Source of the DNA: Carpediemonas membranifera BICM
Taxonomy: Eukaryota > Protista > Fornicata
DNA: 61,895 nucleotides
Direction of reading: 5' to 3'
Assembly: GCA_019828565.1 (NCBI GenBank)
Contig: JAHDYR010000005.1
Span: forward strand, 1,253,942 to 1,315,836
In this document: one piece after another, positions 1-61,895 of the stretch
How the letters are laid out: the number at the start of each line of letters is the position of its first letter
Position numbering within the stretch: position 1 is the stretch's first letter
The notes under the pieces: generated by a model
What the model saw: the letters and a program-made list of their open reading frames with translations, nothing else
The model's database searches: none
What the model was told of the DNA's origin: nothing
Program-made: the position numbers and the translations under genes

Positions 1-243
1 AAAACCTGGCCTGGGTCCATACTGGAGCCAATAGATAACAGTATCACCGTGTATTCGGTTTTCAGAAATATAACTTGTGTTGGTATTGCAATTTCAGAAT
101 TACTTCCAGTACCGGAGATTGTCTTAGAATTTGGATGTTCATGACTACTTTAAAATTTTAAAAGTTCCCATGAACCCACTCCAGCTCAGGATTGCGGATC
201 TGAGCCAAGTTTAGGTCGAATCCAAGTATTTGATAATTTTTGT

Positions 244-1312
244 ATGTACGAAATTCTGAAATTGCAATACCAACAGAAAACTCGTGTTATGGAGGTTCTA
301 GCTGCAAATAACGACGATATTGTTAAGCGCTGGTCTGATAGAGGTTCAGTGAAGACGCGTAGTGTGTACAAGAAGCACCTGGAGGACGTTTTGGCCAGCA
401 TTTGCCAGGAAACAGGCGCTGAAATGCAGAAGGGCATCGAGATTGTCCGAAGCGACAACGTTACGACTTATTTGGCGCATTATTTCGCTACAAAGACGCC
501 TGCTATGGCTAAGAGGATCGTTTCGGCTGTTCAGTCTTTCCGGAACTTCGACTTGCCACATCCCGCGAAGCCGTTGTCCTGGAAAGAGGAGGAAGAGGTG
601 TCGCCTGCATCAGTTGAGAGTCTCCCCAGCCCGTATGGCGCCATTGCCATTCTGCTCAACCAGACGGGCTGGGGTATTCGTATCTCCAAGGTAATCTCCC
701 CGATGCGATAGACCTTACCTCGTGCCCGAGCTGGATGGGCTTTGGCACGCTCAAATCGGGATTCCCGCAGGCCAGTGCTGTATCGGGAGGCGCTCAAGGT
801 TCAGGGGTTGACGGTTCGCATGCTTCGCTTTGCGCAGCGGATCGACGTGTCCACCGATAGGATGCAGTCTATCGGCACGCTAGAAGCGCCGCGGCAGACC
901 GCAGGAGAAGCCTCAGAAGGTCATTAAGGACAAGCGCATCAGCCTGACCGATGAGCAGTTCAGGCACCAGTTGGCGTCCAGTCACTTAACGACCACGCGG
1001 CGCCCAACGATCCTCGATCTCAACCCGGAGATCCGAAGCTCTGCCGACCTGGTGCCGCCGATGCTCGATGACTGGCTTTACAACAGGCTCAAGGCCAGAA
1101 TGATCGAGCTTCACGATACTAAGAAGAAAGAGAGGCAGAGCGAGGCTGACAAGGAGGCGGAGTTCGGCTCGCTGACTCGCGAGACAGAGATGCCAGAGGG
1201 CGAGAGAGAGGGCGATACTGACGAGGAGGCGGTGTCCGACGAGCCAGCTTACCAGGCAGAGTGGATGCACTACGAGGTGCCAGCTCGCGAGGAAGAGAGG
1301 CGCCTTTGGTGA
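244..1312 (+). pseudogene. Frameshifted copy of the degenerate tyrosine-recombinase-like cargo gene (paralog of 40431-41849)
   Basis: About 519-1090 is nearly identical to about 40718-41290. Split into ORFs 244-711, 742-927 and 971-1312. Acidic tail. Confidence 0.55.
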
Positions 1313-1646
1313 GGAGGTGGACTTATGCAAGAGTGCCGATGAGGAACCAAAGATCGACCACGACGAGCATGGCGGGGAGGTGGCGGGCAGAGATGGTGAT
1401 GGGGAGATTCAAGAGAACGTGATTGATGAGGAGCGCTCAGAGAGCGATACTGCCGACAGTATCGTCTTTTTCCTTCATCTGACATTGTAAAGAGGAAGAG
1501 TTTATGATTGGAGCATAGCTGATGTCCATAAACACCATTCATAAGCCAGTCCTGTCTTGTTTTCCACTGCTACTTCTCTCGTTGCGACGCACAGCTAGCT
1601 GTCGCGAAATGCACTTTAAGACCAATTTTCACACAGCTACCTGTGC

Positions 1647-2883
1647 ATGGTGTTCGAGCTAGATAGCGACAAGCTGGAGCGACTTACTTCCTTACCTGGT
1701 AATAGTAGACAATATCTGCACGACTTTGAACCTGAAAAGCTGCAGGTCGTGATCAAAGTTGATGAGCATTATGATATGGAGGTTCCCACCCTGCTAGCGC
1801 TCAAGGACAGTCCGCATGTCCTCCCTGTCGTCGATACAGGTTTTGTCGACCGTGATCCAGCCTTCATGGCTCCTTTGGTCAACTGTACCCCCTTCGCTGA
1901 CATCTGCCAGGCTCACTCCAGCGTGCAGTTCCGCTATGTTTCGCATCTGCTGCAGGCAGTATGCTACATGCATGACCACGGGGTTGTCCATTGCGATATT
2001 AAGCCAGACAACTTCCTCTTCAGCAAGAGTCAGAAGGGATACCTCATTGATTTTTGGGTCTGCAATGAGGGAAGCCGGCTAATGGCGACGACAGGTGGGC
2101 CATACAACTGAGATTTGTATCCGAGTATCGCGGCACCCATGGATATTTGCCCCCAGAGCTGTTCTACGAGTACCTTGTCTCGCGCTCAGTGATTACTGCT
2201 GCACGCGACACCTCCAAAGCTCGCGCGCATGACGGCAGGGGGCTCTTTCCGTCACTTCTTATGTCGTGACACCTGCATCGGACATTTACTCTTGCGGTGT
2301 AGTCATTTTGATGCTCTTTTACGGTCTCCCCAAGTCCCCCTTTGCCGCGAAGGTGACTGACATGGGTGCAAACATGGCGCAGATCGACAACAAGAAGAAG
2401 AAGAAGATGCTGAAGCTTGGTAGCTTGCTGAACTGGTGCCAATTCTATGGTGGGCAGTTGCAGTTGTCACCTCAGGCACAGACACATTTCAAAGATTGCC
2501 TCGAGTGTGTCAGCGTGAACTCTGAGCTCCCGATTCGCGGCACCACGCCACCTACTTGTCTCAGCCTGTACGACCTGGCAATGCAGATGCTCCACTTCGA
2601 CCCAACAAAGCGTCCCACTGCTGCCGAATGTCTTGACAAGCTCAAGGTCATCATGCGCGTGCATGAATGCGTCGCCAAGCCGAGTCCGCTTCTGTTAGAT
2701 GATACAGAAGAGGTCACCCTGTCTGCAGCTCAGCGAAAGAGACTGACCGACTGCTGTCAGCGAGGGTTTGAGGGTCAAGTCTTCTATCGGCGCTGCATAG
2801 TGTGTGGTAGAGACCTTCATGGACGCGAGAACGTCAGCTGTGACACATGCCACAAAGGGATACAGGCAGGTGAGCACCAATAA
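1647..2883 (+). CDS. Ser/Thr protein kinase (frameshifted) with C-terminal CxxC..CxxC module; transposon cargo
   Basis: Motifs VVIKV, HCDIKPDNFLF, GYLIDF(G) at a T/G homopolymer, GTHGYLPPE (2131-2157, alternate frame), SDIYSCGVV, FDPTKRPTAAECL, then CIVCG..CDTC. Confidence 0.85.
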
Positions 2884-3150
2884 GTGCGCAAAAGGTGTGC
2901 GCGGAAGACTGCACAGGCAGTTTATTGCGATGATTGAGCGGACGTAAAGAGATTGATACTTTCTGTGATGCAGGAATGAGATCAATGCTGCTGACAGGTC
3001 TCGAGATGGCAGAGGTGCTGGAGAAGAGAGAGCAGAAAAAGGCATCAGAAGTAAATGAACGAGGTAAATTCCAGTTCGCCGGAGATGATATCCTTCCTCG
3101 TACGCGGCATGTGTCTTGGGTCTTAAGTTCGCCATTTTAATCTCGTTGCG

Positions 3151-3339
3151 AGCATAAAATGCACACTTGTGCATTCGAGTACAATGACGAAATCCCTCAA
3201 TATGCTACCAGCAGTGCATTTAATAACCAATATCAACGCCGAAACGCGTGTAGTTCGGAGCCATGTAGTTGTTTGCGCTCGTTTGTCCCCCTATTACCGA
3301 AACTGGTGCTGTACTCTAGAAAATCACTAACAACATCAA
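3151..3339 (+). repeat. ~190-240 bp dispersed internal repeat, copy 1 (inverted relative to 57140-57379 and 60423-60662)
   Basis: GCACACTTGTGCATTCGAGTACA...GTACTCTAGAAAATCACTAACAACATCAA is shared by the three loci. Confidence 0.9.
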
Positions 3340-3412
3340 CTCCTTTTTCTCCGCAATGCAGATGAGAATGCCTATTCTCGCGATCTATAACTACCAATCA
3401 TGTTTTCATTCT

Positions 3413-5972
3413 TTACTCATACTTGCCACAGATGCACACATCCAGTGAGATCTCTCCTTCCTCATGGACATCGATGTCTAACCATTGCCCGTCAAACACG
3501 AGCCCTACCTGCCTCAACACCTTCTTCCATAGACCATCCACTTGACCTTCAAACAGAGGTAACAGTTTCTGACAGTCTCCCTCGTCCAATGTTCCAGTGC
3601 CCTCGCTCCGAATACGGATCCAGTGTTTGGCGTCCTTGCAGCAGCGATGAACGCGCATTGTCTTCAGACGTATTTGGTGGGGAACGTCTGTTGACTGTCG
3701 CCCATACGAGACGACGCCACGGAGGAATCGGTAAAACAACTCGACCTGCTCCTTCAATATCGTTCTCTCAAGGACCATCTGGTTGCGCCTTAAGTGTACT
3801 CTACTTTCCTGATTGCCAATAAAGTCGCGCTCGAATGACTCCTCAATAATCCGGCCAAGTGGGACTCGGATTTTTGACTGAATCTCCGGCAACACAGCAA
3901 CTCGCGCTAAGCCATGAAGTGTGTCGATGGAGGGAGCCTTCTTGGCTACCTTAGACGGCGGCCGGATTGGAATAGACTCCGACACGGTGCTGGTCGTGTT
4001 CAGACACATTGTCAGTGAAAAGAGGTGAACAAGCAACGCTGTCAGTCGATGCCAGGTGATAATGTCATCTGTGGCCTCCTCGTGAGAGTAATAATGCTCT
4101 TGCAGGTAGGCAACGAGTCTGAAAAGTGGCTGAACGGGGGAGGGAATGCCATGTAGAGACTGTTTCCAATTGACGCGATCATCTTCCTCCCCTTCACTTG
4201 CTCATTACAGCCAGTCGTGCGACTGGGAGGTTCAAACTTAGCCAGCCTGGCGAGGTCAGCGTTTCTGGCCTTCTTGGTCTTGATTTCCTCCGGGGGTAGA
4301 GTCTGGGTCGACCTCAATTGGCTTGAACATCCGACAAATGTTGTGTATCAAGGGAGACGAAGTCATGACTGAGGTGCATGATCGGCGGGACAAGGAAGAT
4401 TTTGCCCCTATCGAGAGTTGGGTCATCCGAGTTCTCGAATAGGCTGGGCATGATGCACTTATTCTTCTTGTTGTAGAACGACCCCCACTTCTTCTCTCTA
4501 TCCAGGACTGTCTTGTCCTCAACAGACATCTTCTTCGCATACATCACGTCTGCAATCGTGTTTCGTGGGGTGAGACCGAATGGGCTCCAGGCCTTGTTGT
4601 CAGCATGTACCGAGCTGAATGGAGAGGGATAGCTGCCGCCAATCAAGGTTCCACAGACTTTTGACATCGCTGGGTGGTCTGCGATGAACATAACGCGAGT
4701 GACACGGCACAGGAGACCGGTATTTCTCACCTCAAGTGACTCGCGATGGGTACTCTCGACTGAGCGCTCGATGAAGTCGAAGAATTCTCCAATGCGCTTC
4801 TCTGGTCCGTTGTACTCGAGTATGCGGAAGGGTGGTGTTCCGCCTGACGGGAAGACTTTGCCGGAGACATCGATAAACCGAACCTTCACAGATGTAGTCA
4901 ACCCTCGCCATCCATCGACCCAGACGAGAAGATCAAGCGGCACTGTCTGAGTCTCTTCAGCTTGAGTCTGCGCTGTCAACTGCTTGCCCACGTTCTTACG
5001 AGCAGCCCTTGACCTCTCGAGATCGATAGGCGAAGCCACCGCCTGGCGATAGTACCGCATGAGGTCAAACTCAGCGTGTTGCACATGGGAATACCTGCCG
5101 CTAGACTGGAGACGCGGGTTGAGACCGGCTCTCTTCATCACGTCATTATGTGCAGTTCGCTTCATTGCCGATTCGTAGAAGATGCACACCGTCGTACCTC
5201 TGAGCACTTCAGTGTTATAGTCGTCGCCGTCGAATGTAGCGTTGACTTGTTCGAGGTCTGCGTCGACGTGGGTAATCAGGTCGAGGTCATACTCGCGGTG
5301 ATCCTTGTCCGTCCTCTTTGCTCGTGTCTCTTGAGTGATCGCCATGGGTATGTAGCCCTTTAGGGCCTTTTTTCAAGTTCCTATGCGACTTGACAATGGT
5401 CTCAACGTCTGCGATGTTCCGAATGCTGCACTGAAGCGACTTGACTTGGTTTTGTGACCTGATTGATGTTGATAATGTCAAGGTTGAGTCTCTGTGCAAG
5501 GGGCTTGCATGATGTGAATCTCGTCATTGACTGCATTCACGCCGATCGTGATGGCCCTGAGCTCGTTGGACACCTGCAGAAGACGTTCAGTGTCAGCAAT
5601 ACGCTTACGTAGACGAGCATTCTCTGCCTCGAGGCCGAAGCTATCAGAATGCAGAACATATGCACCAACGTAAAGGTGACTGGGACCAGAGCGGTGTGCC
5701 TTCTTCTCCTTTGAGATGCTAGTGGATGATGGCGCTGGGTAGAGATTGCTAGAAATAGCCTCACGCGATACAGCGCCGATATTGATTAGTTCCTGCGCGA
5801 TGCGGGCTAGCTCGAGCCTTTGCTGGTGTTTGGAGGTATCAAATCCGTTAATACGGCGATCCACTGCGTCAATCGAGAGCCAGACGCTGCAAAGGATGGT
5901 ATTGATGTCATCAGTGCCCTCCGGAGCATAGATAGATCCGTTAGACAGTTTCCACTTCAGTTGAAGCGCCAT
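3413..5972 (-). CDS. CACTA/CMC-like DDE transposase of element A (interrupted: ORFs 5972-5478, 5345-4314, 4317-4042, 4036-3413)
   Basis: LLVWVDGW (first D), FIADHPAMSK..G..YPSPF (DxPA-type second D), PPIMH, LLVHL and EESFER (E) resemble CMC/EnSpm motifs. Clear homology to 27353-29060. Confidence 0.7.
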
Positions 5973-6037
5973 CTGTCAGTCGCTCTTTCAAGAATTCTAA
6001 AGATCCTAAAAATGCGTGACTTCGAGAAGATCATCTA

Positions 6038-7277
6038 ATGCCAGCCACGGAACTAGAGATGAAGCGTGGAAATGAAGGAACTACTCCGGACACCCGAGAG
6101 ACGAACTCTCAGAAACGCAAGCCGATGGTCGGGTGGAATGACGCCGCAAAAGAGCGAATGCAGGTCGGCTCTCATGATTGGTATGCTCAAGGCATTCTTT
6201 TTGCATCACCGTTGATGTGTTTGGAACGGATATGACTGGTCTATCTGTCCGTAAGGTGGCGAATGCCTACAATCACATCATCTCGGTGTACTTGCAGCCC
6301 TGCCACCCTGATCCGACATTCTTTGATGGTATCAAGTCCCTCACGGCTGTATCGCAGGGTAGGCTTGTCATTGGGCATGTTAAGGAGTGGGCAACCCAGT
6401 CTTGCCACTGCAACATCGGCATTTCTGATCAGGCTCCTTCGAGAGTGTTTCATAACCTTTCTCGGGCCCCCAACCCGGTGCGATCGGAGCTTCTGACCGC
6501 GATGAAGAAGATTTTCACGAGAGTTGGCCTGGACGTCCCCCAGAATTTTGATTTGCGTCCTCTGTCCCTTAATCTGGTGGACCTTTCGGCACCCGACATA
6601 TTTACTGGTCGGACGAAGACGTTTTTCAAGACAGCAGAAATCCCCCATTCCGTGCCGCAAGTGAAGCAGGAGGTGAAGGTTGACCCCGTTCGACCCTCTG
6701 AGTCTATCTCTAAGCGTAACGTCATGCTACTCGATGACGTCCATCGCATGACACAGCGCATGTCGGAAGATCTCTCTCAGCTCAAAGAACGGCCGGTAAC
6801 CGCTGATTCAGACTCTGACGATGATGGAGAGAACCTCCTTGACTTGCAGAAGAGGATGCTTGCCTTCTGTTGCGGCCATTGCCACAGCTTGGACTGGGTT
6901 GGCAATCTCAACACGTCAAAGTTTGTCTCGTGTGGAGAGTGCGGCAGGAACTTTCATGACAATTCCGTTTGCGTGCCTGCTCGTCCGGAGAAATGTTCAA
7001 AGACTGCCAACTGGACGAAAAGAAGCCAACAGAAAGAAGTCCTCGTGGAAGTTCACATGCCAGGCTTGTGTCCAGGAGAAGACTTGTTTCGCATGCCAGA
7101 AGAACGCCTCGGTATATCATTGTCGGATGTGTGGGCACTGGTTCTGTGGTAACAAGGGGCTGTATGGGCACCACTGCCGTGAAGGTCGTCATTGACGGCG
7201 TGAATATTCCCAAGATCCGTCTTTGTGACGATTGCCTTGAGAACTTCAAGTCGGTGGTTCAACAGTCGGAGCAGTAA
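6038..7277 (+). CDS. Accessory protein with C-terminal PHD-like and FYVE-like zinc fingers (frameshifted), divergent from the transposase
   Basis: CGHC..W..CGECGRNFHDNSVC, then CQAC..CFAC..HCRMCGHWFC..RLCDDC. Homologous to 27305-25988. Confidence 0.65.
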
Positions 7278-7548
7278 AGATACAATTGAATCTTTTCAAA
7301 CATATTTTCATGAAGATAGATCCAATGAAACTATGTACCATGAGCCCGATTGCTCAGTGATTATGTGATAATCCTGTGTGACCCAGGACAGCGTGCTCCT
7401 GGAATCAACAGGGCACAAAAACACCCTGCGTATTCCGGTAGCACACCGTTCTGACTCATACGTCCGTCTCTGGTTGTCGTATACAGGTCTATTTACGTGT
7501 TTGGCGATGGCGCTCCCTTAAATCTGCTTGAACGGCGTGTCGTGGCTG

Positions 7549-7755
7549 TCAGTATGCTGCAAATGTCGCAGCGAGAAAGGAGTCACCAATCGCGTTCAGC
7601 TTTCTTGTTTCTCGCCTGATACTGCTCGTAATATCGTTCAAGCGTGAATCTATGAAGTAATGGGACTGAATGGCCTCTATTGCGTCAATTTCTTGCGTAA
7701 TCGTTGTTGAATGGCCTAGAATAGATGTTGCAGCTGCTTCCAGCTCCTGTTGCAT
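7549..7755 (-). CDS. Small conserved helical ORF of the TIR elements
   Basis: IQSHYFIDSRL matches IQRAHFIDSRI of 25810-26040 and occupies the same relative position. Confidence 0.5.
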   Translation of the reverse strand: MQQELEAAATSILGHSTTITQEIDAIEAIQSHYFIDSRLNDITSSIRRETRKLNAIGDSFLAATFAAY

Positions 7756-8135
7756 GCTAAATGCTGTGTTTTGGACAATTGGTCGTGTTCAGGCAGATTT
7801 TTTTCGTGCAAAGTGCAGGCTAATACGCGCCCTTAAACTGTGGGATCAGCCGCTGGGTAAATATACTGAGAAAAAACCATATAGCTGAGTTCACTGTCTT
7901 GTGCTGAATACGGTGGCGCCATTTATTTCTCTGAATCGCTAAGTTTTGTCAGCGTTGACCGCGCACGACCGGTCGTCCTTACGCGATGACACCCAGCCCA
8001 TCTTGTAGGTCGGGTGGCCATACCTCGCGGCCTTGCTTGCTTTTCTTTGACGAGCAATATTCCCTGAGTAATAGCCTCTCCTTTTCTTCAATTCGACTCT
8101 AGCCAAGTCAAAAAACAAGAAATCGACCATATCTC

Positions 8136-8239
8136 AAAATCTAACAGGTAGATTCACTCTGAAAGTGATTATGCGCATATGTACCTCCTTTCAACTACTC
8201 ACATAATCACTATCGTAGTGAATCTACCTGTTAGATTTT
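8136..8239. repeat. Subterminal long hairpin of element A
   Basis: AAAATCTAACAGGTAGATTCACT (8136-8158) pairs with AGTGAATCTACCTGTTAGATTTT (8217-8239). Inner stem AGTGATTATG/CATAATCACT. Confidence 0.9.
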
Positions 8240-8421
8240 CTGTTATTGTCCATTTTATCGTTTCGTCTTAACCTGCACGGCGAAATGCTCAAACCAGGCA
8301 AGGAGTCAGAGCCAGAGCTTCTTTCCATGCTCTAAGTACATCATATGGACTCTCAAGAAGACCTTCGTTTATCTCTAAATAGCTTAAATTTAATGAATAC
8401 TTCATTTCTGAGCAAGAAATT

Positions 8422-8496
8422 GTAGATTATCTAGCGTTTTGAGGTCGAAGATAATCTAGGGTTTAGCAAAGATAATCTAGGGATGTTGACAGCATG
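8422..8496 (-). repeat. Terminal inverted repeat of element A with internal CTAGATTATC/GATAATCTAG motifs
   Basis: Reverse complement begins CATGCTGTCAACATCCCTAGATTATC and matches 52549 onward. Confidence 0.85.
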
Positions 8497-9627
8497 ACCC
8501 CGAGCATGACCTGGGACGCAGCTTACCTAGCCGCAACCGCCCAACTGCACGATGTGGGCTGGGACAGAACCCCCGACGAATCAACCTTCGCCGCCAACGA
8601 CACCTCCATCGACTGGCCTCGTGGGATGGACCAGCTCTACGGCAAGCCCGTGACTGGCCTTCAGCGCACCCTAACAAAAATCTCTCGCGCCCATGCAGCA
8701 GCCGTCGCCCCGATCGTGGAGTCGACCCCGGTGACCCCGATTCTCGCGGCCGAAGCCGCCCTGTCCCCCCTCTCCTATGCGACGCCGATCCGTGGCGACC
8801 TTTTCACCACCATGGTGAGGTCACACCTCGGCGCACCACCGTTCGAGACGGACTCAACCGTCCGCTGCCCGCTCTGCGGTAACTCGAATGTGTCGTGGCA
8901 GCACACGTTGTCCTGTCCTAAGCTCCTGGAGGGTGCCAGGACCATGCGTCATGACCTAGTTCGTGACTGCGTGCGCTCCTTCCTGTGGAGTAACGACGTG
9001 CTTGCCCGCAAGGAGTTCGCCTTGAACAGTCGCACCCGCGGCTACTCGGCCGACCCAGCCTACCAGAGTAACGCTCGCGCCGACGTCTATGTCCCGCTGC
9101 GTCGCTCTCCCACGGGCAGGGTCGCCAACGAGCCCATCATCATCGACGTGGTGATCTCGAAGGATCAGGCCAACGCCGAGTCAGACAAGTCCGCGCAGTA
9201 CCACAACTGGTCAGCCGAGCTACTGACGGCCGCCTGCGAGATCACTGGCGAAGCGTGCAGTGATGACCAGGGCGAGTCCTGGTGTGTGAGATTGTGTAAG
9301 ATGGTCGGCCTGAGTGTGGGGGCCGGCCGCTTCCCTGGAGCAGGAAGTGATGCGCTGCATCTGGAACGGCAACGTCCAGATCTACTCGGATTACGTCACG
9401 CAGTTCGAGCGGGCCACAGCGCAGGACTGGCTGCGGGAATAATTTGTGCTGGAATCTCATCTCGCGTGTGGAAAGGCCGAGGGGGCCGGCGACGAGGCTG
9501 CGGGAGCAGCCGGAGGAGCCGAACAAGGGATGCCCACAGGTGACACATCTAAGTCGACACAGGCGCGGGAATACAGGCGCGAACGTCTCTGGACGCAGCG
9601 TGAAAGGAGGTTTTCGACCTATTAAAC
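8497..9627 (+). mobile_element. CRE-like non-LTR retrotransposon copy 1 (3' part; interrupted by transposon A)
   Basis: Near-identical to 12478-13606. Encodes CPLCG..HTLSC, RHD and AD..IIIDV..K endonuclease motifs. Confidence 0.9.
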
Positions 9628-9631
9628 GGCG

Positions 9632-12600
9632 ATGGTAGTCTCAGTCTTTGTCAGCAAAGAAGTCGTGGAGCGGCTTCTGAGCGGGACTGAAGGAACTATC
9701 CAGCTCGAAGATCCTGTTTCCCAGATCTTCGACGCCGTGCGCATTCTGTTTGGTAAGCATGTACCAAAATCTCTCTTTGCCGAACACTGGTCCTCGTACC
9801 AGAAAGTCCGCCGCCTCTATAACGATGTAGAGCTTGTGAAAAAGCTGTTCATTCAAGATAGAGGACGTCCCGAGCGCTTCACCAAGAGAGTCTCCGAAGA
9901 ACTCATTGCCACTGTGAGTCCGCTCTTCCCAGTGATCCAGAGGCCCTCAAACCGAGACTTCAAGCAGAGATTACACCAAGTACTAAGCTCAATCCAGTTG
10001 ATCAGGAACCTACCGCCGCATCCCGTCCAATTCCTGATGCACCGAATGGACTCGCGAATCCGTATAGACACAGAGGGCCGTGACCATACGCTATCCCTAG
10101 GCCGCCGCAGGGCTCTACTAGAGCAACTACGGGCGGCGGGATGCCCACGGCTCTCCACCATCGATGAGATTGACAACGGACCCGTTGCGTCAGCCCACCA
10201 AACATCAGGAACGCAGATCGAGAGGGAGGAGATGATGATCGCGGAGCTTATACCCCCGATAAGTCCACCTCTCGGCTCAGGACCACCCACCCCCGCCCAG
10301 TCACAGGAGACAGGCATCGTGCCTAGACCTAACGACAGCGAGGGAGACCAGTCGGCCCACGAATGTCCAGCCTAGACATAACGGGGCACCCGCTCCCATG
10401 CCTGGCGGCCAAAGCGTGGCTGACACCAACCACCGGGGGATGGACGTACCAACGGTCCGAGTGAACCAGGCTATCGCAGCCTTCGCTCGTGACCTACGGG
10501 ACGCCATCCACCCGGACCTGCGGGAAGAGCTCTGGCGTGATGCCGACACAGTCCGCCAGACGCTTCTCTCGCCCCCCGCGCTCGAGCGAGCCATGGGGAC
10601 GGAGCGCAGGAGGCACCTCACGAAGGCGCAAGCCATCGAGATTGAGACGTGTCTCCTGCGTGCCGCAGGCGGCCTAACCCTGCCCCCCCACTTCTCGCGC
10701 CGGTTCCCGTCGAACGGGATTGTGGCCAAACATGGCTCACGCCGTGTTGCGGCCGCAGCGCACATCGCTCTGGGGCTGCCGCTCCCTGCTATATTGGCGC
10801 ACCCTGCAACACAGGCCACCAACAATAGGCAGACCCGAGCGCCTACAAGACCTCTTGGGTTCCTTCCAGACCCCGCCGACGTGGCTCGCATCGGCCGCAG
10901 CCGACCGACGCGGAGGGGAACCAAGGGTTATGTCCGTGCCCTCATCGGAAAGGTCACCGCCTGCGCGGCAGCCAGAGATGAGGACAAGCGCGATCGTCTC
11001 ATCGACGTGATGCTGCACCCACAAACAGCACTTCGCCCCCGGAGGACCCGCCATAATCAGGTGGGAAGCACGTCGAGAAGCCGACTCGCCTACCAGCACG
11101 CCAGACGAGGGTACTACAGCAAGTCCATGAGTGCCCTGGTCTCGGAAGAACTGCAGATGACCCCAGCCGAAGCAGAGGAGAAGATGGTTCGGATGCAAGC
11201 TGACCCCTTCCAAGGCAGTCTTGATGACCTCCCAATCCGCCATCCCCTCGCCCCGCTCACCTCGGTAGAGTTCGAAACTCGGGACATCATCGATGTCCTG
11301 AGCAGTCTTCCGGCCGACTCGGCTCCCCGGTCCGTCGGGCATGAGCTTCCTCCACTTGAAGCTCGCCGCTAGACACAAGCCAGAAGCCTTCGCCCTTGCC
11401 CTGAAGCCACTACTTGTCGATGTGGCCGAAGGCGTCCCGTACACAAACGTTCTGGCCCACTCCCGCCTCGTCCCACTGCCCAAGCCTGGCAAACCCGACG
11501 AGGTCCGGCCCATCGCCATGGGAGAGGCCCTTCGTCGAGTAGCAGCCAAGCTACTAGCCAAGGCGGTTACCGCGTCCCTCGCGGATGACCCTCTCCTCGA
11601 TGACCAGTACGGGCGGGGGTGAGTCGTGCGGCACAGAAGTTATGGGTCTGCGCCTGCAAGAAGCGTATTCCCGTGGCCAAAGCATCTGCGCCGTTGATCT
11701 CAGCAATGCGTACGGCACCATGCCCCGCAAATTGTTGAGGTCCACAGCCGCCGCGGCCTGCCCTGTTGCGATCCCGTACTTTGACGCCGTATATGGCAAT
11801 GGAAGGCTGGTTCTGCCGTCCGGCCGCGTCGTCGAGTCCCTAGAGGGCATCGCTCAAGGAGACCCACTGTCCCCCATTCTCTTCACGCTGGCCATGCGGC
11901 CAATCATCGACACGCTGAAGACGAAATGGGGCGGCGAGTGGGTTGCCTACCAGGACGACGTCACATGGATTGCCCCCCGGGGACGACTAGCGGCGCCATC
12001 CAGGGCTTTTTCGATGGAGCTTGTGAAGCTTTCCGACAAATTGGCGTAACAATGAAACCGGCTAAATGCCAGTGGATTTGTGCATCCGCGCCGCAGAATG
12101 CACGTACTGTTCGCGTTACGTGCTCGCCAACTGGAGTAATCGTGGGAATTCCCATTGGCGGCATCGAAGCGGAACGGATGCAGCTCATGACGAAGCTAGA
12201 CGAGCAGAAACAGATGTTGCTTAGTGTGGTGTCGATGGTTGAAGACATTGGAACGGATGGGACGTCCGTTGCTCTGAATCTTATCCGTTCGTGTATTCTG
12301 CCGAAGCTTTCATTTTTGATGAGATCTGTCGATCCAGCCCAACACCGTGAGACCATACGAAACTTCGAGTCCAACGTCCTGACGCCGGCGATTGCGAGAA
12401 TTCTTCTCCTAGACCCTGAGAAGTACAACTCACTCCGGCTCGGCCTCGATTTCTCCGATAACGGCCTCCGCCTGCCCACCCCGAGCATGACCTGGGACGC
12501 AGCTTACCTAGCCGCAACCGCCCAACTGCACGATGTGGGCTGGGACAGAACCCCCGACGAATCAACCTTCGCCGCCAACGACACCTCCATCGACTGGCCT

Positions 12601-13421
12601 CGTGGGATGGACCAGCTCTACGGCAAGCCCGTGACTGGCCTTCAGCGCACCCTAACAAAAATCTCTCGCGCCCATGCAGCAGCCGTCGCCCCGATCGTGG
12701 AGTCGACCCCGGTGACCCCGATTCTCGCGGCCGAAGCCGCCCTGTCCCCCTCTCCTATGCGACGCCGATCCGTGGCGACCTTTTCACCACCATGGTGAGG
12801 TCACACCTCGGCGCACCACCGTTCGAGACGGACTCAACCGTCCGCTGCCCGCTCTGCGGTAACTCGAATGTGTCGTGGCAGCACACGTTGTCCTGTCCTA
12901 AGCTCCTGGAGGGTGCCAGGACCATGCGTCATGACCTAGTTCGTGACTGCGTGCGCTCCTTCCTGTGGAGTAACGACGTGCTTGCCCGCAAGGAGTTCGC
13001 CTTGAACAGTCGCACCCGCGGCTACTCGGCCGACCCAGCCTACCAGAGTAACGCTCGCGCCGACGTCTATGTCCCGCTGCGTCGCTCTCCCACGGGCAGG
13101 GTCGCCAACGAGCCCATCATCATCGACGTGGTGATCTCGAAGGATCAGGCCAACGCCGAGTCAGACAAGTCCGCGCAGTACCACAACTGGTCAGCCGAGC
13201 TACTGACGGCCGCCTGCGAGATCACTGGCGAAGCGTGCAGTGATGACCAGGGCGAGTCCTGGTGTGTGAGATTGTGTAAGATGGTCGGCCTGAGTGTGGG
13301 GGCCGGCCGCTTCCTGGAGCAGGAAGTGATGCGCTGCATCTGGAACGGCAACGTCCAGATCTACTCGGATTACGTCACGCAGTTCGAGCGGGCCACAGCG
13401 CAGGACTGGCTGCGGGAATAA
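9632..13421 (+). CDS. Non-LTR polyprotein: N-terminal region, reverse transcriptase, CCHC finger, restriction-like endonuclease (probably one ORF, broken by 1-bp indels)
   Basis: SAPGPSG, RLVPLPKPGKPDEVRPIAMGEALRR, QYG, DLSNAY, GIAQGDPLSPILF, AYQDD, CPLC-x8-HTLSC, RHD, RADVY, IIIDV, K..Y. Confidence 0.9.
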
Positions 13422-13606
13422 TTTGTGCTGGAATCTCATCTCGCGTGTGGAAAGGCCGAGGGGGCCGGCGACGAGGCTGCGGGAGCAGCCGGAGGAGCCG
13501 AACAAGGGATGCCCACAGGTGACACATCTAAGTCGACACAGGCGCGGGAATACAGGCGCGAACGTCTCTGGACGCAGCGTGAAAGGAGGTTTTCGACCTA
13601 TTAAAC
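9642..13606 (+). mobile_element. CRE-like non-LTR retrotransposon copy 2 (full length, about 3.97 kb)
   Basis: Flanked on both sides by GGCGATGGTAGTCT (9628-9641 and 13607-13620). Encodes RT and RLE. Confidence 0.92.
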
Positions 13607-13610
13607 GGCG

Positions 13611-16600
13611 ATGGTAGTCTCAGTCTTTGTCAGCAAAGAAGTCGTGGAGCGGCTTCTGAGCGGGACTGAAGGAACTATCCAGCTCGAAGATCCTGTTTCC
13701 CAGATCTTCGACGCCGTGCGCATTCTGTTTGGTAAGCATGTACCAAAAATCTCTCTTTGCCGAACACTGGTCCTCGTACCAGAAAGTCCGCCGCCTCTTT
13801 AACGATGTAGAGCTTGTGAAAAAGCTGTTCATTCAAGATAGAGGACGTCCCGAGCGCTTCACCAAGAGAGTCTCCGAAGAACTCATTGCCACTGTGAGTC
13901 CGCTCTTCCCAGTGATCCAGAGGCCCTCAAACCGAGACTTCAAGCAGAGATTACACCAAGTACTAAGCTCAATCCAGTTGATCAGGAACCTACCGCCGCA
14001 TCCCGTCCAATTCCTGATGCACCGAATGGACTCGCGAATCCGTATAGACACAGAGGGCCGTGACCATACACTATCCCTAGGCCGCCGCAGGGCTCTACTA
14101 GAGCAACTACGGGCGGCGGGATGCCCACGGCTCTCCACCATCGATGAGATTGACAACGGACCCGTTGCGTCAGCCCAACAAACATCAGGAACGCAAATCG
14201 AGAGGGAGGAGATGATGATCGCGGAGCTTATACCCCCGATAAGTCCACCTCTCGGCTCAGGACCACCCACCCCCGCCCAGTCACAGGAGACAGGCATCGT
14301 GCCTAGACCCAACAACAGCGAGGAGACCAGTCGGCCCACGAATGTCCAGCCTAGACATAACGGGGCACCCGCTCCCATGCCTGGCGGCCAAAGCGTGGCT
14401 GACACCAACCACCGGGGGATGGACGTACCAACGGTCCGAGTGAACCAGGCTATCGCAGCCTTCGCTCGTGACCTACGGGACGCCATCCACCCGGACCTGC
14501 GGGAAGAGCTCTGGCGTGATGCCGACACAGTCCGCCAGACGCTTCTCTCGCCCCCCGCGCTCGAGCGAGCCATGGGGACGGAGCGCAGGAGGCACCTCAC
14601 GAAGGCGCAAGCCATCGAGATTGAGACGTGTCTCCTGCGTGCCGCAGGCGGCCTAACCCTGCCCCCCCACTTCTCGCGCCGGTTCCCGTCGAACGGGATT
14701 GTGGCCAAACATGGCTCACGCCGTGTTGCGGCCGCAGCGCACATCGCTCTGGGGCTGCCGCTCCCTGCTATATTGGCGCACCCTGCAACACAGGCCACCA
14801 ACAATAGGCAGACCCGAGCGCCTACAAGACCTCTTGGGTTCCTTCCAGACCCCGCCGACGTGGCTCGCATCGGCCGCAGCCGACCGACGCGGAGGGAACC
14901 AAGGGTTATGTCCGTGCCCTCATCGAAAGGTCACCGCCTGCGCGGCAGCCAGAGATGAGGACAAGCGCGATCGTCTCATCGACGTGATGCTGCACCCACA
15001 AACAGCACTTCGCCCCCGGAGGACCCGCCATAATCAGGTGGAAAGCACGTCGAGAAGCCGACTCGCCTACCAGCACGCCAGACGAGGGTACTACAGCAAG
15101 TCCATGAGTGCCCTGGTCTCGGAAGAACTGCAGATGACCCCAGCCGAAGCAGAGGAGAAGATGGTTCGGATGCAAGCTGACCCCTTCCAAGGCAGTCTTG
15201 ATGACCTCCCAATCCGCCATCCCCTCGCCCCGCTCACCTCGGTAGAGTTCGAAACTCGGGACATCATCGATGTCCTGAGCAGTCTTCCGGCCGACTCGGC
15301 TCCCGGTCCGTCGGGCATGAGCTTCCTCCACTTGAAGCTCGCCGCTAGACACAAGCCAGAAGCCTTCGCCCTTGCCCTGAAGCCACTACTTGTCGATGTG
15401 GCCGAAGGCGTCCCGTACACAAACGTTCTGGCCCACTCCCGCCTCGTCCCACTGCCCAAGCCTGGCAAACCCGACGAGGTCCGGCCCATCGCCATGGGAG
15501 AGGCCCTTCGTCGAGTAGCAGCCAAGCTACTAGCCAAGGCGGTTACCGCGTCCCTCGCGGATGACCCTCTCCTCGATGATCAGTACGGGCGGGGTGAGTC
15601 GTGCGGCACAGAAGTTATGGGTCTGCGCCTGCAAGAAGCGTATTCCCGTGGCCAAAGCATCTGCGCCGTTGATCTCAGCAATGCGTACGGCACCATGCCC
15701 CGCAAACTGTTGAGGTCCACAGCCGCCGCGGCCTGCCCTGTTGCGATCCCGTACTTTGACGCCGTATATGGCAATGGAAGGCTGGTTCTGCCGTCCGGCC
15801 GCGTCGTCGAGTCCCTAGAGGGCATCGCTCAAGGAGACCCACTGTCCCCCATTCTCTTCACGCTGGCCATGCGGCCAATCATCGACACGCTGAAGACGAA
15901 ATGGGGCGGCGAGTGGGTTGCCTACCAGGACGACGTCACATGGATTGCCCCCCGGGGACGACTAGCGGCGCCATCCAGGGCTTTTTCGATGGAGCTTGTG
16001 AAGCTTTCCGACAAATTGGCGTAACAATGAAACCGGCTAAATGCCAGTGGATTTGTGCATCCGCGCCGCAGAATGCACGTACTGTTCGCGTTACGTGCTC
16101 GCCAACTGGAGTAATCGTGGGAATTCCCATTGGCGGCATCGAAGCGGAACGGATGCAGCTCATGACGAAGCTAGACGAGCAGAAACAGATGTTGCTTAGT
16201 GTGGTGTCGATGGTTGAAGACATTGGAACGGATGGGACGTCCGTTGCTCTGAATCTTATCCGTTCGTGTATTCTGCCGAAGCTTTCATTTTTGATGAGAT
16301 CTGTCGATCCAGCCCAACACCGTGAGACCATACGAAACTTCGAGTCCAACGTCCTGACGCCGGCGATTGCGAGAATTCTTCTCCTAGACCCTGAGAAGTA
16401 CAACTCACTCCGGCTCGGCCTCGATTTCTCCGATAACGGCCTCCGCCTGCCCACCCCGAGCATGACCTGGGACGCAGCTTACCTAGCCGCAACCGCCCAA
16501 CTGCACGATGTGGGCTGGGACAGAACCCCCGACGAATCAACCTTCGCCGCCATCGACACCTCCATCGACTGGCCTCGTGGGATGGACCAGCTCTACGGCA

Positions 16601-17396
16601 AGCCCGTGACTGGCCTTCAGCGCACCCTAACAAAAATCTCTCGCGCCCATGCAGCAGCCGTCGCCCCGATCGTGGAGTCGACCCCGGTGACCCCGATTCT
16701 CGCGGCCGAAGCCGCCCTGTCCCCCTCTCCTATGCGACGCCGATCCGTGGCGACCTTTTCACCACCATGGTGAGGTCACACCTCGGCGCACCACCGTTCG
16801 AGACGGACTCAACCGTCCGCTGCCCGCTCTGCGGTAACTCGAATGTGTCGTGGCAGCACACGTTGTCCTGTCCTAAGCTCCTGGAGGGTGCCAGGACCAT
16901 GCGTCATGACCTAGTTCGTGACTGCGTGCGCTCCTTCCTGTGGAGTAACGACGTGCTTGCCCGCAAGGAGTTCGCCTTGAACAGTCGCACCCGCGGCTAC
17001 TCGGCCGACCCAGCCTACCAGAGTAACGCTCGCGCCGACGTCTATGTCCCGCTGCGTCGCTCTCCCACGGGCAGGGTCGCCAACGAGCCCATCATCATCG
17101 ACGTGGTGATCTCGAAGGATCAGGCCAACGCCGAGTCAGACAAGTCCGCGCAGTACCACAACTGGTCAGCCGAGCTACTGACGGCCGCCTGCGAGATCAC
17201 TGGCGAAGCGTGCAGTGATGACCAGGGCGAGTCCTGGTGTGTGAGATTGTGTAAGATGGTCGGCCTGAGTGTGGGGGCCGGCCGCTTCCTGGAGCAGGAA
17301 GTGATGCGCTGCATCTGGAACGGCAACGTCCAGATCTACTCGGATTACGTCACGCAGTTCGAGCGGGCCACAGCGCAGGACTGGCTGCGGGAATAA
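13611..17396 (+). CDS. Non-LTR polyprotein (RT and RLE), copy 3, frameshifted
   Basis: Same motifs as copy 2. Several indels differ between the copies. Confidence 0.9.
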
Positions 17397-17581
17397 TTTG
17401 TGCTGGAATCTCATCTCGCGTGTGGAAAGGCCGAGGGGGCCGGCGACGAGGCTGCGGGAGCAGCCGGAGGAGCCGAACAAGGGATGCCCACAGGTGACAC
17501 ATCTAAGTCGACACAGGCGCGGGAATACAGGCGCGAACGTCTCTGGACGCAGCGTGAAAGGAGGTTTTCGACCTATTAAAC
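13621..17581 (+). mobile_element. CRE-like non-LTR retrotransposon copy 3 (full length), directly abutting tRNA-His
   Basis: Near-identical to copy 2. Its 3' end ...CGACCTATTAAAC runs straight into the tRNA gene. Confidence 0.92.
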
Positions 17582-17582
17582 G

Positions 17583-17654
17583 GCGATGGTAGTCTAGGCG
17601 GTAGGACACGAGATTGTGGCTCTCGAGACCCGAGTTCGAGTCTCGGCCGTCGCA
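17583..17654 (+). tRNA. trnH-GUG: tRNA-His (GUG)
   Basis: Cloverleaf: acceptor GCGATGG/CCGTCGC, D stem GTCT/GGAC, anticodon stem CGAGA/TCTCG with loop TT-GTG-GC (17616-17618), T stem CCGAG/CTCGG with loop TTCGAGT. Followed by CCA and a T5 run. Confidence 0.95.
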
Positions 17655-17658
17655 CCAG

Positions 17659-17663
17659 TTTTT
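17659..17663 (+). terminator. RNA polymerase III terminator (T5)
   Basis: TTTTT directly after the tRNA-His 3' end. Confidence 0.7.
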
Positions 17664-18166
17664 AACCGCCGGGGAAGCCAGCCATATTTGCCAGCTAGCT
17701 AGAGTATCCTAGCATCCTAACTCATATCCAAATGGGGGGGGGAATAATATTTACTCGGATTTCCTGTCTCTCCGCGTAAATATTCAGCGTCTTCTTTCGT
17801 TTCCCGCGTTCCTCGCGAGACGAGGCAGGTCCGTCGTTCGGGACCCTCTGCCTTGGGCGTGCCCGTGTCTTCTTCGGGCATCTTTCGAATTCTGCCATAT
17901 CCTGCACATCTGGTCGAATCAATCCAACGATCAATAGTCTCCGGCCCGCGCTCCCCGCGGGACCCTCCGACCCTCAGCACCCCGGGTGCCCTGGTCGAGT
18001 GCTGCTCGCTAGAGTATCCTAGCATCCTAACTCATATCCAAATGGGAAACCGACCAATCCCGTCCTCCTCAGGGAGTTAGCTGCACTATGCAAGCTTCTG
18101 TGCCAGCGGCTCCTTGCCGCCTCGGCTCACCGGACGTCGCCATGACGATCCTCGGTGCGATGGTGT

Positions 18167-19050
18167 TTAATGGGATGAGAACAGTGTCTCAGCAGTTTTT
18201 CTTAACTGCGACGGATGATTTCTGATGGCCTCGCCGATGTAGGGGCGGAGTGAGTTGCCATTGGCCCATGTGCCCAGCTGTAGCAGGGTCTCGAGGGGTG
18301 TCCCGGCGAGGGCTAACTCGGAGGCGGCCCCCTTGCGGAAGCTGTGGAGGCCAACGCGGTCGTCGTTGAACGTCCTCCGGAGCTCATCTCGCATGTACCG
18401 CATGGAGGCCGCCTTCCGTCGGCTGATTGTACGGTCGGAGGTGATGACTCTCCAGATGCCGACATCTGGCGGCAAGCGGAGGCCGAGAACCCATCTCTTC
18501 AGCGCGAATGCGGGGTTGAAGGGACCCAGTAAGACGTTCGGCAGGGATTTTGACACCTTAGTCTGAGTCTTGGTCTGGCCGATGAGGAGTTGGACGTCTC
18601 CGTTGGCTTTGAAGACGATGTCGTGAGGAGTGAGGCGGAATATCTCTGCCCCACGGCTGACTGTTAGGTATGCGATCGCGGCGAACAGGGTCGCCTGGTA
18701 AGCCGAGACGCTGTCGTTCCGACGAGTGATTGCGCGCAGCATGTCCTCCTTGAGTATGGGCGCCGAGCCACCTGTCATGCCGTCCGTCGAGGCGTGGGCG
18801 GCGATGCCGCGTCGAATCTGAGAGCAGTAAGGACTGGGAAGCCAGTCGGAGAACAGGGGCGCGGCTCGCTCTATCCAGTAGCCCTTGCGCTCTACAGTGG
18901 CTGGGGCGTTATGCTCTGCCTCCTCCTCGAGGAAGGCTCGGTATACTTCGGTGTCGTCTAAGTCCTGGCCTCGAAACTCTATAAAAGCGGTGATCCAGCC
19001 GGCTACTGCTCGGCGCGTCTCGTGTCTGCGCATGTGAGCGAGTATTGGGT
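18167..19050 (-). CDS. Tyrosine recombinase of DIRS-1 (3' part of ORF 18167-20248; start approximate)
   Basis: TVSRGAEIFRL (R), GQTKT (K), HSFRKGAA (HxxR), LGTW, LRPY (Y). Confidence 0.9.
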
Positions 19051-20910
19051 GGTTGACAATGCTGGTGAACAGGTCTGGAAGGCGAGGGCCATGAAGCGGA
19101 TATTCCCGTTCGGCTTGGCCAGGCGCTCTACGAGAGGGAGGTTGTCGGACGCGAAGTCGCTCCTGGGGATGGAGAAGGCGATCTTGCAAGTTGCCTGTGA
19201 TTTGAGGAGTCGGAGCTCGGGCGATGTGATGTCTGGGACGACGAGGAAGACGGCTGAGGTCCAGGTTGACGGAGGGGATGTAGTCCGGGTCGCGAGGATC
19301 GAATTCAGGACTCGACAGACCCGACCCAGTATCATCGGCGACGGGGGTGGTGCCGCATAGATCCGGTGTCCGCGCCAGTCCCGGTCCATCCCGTCTTGCC
19401 AGGAGGTGGAAGCGAACCCTGGGAGGAGTAGACTGTGGTCTGGGTATGGAGTTACGTCTACGTCCACCGGACCCCAGCTGGACAGGATCTGCTCGAGGAC
19501 GTGGGGTGGTGTGAGCAACCCCCGAGATAGGCGGTCTGCAGCTAGATTGAGATGACCTGGAGTGTGATGGGCGCTGATGAGCAGTCTCTTCGCGCTCATC
19601 TCGCGGTAAAGGGAGTGGAGGATCTGCAGGGCCATTGGCGGAGCCTTCGAGCTGCCCTCCTTGTTGATCCAAGCGACACACGTGGTGTTGTCGGAATACA
19701 CGGACAGGCGTCTCGTCTGAGGCTGTGTTGGCACCAGGCGCGAGCCGAAGAGTACGGCTGCCAACTCCTTCACATTGATTGACTGATTGGCTAGCGCGCC
19801 ATTGAAGGAGCCGTGGCTGCTCTGCGTGGTGGCTGCCCACTGGGCGCCCCAGCCCGAGCCTGAGGCGTCGGTTGATATGACCAGCTCGAGGGTCTGGTCG
19901 TTCTGCCACATGTTCTTCAGCTCCACGAAGGGGCGGCTTGGACGGCTGGACAACAGCTCTTGCCATTCTCGAAGTTCTGAGGCGTAGGGTGTGATGTCGA
20001 TCCAGTCCGAGGGAGCCCTTGGCAGTGACCGGAGCTTTAGTGTGGCTCTGTGGGCGGATGTCGCGAAAAAGGACAGCTTGCCGACCAGCTTCGCCCAGTC
20101 CTCCGCCTTCATGCGGCGTTGAGCGAGGGCTTCGGTAATGCACGCTTGGTATTTCTCCGCCTTGTCGACTGGAAGGCGAAGGGTCTGGTCTGCCGAGTTC
20201 AGAAGCAGACCAAGGAACTCGATGCACTGGCAAGGAACCAGAATGCATTTCTCTAGAGATGGTATTAGTCCGAGGGCGTCCAGAGTTTGCATGGCCCGTG
20301 GTAGCTCTGCTTTGAGGTGGGCCTGGCTCTCGGCGGAAAGAAGAAAGTCGTCTAGGTATACGTTGACTGTCACGTGGTGCCGCAGGGCGATTATCTTCGC
20401 TGCCTGGATCATGGTGGACTGGAAAAGAAGGGTGCCGCCGTCCACCCGAATCCGAGGGTGCGGTAGCGAAATGCTCGCCCGTCTGGAAGTACGATCCCCA
20501 GGAGAGGCTTGTCGCTGTCCTTGATGCCGAGCTGAGAATATCCAGACCGGAGGTCTATCTTGGCCATCCAGGCATTCTTGCTGAGCGTGTTGATGGCCCG
20601 TCTGATGCCGAAGAGTCGGAAGGAGCGACGTTCTTTCGAGACGCGGTTGAGACGCGTGAGGTTGTGTATTACACGAATGTCCTGCCCCTTGGCCACGGCG
20701 AACAGAGGGGCGCTGCGGCGAAGTTCTGAAAGTCGTGTCGGCTCGATGATACCATCTTCCTGCATCTTGGAGAGTTTGGGTAAGATACGCGGGTCGATCG
20801 AGTTTTGTGGACGCGCCGGAGGGGGAGGATGCGTGAGCTCGACCGGGATCCCTTCTCTGATCCAGCCCACGACTTGCTGAGAGGCCTTGAATCTTTCCCA
20901 CACCCACCAT
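19003..20910 (-). CDS. DIRS-1 reverse transcriptase, RNase H and methyltransferase-like domain (one frameshift near 20420)
   Basis: KIDLRSGYSQL, LGFGWTAAP, VYLDDFLL, EFLGLL, STDASGSGWG, INVKEL, YSDN, NLAADRLSR. Then WGPVDVD..RDW..IYAAPPP..FLVVP (MT-like). Confidence 0.9.
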   Translation of the reverse strand: MVGVGKIQGLSASRGLDQRRDPGRAHASSPSGASTKLDRPAYLTQTLQDAGRWYHRADTTFRTSPQRPSVRRGQGAGHSCNTQPHASQPRLERTSLLPTLRHQTGHQHAQQECLDGQDRPPVWIFSARHQGQRQASPGDRTSRRASISLPHPRIRVDGGTLLFQSTMIQAAKIIALRHHVTVNVYLDDFLLSAESQAHLKAELPRAMQTLDALGLIPSLEKCILVPCQCIEFLGLLLNSADQTLRLPVDKAEKYQACITEALAQRRMKAEDWAKLVGKLSFFATSAHRATLKLRSLPRAPSDWIDITPYASELREWQELLSSRPSRPFVELKNMWQNDQTLELVISTDASGSGWGAQWAATTQSSHGSFNGALANQSINVKELAAVLFGSRLVPTQPQTRRLSVYSDNTTCVAWINKEGSSKAPPMALQILHSLYREMSAKRLLISAHHTPGHLNLAADRLSRGLLTPPHVLEQILSSWGPVDVDVTPYPDHSLLLPGFASTSWQDGMDRDWRGHRIYAAPPPSPMILGRVCRVLNSILATRTTSPPSTWTSAVFLVVPDITSPELRLLKSQATCKIAFSIPRSDFASDNLPLVERLAKPNGNIRFMALAFQTCSPALSTTQYSLTCADTRRAEQ

Positions 20911-20932
20911 CGCTTTTGAGTGGAGGGAAAGG

Positions 20933-21418
20933 CTAGGACCTCGAGCGGCGGCCGTTGTGGCCGCCCTCCGGTTGAAAATTACGCCTCTTGCGCTTACCTT
21001 TCATCTTGGCGCGGGCTATGATGGCGTCGATGTCTAGCTCTGACTCAATGACGGATGCCTTGAGGGCAGCAGCTGCATAGTCGGTTGCCGCGTCATCGTA
21101 ATCGTCCTTGAGGAGCAGTAGCTTATAGCGGCCGAGGAGTCGGAGGCGAAGTGTGTTGGCATCGAGCATGTCGGTGGCGATGTCCCTTAGAAGCTCTTTG
21201 ATGAATCTGGCTTCATCGCGGGGACCAAAGCGTTGCGGAAGTTCTAAATCGGCGAGCGTGTTGAGGAATGAGCGGTTTCTTGCATTGACTGGCTCGTCGT
21301 AATCGGGCCCCTGCGCGATGTTCGCTTCAACCGAAGCTAAACGGCCAGAAAGCTCGCCTAGAACCCTTAGTATCTCCTCTTGTTGCGGATTGGGCGTGCC
21401 CGTGTCTTCTTCGGGCAT
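20933..21418 (-). CDS. DIRS-1 ORF1 (gag-like)
   Basis: ATG (MPEEDTG) lies inside repeat A1. Helical ORF with a basic C-terminus, upstream of RT. Confidence 0.7.
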   Translation of the reverse strand: MPEEDTGTPNPQQEEILRVLGELSGRLASVEANIAQGPDYDEPVNARNRSFLNTLADLELPQRFGPRDEARFIKELLRDIATDMLDANTLRLRLLGRYKLLLLKDDYDDAATDYAAAALKASVIESELDIDAIIARAKMKGKRKRRNFQPEGGHNGRRSRS

Positions 21419-21546
21419 CTTTCGAATTCTGCCATATCCTGCACATCTGGTCGAATCAATCCAACGATCAATAGTCTCCGGCCCGCGCTCCCCGCGGGAC
21501 CCTCCGACCCTCAGCACCCCGGGTGCCCTGGTCGAGTGCTGCTCGA

Positions 21547-21727
21547 CTAGGCTAGCCACCTAACTCATACGCCCAAAGGGGGGGGTAAAGGATTTATTCT
21601 TCTCGGGCTCCTTTAGGCCCGATGTGCCTTCGGGCATTCGAAATTCTGATGCCATAAACTGCACGTTTCCGTGCGCCCTCTCGGGCGTCTCAGCACCCCG
21701 GGTGCCAATGGGCTCGAGTGGTACTCG
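21547..21727 (-). mobile_element. Solo A-spacer-B terminal unit of a DIRS-1 relative
   Basis: Shares CTCAGCACCCCGGGTGCC, TTCGGGCAT and CCTAACTCATA..CCAAA-G-run with the DIRS-1 termini. No ORF. Confidence 0.65.
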
Positions 21728-22391
21728 ATTTTGCTGGCCCGACTCGCGGGCCACCTGACCCTCTACACTCTGTAGATCCAACGGGGAAAGAATATTTACG
21801 CAAGAAACCCCTGTTTCGCCGCGTCAATATTCGAAGACTTACGCGCCTTCGGCTCCTAAGTAAGTCTTGGGTTTCCCTCGCGTACCGACGAGGGACGCTC
21901 TCCCGAGTGCGTTCTTACAGCCACCGGCTGCGAATCGTTCGTCATCTGGCCGCATAAACTGCGCCGACCAATCTTGACCAATGACGCGGGCATCCGGCGA
22001 TTGCCGGCCTCGCCCACGTCCCGTCGCCCTTGCGACAATGAGCTGGGGTACTACCCGCCCGACTCGCGGGCCACCTGACCCTCTACACTCTGTAGATCCA
22101 ACGGGGTTGTCCCGCCGGCCGAGGAGATATCATTAACTCCTAGCTGTCACCTCCCGTGAGGTCGCAACAGCCTGCACCATAAACATCCCATCGAATGTTT
22201 ACAGTGGCTTGCCCAAAAGAGACCTGGCGATGTCTCTCTGGACCGCGGGGTGCTGGCGGTGTGGTGGTCATAGACCACACTAATCATTTATACAGTTTAA
22301 GCCATTTATTGGCACAAGGGTTTTCTCTTCTTCTTTCCCTGTAAAAGCATTCTCCGCATTAGCGAGGCACATTAACGTTAATTCCCCTCAA

Positions 22392-24582
22392 ATGCTGAAG
22401 AAATCCGATCCCCCGTTGCTGAAGTCGCCAGATCTGAACGAACTGTTCATCTTTGTGGACAAGTTCAACGATTACCGCGCCTTAGGGGGCAAGCGAGACA
22501 TTGAGAAGCTAATCGACAGCGAGGTTCGGGAGATGGTGACAGCAATCCTACCAGCGGACGATCTTGACGACGCGGAGGAAGAGATCCCTCTCCTCCTTAA
22601 TCAACATCATCGTGCCGCTCGCTCCAGAGCCCAGAAGGACCTCAAGATCATCAAGCGCCTAGGACGCGCTCTCAGACCTACTCAAGAAGTCAACAAGCTC
22701 CGTCTCTTTAGAATCACCGCCAAGGACTTCTCCCCTATCGAAGTTGCTCGAGTCAACAAGAAGTTCCGTATTACCATGGCAGTCGTCCAACCCGAGTTCC
22801 CCCTCGAGACACTACGCGACATATACGTTCGTTGTTTCAAGTTCGGATCCAACCAGACGATGTACCGCATCAAGGAGGTGATCCAGGACATGTCGCTAGA
22901 AGATGCCATGCCGCGCGTTCTAGCCCTATCCAGAACAGTCCAAGAGAGCACCGCGATCGCCGACGCGTTCCAGGACAAGCCGTCCAACGCCGAGCACCAC
23001 CACACGAGCCGTAACTCACACCGACGCAACGATCGCAAGCCTCAGTCACGTCCCACCGAAGACCGTTCGCATGCTACCAGACCTGAACACGCGTCGACTA
23101 AGCCTATCGACAAGAAGGGCAGACGTGATCATTCACAGTTCACTTGCTATAACTGTGGTGGTAAGGGTCACGCCGTCTACGAGTGTAAGAAGCCCAAGAA
23201 CAAGTGTCAGAAGTGCGGGAAGAGCGGACACCTTGACAGGTTCTGTAAATCCCCACAGTACTTGTCCTTGTTCTCGATGACTTCACACAAACGCAAAGAT
23301 AGCCTACCTCTGTGCAAAGTTAAGGTCGAGGGTCGAGACGTCGTTGCCTTGATTGATTCGGGAGCCAACTGCTCCACTATATCCCCCAAGCTGACCAAGG
23401 GTATGACGCGTATATCAGATGAAGAGCGAAGCGTGCGTACAGCCAAGGGAACTATACAGTCCCAAGGTTCCGTGCAAGGGAACATCAAACTCATGCCGTC
23501 AGCCTTTACACCTAAGGCAGTGTCCTTCAAGCCGGAGTTGATTGTGCTAGATACTGAGTTCGACGTCGTCCTGGGGTACCCCCACCTTGTCGAGCTGGGA
23601 ATCCTCCCCGACGTGAACGTAGAGTCAGGGGAATACTCAGACGAAGTCCAGGTCCCCGAAGCTTTCAAGCACAACGCTGCCATTTTTAGTCTATCCGACC
23701 AGTCGACCAAGAGTCAAGCCGAACTGATCAAGAGGTTCTCCGATCTATTCCAAGACCGGGACGAACCTAGCAGGCTAGAGCCGTACGACCTCGTTCTGAA
23801 GGACGATCGGGTCGTGAACGCCAGACCTTACTATGTACCCCCAGCGAAGATACACGTCGTGAGAGAGCACATAGACACGCTGCTAGCCAAGAAATATATC
23901 GAGGCCTGCCAGTCACAATACGCTTCCCCAGCTATGACTGTGCCTAAGAAGGGAGGCAAGTCGCGTTTCGTAGTCGATTTCCGCCGTATTAACGAGCTTA
24001 CTGAGCCGTTCGACTACCCCATCCCTCGTATCGACGAGGTGCTGTCACAGCTCGCAGGACAGAAGATCTTCACGACTCTAGACCTGTCGTCCGGGTACCA
24101 CCAGATCCCTTTGACAGAACGATCAAGACCCCTGACTGCATTTACCACCGTACTAGGGCAGTATCAATACCGACGGATGCCTTTCGGGCTGCGCAACGCA
24201 GGAGCTCACTTCCAGAAGGCCATGGAGCGCGCCTTCGCCGGGCTCGTGGGCAGCTCATGTTACATTTACATCGACGATATTATTGTCTTCGGCAGCGACG
24301 AGGCCGAATATCTCGCGAACCTCGAAAGAGTCCTGGACCGTGCGCGTAAGGTCAAGCTCCAGCTCAATCGCGAGAAATGCCAATTCGGCAGGCAGGAGGT
24401 CGAGTTCTTAGGTTGGGTTGTCAATGATGGGCAGGTGAGCATCGCACCCAGCCGTGTAGACGACATCGCAAATCTCCAGATGCCGACATCCATCAAGGGC
24501 ATGCAGGGCCTAGTAGGATTCCTCAACTATTTCCGGGATCACATCCCCCATTTTGCGGAAATCGGACACCCGTTAATCAAAG
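22392..24582 (+). CDS. Gypsy-1 gag-protease-RT (5' part of the polyprotein)
   Basis: Two CCHC knuckles (CYNCGGKGHAVYEC, CQKCGKSGHLDRFC), ALIDSGA, RFVVDFRRIN, LDLSSGYHQI, MPFGL, YIDDI. The frame continues at 31376 (PLIK|AMSGH). Confidence 0.95.
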
Positions 24583-24838
24583 CATACTGTCAATTCCTTG
24601 ACTTCAAGTCAAGTTTTTGTGACTTAAAGTCAAGGCCAAAACTTGAATTTAAGTCAAGACGTTTGAATTAATCAGAGGAGCCAGGCTCTGTCAGTAAATA
24701 AGAATGGTATGGCTGGGTAGCAGTACTAGTTCTCTATTCACTGCATTGATGGCTAACTGTGGGCTAAGCTGTGACCTGAGTATGGGTGACTTCTTCTTGA
24801 CGACGAGAGCCATTTTTTTCAAGTTCGACCACTTCGGC

Positions 24839-24921
24839 TCTGTCCCCTTCGCAGTTTTTTGCAGGATCTGATCTACACCAGTAGTGCTTGTGATCCAACA
24901 AAAATCTGCGAAGGGGACAGA
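24839..24921. repeat. Subterminal hairpin of element B
   Basis: TCTGTCCCCTTCGCAG (24839-24854) pairs with CTGCGAAGGGGACAGA (24906-24921). Confidence 0.85.
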
Positions 24922-25809
24922 ACAGATCTTGAGATTTTTAGCAAAAGACTCGGGCCGAGTCGAGAGGCGTTATTGATGAGCGCACAGCTCAGGGAATTTT
25001 TCTACGCTGCAACTAAAAACCAAGAGGCCGAGTAAACACAAGTATTACTACACGATGATGCCCAGACCGTCGTGTAAGGAGAACATTCTTGGGCGGTCAA
25101 CGCGAAGAAAAAGTTAAAGTTATTGGAATTAAAATGACGGCAATGTACTCGCCCTTGGCTGAAACCTCAGGCATAATGGTTTCAGGTGTGAACTCTTCCA
25201 ATTGGGGGAGTTATTGTTCAGTTTAAGGTCACGCCGCCTGCATGAAAAAAATGGTAATGACGGAAGCAATGTCGGAGATATCCAGAAATGACTGTGATAG
25301 AGCTCATAGCAAGACAGCATTCGAGATATGTGCCCATCTGAGCATGCTTTCGCTCATTCTAGATGGCATAAGCCTCTTTTCCCACAACTAATCAATATCA
25401 AGTCGGCTTTTACTCAGTATCGCTCGCTCAGACATCTGAAACGTCCCCATTGGCAATATAATACTGCTGGAACAGTGAAGTGGCGAGCATAGAGTTCTAT
25501 TGATGACGAAAGGTTGCGACCGGCAAGCGCCTGGTTCATACGGCCATTTGGGGCGGTGCGAGAGTCAATCTCGTTAATGAAAGGTAGGATGATGCGCGTA
25601 TGAGTGTTTGTAGGGTCACTAACGACCTTAATGACGAGTTAGGACGTGTGTGGCAGGGCCGTGCGCTGCCGGAATACACAGGGCAGATTCGCCCCGTTGA
25701 TTCCAGAAGCTCGCCGCTCTTCCACGCACGATAGTCAATACAGGGATAGATACACATCTGGACCTCTTTTGTACAGCCAACCAGGCTCCGCATAAACTGC
25801 GCATTTCAG

Positions 25810-26040
25810 ATGACGCCCGATGAAGAAAACACACGAGCGACGCCGGTATCGCCGGCGAAACGTATAGCATTAACGATTGAAGGGATAGAATTGGAGCTAG
25901 ACGTTGTTTATGGGATTCAACGAGCGCACTTCATTGATTCTCGCATTGATGGTGAATTAGAGCAGATGAAGCGCTGCACGGCAAGGATCAAGACATTTTG
26001 TTCATACTACATAGCAAATTACAACGAGTTTTCGATGTGA
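25810..26040 (+). CDS. Small conserved ORF (FIDSR motif), homolog of 7549-7755
   Basis: Sequence motif and position are both conserved between elements A and B. Confidence 0.5.
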   Translation: MTPDEENTRATPVSPAKRIALTIEGIELELDVVYGIQRAHFIDSRIDGELEQMKRCTARIKTFCSYYIANYNEFSM

Positions 26041-27305
26041 ATAGATCAGTAAATAGAGAGAAAACCTGTAGCAGCCGATAAACACTGTCAGTCAACAGCC
26101 CAACCGAAGACACGCCAAAACACAAGCACAAGTCAGTTTTACTCAGTTTGATTCCCGCAATTGCAGAGTAGTTCTCATGGCAGTCTTTGCAGAGCTTATA
26201 TGTCACTCTTCGGGCGTCGACAACTCCGGTGATCGTTTCGCTCTCTAAACATCCCTTCAGACCGCAGTACCAGTGGCCACAGATCCGGCAGTGATAAGCT
26301 TTGGCGGCCAGGTTCATCTTGCCACACTCTGCGCACTCATCCCGAGCACACTCTGGGCAGACCTTCTTCTTCCAGGACTTGGAACACTTTGAATGGAACC
26401 AACGCTTGCATGAGTCACAGAATGGATGCATGCTGCTGCCAACGTTGGTCACCCAGTCTAGACAGTGGCACTTGCCGCAGCCGTAGCTGAGGCGACGGAG
26501 CTCCAGCTGCACAAGCTGCACGTTTTCTTCGGCGGGCTGGGCAGACCGACCCTCTGCCTCTTCAACAACATCTTCATCGCTGGAATCATACTTCGACCGC
26601 TTCATGTCAAACTTCTCATTCAGCTGGAGAAGATCTCTGTGGACCAGCTGAAGTCTATCATCGAGGTCGTCACGTTCTCTGCGGGGAACTGGATCGGGTT
26701 TCACGTTGCCAAGGATGCTGTCTGGTGCTTCGCTCTTCACATCGGCACATGCCGGAGGTGGAGTGCGAACGGCAACCATGGTTCTCGACTGTCTTCTTGC
26801 TGCCTCGATACGGAACCATGTTTCTCACATCCTCACAAGGCAGACCACGCGGAACCTGAATCGATCTGCTTTCGATATCCTTCAAACCAACAAGATCCAG
26901 AATCTCTCGAACGGCATCCGTCATGATGGAGGTGTTGCTGTGCCTTTTCAGCGCGGTAACCTGATGGAAGATGCGACTGGTGTTGTAGGCGATGGTGTAG
27001 CCGATCCTCACACCCCACTTCCGCACGTGACACTGGGCAAATCTGCCAGTCGTCATGTTCTTGTTCTTCTCATCTTTGGAGACGATAAGAAGCTTCTCAA
27101 ACATGACTGAGATCGGGACAAGGATATGCTTCACTTGGTTGTTGAAGGAGTTCACGATTGCTTCGGCGGATAGGCCAGATTGCTCATCATCAACGTCGTT
27201 TGAGATGACGAAGAACGTATCAAGCATTGCAGCAGCAAAAATGGCACGGCATACGGTGATCTTTCTGTCAGAAAGAGACTTTATAGCCTTACTGTCTTCT
27301 ACCAT
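25988..27305 (-). CDS. PHD-like and FYVE-like zinc-finger accessory protein of element B (frameshift near 26780)
   Basis: CGKC..W..CDSCKRWFHSKC..CPEC (C4HC3 pattern), then CAEC..HCRICGHWYCGLKGC..LCKDC. Confidence 0.7.
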
Positions 27306-27352
27306 ATGGATCTAAAGGAGAATTTCAGTGATTTTTGGTTTACTAAGTGAGT

Positions 27353-29060
27353 ATGTCACAAATGAGGGCTACGCTTCGCTGGGAGCTTCAAGATGCTCTT
27401 ATCTTTGCTCCAAGAGACGAGGAGAACGTGAATATTATTCTTGCTAATGTGTACCGCTCTCTTGATCCCGAGTTTGGACGTCGCGCTGTTGGAAGCGCCG
27501 AAGGAACGGGCTCCAAGGAACTGGCACGCCATACGTTCTCTCACATCGTTCATGAGCTCGTCAATTCTGCTATCATTGATCGAGAAGAGGTTGATCAGGC
27601 GTTCTTGGCTATCAACCCACGTAAGTTCGCTGGAGTCGTGAGGAGCTATACCCAACAACGCTTTTGGACAGAGGCTTTCGTCTCACGCCACCGTGAGATA
27701 CCACGCCTTCAGGATCGCATTGCGGTCCTCGAGCGGACAGTTGCTAACACTGAACGAGTCATGTGCTTAGTGAACGCCCTTCGGTCGGTCTCAGAGGGCG
27801 TCAATTCTGTCTCTGACAGCGTTGTCATATTTAACAACATCGCGTCCAAGCTTGGCTGTGGGGAGGAGGTGATTCGACAGTCGAACAACCAGTTGAGGTT
27901 GATGAGCGTCGATGGTGACATCAGGAGACTAAGCGGCATCGAAGCCATTCTTTCCGAAAAACAGTTCGACTTCCTCGCCCCACTAGTGCCGACAACACTC
28001 GAAACAGGTCACAATACGTTCAGGTACAAGGATGACAAGGCGTACCCCCTAGAGCAGACGCTGCGCTTCCGTGCATCAGAGGATGACATCCCCCTTGTCA
28101 GAGACTCGGCCAGATCCATTGGTATTGACGCCGACGTTTCGGTGGAGGGTGCTTTCATGACGGTTTTCTACAACTCGGTGACTGCTCGCGATGCACACAT
28201 CCCGCACCTGAAAACTCTCGGTTTCACGCTGAAGAAGCTCACGAGCGCCACATGGCAGTATGTCCAAGAGGCACATTTTGATCTTCGTGCCCACTTCGAG
28301 AAACTTGTCGCATATCCACAGGCCGCTTGTCTGACCGTCAAGGAGCGTGATGCAGTCAGTGCCGCTCTGAACCAACAGCGGTCACACGTTGACCCAGACG
28401 AACAGCCCCGGACCATTCCTCTCGTCCTCATTGTTTGGTTCGATGCCTGGAAGAGCCAGACGACAGCCCTGAAGTGCCGCTTCTACGATCCCAATGGCTT
28501 CGTGTTTCCCTCGATTCTGACGCCCCCTTTTCGCGTGTTAGAATACCAAGGTAAGGAAAGTGACATCCGGTCACATTTCTCTGTTGTCGATCAGATCATT
28601 GACATGGCTTGCAAGGCTGTGCCAAAGGTACGAGACACACGTCATTACTGCTCGATCGAGAAGCTCATACTGATCGCTGACCACCCTGCTATGGCGAAGA
28701 TGATCGGAACCACATGCGGCGGTGACTATCCCTCCCCATTCCAGCCAATCCACGCGGCAAACAAGGGGTGGAGTCCATTCGGCGTTAGATATCGTTTGTC
28801 GCTGTACGATGTTGTGAAGGCAAAGCAGATGGTCAGTGACGCAGAGCCTGGGGTCGACCTGACTCTTGAGTGGGGATCTTTCAAGGCCAAGAAGGAGAAA
28901 GTGATTCGCCCCACGATGCTCGCATCAACAGAGATACCGCTCTCGGAAGTATATATATCCCCGCCAATCATGCACATCAGTCACGATCTGATCGAGCAGT
29001 TCGGAAATATCTTTAAGATGTTCCCCAGCTACACCGTTGAAGGGCGCGGAGAGGAGAGAG
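27353..29060 (+). CDS. CMC-like transposase of element B, C-terminally truncated by the minisatellite
   Basis: LIVWFDAW, LIADHPAMAKMIG..GGDYPSPF, PPIMHISHD. Homology to transposase A stops at the repeat array. Confidence 0.75.
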
Positions 29061-29745
29061 CCTCATCCTGGCGCCTCATCTCTGGCGCCCTCATCCCTGG
29101 CGCCTCATCTCTGGCGCCTCATCTCTGGCGCCTCATCCCTGGCGCCTCATCCCTGGCGCCCTCATCCCTGGCGCCTCATCTCTGGCGCCTCATCCTGGCG
29201 CCTCATCCCTGGCGCCTCATCCCTGGCGCCTCATTCCTGGCGCCTCATCCCTGGCGCCTCATCCCTGGCGCCTCATCCATGGCGCCTCATCCCTGGCGCC
29301 TCATCCCTGGCGCCTCATCTCTGGCGCCTCATCCTGGCGCCTCATCCCTGGCGCCTCATCCCTGGCGCCTCATCCCTGGCGCCTCATCCCTGGCGCCTCA
29401 TCCCTGGCGCCTCATCTCTGGCGCCTCATCCCTGGCGCCTCATCCCTGGCGCCTCATCCCTGGCGCCTCATCCCTGGCGCCTCATCCATGGCGCCTCATC
29501 CCTGGCGCCTCATCTCTGGCGCCTCATCCTGGCGCCTCATCCCTGGCGCCTCATCCCTGGCGCCTCATCCCTGGCGCCTCATCCTGGCGCCTCATCCCTG
29601 GCGCCTCATCCCTGGCGCCCTCATCCCTGGCGCCTCATCTCTGGCGCCTCATCCTGGCGCCTCATCCCTGGCGCCTCATCCCTGGCGCCTCATCCATGGC
29701 GCCTCATCCCTGGCTCCCTCATCCTGGCGCCTCATCCCTGGCGCC
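29060..29745 (+). repeat. 14-bp minisatellite (GGCGCCTCATCCCT)n with 13- and 15-bp variants
   Basis: Directly visible tandem array. Confidence 0.98.
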
Positions 29746-31375
29746 CACACAGCACCCCTACGCCAGCGCCATCTGCGCCACGCCCACACCGCAACCGCCA
29801 GCCCCACGCCAGCCCCGCATCACCGGCGCCCTCAACAGCAAGTTCCATCATCCACATCACTCCCTAACAACATCAACGACTCGCCTACCACCGACAGCGA
29901 TGGCGAAGTCTGCGTTGATGTCGCCAGTGCCAACCCAGCTGGCATACGCGTCGCAATGAATGAAAATGTTTACGTGTTCTCTTCGTCCCTTCTATCGTCC
30001 AGGATCTGCTGTCAGACGTTCATGAGCGATCATCCCTTATCCTGCGGAGCAGCCCAACATCAGCTCAAGCGGTTCTGAGCATGCGTACAATGCTTCTGGG
30101 GCATGCAGAGTGATCATGTAGGAGCTTTATCACGATTCCAGGCTAGTTAGTGAGGGAATTCGTCTGCAGTTCCCGGCAAATCTCATTATCTCCATTATTG
30201 CTGCAGTATTCAAAGTAAACGCGAACAATACGATCTGTCTCCATTCATTGGCGCCTCGAGGAGCGCTTCAGTGCCTCTAGAGCGTGCTTCAGCAGCATTT
30301 CGATCGAGATTAAAAATCACCCGAATTCTAGCTCTGTTCTGGCCGCTGCAGGCACCGCTGGGCGCAATAGAGCTCGGAGCGGCGTTGTCTGCCAAAAAGA
30401 GCATATTGCTCCCGGTGAAAATTGAACCCACGATCAGGAGGCTGGGTAGCAAAGACTCTTCCCTCTATGCCACGACTTATGGGAAATCCGCCCTTATTAA
30501 GCTTCCTACAGGGAATATAGGCCATTTTGGAGGTATGAGCGACTGGGAGGGGGAGTTTGGGGGGCATTTACGGTATGGCTGGAGTCTACTCGGGCAGACT
30601 ATTATAACGAGGCTCAGATCAGACCTCTACGGCAGCTATACGAGGAGAAACGCGCCAGTAAGGGCACTAGCGGCCCATGGCCGCAGCAGCGCCCAGCCAA
30701 ACTCAGCTATAGGGTCACCTGAGGCCCCAAATGACGTGCTGATCAGGTCGACTCCCATCTATTGACTTGGTAATTGCAGAGGGCGTCTGAACGCGATGTC
30801 CTAATAACCGACTTGGTCGGAGCGGTTCGGCGATGACTCCGTTGTATTCCACACCTTCTTTTAATGCCGAAACATGCAGTCCTTTAGAGTCAACGCGCGT
30901 CCTGTCCGTCAGGCGAAGGGCATTCAGCAGAGGCATTGCTGCGGTCTGCAGGCCGCCCTAGCGCTTCAGGATGGCCAACTGCATGATCTGGACCCATGTC
31001 TATCAAATCCATTTTGATCACATCAAACGTGTGTCAAATCCGGCAAATCGATTTTTCGATTAAAAAAGGGGCAGAGGGGAGGAAGCGACCCATAAGGCGT
31101 ACCTATGGACCATTTCCTCCCCCCTGCCCGTTTTTTGAGTCTCAACTCTCAATTCCAAATTGTCCCTATGTTACTTTTTTCTAGCAGGATTTAAAGTTTG
31201 ATACTGCGCATGCGTATTGCTTAGGTATAGCCAAGTACTACCATACCACTTTGAAGATCCAGCTCCGGCTCATCGTCGAGTTCATTTTTTCTTGCAAAAT
31301 GACTTAAAGTCAAGTTTTGTCCTTGACTTTAAGTCACAAAAACTTGACTTGAAGTCAAGGAATTGACAGTATGAG

Positions 31376-33119
31376 CTATGTCCGGTCACACAAGTCTCGG
31401 CCTGACCGCCCAGCAGGAGGCCCTCGATAAGCTCAAGCAGAGCCTTACCTCCGCTGACGCCCTAGCAATTTTCGACGCCACGAAGGAGCATTCTATAATG
31501 ACCGACGCCTCGGGAGTGGGGTACGGCGCAGTCCTATTGCAAGAGGGCAAGCCTGTCTGTTACATGTCGAAGGCCTTCAACGCCACACAGTCTCGTTGGT
31601 CAACGATTGAGAAGGAGGCGTACGCCATTGTGGCGGCCTTGCAGCGCTGGCGCAAGTTCCTTGCCTGGGGACCTTTCTCCATACTCACTGACCACCGAAA
31701 CCTTACCTTCATGTACCGTAGCATCAACCCGAAAGTCAGGAGGTGGGCCGATGCCATTTCCGACTTGGACTTTGAGATTAAGCACGTCGCCGGCCTGGAC
31801 AATGGAGCCGCAGATGGTCTGTCCCGTGTGTTTACTATGTTCACTCGCAAAGCTACGACCGATGAGATTGAAGAAGCACACACCACCGCCGGCGCCCATC
31901 TATCTCGACGACTAACGACCGAGAAGCTTAGAGCCGAAGGGTTGTCGGTGTCGAGAGCCGCAGTCGACCAGGTGATTGCAGCTTGCCCGGTGTGCCAAGT
32001 CCTCGAGAGACCCCACGTCGATACACCGGATGGTCTGCATACCGCCGTTGATGAACCGTTTAAGCGAGTAGCCATCGACACCTTAGGTCCGTTCCCCAAG
32101 TCGCAGGGGTTCACGCACATCTCCGTCATCATAGATATGTGTAGTAGGTGGACCGAGTTGGTTCCAGTTACAGGTACGACTGCGCAAGCCGCAGTTACGG
32201 CGTTCGTTAATAACTGGGTCTTACGCTATGGCTGCCCCGAGGTCTTACAGACTGACGGCGGGCCCGAGTTTAACAATCAGCTCATGAAGTCCCTGGCCGA
32301 CGAGATGGGTTTCCACACCCATGTTACGACTCCACATCACCCGCAATCTAATGGCATCGTCGAACGGGCCAACAGTGGAGTTCTCAAAATCTTGAAGGCC
32401 AGAAAGTTCCATTTCCGGGACGCGGACTGGGTCAAGCACTTACCTGTCGCACAATTTATCGTCAATTCGACGCCCAGGATACCCACTCACCTCTCACCAT
32501 CCGAGATCATACTAGGTGTCAACATCAGGATCCCGAACGAGATCATCATCTGCACCCACTCGACTAGCGCCGAATACAGGACAGACGCGCGGCGGCTGGC
32601 CAAGCCATCCAGCTAGCGAAGGCTAGAATTCAGGCAATGAGAGAGGACGCTCTCGCAAACGCCGCATCGTCACGTCAGGAGTTACTGTGCCGGTTCGTGT
32701 TGGTCAAGTACCCAGCCAGACCTCCCAACAAGCTGATGCCAGGATGGCGAGGGCCCATGCGACGGGTCAGTGCGGTTAAGCAAGATGGCGTGACGGTCGC
32801 CTATGAAGTTCAGGACCTCAACCAGGGAAGCCAAGGCAAGATATTGAAGGTCGACGCCTCGCGCGTACGCAGATTTAACCCTGGCAATCTATCCGAGCGA
32901 GAGATCAAGGACTTGGCCGCCACGGCGAACGATGAGTGGGAAGTGGACCGTATTTCCAAATCGCGAGGGAACGGAACACGAACCAAACGCGAATACCGCG
33001 TTCACTGGTCTGGTTTCGAGGACGAGGAGGCGACATGGCAGGATTGGGACTCCGTCAAGGACCTGGAAGCATTAGATATATATTTGAAGTCTGACCAAGC
33101 CAAACTGGACGGTCTATAA
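31376..33119 (+). CDS. Gypsy-1 RNase H, integrase and chromodomain (frameshift near 32600)
   Basis: MTDASGVGYGAVL, EKEAYAI, TDHRNL, ADGLSR, H..H..CPVC, IDTLGP, QTDGG, NGIVER, WRGP, EWEVDRI..YRVHWSGF..ATW. Confidence 0.95.
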
Positions 33120-33161
33120 ATCTTCACCACATCTAATCGCTCCAGCGTCAAGTCATCAGAT

Positions 33162-36100
33162 TTATTCGTCGTCCGACTCCTCGGTATCGGTCAGCTCGAC
33201 CAACCAAGACGCGTCAGCGTGGCGCTCAAGATCGTGCTCAGCAAGATAGTCGCGCACACAACGGACGAGACAGAGATCGGCGTTCAGCCAGACGATGCTG
33301 AGGCCAGAGTAACCCTCATACTGGAGTATGAGAGCGAAGGTCCCAGGTCCACGAGTCGTTTTGAGGAATTCATGACGGACAACACACGTCACGGTGTAGT
33401 AACGGTCCGGGTCCGAGACCTGAATAGGCTCCCAGTGGACCTCGTCACCGATCGCAGGCAGGTGACCCTCGCGACACAGCTCGTCGACCAGGGTTGCCCA
33501 GAAGGCGCTGGGAGCTGAGATCATGCAGTCAATTCTGGTACCTTTTCTGGAACAAATGGTTCCAGAATTGGTTCCAGAATGCCAGAAAAAATGGCATTTG
33601 CAAGAAAAACTAAACGCGTTCAAACAATTTAGCGACGCCTTGCCACGGGGTGTAAAGCAATATGCAACTAATACTGGGCCCAAGGAACGTTGATACGTAC
33701 TGCTCTCATGAACTCACTCACTTTTCAGCAGAGCTCGACCAAAAACTAACAGAGGCTTGCCCGAGGTGTGCTTAAGCCAGCTCCAACTCTCTCTCAGTCT
33801 GTGACAGCTCCCCCAAAAAATTATTCTTGCTCAAAGTTGAGGTTTTCGGGAAATACTGCCAAAAAAGTTTGCTTCTGCTCAAGAACGGGGGATGCGCGTT
33901 GGATACCGACACCGTTACGTAACAGTTTAACATTCATTATAACAGCGCTAGCCTCCAGATTTCCTTGCGCACGCCTTTATCTGGAGAAAATAGCACAAAC
34001 TTTCGCAAGCAAACGCAAATCGATAGAAAAATATGTTTCATGTCCAACGGAGCTAAAACTGAGCACAGTGTTATTCATCCTTCTATTCTACTAGTTTATC
34101 ACTTCAAAAGGATCTGAACTTCAGTATTGATGGTGTTATAGGCACTGGTTCGGTTCGAGTCAAAACTGACTAAACTGTGACGACGGCTAGGTGTTGAAAC
34201 ATGCCATACTCACTCGTAGCGTGGCGCTTAATAGTGCCAGAATTGCTTCACTGCCACAAATCAATGGAGGTTCATGTTTGTGCATAAAGTACACAAACAT
34301 GAGAAGACACGAATTCGTCACTGAATTAGAGACGATGCGCATAAGAATCAAAGATTTGGTTCAAATAGAGGAATACTACCTCTTTGCAGACGATATCGCG
34401 AAGGAATACCTTGATGTTGCGTCCATATACCTGATGAAGGCAATCCTACGTTCTCAGTGAGGCAACTAGCAAACATGAACCGTATCAAGAGACAAATATT
34501 GAAGCACTCCCCGTCCACATCATGTTTGATAAATTTTCTGGTGTCATTCTGCTGTTAATATCAGACAAGCAAACAACGTAGTGATGCGGAGAGACCGCGT
34601 GGCAGGGCATGATGCACCTGTTGATACCAGGAGCGCTGTCTGGTATGATGATTAATTGCAACGAACGCGATCACCGGAAATTACCTTACCTTACCTTACC
34701 TGCAGGTACCATGGGTGTTCGTTTTCGTCTCTAAACGCCATCGTGTAAGAGCATAAAGAGCATTTTCTGTTTACTGTGCCGTTGGGGGATTGATGGCGCT
34801 GGCGTAGGGGTGCTGTGTAGGCGCCAGGGATGAGGCGCCAGGGATGAGGCGCCAGGGATGAGGCGCCAGGGATGAGGCGCCAGGGATGAGGCGCCAGAGA
34901 TGAGGCGCCATGAATGAGGCGCCAGGATGAGGCGCCAGGGATGAGGCGCCAGAGATGAGGCGCCATGAATGAGGCGCCAGAGATGAGGCGCCAGGGATGA
35001 GGCGCCAGGATGAGGCGCCAGAGATGAGGCGCCAGGGATGAGGCGCCAGGATGAGGCGCCAGGGATGAGGCGCCAGAGATGAGGCGCCAGGGATGAGGCG
35101 CCAGGAATGAGGCGCCAGGATGAGGCGCCAGGATGAGGGCGCCAGAGATGAGGCGCCAGGGATGAGGCGCCAGAGATGAGGCGCCAGGGATGAGGCGCCA
35201 GGATGAGGGCGCCAGAGATGAGGGCGCCAGGGATGAGGGCGCCAGGGATGAGGCGCCAGAGATGAGGCGCCATGAATGAGGCGCCAGAGATGAGGCGCCA
35301 GGGATGAGGGCGCCAGAGATGAGGCGCCAGGGATGAGGCGCCAGGATGAGGGCGCCAGAGATGAGGCGCCAGGATGAGGCGCCAGAGATGAGGCGCCAGG
35401 GATGAGGCGCCAGAGATGAGGCGCCAGGGATGAGGGCGCCAGAGATGAGGCGCCAGGGATGAGGCGCCAGGATGAGGGCGCCAGAGATGAGGCGCCAGGG
35501 ATGAGGCGCCAGGGATGAGGCGCCAGAGATGAGGCGCCAGGGATGAGGCGCCAGGATGAGGGCGCCAGAGATGAGGCGCCAGGGATGAGGCGCCAGAGAT
35601 GAGGCGCCAGGGATGAGGCGCCAGGATGAGGCGCCAGGGATGAGGCGCCAGAGATGAGGCGCCAGGGATGAGGCGCCAGGAATGAGGCGCCAGGATGAGG
35701 CGCCAGGATGAGGGCGCCAGAGATGAGGCGCCAGGGATGAGGCGCCAGAGATGAGGCGCCAGGGATGAGGCGCCAGGATGAGGGCGCCAGAGATGAGGGC
35801 GCCAGGGATGAGGGCGCCAGGGATGAGGCGCCAGAGATGAGGCGCCATGAATGAGGCGCCAGAGATGAGGCGCCAGGGATGAGGGCGCCAGAGATGAGGC
35901 GCCAGGATGAGGCGCCAGGGATGAGGCGCCAGGAATGAGGAGTACAGTATTAGAACCCCGAAAACACCATAATACCAACACCAATGAGCTTCATCAAAGA
36001 AAAGATATGCTCACTGGCGCCGGTTATGGCGTTTTCGGGGTTCGTCGACCATTCTGCTCCCAAATCTGCACCTGTATTTTCGTGAGCATGCCCGGGAGCT

Positions 36101-39100
36101 GGGCCTGACGAGCGATACCGCAGGGACCACGCTCAGATGCTCAGGCTCTGCCAGGCGGCACTCGTCAGAATTCTGCACGAAAAAATTCAGACGACGAATG
36201 ATGGGCAAAGGGCCGCGAAAACGCTGAAGTACCAGCGCAAGTAGAGCGGTTTGCAATAAAATAGCTTACTTGCGCTGGTGCTGGCGTTTTCGGGGCCCTG
36301 AATTGCCTCCGGGCGCTCTCCCGGCGCTCTATCCCCCGGGCGCTCTCCCGGGCTTCTCTCTCCAGGGCTCTTCTCCCCCGGGCGCTCTCCCGCCGCTCTA
36401 TCCCCCGGGCTCTTCTCCCGGGCTCTATCCTCCGGGGCTCCTGTCCCCAGCGCTGTTTCCCAGGCGCTCTGCTCTCCAGCGTCCTCACTCGTAAATTTAC
36501 GTTGCTGTCTTGTCCTGTACTGCCCTAAAGTGTTCGGCCATGTGGCTTTCATCAACAGGCCCGTCACATCAGCCATATCAGGGTGACTAGTAAGGCAAGC
36601 TAAGCACATATTCAGCTGCATGAATGCCGCCACTTGCCCCGAATTGTTCTGATTTCATTTAGTGTGCACTTTAGGGGATAGTTTCATTGCAACGCCAAAA
36701 TGGCGAGTTCAGGTTGTAGCAATGATCTGATGCGCGGAACGTACTAGAAAACATTGCAATTACAACGCAAAGCAGCGAAAAGCGGAGAAATCAACATCAA
36801 TAACAACATCAACACCAAAAGAACAGTATCCCAAAGAATTGTGGGCGTTGCTGCGCCAAAGAGCAATAAATGACCACAAAGCATTCGCTTATGCACAATT
36901 AGCTGCCAGAAAGAACACTACACCGTTACTTTGGATCATTCCAGTTCGCCGGAGATGACGCAGGTCCAGAACGCTGCCTTGGAGGGCTGGTGAAGCGGTA
37001 GTGTAGCGCTTACTCGCCAAGCGGGCGATGGTCTCGACGGGACGGTTGACGGTCTCAAGGTGGCCCTGCTCTTCGACGTACCAGGCGGACATGCCGATGA
37101 CGGAGCGGCGCTGACCCTGGCGGACGTTATCCTCGCCCTGGGTGAAGCTGTTCTTGCCGCAGTACACGTCGATACCGATGGTGAGGCAGGGCTGTAGCAT
37201 GGAGGCCGAGAAACCATAAACTGCACGGATCCACAAACGTGGATTGGCCTGAACGACAGCGCTGATGCCCAGACAGTCAGATATACATTCATTTATTCCT
37301 GTCTCGCTCTCTTGCCTGTCGGATCGCGACGCTTGACCCACTCAAATGCCTCATCTGTGAGGGTAGACAGACATGCCGCTGTCCTTATCCTTCCGAGTCA
37401 GGCTCCTCCTCGTCTGCCTACTTACCCTTCTTCTCCTCTGTCTCCACCTCCTTGTCCTCCTTCTTCTCCGTCTCAGCCTTCTCCTAAACGTACACAGTCG
37501 AACGCACTACAAAGGCATATCCAAATCTTTATTCAATCTCAACGACCTCGCACTTCTTCTGGTACAGCGTGGCGTGAGCCGGATCGCCTTCGATGACAAT
37601 AGCGAAATTATCTGTCAACCCCCACAAGTCTGCATCGGGTGCAAGCATGGTGGTGCCATCAAACAGGTATAAGATGGCGGAGATGCCTTGCATGCCGTTG
37701 TATCCGTCGTATGACTGGACAACAAGGATGTTCCGCTTCTGCTTCCTCGCCCAGACTCGGATGGCGTTCGAGTTATAGTAGCCGGAGTCCGGATCTGTCA
37801 GGCTACGCTCCGTGACATTCTTCTTAGACCAGTACTTGGCCTTCACTGACTGGCAGAGGCCACGCTGCCACCTTTCGAAGTCGCCATCAACTCTGCCACC
37901 CAACTCAATGGCTTGGAGACAATATGCAACGCAGTTGCCGTCACTCTTGACATGAATCGCGGTACAGTTAGTCGTGAGAGCCTCCACGTTGATGCACGTC
38001 TGCACCGCGGCCTCAGAGGCGATGCGAGTCTGAGTCTCCGGCTCAGTCTGGATGCAGGCGTCGCATGTGTTCACCGTCTCCTCTTCTGCCTCACCCCTCT
38101 TCTCCTTCGCCTCCTCCTGCTCCTCCTCTGTCTCCTCCTCTGAGTCCTCAGGCCTGGCCTTCTCGGGCGTGATGAAGAGGGCCTTGCGCTTCACAGACAT
38201 GGAGGCCTCGGGCTCGTCCGTAGTGCGTCGGGGGCAGGAAGTCCTGGAGAGCGTGCCAGACTGTGGCGGCATGGGGCTGGCGGCGAACGAAACATCGCAG
38301 GAAGCAAGGTACCCAACGTCATGCTCATGATGGATACGCCTGCACTCAAGAAAGTGGTCTCTTCTCTCGTCGGTCACCTGCTTCGTCAGCCGCTCGACCT
38401 GCTCCTTGAGAGATTGGATCTCCGTCTTCTGGGCAGAGATCAGACTGGCTGTCACGCGACGTACGACTCGAGCTTCAGCAGGGAGTCTCGTGGTCAACGT
38501 CTTCTCGCCAGTAAGCGCCTGAGTATCGATCTGGTCGGCCCAGAGATAGCGCTGAAGCACGTGGTCGGCGTGATCCTCGCCGGGACAGGGGGCGTTATCC
38601 TTGCGGGCCCGCACACGACGAGTACCGCAGATCTCATCGTACACTCGCTCCCATACCACGTCATACTTGGACTCGCGCGTGTATTCCATCTCCTTTTCCA
38701 ACTCCTTCCGGTCTTCCTCATCGGCCAGCTTCATCATCTGAACCCGAGTACAATCCCTGATGTCCTCGTCCTCCTCCTTCGCGAGTTCACACTCAAGCCT
38801 AGCGTTTGTCTTCTTTCTAGCCTCACGAATGCATTTCTTCACCCGAATACGCGCGCTCTCCACCTCGCCGTCGTACAGGTGCGTGAAGGTATCCCCGCCG
38901 AGGACCTGCTTCAGTGTTTTCTTGTGTTCCCCTGTGACCCTTTCACCCTCATTCAATTTCATCGTCGCCATAAACTGCGCCTTAAGGTCCTTCTTCATAT
39001 CTTCCGTCTCCTGGCACGTGAGACGGAAGAACGTGGCAATACGCTTGAGATTAACACCTGTTTAAACAATTTCGCTCAGTAACGTACGTTCCTTGATCAC

Positions 39101-42100
39101 AGTAGCGAGTAAATCGCGCCTAGGCAGCAAAAGCGCGCGAAGGGCGTCGCATTTGCCTTTAGCGCTTGCAGCTGCATTGATCTTGGTCATTAGCTCCTTC
39201 TTATCGAACTCAGTGGCTTCTTCCAGCCAAGTGAACAAGTCTAGCATCGTATATCGCCAAGAGACGTTAAATGGTTACTAAAAGTTTATGTATATCGCCT
39301 GCGGCTTGTAAGCACTCACACTGTGACTACCACCAGCCGTCATCACACCCCTAGCCCTACCCACACGTCCATTCTCGCCGATGCTGATTAAATCGTCCGG
39401 CCAGCGAGCCAGGGCCTTTCGCAAATTTAATATGGCCAAGAGACGTTATCTGCGGCTGAAAAGAGCCCCATATAACCCCCTATGACGTTATACGGAGAAA
39501 TCATCGCCGATTTTCACGTTTCGGCGAGCTCCGGCCAAGGGGTCCAGGAGTCAGCTTTTGGGGGAAGGTCTGTGGTGCTCTAACGTACCTCGGGACGCAC
39601 TGTGGAGGCCCCTAGAGTGCTCGGTCATGGCATGTCAGACCAAGGGTCCCTCAAATCTGGCCCCATTCAGGATGCACCCCCTAAATGTTCCGTTGCAAGC
39701 GTCTGACGGGCGTTCTCTGGATACCGACCAAGATGGAGGTCACGTGGATCAACGGACGATAATTACGGTATTCTGGCCATGCCTGGTACTCTCAAATCAT
39801 CTATACTGATCAGTGCTCCATTTATAGTTCATATTGTTTGGTCCTGATGGACTTATGGTACTTGATGTTGTTTAGAGATAATTGGTGCTTGACTGATGCT
39901 CTGCGCCCGCCAACTGATGTTTCTTAGTGATATTCATGTGTCTGCATCTTCAAATCCGCCAGTATTCTTTCTATTCTTCAGATCCTCATTTCAGTCTCGT
40001 TGCGAGCATAAAGTGCACATTGTGAAAGGAAAGTGGGTGGTTATCTAATGGATATATGGCAGGACAAGGTACACGAATGCCGTCCTGAGGTTTGGCATGG
40101 GATACTGATCTCATACGTCAAAAATGGGCGGTGGTATTCGAATTTCAGAATTTCGGCATGTCCGAATTCCGAGGCAAGCGGGTAGGGTGTACAAAACCTG
40201 GCCTGGGTACCTATTAGAGCGAATAGAGAATGGCAGCACCATGGATTCGGTTTTCAGAATAATAATTGCATTTGGATCGCCATTTCAGAATTACTTCCAG
40301 TACCGGAGATTATCATTAAATCTGGGAGTGTAACAACACTTTTAAAAAATGAAAGGTCCCCATTCACCCACTCAGGCCCCAGATCACGTATCTGAGCTCA
40401 GTTTGGGTCAATTCCCAATACTTTAGAATTTTGTATGGTCGAAATTCTGAAATAGCAATCCAAATTGAAGCAGCAAAAACTCATCCCATGGAGGCTGTAG
40501 CGGCAATAGACGAAGATATCATGAAGCGTTGGTTGAGGAATGTTCCAACCAAATCGCGTACGAACTACAACAAGCTTCTGAAAGACGTTTTGGCCAGAAT
40601 TTGTCAGAAAACCGCCACAGATATCCAGAAGGGCATCGAGATTGTCCGTAGTGACGAGCTGGTAACCCATTTGCGCCGGTACCTCGCTGAGAAGCCTCTG
40701 GGGACGCAGAAGAAGATCGTTTCGGCTGTTCAGTCTTTCCGGAACTTCGACTTGCCACACCCCGCGAAGCCGTTGTCCTGGAAAGAGGAGGAAGAGGTGT
40801 CGCCTGCATCAGTTGAGAGTCTCCCCAGCCCGTATGGCGCCATTGCCATTCTGCTCAACCAGACGGGCTGGAAGTATTCGTATCTCCAAGGTAATCTCCC
40901 CGATGCGATAGACCTTACCTCGTGCCCGAGCTGGATGGGCTTTGGTACGCTCAAATCGGGATTCCCGCAGGCCAGTGCTGTATCGGAGGCGCTCAAGGTT
41001 CAGGGGTTGACGGTTCGCATGCTTCGCTTTGCGCAGCGGATCGACGTGTCCACCGATAGGATGCAGTCTATCGGCACGCTAGAGCGCCGCGGCAGACCGC
41101 AGGAGAAGCCTCAGAAGGTCATTAAGGACAAGCGCATCAGCCTGACCGATGAGCAGTTCAGGCACCAGTTGGCGTCCAGTCACTTAACGACCACGCGGCG
41201 CCCAACGATCCTCGATCTCAACCCGGAGATCCGAAGCTCTGCCGACCTTGTGCCGCCGACGCTCGATAACTGGCTTTACAACAAGCTCAGGATTAGGATG
41301 GTCCAGCTCCACGACCAGCGTAAGCCCGAGGGGGGCGACACGGGGGAGGATGAGTCTGACGATGAGGCGCTGTTTGACGAGACAGCTGGCGAGGCAGAGA
41401 TGCCGGAGACCGCAGTGGAGGGCGAGTTTGACGATGAGGCCGGGTTGGAGATGCTGGAAGGAGAGTGGGAGGATGAGGAGAGTTCAGACAGCGATGCCGA
41501 GGATAGCCTCGTCGACAACCTGTCATTTGTTCAGTCACAACAGGTTGAGTGTGATATGTCTGAGAGAGATACCGATGAGGGTGTCCGTAGCGGGGCCAAT
41601 GGAAGTGGGCTCGCTCCGCTCTATGACTCTATGAAGACCAGGGTGCCCAGCAGACGCATTCGCCTTCGCCGCTATCACGAGAGCGAGTCAGACTTGGGCA
41701 GCAGCAGCGACAGCGAGGACGGGATGCCGAAGCTGCCCGATGAGGCCTTTCAGCACATCCGTGATGCCGGAATGACAACTGTGAGGCTGACGAGGGCCGA
41801 GTATGACGACGTGATGGAGAAGAGAGAGCAGGAAAAGCATCAGAAGTAAATGAACGAAGTAAATATGTCGTGGGAATGACTCAAACACTGACTAAGCCAT
41901 CGACTTGGCGCAGCTGACCCCAAATTGTTCTGATTTCATTTAGTGTGCACTTTAGGGGATAGTTTCATTGCAACGCCAAAATGGCGAGTTCAGGTTGTAG
42001 CAATGATCTGATGCGCGGAACGTACTAGAAAACATTGCAATTACAACGCAAAGCAGCGAAAAGCGGAGAAATCAACATCAATAACAACATCAACACCAAA

Positions 42101-44276
42101 AGAACAGTATCCCAAAGAATTGTGGGCGTTGCTGCGCCAAAGAGCAATAAATGACCACAAAGCATTCGCTTATGCACAATTAGCTGCCAGAAAGAACACT
42201 ACACCGTTACTTTGGATCATTCCAGTTCGCCGGAGATGACGCAGGTCCAGAACGCTGCCTTGGAGGGCTGGTGAAGCGGTAGTGTAGCGCTTACTCGCCA
42301 AGCGGGCGATGGTCTCGACGGGACGGTTGACGGTCTCAAGGTGGCCCTGCTCTTCGACGTACCAGGCGGACATGCCGATGACGGAGCGGCGCTGACCCTG
42401 GCGGACGTTATCCTCGCCCTGGGTGAAGCTGTTCTTGCCGCAGTACACGTCGATACCGATGGTGAGGCAGGGCTGTAGCATGGAGGCCGAGAAACCATAA
42501 ACTGCACGGATCCACAAACGTGGATTGGCCTGAACGACAGCGCTGATGCCCAGACAGTCAGATATACATTCATTTATTCCTGTCTCGCTCTCTTGCCTGT
42601 CGGATCGCGACGCTTGACCCACTCAAATGCCTCATCTGTGAGGTAGACAGACATGCCGCTGTCCTTATCCTTCCGAGTCGAAACCTTCTGTTTCGAAACC
42701 TTCCGAATCAAGGTTCGGCAAGGGTCTTTGGGTCTCGTTGTTGACATGCGACGGCAAGCCCACTCTGAGGTCTCGCATGAGCCCCCGCACACGATGCAAT
42801 GCCCTGACAGGACAAGCGGGGGGTCATTTGTATCGGCCATATCTGTCTTAAGCTGCTCCACCTGGCTAGGAGTCAGGTTGCGGGCCTTGATCGTACCCCG
42901 GGTCTTGCCTGTGTCTTCGGGCCTGGGCCTCGGCTCATCCTGGTCTCTGACGTCCGAAGTCGTCATCGTTGCCTGCTCCAAAGTGGTGGGCTCCGGCTGA
43001 GACCTGACGCCTGGCAGCCTGCGCATGGTCTTACGGCCGCCGCTACGCAGCCTCTCAATATCCTTCTCAAGACTGTTGACCTTCGTCGTCAGCGCATGAT
43101 GTTCACTTGTCGCGAACGAGCGACACTGGCGACTTAAGTAGCGCGATGAACGTCTTGCCTGTGTCTTCTGGCCTGGAAGAATAGCCCAAATGACCTCAGA
43201 TGCAGCAAGTTCCATACATTCGATGCTTTCTGGAGTAAAATAGAAGCAAGCTGCCATAATCGCTGCAACAATCTTCCGCAAAAGGTCTCTGTCACGTGTA
43301 TTATCAGCCATCGTACTGTCACACCATTTTGAACTCATCAAATATTGAGCGTACAATATCACGTAAAGGGGGCGTTTTGGAGGAAATGACGCACAATACC
43401 GTTGCTTTAGCACTAGTTTGATATTGAAGGTTCACTTTCAAGACTTTTTGCGTGGTCACCTTTGGAAGGTGACAGTGCAACACCCGAAATTTTGTCTATA
43501 CACGTCATATACAAGGTCTAATGCATCTTTGCCAACCACTTTTAGCGTTTGTATGTGTCAGACGATCGAGTTCTGAAGAGCGACTTTGGCCAAGTCATGC
43601 GACCTTATCCTGCACTGACGATACGAAAACCGATCATAAATATTTATTGAGACATCTGCATGCAGTATTAATGTGTCCAGAGGTGAAGCTAGGTCTATAG
43701 AGTACGCACACCAACTTTAGAACTGATCCGCGAGATTCGATCAAAATCGATCAAAGAAACTGGAACCAATTCTGGAACCATTTGTTCCAGAAAAGGTACC
43801 AGAATTGACTGCATGATGCAGCGGCTGATCCCGAAGAGTGCCACTCGGAAGTAATCGGGCGAGAGGACGAGGATCAGCAGGCGGTTGAGGTATCCGCGAG
43901 CCGTGGTATCCGACGTGACACCGGCAGCAGCGCGAACTGCGGCCACGAGCCCGGCAGAGTAGCGCCCACTACCGGTCAGGCTGATGTCGCCACTCCGGAG
44001 GGCTGCTGAGACGATATCGCCATCAGTGAGCGTCGGGCACAGCTTGATCTTGAGGTGGGTCACCACCCCAGCGAGAGCGAACTGGCAGTAAGCCACGAGG
44101 TTAAGAATCTGGCGAGACTTCTTAACATCGGTGACTACCGCGGCGTCGTGGAGGCGACCCTGCTCAATGGCGTCGAAGATACGCTGAAGAGGCATTTCAA
44201 TCGAGTTGCTGTAGCCATTCAGGCGCCGGGAGACCTCAGCTCTGATGTCGCGGGGAAGATTCATAGATGCCGTCAC
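33162..44276 (-). CDS. Antisense extra ORF of Gypsy-1 (272 aa when rejoined: 44276-43816 plus 33519-33162) with a chromodomain-like C-terminus; split by transposon C
   Basis: Removing C and one AT copy gives the in-frame join ...LFGISRC|ISAPSAFW... The C-terminal YYTVTCVVRHE..LILQYEGYS..VWL..VRDYL resembles a chromodomain. Confidence 0.7.
34820..35940 (-). repeat. 14-bp minisatellite, same family as 29060-29745, inverted
   Basis: (AGGGATGAGGCGCC)n. Shares the flank ACACAGCACCCCTACGCCAGCGCCATC. Confidence 0.98.
36308..36480 (+). repeat. Degenerate GGGCGCTCTCCC / GCTCTATCCCCCGG tandem repeat
   Basis: Visible imperfect repeats. Confidence 0.75.
36642..37399. repeat. ~757-bp direct repeat, copy 1 (copy 2 at 41923-42679)
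   Basis: Near-identical sequence. The ORF track gives identical peptides at 36889-37341 and 42170-42622. Confidence 0.95.
37529..38998 (-). CDS. 489-aa protein with coiled-coil/acidic N-terminus and C-terminal OTU-like cysteine protease domain
   Basis: IHVKSDGNCVAYCL (OTU DGNC motif), NILVVQ, and IVIEGDPAHATLY (candidate catalytic His). Confidence 0.7.
   Translation of the reverse strand: MKKDLKAQFMATMKLNEGERVTGEHKKTLKQVLGGDTFTHLYDGEVESARIRVKKCIREARKKTNARLECELAKEEDEDIRDCTRVQMMKLADEEDRKELEKEMEYTRESKYDVVWERVYDEICGTRRVRARKDNAPCPGEDHADHVLQRYLWADQIDTQALTGEKTLTTRLPAEARVVRRVTASLISAQKTEIQSLKEQVERLTKQVTDERRDHFLECRRIHHEHDVGYLASCDVSFAASPMPPQSGTLSRTSCPRRTTDEPEASMSVKRKALFITPEKARPEDSEEETEEEQEEAKEKRGEAEEETVNTCDACIQTEPETQTRIASEAAVQTCINVEALTTNCTAIHVKSDGNCVAYCLQAIELGGRVDGDFERWQRGLCQSVKAKYWSKKNVTERSLTDPDSGYYNSNAIRVWARKQKRNILVVQSYDGYNGMQGISAILYLFDGTTMLAPDADLWGLTDNFAIVIEGDPAHATLYQKKCEVVEIE
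40431..41849 (+). CDS. 472-aa degenerate tyrosine-recombinase-like protein with acidic tail
   Basis: Core-binding-like YLAEKPLGTQKKIVSAVQSFRNF. AIAILLNQTGWKYSYL resembles TGxRxSEL, LTVRMLR resembles HxxR, QLASSHLTTTRR resembles LGHxxxxTTxxY. Confidence 0.45.
   Translation: MYGRNSEIAIQIEAAKTHPMEAVAAIDEDIMKRWLRNVPTKSRTNYNKLLKDVLARICQKTATDIQKGIEIVRSDELVTHLRRYLAEKPLGTQKKIVSAVQSFRNFDLPHPAKPLSWKEEEEVSPASVESLPSPYGAIAILLNQTGWKYSYLQGNLPDAIDLTSCPSWMGFGTLKSGFPQASAVSEALKVQGLTVRMLRFAQRIDVSTDRMQSIGTLERRGRPQEKPQKVIKDKRISLTDEQFRHQLASSHLTTTRRPTILDLNPEIRSSADLVPPTLDNWLYNKLRIRMVQLHDQRKPEGGDTGEDESDDEALFDETAGEAEMPETAVEGEFDDEAGLEMLEGEWEDEESSDSDAEDSLVDNLSFVQSQQVECDMSERDTDEGVRSGANGSGLAPLYDSMKTRVPSRRIRLRRYHESESDLGSSSDSEDGMPKLPDEAFQHIRDAGMTTVRLTRAEYDDVMEKREQEKHQK
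41923..42679. repeat. ~757-bp direct repeat, copy 2
   Basis: Matches 36642-37399. Confidence 0.95.
42574..43413 (-). CDS. Cargo protein with CxxCG-x7-WAC..C module
   Basis: CIVCGGSCETSEWACRR..KDPCRTLI..SVYLTDEAFEW. Homologous to 53750-54214. Confidence 0.55.
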   Translation of the reverse strand: MLKQRYCASFPPKRPLYVILYAQYLMSSKWCDSTMADNTRDRDLLRKIVAAIMAACFYFTPESIECMELAASEVIWAILPGQKTQARRSSRYLSRQCRSFATSEHHALTTKVNSLEKDIERLRSGGRKTMRRLPGVRSQPEPTTLEQATMTTSDVRDQDEPRPRPEDTGKTRGTIKARNLTPSQVEQLKTDMADTNDPPLVLSGHCIVCGGSCETSEWACRRMSTTRPKDPCRTLIRKVSKQKVSTRKDKDSGMSVYLTDEAFEWVKRRDPTGKRARQE

Positions 44277-45403
44277 GGGTCGAGTAACACGCTCTGCGGC
44301 TTGTACACGGTGCCTGGATGAGTGGTTGATTGATATTTGTTACTTACAGGTTACCGGAGGCCAAGCGCTTGCGCTGAGTACGTGTTTGAGCACGAAGAGA
44401 ACGACAGACGGCGGAATGAGCGGAAACAAGAGGCTTAGTGAGTTCCTCGTCACCAATTTCGGCGATTTTAGCGCGAATAGTATCCAGAATTGCTTCTACG
44501 GCGGCGTTGTCCGACATCAACTGAGTTGACGGCGACATATTCTGCACTTTTGGAACAATCGGTTTCAGGACGAAACCTAGAGCAGTAATAGGACGCCAAA
44601 TCAAGCTAATTCATCTATTTACTAAGCGCTGTAGCCTATTAGCTACATCGGAAGCCGATTGATGTTGTTAATGAAGTACGAGCGCGCCAGGAAAAATGAA
44701 AGGCCCAAAACTCGCCAACGAAGGCCTTTTGGAGCCTCTTAATGCCTTTTTCGGCGTCTGCGTAAGTTTCAGCGCAAATGGTACAGTACTTCTTCTTATT
44801 CTTCTAGACGCCGAGATCAACTCTCGAATTACGAATTTACTCGATTACTTAGAAGCATGCGTAACACGTAATATTTTTCGAGACACGGCCATATGAGGCC
44901 GTGGAGGGGCAGGGATAAGCCTCTATGAATACAGGCGAACCCTAGCCGTCCGTTTGACTGTCATTGACGTCGGTAAGTTCGGACCCTATATGCGGTTCAT
45001 GAGGGCGGCGAAGCCCTGGTAAGACCATCTTAACACGTAACATAGCAAGTGCTTACACAGTGGATCCACGTTATCATATACAGCTGTCGGGTTTTATTCC
45101 CATGTCACCGTTGGTGATACCATAATTCCGTATCGGAAGACCGCGGGTCGGGCGTTGCCCACTCCACTGCCAATGGAGTAGACCGTTGCATAGCTTGGGT
45201 GGCACCAAACTATAACACGGATGACCCTAGGCCAACCTAACCCCCGTAACTCGTTGAGTGTCATGCCTATTACCCAGGCATGGAGGGGCAGTGTGGTGGT
45301 CATAGACCACACTAAGCATTTATACAGTTTAAGCCATTTATTGGCACAAGGGTTTTCTCTTCTTCTTTCCCTGTAAAAGCATTCTCCGCATTAGCGAGGC
45401 ACA

Positions 45404-46260
45404 GCGGATGCCATTGCCGGTGTACGCCAGCAGGCTCTTCGCGGAGCGCCAGTTCCCCAGTGCCATCAGCACGTGCTCAGGAGTGCCGGCGACGGCGAGC
45501 TCGGTCGCCGCGCCCTTTCTGAAGCTGTGCCAAGTGACGGAGTCGCCAAACACTGCTGCGATCCAGCGCCTCATTGCGCCTTCTGACAGCCCCTCTGTCT
45601 TGCTGATCGTGTCTCCGTTGACCTTCCTCCATAGTGAATCCGTGTCGCGCTTCGTGGCCAAGTTGACCCAAAGCTGGAGCGCCTTCGCGATGTTGAATGA
45701 GTCAAAGGTGGCGTTGACCACGAGCTTCTTCACCGCTGTGGTAGTCTTGGTGCGTGCCATGAACAGCGTCGCGTCGCCCTCTGGGCTGAACGTCACGTCT
45801 CCCCTCGTCAGAGTGAAGATTTCCTTGCCGCGGCTGACAGTTTGGAAGCAGAGTGCGGCGAACAAGACCGCCTGGAACGTCTTCGGATCTTGTTTCCAAC
45901 GTCGGAAACCCGACCGGATTATGTCGCTCGTCACCGGTCGAGCCCCGCCAGTCAGTCTGGTGGTGGATGCTACGTTGCGGACTGATCGAATGATCTCGCT
46001 GCTGTCCTGCGGGGGGTCCAGTCGCAGATCAGTGGGGCCGCTTTGCAAATCCAGTGTCCCTTCTTGCCGATCGTGTCGGGCCCCGAGGTCTTGGCTTCGC
46101 TCATGAGGTGCTGCCTGAGCTGCGCCGCGTGTGATAGCGTGGTGTCTCTCGACGCGTTGAACTTGACGAGGTAGCCCGCGACTGCCCTGCGTGACGCCTC
46201 TAGGCTCAGATGTGAGAGCCTGTCGTGGTGGAGGAGGAACTCGAAGTCCTGATGATCATC
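45404..46260 (-). CDS. DIRS-2 tyrosine recombinase (start approximate; frameshift near 46045; C-terminus at 22255-22199)
   Basis: TVSRGKEIFTL, ARTKT, WHSFRKGAA, LGNW, LLAY. Confidence 0.9.
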
Positions 46261-46653
46261 GCGATGAGCCTTATCCTGCCCCTCTCGGCCAGCCGCGACA
46301 GCTCGGAGTCCGACAGAAGATCTTGGTTCACTCTGAAGTACATCTTGGGAACTGATGAGAGGGCTAGCAAGCGGCGGAGTTCTGGTGACGGGATGTCCGG
46401 AGTCACTATTATCGCAGCTGACCTCCACGTCTGAGGGGATCCAGTCTGGGTCGGCGACCGAATCGTCCGAATATGCAGATATGTCGCTGGAATCATCGCT
46501 ACTGGAGGAGCTGCGAAGACTCTCATCCCCGTCCAGTCCCGAGACAGGCCGTGTTCTGCGAGAGTCCATCCGTGCTGAGCGAATCCTGGGAGGGCCAGGC
46601 GGCGAGTGGGAGCGGCGGTCGCGTCGACCTGCACTGGTCCCCAGTTGCGCTGG
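46206..46653 (-). CDS. DIRS-2 methyltransferase-like C-terminal domain of pol
   Basis: WGPVQVDAT..RDWTGMRVFAAPP..IIVTPD, homologous to the DIRS-1 domain. Confidence 0.75.
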
Positions 46654-46728
46654 TGTGACCCTAAACTGCGGGAGTTGGTTGCATAAAACTCATTCGTAAC
46701 ACGGCACAATATCGATATTACCGGTGAA

Positions 46729-47982
46729 ATGAAGCAATTCACGACTAATGATCCAGAAAGCGCAATCCAGGCGCTCGCGGATTACACCACTGCAATTATC
46801 CACGAGAGAAACCCAACTTCTTTCATCCAAACGCTCACAGCGGACACGGTCGCGAAGTTAAAGCGTGATTGGCGTCCGACAGCGAAACTTCCCACTCTTG
46901 AGAGCCTCCAGACCTCCATTATGTCTGACGCCGAAGCCCGAGCTCAGGCCCGTTCGGACGAGGCTCCGCAAGCTATATCCCACAATCCCACCGCAGATGC
47001 AATCGCCAAGCGTTTCGCTGCTGCCTTTGAGGCGGCCTGCAAGCGAGCGCAGTACGCAGAGTGTGTGCGGGTCTCTTCAAACTTCAAGGACCCGGCCCTC
47101 ACCAGCCTGACAAAGGAGTCAATCTCGGCAGAGATACAACGCGCAATCCCGGAGGCCACTGAGAAGGCCAGGGCATTCATCACCTCGTACATGAAGGACC
47201 CCGCGGCCAACAGATGGTCCGACCTCTTCAGCGCCGCAACCCCGACTGTCCCCGTGCCTGACGGGACCGACATGACACTCCCAGATTTCTCTGACAAGGT
47301 CCCGGAGCCCACCATAGATGAGAAGCCCGACCTGGCCGCCTGGCCAAAGCGTGCTGATTTCCCCGACGTTTACGCTTACCTCCGCGCCGAGGCAAAGGCG
47401 ATCATCCCCTACATCGTTTATACGCTCCTACCGACCCTCGACATGGGATCGAGACTGAAGATGGTGCGCGACAAGGCATACGGCCTTAGATTCTTCGGCC
47501 CAGCCGTCGAGCACCGACTCGCCGTCTTCAAGCTACGTAGGATCCTCAACGCTTACGATCCATGCGTCCCAGACATCGAGGCACTAACCTACAACTCTAC
47601 CGAGCGCTTACTGGGGTCGATCTTCCTCAAGGGCTATAGCAAGGACGCCGAGGCTCTTTACGAGGACATCATCAAGGACCCAGCCGAGTCAATCGACGAT
47701 CTTCTTTCTCGCCTCGAGAACCTCGACGTCGATCACGACGAACGCGTTATTGTCCCGTGGCGGGCGTTCGCGGTAACATCCCAACCCGCCGACCAGAAAG
47801 ACAGTGGCCGTCGCGCCCCTGGCAAGCAAAAGCCGACAGTACTGCCCCATACAAGCGATCCCTATCTCCAGTTCAAAGACAAGCACAAGTATGCCATCCC
47901 ACAGCACTTCAACAAGTGGTGCAAGTCTCATGGGTGGAACAGTAACCATACGACAGAGTCATGCAGGTTCCTCGCACGGTAG
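46729..47982 (+). CDS. Gypsy-2 gag
   Basis: 417-aa ORF starting 20 nt after the 5' LTR. C-terminal WCKSHGWNSNHTTESC (CHHC-type knuckle). Confidence 0.8.
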   Translation: MKQFTTNDPESAIQALADYTTAIIHERNPTSFIQTLTADTVAKLKRDWRPTAKLPTLESLQTSIMSDAEARAQARSDEAPQAISHNPTADAIAKRFAAAFEAACKRAQYAECVRVSSNFKDPALTSLTKESISAEIQRAIPEATEKARAFITSYMKDPAANRWSDLFSAATPTVPVPDGTDMTLPDFSDKVPEPTIDEKPDLAAWPKRADFPDVYAYLRAEAKAIIPYIVYTLLPTLDMGSRLKMVRDKAYGLRFFGPAVEHRLAVFKLRRILNAYDPCVPDIEALTYNSTERLLGSIFLKGYSKDAEALYEDIIKDPAESIDDLLSRLENLDVDHDERVIVPWRAFAVTSQPADQKDSGRRAPGKQKPTVLPHTSDPYLQFKDKHKYAIPQHFNKWCKSHGWNSNHTTESCRFLAR

Positions 47983-50900
47983 AAGGGCAACCAGTCCAAG
48001 GGCACCTCCGGCTCCTCTCAGCCGCGGAAGAACGACCAGAAGCAGACCAGCGGTACGCAGTCCGACCGTCGGGCCGGCAACATGTTCCTGAGGGACTCCT
48101 CAAAGCTTCGCAACTCGCGCGGCCAGCGCGACGTCCATGAAGTCGACAACAACGCCTCAGATGACGCCGAGTCCGAGGACGAAGGTGACGTCTATGAGGT
48201 GGGGGCTGTTGAGATCGACAACGACCCCATCAACGTCCCGGCCACGATCAACGGTGTCCAAATCAAGACGAAGTTCGATATCGGAGCCTGCGTCTCAGTC
48301 ATCTCGGAGCCCGCACTAGCGAAGGTCCCGAATTACCAGCTCATCGACACCTCAGTCGAGCTCTTCGGCGCCGGCGACGAGGTCATCTCCATCGGTAAGG
48401 CCGCAAAGGTCGACATCACTCTCCCGTCTATCGATGGCAAGACCGTGCAGGCCACCGCATTGCTGATGGTGATCCGCGCCAAACGCCGAAAGGTCCTGAT
48501 CGGCCGCGACCTCCTCAGAAGGTTGGGCTACCTCATGAACGACAGACTGCTGATCCCGTCATCCGCCACCATCTCCGACAACGACAATCTGCCTCCACAC
48601 CCGTATCTCGACTCCTGCACAGATGAGATTGATGTTGATAACGAGTTGAAGAAGGTCCGAATCCCTTACGATGACAATCCAGACCTCACTAAGTGGCTCG
48701 AAGGCTTCCTATACGAACGCCGCGAGCTCTTCGGCGAGCTGCCAGAGGACGGCAGCGAGTTGCGTCCACACAAGATCACCCTGAAGCCTGGCGACCACAG
48801 GCTCCCGAAGGCAAGACCACGCCCCCTTAAGGGTTCCCAAGCGTCCAGCGCCGCCGCTGAAATCGACAAGATGCTCCAACAAAAAGTCATCCGCCCAAGT
48901 GACTCGCCGTACTCATCCCCACACGTGATGGCGAAGAAGAAGAACGGTGAGGACAGGTTCTGCGTCGCGTATAACGTTCTGAATGAAGCCACCGAAGACG
49001 ATCGCTACCCGACACCAGATATCCGCTCCTTCGTCCATGAGGCAAGCGGCTGCTCACTCTTCGGCACGCTCGACCTCCGAAGCGGCTACTGGCAGCAACG
49101 TATGGACCCCGACAGCGTCTCACTCACCGCCTTCACTATCCCAGGCGGTCATTACGAGTTTCTTCGTACCCCCTTCGGGCTCAAGAATGCCCCGGCCAAG
49201 TTCCAGAGAGCGATGGACGAGGTGTTGGAAGACTGCAAGAGCTCCAAAGCCTACGTCGACGATATCTTCACTTACTCGCACACGGAGGAAGAGTTCAAGA
49301 GCGCCATCACGGATCTCTTCGATCATCTACTGGCGGCCAACGTCAGACTGAAGGCCGACAAGTGTGCCCTCGGCCTCTCCGAGGTTGAGGTGTGCGGCTT
49401 CATCGTTAACGAGATGGGCAGATCCGTTGCCCCCGCTCGAGTCCAGGCCATCCGCGACCTCTTTCCTCCGACCACCACGTCGGAACTCCGTCGATCCCTC
49501 GGCAAGTTCAACTACTTGTCGAATTACATTCCCCATCTCGCCGACGCCGCAGCACCTCTCAACCGGCTGCTTAAGGGCTCTCCGGGGAAGTCGTCCCCCG
49601 TGGCCTGGGGCGCCGAGCAGGACGCCGCTTTCGCTAAGCTAAACTATGAAAGATCTGGTCACCGAACACACGGCGCTCGCCCTCCCAGACTTAGACAAGC
49701 CCTGGACCTTGGAGACCGATGCCTCCTCAGTAGCGATCGGCGGGGTCCTCTGGCAGGGCGAAGGAGTTGAGAAGGTTCCCCTCGCCTTTTATTCCAAGAC
49801 CTTGGACGAGACTCAGCAAAGGTGGTCGACCGTCGAACAGGAGCTTTACGCGATCATCCACTGTGTAACTCGACCGGAGTTCTCAGCCCTCCTTAAGATT
49901 AAGCCGTTCTCTCTCAGAACCGATCACCGGAACCTTATTTGGCTCCTGAGAAAGACGGACGAGGAGGGCACGAAAAAGCTTACTCGCTGGCGCCTGACAA
50001 TGACCGAATACCCCTACTCCATCGCCCACATCAAGGGCGTCCACAATGTCGTCGCCGACTCGCTGTCCCGTCCTAGCAGCGTCCCAGAGGACCGAGACGA
50101 CCTCAAGGCCGCTATCGAACAGGTCTCCAGTTCTCACCGTCACCTCATCAACCAGGCCCACGCCGGTGCACAGGGCCACGTCAGCGTCGCTCAGACGATG
50201 GAAAATCTCCGCAACGCCGGGCAGTCTTGGCCCGACATGAAATCGGACGTCCGGGAGACCCTCAGAAGTTGCGCCGTCTGCCAGAAGGTTAGACCCCCTG
50301 CCCGCGAGAAGACGAAGTGGCACTCCACGCAGCGACTCAAGCCCTTCGAGACGGTCCAGCTTGACACAATAGGCCCCCTTCCGGAAGAGGCCGGCATGTC
50401 CTACATCATCACGATCGTGGATGTCTTCTCCAAGTTCACGATCCTCCGTCCGGTCGCTACTACAAAGGCCGAAGAGGCTGCAGCAGCGATGCTGGATGTG
50501 TGGTCCACGTTCGGAGTCCCAAAGGAGATTCAAACCGACCAGGGCACTCAATTCCGTAACGCCCTCATTGCCGAGTGTAACGCCATCATCAGTCTTCAGC
50601 ACAGGTTCTCAACCCCTTACCATCCGGCCAGCAACGGAGTCGTTGAACGACTCAACGGCACGATCATGTCTCGCATGAGAGCGCTCCTCCTAGACGCAGA
50701 GGACGGCAACTGGCCCGCCTATTTACCGCTCGCTCAACACGTCATCAACTCTACCCGCCACGCCACCACCGGTCGCTCCCCTTTCGAACTGCTGTTCGGC
50801 AAAGAATCGACGCTACGGGTCGCCCCGATCGCTCTGGCAAACGCCACGAAGAGCTGCACCCCTGGGAGCGTTGATGAAGGTGAGATTGTCCGCTTCCAGG

Positions 50901-51448
50901 AGGACGTAGCCGCTCTACAAGCCCTCGCCCGCGTCAAGATTCGCGCGTACGAGGCGCGCAAGGCCAAGGCCACAGCAGACACTCATGCGTGGGAGAGAGA
51001 ACAATACGTTCTCCTGCGCTACCCGGGCAAGCCCCCGGCTAAGATCTACACCCCCCTGCGCGGACCCTTCCGCATGGAGGGGAAGGGCGAACACCCGAAC
51101 ACCTACCGCGTCCGTGACCTCGTCACAAGATGCGTCAGCACGGTCCACGCCGACAGAATGGTCCGATTCGAGACCGATTTATCCGACACCGAGCTCGAGC
51201 GGATCGCCGCTTTCGAGCAAGGCGAACAGCCCGTCAAGGAGATCGTCGGTCACAAGAAGAAGAAGAACGGCTCATTGGAGCTCCTCATCCGTTGGGAAGG
51301 CCTCACACCCGACGAAGACTCCTATGTACCCTATAACCGGTACTATGACCAGCTAGCGGCTCTCGATGATTACCTCGTCGCTCATCCAGAGCATGAAGCC
51401 GCGTTCGCCGCCGCCAAGAAGAAGTTCCGCAGTTCCGGGCACCGTTAA
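47983..51448 (+). CDS. Gypsy-2 pol: protease, RT, RNase H, integrase, chromodomain (frameshift near 49640)
   Basis: KFDIGA, LDLRSGYWQ, PFGLKNAP, YVDDI, ETDAS, EQELYAI, ADSLSR, H..H..CAVC, LDTIGP, QTDQG, NGVVER, LRGPF, VKEIVGH..LLIRWEG. Confidence 0.95.
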
Positions 51449-51527
51449 TGCGTCCGCATGGGGGGAAGTGTGACCCTAAACTGCGGGAGTTGGTTGCATA
51501 AAACTCATTCGTAACACGGCACACTGG

Positions 51528-52548
51528 ATTCGCTCGAGGACTGAACGCGGGGTCGACCACTCGAGCTTCATGAACCGGCTCAGCCTGTCCGGCTCCACGT
51601 TGAGGTGTCCTGCGATGTGAAGACATCGAGCCACGAGGTTTCGGCTGTCGAGGTGTTGTTGCAGCTCGTGGAGTAGGCTCATGACTGTCTGGTCTGCTCT
51701 TGTCGATCCGCCCTTGTTGACCCACGAGACTACGGCCGAGTTGTCGCAGAAAACTGTCAGGGTGCGCACCTGCGGCTGTGGAGAGATGAGTTCGACGCCC
51801 CGAACGACTGCGAAAAGCTCCTTTGTGCAGATGTGGGCGTTCACTATGTGCGGGGGGAAGTGCCCATGCGCCGATCTGTTGTTCTCTCCGAGGTATACTC
51901 TGGCCCCCAGCCGAAGCTGGATGCGTCGGACGCCACTGTCATCTCCAGGGGAGCCTGTCATGTCCCAGAGGGCCCTGAGCTCGATAAATGACTTGGCTGG
52001 GCGCTGCTGCAGCAGTGAGACCACTGGGCGAGCTCTTGCTTGAGGGCTGCATCCAAAGGTACTCTGCCTCTCGGCTGTCTTGCTTGCAACGGCCGCAGCT
52101 TGAGCTGTGCTGCATGCGCTGCGGAAGCGAAGAAGGAGAGACGCCCTAGGATCTTGGAGTAGTCGACGGCGCTGATGGAGTCGCTCTCCAACGCGGATAT
52201 CAACGTCTGCTGATACTTGCGCGCCTTGTCGCTGGAAAGGCGCACTGAAGTGTTCTCCGTATTGATGAGGAGGCCGAGGTACTCCAAGCAGCGTGTAGGC
52301 TGAAGAATACACTTGTCCAGCCCCGGAATGAGGCCGAGGGAGCGCATGAGCTCGAGGGCCTCGTGTGTTGCCCATGCCAGGTGCTCCTTGCGCGCAGACG
52401 ATAGGAGGAAGTCGTCTAGATACACGCAAACGTGGATCTGGAGGCGCCTGGCGATGATCTTTGCGGCCTGGATGGTTATTGTCTGAAAGTAGAACGGAGC
52501 CGCGGTTCAACCGAAGGGGAGTCCAGTGTAGCAGAATGCCTCGCCCTC
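51528..52548 (-). CDS. DIRS-2 RT and RNase H (frameshifted; 5' part displaced by transposon D)
   Basis: GLPFG, VYLDDFLL, EYLGLL, HICTKELFAV, FCDN, NVEPDRLSR. Confidence 0.9.
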
Positions 52549-53749
52549 CATACTGTCAACATCCCTAGATTATCTTTGCTAAACCCTAGATTATCTTCGA
52601 CCTCAAAAAGCTAGATAATCTACGGTTGCAAGAAAAAATGAACTCGACGATGAGCCGGAGCTGGATCTTCAAAGTGGTATGGTAGTACTTGGCTATACCT
52701 AAGCAATACGCATGCGCAGTATCAAACTTTAAATCCTGCTAGAAAAAAGTAACATAGGGACAATTTGGAATTGAGAGTTGAGACTCAAAAAACGGGCAGG
52801 GGGGAGGAAATGGTCCATAAGTACGCCTTATGGGTCGCTTCCTCCCTCTGCCCCTTTTTTTATCGCAAAATCGATTTGCCGGATTTGACACATGTTTGAT
52901 GTGATCAAAATGGATTTGATAGACATGGGTCCAGATCATGCAGTTGGCCATCCTGAAGCGCTAGGGCGGTCTGCAGACCGCAGCAATGCCTCTGCTGAAT
53001 GCCCTTCGCCTGACGGACAGGACGCGCGTTGACTCTAAAGGACTGCATGTTTCGGCATTAAAAGAAGGTGTGGAATACAACGGAGTCATCGCCGAACCGC
53101 TCCGACCAAGTCGGTTATTAGGACATCGCGTTCAGACGCCCTCTGCAATTACCAAGTCAATAGATGGGAGTCGACCTGATCAGCACGTCATTCGGGGTCT
53201 CAGGTGACCCTATAGCTGAGCTTGGCTGGGCTCTGCTGCGGCCATGGGCCGCTAGTATATGTCTCTTATCAGCGTGGTGAAGATCAGGAACACGATGTAG
53301 GATCGCTTGCAAAAGCATAGCCGGATCCATCTCGCCACCGTCACCACGGTACCTCGCGATGTACTCCTGCAGCTTCGGAATCATCCTCAGTAGCGCTTCA
53401 AACATCATGCTGGCGTATCCTGCTGAATCCTTCACCCCAGAGCTCATATCGGTTTCTTCAGAACGAAATTCTAAAGAAATGTTCGGTGGTAAGTGAGATC
53501 ACTGCGCATCTAGAGACAGCAGAAACGTAACCTACAGCCCATATTGATGTGGGCTGGTCTTATCCGGATGTCCAAGGACCTTGATTCGCTCTGGGGTAGT
53601 CCCCCCATGACCGTCAGGCACGCGAACCGCATCCTGCACGAAGCGGGGATGCAGAGTCTGAAAAGACCCATCTCTCTGTCCGATCTGGATACCCCTGACG
53701 ACAGATGGAATGACTGAAGCTGTAAACATATCCATTGACTCTGAATCTT

Positions 53750-54214
53750 TTATTTCTCCATCTGCGAGTTAAGCCAGGCCACTGCCTTTCCCGTCAAATA
53801 TACCTTACGTGTGTCGTGCGCCTTCTTTGTTGCTCTTGCGGCTGAAGCATCAACAGTGGCCTGCTTCAACAAATCTCGGCAGCTAGACTTCGGCGTCTTG
53901 GTGCCACGCCGCGTGCAGGCCCACTCTCTATCGTCCACGGACTCACCACACACAACGCATGACCCTGCGAATACGGTCGGTGGCTTCTCCTTCAGCTTCT
54001 GTCGAAGCAGATCGCACATCGCGGTCTTGACGACGCGTCGAGACAATTCATGCGTGCGCAGGGTACTAACAGGCTCAACCAACAGCTCTGTCTGAGTAGA
54101 CGCCTCCTCTAGGTCTCGCACAGTCTGAGTCTCTGCATGCTCACCCTGTGGCGAAAACTGCTGGCATTTTCCCACCATCCTCGGCTTATCAGGATCAGGA
54201 CCCAGCGCAGTCAT
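53750..54214 (-). CDS. Cargo protein with CxxCG..WAC..C module (possibly continuous with 54244-54678)
   Basis: CVVCGESVDDREWACTRR..KSSCRDLL..KVYLTGKAVAW. Confidence 0.55.
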   Translation of the reverse strand: MTALGPDPDKPRMVGKCQQFSPQGEHAETQTVRDLEEASTQTELLVEPVSTLRTHELSRRVVKTAMCDLLRQKLKEKPPTVFAGSCVVCGESVDDREWACTRRGTKTPKSSCRDLLKQATVDASAARATKKAHDTRKVYLTGKAVAWLNSQMEK

Positions 54215-54243
54215 GTAAACAGGTACCTCAACCCGCTTCTCGA

Positions 54244-54678
54244 CTATCCTGACAGGCTGGGAGTCCCTGCGGGAAGGGGCTTGCGGGTGAACTCGCGTCC
54301 TGGTCGGCCCCCGTTCGCCTCGTTGTGCAGAGCCTCCATGAAGGCATTGAAGCCGTCATCACGGCCCACCTTCTGCGTCACAAACGACATGACGCATGTG
54401 ACCGACATCTCAAAGGATGCAAAATCGGCAGCACTGGAAACATCGCGATTGTGGCAGATTGAGTTTCGAGCTGCCAACAGCTCGCGTATATGTCTCTTAT
54501 CAGCGTGGTGAAGATCAGGAACACGATGTAGGATCGCTTGCAAAAGCATAGCCGGATCCATCTCGCCACCGTCACCACGGTACCTCGCGATGTACTCCTG
54601 CAGCTTCGGAATCATCCTCAGTAGCGCTTCAAACATCATGCTGGCGTATCCTGCTGAATCCTTCACCCCAGAGCTCAT
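54244..54678 (-). CDS. HEPN-like (Swt1-like) putative ribonuclease domain
   Basis: Helical ORF with DPAMLLQAI...IRELLAARNSICH (RxxxxH motif). Confidence 0.55.
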   Translation of the reverse strand: MSSGVKDSAGYASMMFEALLRMIPKLQEYIARYRGDGGEMDPAMLLQAILHRVPDLHHADKRHIRELLAARNSICHNRDVSSAADFASFEMSVTCVMSFVTQKVGRDDGFNAFMEALHNEANGGRPGREFTRKPLPAGTPSLSG

Positions 54679-55207
54679 ATCGGTTTCTTCAGAACGAAAT
54701 TCTAAAGAAATGTTCGGTGGTAAGTGAGATCACTGCGCATCTAGAGACAGCAGAAACGTAACCTACAGCCCATATTGATGTGGGCTGGTCTTATCCGGAT
54801 GTCCAAGGACCTTGATTCGCTCTGGGGTAGTCCCCCCATGACCGTCAGGCACGCGAACCGCATCCTGCACGAAGCGGGGGATGCAGAGTCTGAAAAAGAC
54901 CCATCTCTCTGTCCGATCTGGATACCCCTGACGATAGATGGAATGAATGAAGCTGTAAACATATCCATTGACTCTGAATCTTTTTATTTCTCCATCTGCG
55001 AGTTAAGCCAGGCCACTGCCTTTCCCGTCAGATATACCTTACGTGTGTCGTGCACCTTCTTTGTTGCTCTTGCGGCTGAAGCATCAACAGTGGCCTGCTT
55101 CAACAAATCTCGGCAGCTAGACTTCGGCGTCTTGGTGCCACGCCGCGTGCAGGCCCACTCTCTATCGTCCACGGACCCACCGCACACGGCATTCATGATT
55201 CCAAGGT

Positions 55208-56759
55208 CTAATTATTTACTCGATTTATTCCGGCACCTCGTTGAGCAGGGAAATAGTGCACTTTCAGGCGAGCATATCTCACTCTAGACACGCTGCACTT
55301 GACCACCTTAGCCACGCCATCGCAGTCACCCACAACATCATACCACTGCCCTTCTGTGTCGCATAATGCGTACACACGCTCATATGTCTGATAGACAGCT
55401 GTTGCCTCAAAGGGCATATCTAGCGTACAATCGTCCTCGCAAATATGGGTGCAACCAGGAGACACCCAAATCAGCCGCCAGGGGAAAAAAACAACACCGC
55501 CTTTACATTCAAAGGGAATGCAATCGGCGTTGCTGTGAGGCATTTCTCGCGCTGCTGGTATTCAGGCAGTAGGCCAGACTGGGCGATATGTTGGGGAACC
55601 ACACCGGCGAACAGGAGTTGACTGCCGCTGAGGGAAGACGTTGCAGCGACAGTCTGCCATGAGCTGGTCGACCCTGAACGGCAGCTTTTCGAAGCCCCGT
55701 ATACATCTATCGCGTCCAAGTCCCAGCTTATAGTGGCGGTTGAAATCGCTGATTACCTGCTGATCGCCCGCGGAGAGGATAACTGTCCCCCCTCCATACA
55801 TGATCCGATCAGGGATGAAGCCAGTGGGCACAGCGACTGGGTGGAAGACGTATCTTCTCAGATCGTCATGAACTGTGAAGCATGCACCGTTTCCAGCCAT
55901 GACAGTACCGACTGGGGTGAGGATGAACCTGCGACAAGCCTGCTCCGACACATCGATCACCATCCTGTTCTTCTCCCAGGGGGCAGACTGGCCTCGAGCT
56001 CGGCGATATTAGGGCAGCTGGTGAAGGTGAGGCGGGTCGCATTCCAGTGCCAGTCCAAGCTCCATGCCCACAGACCCTTAGGTGTCCTGGTAAGATGGCT
56101 GAAATTGCAACTGTAGACCTCGAGGGGCCCTGGGCATCCTGGCTCTAATGAAGATGGCGAGGTTGTCTGGACGAAGCATGAATAGACGGCCCATGTACAT
56201 GCGGTGATGGTAGTGTGTGTTGCCATTTGAGAATTGGTAGTACTCGCCGTCCTTCTCGGCGACGTTCAGTGTGAAGAAGAACTTGCGGCAGAGGAACCAG
56301 AGACACTTGCCCTCGGGGGGCGAGAGCATTTCGGATGAGGTCCTGGAGGTCTGGGTTGGCCCCTCCACCCATAAGACACGCCCACACCGCGCCCTGGTTC
56401 AGTGTGTGCATGGCTGCCGGGAGCTCATCGCCAGGCGAGAGCTCGACGTTCATGGACAGCGGGGGTCCGTCTGCGAGGATCGAGCGGGCGTGATCTAGGA
56501 GGACTTGTGCGGTTGGTTCAAGCGGGGGATCTTGGAGAGCGTGGCGAGGAGGGATTCGAGAGAAGGGGCGCTCGCTGGTGCAGTAGTGCTCTCTGCGTTG
56601 TGGAACGCGGGCATCTCCTCGCCAAAAATGCCTGGTGTTGGCGCATTGGAGCAAGGATGGTACGTCCCCGGAGATACGGGCTGCTACAACTAGCGAGGCG
56701 CGGAATACGGAGATAAGGGCTTCTTTGATGGCTGATGGGGAGGAACTAGCACTGCTCAT
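55208..56759 (-). pseudogene. Fragmented cargo gene of unknown function (beta-rich pieces)
   Basis: Consecutive overlapping minus-strand ORFs (56759-56145, 56368-56078, 56226-55957, 55963-55562, 55543-55208). No recognised motif. Confidence 0.3.
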
Positions 56760-57139
56760 CGATTCCAGCGCTCAGTTCGGTGGCGACTTGTTCTCGTTCT
56801 TAAACTGCTCAATGAGAAAGGATGACAGCAGAAACGACGTCCTGGAGGACGTCCTGGTGTTGGGAGGGGGTGTTCTTGAGCACGTGATAGTGGACGGCCT
56901 TGTTGGTGGGCGCGGCCCATGAGAAGCACCAGCGCAAGTAAAGCATTTTGCAATATATTACTTGCGTTTGCGCTGTCGTTCTCCGGGCGCACTTCCCCGG
57001 CCGCTCTTTGACACGGACATTGCCGTGGGGCCTCCTCCTCGTAGCTGTTTCCTCCCCGGGTTCTGTAAATGGTGTGTTTTGATTCATCTGTCCCTTTGTT
57101 TGTCTCGGCGTTGAACTTTGAAAGCAATAAATGGCTACG

Positions 57140-57379
57140 ATCAAGATATTATTGTCCAATGAGGCTCTTTACATCGCCTTCTAGCTCGATATTGATGTTG
57201 TTAGTGATTTTCTAGAGTACAGCACCAGTTTCGGTAATAGGGGGACAGACGAGCGCAAACAACTACATGGCTCCGAACTACACGCGTCTTGGCGTTGATA
57301 TTGGTTATTAAATGGACTGTTCGTAACATATTGAGGGATTTCGTCACTGTACTCGAATGCACAAGTGTGCAGTTTATGC
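57140..57379 (-). repeat. Dispersed internal repeat, copy 2
   Basis: Direct repeat of 60423-60662. Inverted relative to 3151-3339. Confidence 0.9.
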
Positions 57380-57461
57380 ATCTGCCGGAATCTCATTTAA
57401 GGGAGATAACAGCGTCCTAAACAACAGGGGATCTGTCAGTCATTATCAAACTTTACTTCTC

Positions 57462-58666
57462 TCACTCAGCCTCGTTGTCCCGCTTCTCCGGAGTAACCAA
57501 TTGAGCCTTCCTTGTGCCGGGACGGGTGACACCAAAGACTCGGAAGAGTAAGTCGCTCGTCTGCTCCAAACCCTGGCTTTCCTCAAGCCTCAGAATGTTG
57601 TGCCGGATCTTATCTCGGTCCTGGTCTTGAAGATGCCCGAGCTCAGCGTTCAGCCTGTTATCAAAGGCTTGGCTGAAGATGAGCACGGAATGGGCCAGGG
57701 TTAGGGGCACAGCTTGGTGACTGGCGAGCTCGCGGAACTCCTTTGGCTAGAGAATGGCGTACTTGATCATTTTTGGCGTACTTACGCCGCACATTGTGGG
57801 TCTTGATGGAACTCATCTCGTGGATGCGCTTGTAGATGCCATCACAGTAGGTGTTCTTGCCAACGCGCCCAGCCAGTACATCGGCACGTAAACGTTCGGC
57901 TGCGGCGTCAAGACGGGCGACCCTACCCTCATCGTCGACGGGCATCGCTCCACGCTTCCCTGCGATCGTGTACAGCTCCAGCTGCCAAGCAATCATGATC
58001 CGCAGCATCATCTCGCGTGTTGCACCAGACGTCATTGTCTCTAGCATGAGTTCCAGGCGGTGTTCATCCATGTAGCCAGACTGAATGACAGTAAGCGTCG
58101 TCATAGCACTGGATACTGGCGCGATAATGCCGCCATACCAAGGCTCCTCCTTGAGCACCGCGGTAACATCGAATGTCTCAAGGGGTGAGATCAATCTTGG
58201 GCTTCTTCTTCTTGTCCTTCTTGCTCGCCGAAGGCTGCCCCTCACCCTCACCTGATGCTTCTTCGCCAGCCTTGCCCACACCCTCGGCCGATGCCTGTCC
58301 CTCCCTGGTGATAGAACCATCTACTTGGCAGCTCCGACGTGCGAAGCGCCTCGTAGACGGGATTGCTGCTTCTTGTACGTTCTCTGCAGCCACCACAACA
58401 TCGCTTGTGCTCTCAAGAGGCTTTTGCTTGCGCTCTGTCAGCATCTCGACGACGTTCTCGTGAACACGGTGCTTCAGAACATCAACAACGCCTTCAGTGC
58501 GATACTTAGGCTCAATGCTGAAGTAACAAATCAATGCATGCACGATCTGGCGCTTTGATCCTTCCATCTCTTCGTCTCTTTCGTTCATTCGGAAACCGTT
58601 AAATAAACCATGGAATGGGTGGAACATGCGAGTGATCCAGACCTCAAGCGTGTCTACATACGGCAT
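57462..58666 (-). CDS. Hypothetical cargo protein (frameshifted), divergent from the SET gene
   Basis: ORFs 58666-58178, 58320-57661 and 57710-57462 overlap in series. Basic KKDKKKKPK patch. Confidence 0.4.
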
Positions 58667-58762
58667 CTTGCTTCATAAATGACTGTTTATTGCCCAAATT
58701 TTTGTGTTGCGGCGTGACCGAATCGAACGAGAACATGAAAGCTCACCAACAAGGCAGATACT

Positions 58763-59395
58763 GTGATTACGGCGGAGGAATACCAGCAATACTACTCCTC
58801 TGATGACTTTGAGTCATTTGTTGCGGCCTGTGATGAAGCAGGCATTCGTTCTGCCCACAGCACCACGTTCTCCGTCACAGTGGACAAGAATGGCTTCAAC
58901 AGCGAGCTAGATCTGGCCATGGTGCCTCAGCATGCGCTTATGGGGCCGACAGTGGGCGATGGTATCCTTACCAACAAGAGCATCCCCAACGACGCAGTCA
59001 TTGGCATATACTGCGGCAAGATCATCCCCGAGCCCGAACCTGGTGCAGTCACGACCTACGTGACGAGGCTCAAGAAGCCTAACAACTTTGCTGTTGACTC
59101 GGCCGGCCTCACGTTCGGCTGTCACAAGATCAACGATGGTGCCGCTTTCTACAACGTCGTACCGGGGACGGCCTACGTTAATGTGCAGGTGGGGGACCAG
59201 AAGAAGCGTCTTCCCGTCATTCTTTACTTGGCGGATCGCGCTATTGCCAAGTTCGAGTACCTCTCGATCGAGTATGGCGAGCAGTACTGGCGTGGACGCA
59301 AGCCCATGGCCCTCTACCCCTTCTGTCTGGAGAAGATGCTTGCTGAGGCTGAGTATGAGGAGATCAACGATGTCTTAGACGCCGTTCTCTCCTAA
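58763..59395 (+). CDS. SET-domain lysine methyltransferase-like protein
   Basis: GDGILTNKSIP..VIGIYCGKII, VDS, KINDG..NV, YLADRAIAKFEYLSIEYGEQYW match SET motifs I-IV. Confidence 0.85.
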   Translation: MITAEEYQQYYSSDDFESFVAACDEAGIRSAHSTTFSVTVDKNGFNSELDLAMVPQHALMGPTVGDGILTNKSIPNDAVIGIYCGKIIPEPEPGAVTTYVTRLKKPNNFAVDSAGLTFGCHKINDGAAFYNVVPGTAYVNVQVGDQKKRLPVILYLADRAIAKFEYLSIEYGEQYWRGRKPMALYPFCLEKMLAEAEYEEINDVLDAVLS

Positions 59396-59687
59396 CCTAA
59401 ATTGAGATCCCAACAATTCATTGCTTTCAAAAAGTTCAAGGGTCCTTCTACCTGGCCCATCATCACTGGGATCCTCGTGCTTGGCGCCCACATCCCCGAT
59501 GTCACCCAAAAAGATCTAGAATTTTCCGAAAATCGGCTTCCCGACAATTTTCATTGATCCCTGACGCTCGATGGAACTGGATATTGCGTATCAACTGGTT
59601 TGCTCTGAAGGAGATGAAGTCTATTGAGTCTCTTAAGATCAATTCCATCACGATTCAGAAGGAAAAAGGTCCGGAAAGCTGTCATTC

Positions 59688-60422
59688 TTGCTTTTCGCGC
59701 AGTCTCCCGCGGGTAAGAAGTGGGTAACGAGCACACTGAGGCTCTGTGCTGACCGCTACAGCGCTTCGATCCAGTACAACGTGCAGAGCATGTTGTTTGG
59801 CATGAACTCCAACGCCACATTCAACGAGGAGGCAGCAATAGCGACTCTGCGCGTTCATGAGAGGCTCGTGACCCCGCTACACCAGTCAGTCTTCGCTAAC
59901 ATGGTCAGGGGCCAAGCACAAGACACCGACTCTAGACGATTTCCTCGATACCGCGTGTGTCTTCCCGACTTTACTGAGTTGGATCGCCTTGCCGCATGGG
60001 TGGGTGAGCGCAACCCCAGTGTCTGGGTCATCATGACGGAGGCTCGTATTACTGGCATGCTTTAGATGGTGAGATCTACTGAGCCGCTGCTTCGGGCCGT
60101 TGCTGACGACGTTGATAGATTCACGTTCGGCAGCCCTGAAAAGTTCCTCCAGTTAACCGACACGAGCCTTGACTATGCCGTCGAGAGTGTCCAGATCAAG
60201 GACTATGCCAATCGTCGCTGCCTTGTCAAGTGGATCGGGTATCCTGTGCCTGTCACCGTTCCGCTGACCGATACGTTGCGTGAGCTGGAGGCTGGGGAAA
60301 CCCTCGGGTTTGTGGGCGTGCGACGGGGAGATAACCTTCTCTGGGCGGGTCGTACAACCGGGGAAATTCAGAACAATCTTTTCAGGCGTCGGGAACCCGA
60401 GCGTGACGTTTCTGAGGGTAAA
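59688..60422 (+). CDS. Chromodomain-containing protein (interrupted by a stop at 60063-60065; truncated by the repeat)
   Basis: YAVESVQIKDYANRRCLVKWIGYP. Confidence 0.6.
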
Positions 60423-60662
60423 TCAAGACTATATTGTCCAATGAGGCTCTTTACATCGCCTTCTAGCTCGATATTGATGTTGTTAGTGATTTTCTGAGAG
60501 TACAGCACCAGTTTCGGTAATAGGGGACAGACGAGCTGAAACAACTACATGGCTCCGAACTACACGCGTCTCGGCGTTGATACATTGGTTATTAAATGCA
60601 CTGCTGGTAGCATATTGAGGATTTCGTCATTGTACTCGAATGCACAAGTGTGCAGTTTATGC
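60423..60662 (-). repeat. Dispersed internal repeat, copy 3
   Basis: Direct repeat of 57140-57379. Confidence 0.9.
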
Positions 60663-61399
60663 TTTCTCGGCCAGCCGACGATATTTACCACCACAGACAG
60701 CTGCATACAGGCTGTAGACTAGACATATACAGCAGGCTGAGTATTAATATAGCACCACTACCCACCTACAAACCGCGAATCAACCTCAAGGTCACATAAA
60801 CATAAGCGATACGGTCGGTATATCAATCCTTTTACTCTTACTTCTTCACTGACCATCTCCTCCTCTTCAGCCCGGGAGGAACCTTGCGCAGAGTGGCGTG
60901 TCCCCTTGTCACTTCGACCGCATACTCGATTTCCGCGACATCACTGTTGCGGGCAAAAACACGCCAGGGCGTCTGGCCGTTTTCGTTGGGCTTAAACGCG
61001 ACGTATTGTCACCTTGCCTCCTCAGACTTGCTTTAAAAACGTACATGCCGACGACTGGATCGATCTTTGGGTCAAAATCCCGGACAACATGGAGGTATGC
61101 AACGGACTTTCAGTCATTGAGCACCAGGCTTCAACAGCCCACTGAGTTAACCACTTCTCCTGCATGATTGGCTTACCGATGTTGCCCTCTCCGTGACGGT
61201 AGTGTACACTGCACACTTCATGGAAAAGTTCGTCCCGGAGACCCTCCCTCGGGCCGCCTGCACTTGAGTGGCCCGCCGGTTCATCTCTATCCGTTTCCTT
61301 TGTATATCTGCTCGCGGTAGTTGTCCGCCTTCGTCTCCGTTGCACACTGCTCTTCATTCGTCATCGTCTCCCCAGCTCTTGAACGCATGAGGGGCTCGT

Positions 61400-61895
61400 G
61401 ACGCCTCGATCATCATGAGCAGTGTGTTGTCACAGTTGCCGTGGGGCGGGGTTTTTATCTGACCTCGCAGCGCTCTTCTCCGGCTGATTGGCGACGTCAG
61501 CTCTAAACTTGACTTCCTGCTCCTCATCTGCTCAGGCTGGGTCGACGTGGTCGACCTGGATGCTCAACGTCCGACTCAGCCTCGAATGCCACCTCGTTGT
61601 CTGCCTCTTGCTCCTTATCTGCCTCCACGCTTTCTCCTCTGACTCTGCATTCACCTCTGACTCAGCCATCTCGTCCTCCTGCTCCTCCTCCTCTGCCTCA
61701 CCCTCCTCCACTGGCTCCTCTTCCTCCTCTGACTCCTCTCCGAGTCCTCTGGCCTGGCCTTCTCGGCTCAGCCTGGATGCAGGCGTCGCATTTGGTCACG
61801 TCCTCCTCTATGTGACTCACCCTTCCTCTCCTCTGTCCTGCCAGCTCCTCGTGTTGCCTCAGCGCTTCTTCCTCCTCTGTCACCGCATCTCCTCC
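61400..61895 (-). pseudogene. Fragment related to the OTU-like gene 37529-38998 (runs off the window)
   Basis: KCDACIQAEP matches TCDACIQTEP. GGCCTGGCCTTCTCGG is shared. CDNTLL (GGCAACTGTGAC on the minus strand near 61430) may be the GNC motif. Confidence 0.4.

Follow-up and report, generated by a model that had tools for sequence, protein, structure and literature searches.

Carpediemonas membranifera, a free-living protist whose 24-Mb genome was surveyed here, carries a non-LTR retrotransposon of 3,961 bp that targets a single nucleotide position at the 5′ end of its tRNA-His genes. In the 61,895-nt stretch of DNA that was analysed (the window), three copies of this element, which encodes a reverse transcriptase (RT) followed by a C-terminal CCHC motif and a restriction-like endonuclease (RLE), stand head to tail on the forward strand, and a complete tRNA-His gene follows the last of them.

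The target position is marked by a 14-mer, GGCGATGGTAGTCT. The window holds three occurrences of it in all (9628–9641, 13607–13620 and 17582–17595, each on the forward strand), and it has no match in any of 100 shuffles of the window. An intact tRNA-His(GTG) gene was placed on the forward strand at 17583–17657 by both ARAGORN and Rfam (RF00005, 62.9 bits); its discriminator is A73, and CCA, G and a T5 run come next. The third 14-mer therefore consists of G(−1) plus tRNA nucleotides 1–13 and is continuous with the remainder of the gene. The other two occurrences are the junctions between copies, where array units are separated by exactly these first 14 nt (−1 to +13), as the original prediction had read them. 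The reading frames of copies 2 and 3 begin at the ATGs in the junctions ahead of them, at 9632 in the first junction and at 13611 in the second; the ATG at 13611 is preceded, at a distance of 9 nt, by an in-frame TAA within ...TTAAAC.

The same arrangement is found throughout the genome. At least 25 element 3′ ends were located, none of them at an unrelated site, and 24 were read at the junction. All 24 finish ...CCTATTAAAC / ...TTAAAC, and 23 abut G(−1) of tRNA-His sequence, being followed either by the 14-mer and the next copy (20 cases) or by the 14-mer as part of a complete tRNA-His (3 cases); at the single exception a 4.4-kb tyrosine-recombinase (YR) retroelement is wedged in and is itself followed by the 14-mer. 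Every element 5′ end (22/22) is preceded by the 14-mer. Genomic occurrences of the 14-mer number 26, and 25 of these are at element junctions or tRNA-His genes. A lone 14-mer is located at C8:291007, away from both. The three intact tRNA-His genes found with a 75-nt DNA query, which a divergent element-free gene could have escaped, all have the element at precisely the same nucleotide. Downstream, the 1.4-kb flanks of these genes are mutually unrelated, so the three loci are independent; together with the occupation of all three genes at one nucleotide, this establishes site specificity. The proposals of strict specificity for the tRNA-His 5′ end and of tandem stacking that leaves the gene intact are thus upheld genome-wide, and neither copies at other sites nor a 14-mer travelling with the element at non-tRNA loci, the two observations that would have spoken against them, were encountered.

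That the tRNA-His is a passenger of the element and not its target, moving with it through 3′ transduction or a template switch from mature tRNA-His, would accommodate the 100% association of gene and element, as well as the G(−1) and CCA of the genomic tRNA-His copies, both of which are marks of mature tRNA-His (other tRNA genes were seen without CCA). We consider this very improbable. Inter-copy junctions contain only 14 nt of the tRNA, never the whole of it; related element families in the same genome (see below) are oppositely oriented to their tRNA, an arrangement that co-reverse transcription cannot yield; and G(−1) would be accounted for by a duplication of the target. Since paralogous tRNA genes in this genome generally have 3–4-nt trailers in common, the CCA can be one chance event among about 45 tRNA families.

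Within the window, repeat analysis delimited three copies at a spacing of 3975–3981 bp. Copy 3 (13621–17581) is full length at 3,961 bp and adjoins the tRNA gene; copy 2 (9642–13606) is likewise full length, at 3,965 bp as assembled, and differs from copy 3 at 16 positions, 6 of which are differences of 1 nt in length, located for the most part in short homopolymer runs. Copy 1 (8497–9627) consists only of the 3′ part (element positions about 2847–3961), with a CCHC motif at 8866–8916, the RLE motif IIIDVVISK at 9136–9162 and the 3′ UTR. Its start at 8497 was considered as that of a 5′-truncated insertion, and this was ruled out: the terminus of a CATGCTGTCAAC-ended DNA transposon, which is outside the element, occupies 8455–8496 on the reverse strand, and the same terminal sequence is found on contig C44, where the missing 5′ part of copy 1 (element positions 1–2849) lies beside the other terminus of the transposon (L069:3937). 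Copy 1 appears truncated because the DNA transposon split a full copy.

Variants are layered along the arrays. Haplotype H1 is represented only by the tRNA-proximal copy, in two different arrays (C6 and C39), haplotype H2 is confined to proximal or next-to-proximal copies, and haplotype H0 comprises 8 distal copies; in all three arrays the two tRNA-proximal copies are uninterrupted, and splits by DNA transposons or LTR elements occur only further upstream. This layering, with the youngest variants beside the tRNA, fits the entry of new copies at the tRNA end. Growth of the stacks from one insertion per locus, mainly through unequal crossing-over or gene conversion and not through repeated retrotransposition, would agree with the exchange-prone nature of tandem repeats, with the 99.5–100% identity of the copies and with the frequent sharing of a haplotype by neighbours (three in C39, two in C7). 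It is nevertheless an improbable account, since H1 is tRNA-proximal in two arrays on different contigs: if 2 H1 copies were placed at random among 20 typed positions, both would fall within the 3 proximal positions with a probability of 3/190. The distal-to-proximal layering also weighs against it, as local exchange brings in no copies from other loci, and targeted insertion would still be required for the three independent loci.

The coding capacity of the element is most easily followed in copy 3, in which a single long reading frame of about 1,260 codons extends from 13611 to a stop at 17394–17396. As assembled, this frame is broken at homopolymer runs, and so is that of copy 2, the other full-length copy in the window. 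A C6G4 run at 15947–15957 shifts the frame in copy 3, where other copies have C7G4 (in frame), C5G4 or CTC5G4, and a C5 run at 16721–16725 shifts it in copies 2 and 3, where C6, which keeps the frame, is present in copy 1 and in other copies. Every frame break is a homopolymer-length variant missing from other copies; one genomic copy is open for 804 codons counted from the ATG of the 14-mer, and another has a 1,056-codon open frame. These observations agree with the original description of an element of about 4 kb with a probable single ORF.

The RT core of copy 3 (15296–15946; Pfam RVT_1, E = 2.6e-11) extends from SAPGPSG (motif 0, 15296–15316) through QGDPLSP to AYQDD (15920–15934), and its best matches among solved structures are R2 and LINE-1 ORF2. 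The CCHC zinc knuckle and RLE (16821–17165) were delimited by motifs and by columns conserved in relatives: CCHC (CPLC...H...C) at 16821–16871, RHD at 16902–16910, RADVYV at 17031–17048, IIIDVVISK at 17091–17117 and AQYHNW at 17148–17165, the columns C, C, H, C, H, D, D and K being at least 90% conserved in 17 relatives. A profile of the family matches R2 proteins over a region that begins with the RT and includes the endonuclease (E = 1.7e-54), the alignment with R2Tg, R2Bm and other R2 chains spanning RT, thumb/linker, CCHC and RLE. A Pfam search of the protein found no Exo_endo_phos (AP-endonuclease) domain, an RLE being present instead, and neither a zinc-finger nor a Myb family was detected at E ≤ 0.1; there are 3 cysteines among the first 540 residues, without any CxxC, so an N-terminal C2H2 zinc finger is absent. 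The 185-nt 3′ UTR (17397–17581) ends ...GGTTTTCGACCTATTAAAC with no poly(A), and its fold is not distinctive (z-score −1.08); at the element 3′ end there is neither an A-run nor a microsatellite. LTRs and TIRs are lacking, and there is one fixed 3′ junction to the target. The assignment to the RLE-type non-LTR retrotransposons and the absence of a poly(A) tail, both proposed from the window alone, are therefore confirmed, and the whole is probably an autonomous, single-ORF non-LTR retrotransposon of about 3.96 kb and about 1,260 codons that homes to the tRNA-His 5′ end.

A mechanism of insertion may be proposed by analogy with R2. The RLE would nick the bottom strand between −2 and −1, the bottom-strand 3′-OH would prime reverse transcription of the tail-less RNA, and a second nick, 14 bp further downstream, would separate tRNA nucleotides 13 and 14 on the top strand; fill-in after such staggered nicks would duplicate −1 to +13. 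The upstream duplicate would then become the 5′ leader of the element and supply its putative ATG (tRNA nucleotides 4–6), and the downstream duplicate would restore the whole tRNA gene and hence the target. If insertion is harmless in this way, every tRNA-His copy can be occupied and re-used, which may account for the stacks. The family-specific, zinc-finger-free N-terminal region would be the likeliest target-recognition module. The genome yielded neither an empty tRNA-His site nor a native upstream flank (another retroelement is present at both places where the 14-mer is not preceded by a copy), so the 14-bp target-site duplication and the cleavage positions are putative.

It is possible, though rather unlikely, that the same target is used with no true duplication, the unit-length RNA itself starting with the 14 tRNA-derived nucleotides. 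Transcripts of an array, or read-through transcripts, could be cleaved at a tRNA or tRNA-like 5′ end to give such an RNA, which would then be inserted near-bluntly just upstream of G(−1), or a carried 14-mer and a staggered cut could coexist, with the cDNA end annealing to the target, as in R2 elements that include upstream 28S sequence in their RNA. The final structure would be the same as that left by duplication. Annealing would be expected to give 5′ junctions that are all full length and precise, as they are here, and no genuine 5′-truncated copy was found among the genomic copies; in addition, the ORF starts inside the 14-mer, which thus acts as part of the element. The first 114 nt can be folded (z-score −2.62) so that the 5′ acceptor strand of the tRNA pairs with an internal CCGT(G)CGCA, a copy of the tRNA 3′ acceptor strand, closing three hairpins. 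However, nucleotides 1–7 also pair long-range in 93 of 1,000 shuffles, the element has 8 near-matches to CCGTCGCA, and neither ARAGORN nor Rfam sees a tRNA at the 5′ leader.

The tRNA-His element is accompanied in the genome by many sister families, with RTs 40–57% identical, which also form tandem arrays. Among 63 scored tRNA genes, 16 are located 1.6–2.0 kb downstream of a sister-family RT, and these cluster by tRNA type and by orientation. A more speculative scheme, which we regard as doubtful, is that at least six sister families radiated within this one 24-Mb genome as the zinc-finger-free N-terminal module was retargeted to different tRNA genes, the gene always surviving, and that RNase P, the enzyme with which the host processes tRNA 5′ ends, releases the tail-less unit-length RNA from array transcripts, making its 3′ end at the real tRNA and its 5′ end at a leader that mimics a tRNA and supplies the start codon. 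If this were true, the retrotransposon would owe to the tRNA not only its target but also its RNA-processing signals, and the sister families would form a natural series from which the code of RLE target choice could be read.

RLE elements specific for tRNA genes have already been published, namely NeSL-1_TV (tRNA-Pro, Trichomonas vaginalis), LIN15_SM (tRNA-Arg) and LIN25_SM (tRNA-Glu, planarian) (Kojima and Jurka, 2015, PMC4640811), so a tRNA target as such is not new. The target here, tRNA-His at its very 5′ end, differs from the published cases. These elements resemble that of Carpediemonas in having a single ORF, with RT, C-terminal zinc knuckle and RLE, and one tRNA gene species as target, and NeSL-1_TV is also from a metamonad. 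By description, the Carpediemonas element differs from them in its position at the tRNA-His 5′ end, in the occupation of all genes found and in its long stacks; insertion at the very 5′ end means that the gene is rebuilt. NeSL/Utopia-related families have one to three N-terminal zinc fingers, as in Utopia, and some have an Ulp1 protease or RNase H (PMC4640811), whereas the Carpediemonas element has no N-terminal zinc finger; its copies are flanked by one tRNA gene species, as in the tRNA-specific members of those families. Utopia, likewise an RLE element that inserts into a small RNA gene, is found in U2 snRNA genes, with a 20-bp target-site duplication in some families and occasional tandem copies of Utopia-1_NVit (PMC4640811). 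In contrast to the Carpediemonas element, Utopia disrupts the U2 copies that it enters, and its target and N-terminal domains are different.

CRE1/CRE2, SLACS and CZAR target the spliced-leader genes of trypanosomatids, and N-terminal zinc fingers are typical of CRE, NeSL and R2; the Giardia elements GilM and GilT occur in head-to-tail arrays. By their RT, GilM and GilT belong to the CRE clade and are located at telomeres of Giardia, a fornicate relative of Carpediemonas (PMC10088271). The Carpediemonas element shares with this clade an RLE-type architecture, the lack of poly(A) and strict specificity for a small multicopy RNA gene; it differs in targeting a tRNA gene, not a spliced-leader gene or telomere, and in lacking an N-terminal C2H2 finger. 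The RT of the element is more similar to a Diplonema protein that bears the automatic annotation 'SLACS 132 kDa protein' (31% identity over 234 aa, E = 7e-19) than to solved R2 proteins, an indirect hint of the CRE-like affinity originally proposed.

R2 is the mechanistic model for such elements, with a bottom-strand nick, target-primed reverse transcription, a second nick and a precise 3′ junction. An rDNA unit entered by R2 is inactivated, and R2 never fills all units, whereas tRNA-His is left intact and all genes found are occupied. R2 inserts at a conserved 28S rDNA site, has N-terminal zinc-finger and Myb domains and leaves a small deletion or a 5′ junction that varies; the Carpediemonas element inserts at tRNA-His, has neither domain and is bounded by a 14-bp repeat, by which the gene is made complete again.

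Dictyostelium TRE5/TRE3 and yeast Ty3 also use tRNA genes as safe landing sites. They encode an AP-endonuclease or integrase and are placed via the Pol III machinery, either some distance away from the gene or right at its transcription start. TRE5-A, for example, targets positions upstream of tRNA genes (PMC5391098). The Carpediemonas element, unlike these, has an RLE and a single, fixed insertion point within the tRNA sequence. What is new here is thus a non-destructive form of a known habit, the homing of retrotransposons to multicopy RNA genes.

The His element, a ~4-kb non-LTR retrotransposon with a restriction-like endonuclease (RLE), is a real, recently active and strictly site-specific retrotransposon of tRNA-His genes. 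Its three units in the window (copy 1, 8497–9627; copy 2, 9642–13606; copy 3, 13621–17581) lie upstream of a tRNA-His(GTG) gene placed at 17583–17657 by ARAGORN and Rfam, at a spacing of 3975–3981 bp. The window contains the 14-nt sequence GGCGATGGTAGTCT (hereafter the 14-mer) at three places, 9628, 13607, and 17582, with none expected by chance; given the placement of the tRNA, the third occurrence consists of G(−1) and tRNA nucleotides 1–13. The unit measures 3,961 bp from 14-mer to 14-mer, and units terminate in ...GGTTTTCGACCTATTAAAC without an A-tail. The original prediction, which put the 14-mer at both inter-copy junctions and at the 5′ end of tRNA-His and noted the absence of poly(A), is thus borne out on both counts. 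Sixteen positions distinguish copy 2 from copy 3; six are 1-nt length changes, mostly in short homopolymer runs. After discriminator A73 of the tRNA-His gene come CCA, G, and a run of five T; judged from its sequence, the gene is a eukaryotic Pol III gene. The genomic G at −1 and the CCA after A73, found in all three tRNA-His genes (window 17582 and 17655–17657; contig pieces L028 and L027), correspond to the ends of mature tRNA-His. CCA is missing from the other tRNA genes seen in the genome, and its presence here may reflect a single chance event, since paralogous tRNA copies in this genome have common 3–4-nt trailers.

Site specificity was assessed across the C. membranifera genome (24.2 Mb, 69 contigs). 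The 3′-terminal 300 bp of the element occurs 25 times, plus one fragment, and the junction is readable for 24 element 3′ ends, all of which finish in ...TTAAAC. In twenty cases the 14-mer comes next and then the start of another copy, in three the 14-mer runs on into a complete tRNA-His, and in one a 4,395-bp tyrosine recombinase (YR) retroelement intervenes before the 14-mer and a copy. The 14-mer precedes all element 5′ ends (22 of 22), and 25 of its 26 genomic occurrences (chance expectation ~0.18 per genome) fall at element junctions or tRNA-His genes. The lone exception, on contig C8 (291007–291020, plus strand), has neither a tRNA D-arm after it nor an element end before it, and C8 yielded no His element. 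The 75-nt tRNA-His is present in three perfect copies, on C6 (the contig of the window), C7, and C39, all occupied at the identical nucleotide; their 1.4-kb downstream flanks are unrelated, and the loci are therefore independent. Targeting of the tRNA-His 5′ end, and tandem stacking that leaves the gene intact, accordingly hold genome-wide: the refuting condition set in the original prediction, copies at unrelated sites, did not refute targeting. A fourth tRNA-His (C39:781022; 88% identical, degenerate) was rejected as an independent locus; it shares its flank with the gene at C39:753953 and lies ~0.85 kb from a 100-N gap, and is thus a probable assembly duplicate. A cluster of small errors marks the array–tRNA junction ~0.85 kb from this gap. 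Such 100-N scaffold gaps lie in or beside arrays on C39 (piece L059, about 778.0–778.1 kb) and C24 (L063, about 280.7–280.8 kb), and array lengths in the assembly are lower bounds.

Translation of the element yields a non-LTR reverse transcriptase (RT; Pfam RVT_1) with motifs SAPGPSG, QGDPLSP, and AYQDD, a thumb/linker region, a CCHC knuckle (CPLCGNSNVSWQHTLSC), and endonuclease motifs RHD, RADVYV, and IIIDVVISK. Across 17 aligned relatives the C, C, H, C, H, D, D, and K columns are almost unchanged, and the alignment profile matches R2 proteins of solved structure over the span from the RT through the end of the endonuclease (E = 1.7e-54). The domain RVT_1, the CCHC and endonuclease motifs and the R2 match uphold the predicted identity: on its coding sequence, the His element is an RLE-type non-LTR retrotransposon. 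The frame starts at an ATG within the 14-mer (tRNA nucleotides 4–6), with an in-frame TAA 9 nt 5′ of this ATG, inside ...TTAAAC, and stops at 17394–17396 after ~1,260 codons. The window copies are frame-broken as assembled, each break being a homopolymer-length variant absent from other copies (bases with run lengths: C6G4 at 15947–57 vs. C7G4, C5G4, and CTC5G4 in other copies; C5 vs. C6 at 16721–25; C2 vs. C3 at about 9331). From the ATG, one genomic copy reads on for 804 codons without a stop, and in another an open frame spans 1,056 codons. The pattern is read here as a single ORF probably blurred by long-read homopolymer errors; the expectation of a single ORF in ~4 kb agrees with the unit and frame lengths, but both full window copies are broken in the assembly.

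Residues 1–540 of the protein contain three cysteines and no CxxC; Pfam detected no zinc-finger or Myb domain in the protein, and a single-sequence AlphaFold model of residues 1–240 was all-helical with a mean pLDDT of 46, too poor for structural reading. Rfam identified no known RNA or ribozyme at the element ends other than the tRNA, and the predicted folding of the 3′ UTR does not stand out (z-score −1.08). The public gene model P0011 (J8273_6659, contig C40 region) is a chimera in which 155 aa that are 93% identical to His-element residues 83–237 are fused to the RT of another family (37% identical).

Nearly all partial copies proved to be full copies split by another mobile element, with halves that match within 2–6 bp. 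Given as the element position at which one half ends and the other starts, the split copies are 2849/2847 (C44 and the window) and 2710/2709 (within C24), both divided by a CATRCWGTCAA-ended DNA transposon; 1803/1801 (C42 and C7), divided by a CATACTGTTAGAA-ended DNA transposon; and 1055/1050 (within C39), divided by an LTR element. Copy 1 of the window (8497–9627) is the 2849/2847 case, the transposon terminus ending at 8496. Where the halves lie on different contigs (C44/C6 and C42/C7), rearrangement or assembly breaks at the transposons must have separated them. Two further partial ends stop at 100-N gaps, and no genuine 5′-truncated insertion was present among the His-element copies found. 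Lack of 5′ truncation is unusual for target-primed reverse transcription.

Other mobile elements recur in these arrays. The two DNA transposon types lie repeatedly inside His-element copies (window 8455–8496 and 52553–52574; L069:3937; L065:5197; L068:2211). The YR retroelement of C44 (L070:387–4781), between a copy ending at 19181 and a copy starting at 14771, is inserted precisely between ...TTAAAC and GGCGATGG in antisense orientation relative to the His element; it has split direct repeats and a 1,077-aa ORF with a C-terminal Phage_integrase (tyrosine recombinase) domain. Just downstream of the window tRNA, on the minus strand, there is a second YR ORF (18167–20248). On C24, a different RT element (L066:387–2306; RVT_1; unrelated to the YR retroelement) abuts the 14-mer at 340872–340885, at the same nucleotide, and retroelements of several kinds seem to be drawn to the position just 5′ of G(−1). 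The arrays matter for genome annotation as landing pads for other mobile elements and as places of long-read assembly breaks and homopolymer mis-calls.

Haplotypes bear on the order of growth; they were defined from substitutions that copies share within the 5′ 1.48 kb, with 20 copies compared. Haplotype H1 is restricted to the tRNA-proximal copy in each of two arrays, located on different contigs (window copy 3 and C39:754028–757991). H2 is restricted to proximal or next-to-proximal positions (two copies on C7 and C39:781119–785068), and H0 is found in eight distal copies (C42, C39, and C24). Random assignment of the two H1 copies to the 20 typed positions would put both of them on two of the three proximal positions with a probability of 3/190. 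The two tRNA-proximal copies are uninterrupted in all three arrays, foreign insertions being confined to copies further upstream. Entry of new copies beside the tRNA, pushing older ones upstream, fits both the haplotype layering and the uninterrupted proximal copies; some local unequal exchange is also likely, because identical neighboring copies occur.

The arrays present a fixed 3′ junction at −2/−1, a 14-nt spacer equal to −1 to +13, an intact downstream gene, and layering. By analogy with R2, the bottom strand would be nicked at −2/−1, target-primed reverse transcription would proceed at the nicked site, and the top strand would be nicked at 13/14; nicking and reverse transcription together would produce a 14-bp duplication, restoring both gene and target. 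The same structure would result if the element RNA brought the 14-mer along at its 5′ end, which would also account for the uniformly precise, full-length 5′ junctions. The genome holds no empty tRNA-His site and no native upstream flank, both 14-mers without a preceding copy having other retroelements there; the C24 array edge, considered as such a flank, was ruled out, the flank being another RT-encoding element. The first 114 nt (window 13608–13721, from tRNA +1) adopt a cloverleaf-like predicted fold (z-score −2.62) in which the 5′ acceptor strand of the tRNA is base-paired to an internal CCGT(G)CGCA that nearly reproduces the 3′ acceptor strand. A tRNA-like 5′ leader was not significant, similar long-range pairing arising in 93 of 1,000 shuffles, and for this reason the cloverleaf-like leader is an idea only.

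The His-element RT matches many sister RLE families (40–57% identical) in arrays of 3.4–4.6-kb units. By coordinates, 16 of the 63 tRNA genes scored by Rfam lie 1.6–2.0 kb downstream of a sister-family RT; these 16 group by score class and orientation, three classes having the same orientation and others the opposite, and among the 63 occupancy is complete in the classes at 67.4 bits (6/6), 61.3 bits (3/3), and 64.7 bits (2/2). Over 20 occurrences of one tRNA 3′ end, GGTTCGAATCCCTCCTGGCACATCCTTTT, are clustered at 2–8-kb spacing on contigs C31, C37, C38, and C15 and look like tandem units each with a whole tRNA gene.

Site-specific RLE retrotransposons are thought to persist by hitting multicopy genes and sparing enough intact copies. 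Insertion of the His element spares the gene itself, so the element is able to occupy every target (100%) and to use each again; with all targets occupied, all histidine tRNA must come from genes with a retrotransposon end as upstream flank. R2-type proteins are under development for programmable gene insertion, to which a compact protein of ~1,260 residues, lacking a zinc-finger/Myb module and directed to a tRNA gene, is relevant. Several paralogous families in the same genome, with other tRNA targets as placed by coordinates, form a natural swap series for what sets target choice.

Protein and profile searches with the His element returned almost only unnamed environmental proteins, plus Diplonema proteins auto-named SLACS, one of which matches the His RT (E = 7e-19) better than do the solved R2 chains; the lack of N-terminal zinc fingers, by contrast, sets the His element apart from CRE, NeSL, and R2. 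Homologues with a species name belong to C. membranifera (J8273_ locus tags). No tRNA was detected on five contigs from other sources with related ORFs. Two low-share sequencing runs, X1 (a microbial-mat metagenome) and X2 (another labelled organism), gave a few element-matching contigs (150–190 nt, 99–100% identical, depth 2–4; window 16966–17269, 14001–14186, and 17254–17439), which are traces of C. membranifera or a very close relative; none of the runs matching the element was of C. membranifera itself.

A literature search found nothing on comparable Carpediemonas retrotransposons or on a tRNA-His target. The proposed novelty of this target stands to that extent, but Kojima and Jurka (2015, PMC4640811) had earlier described RLE elements with tRNA targets: tRNA-Pro for NeSL-1_TV of Trichomonas, and tRNA-Arg and tRNA-Glu for LIN families of a planarian. 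Utopia shows occasional tandem insertions and 20-bp duplications (PMC4640811), and Giardia GilM and GilT fall in the CRE clade by RT (PMC10088271). New in the His element are its target, an insertion point that spares the gene, full occupancy of the target copies found, a start codon within the target-derived repeat, and an N-terminus free of the zinc fingers described for CRE, NeSL, and R2.
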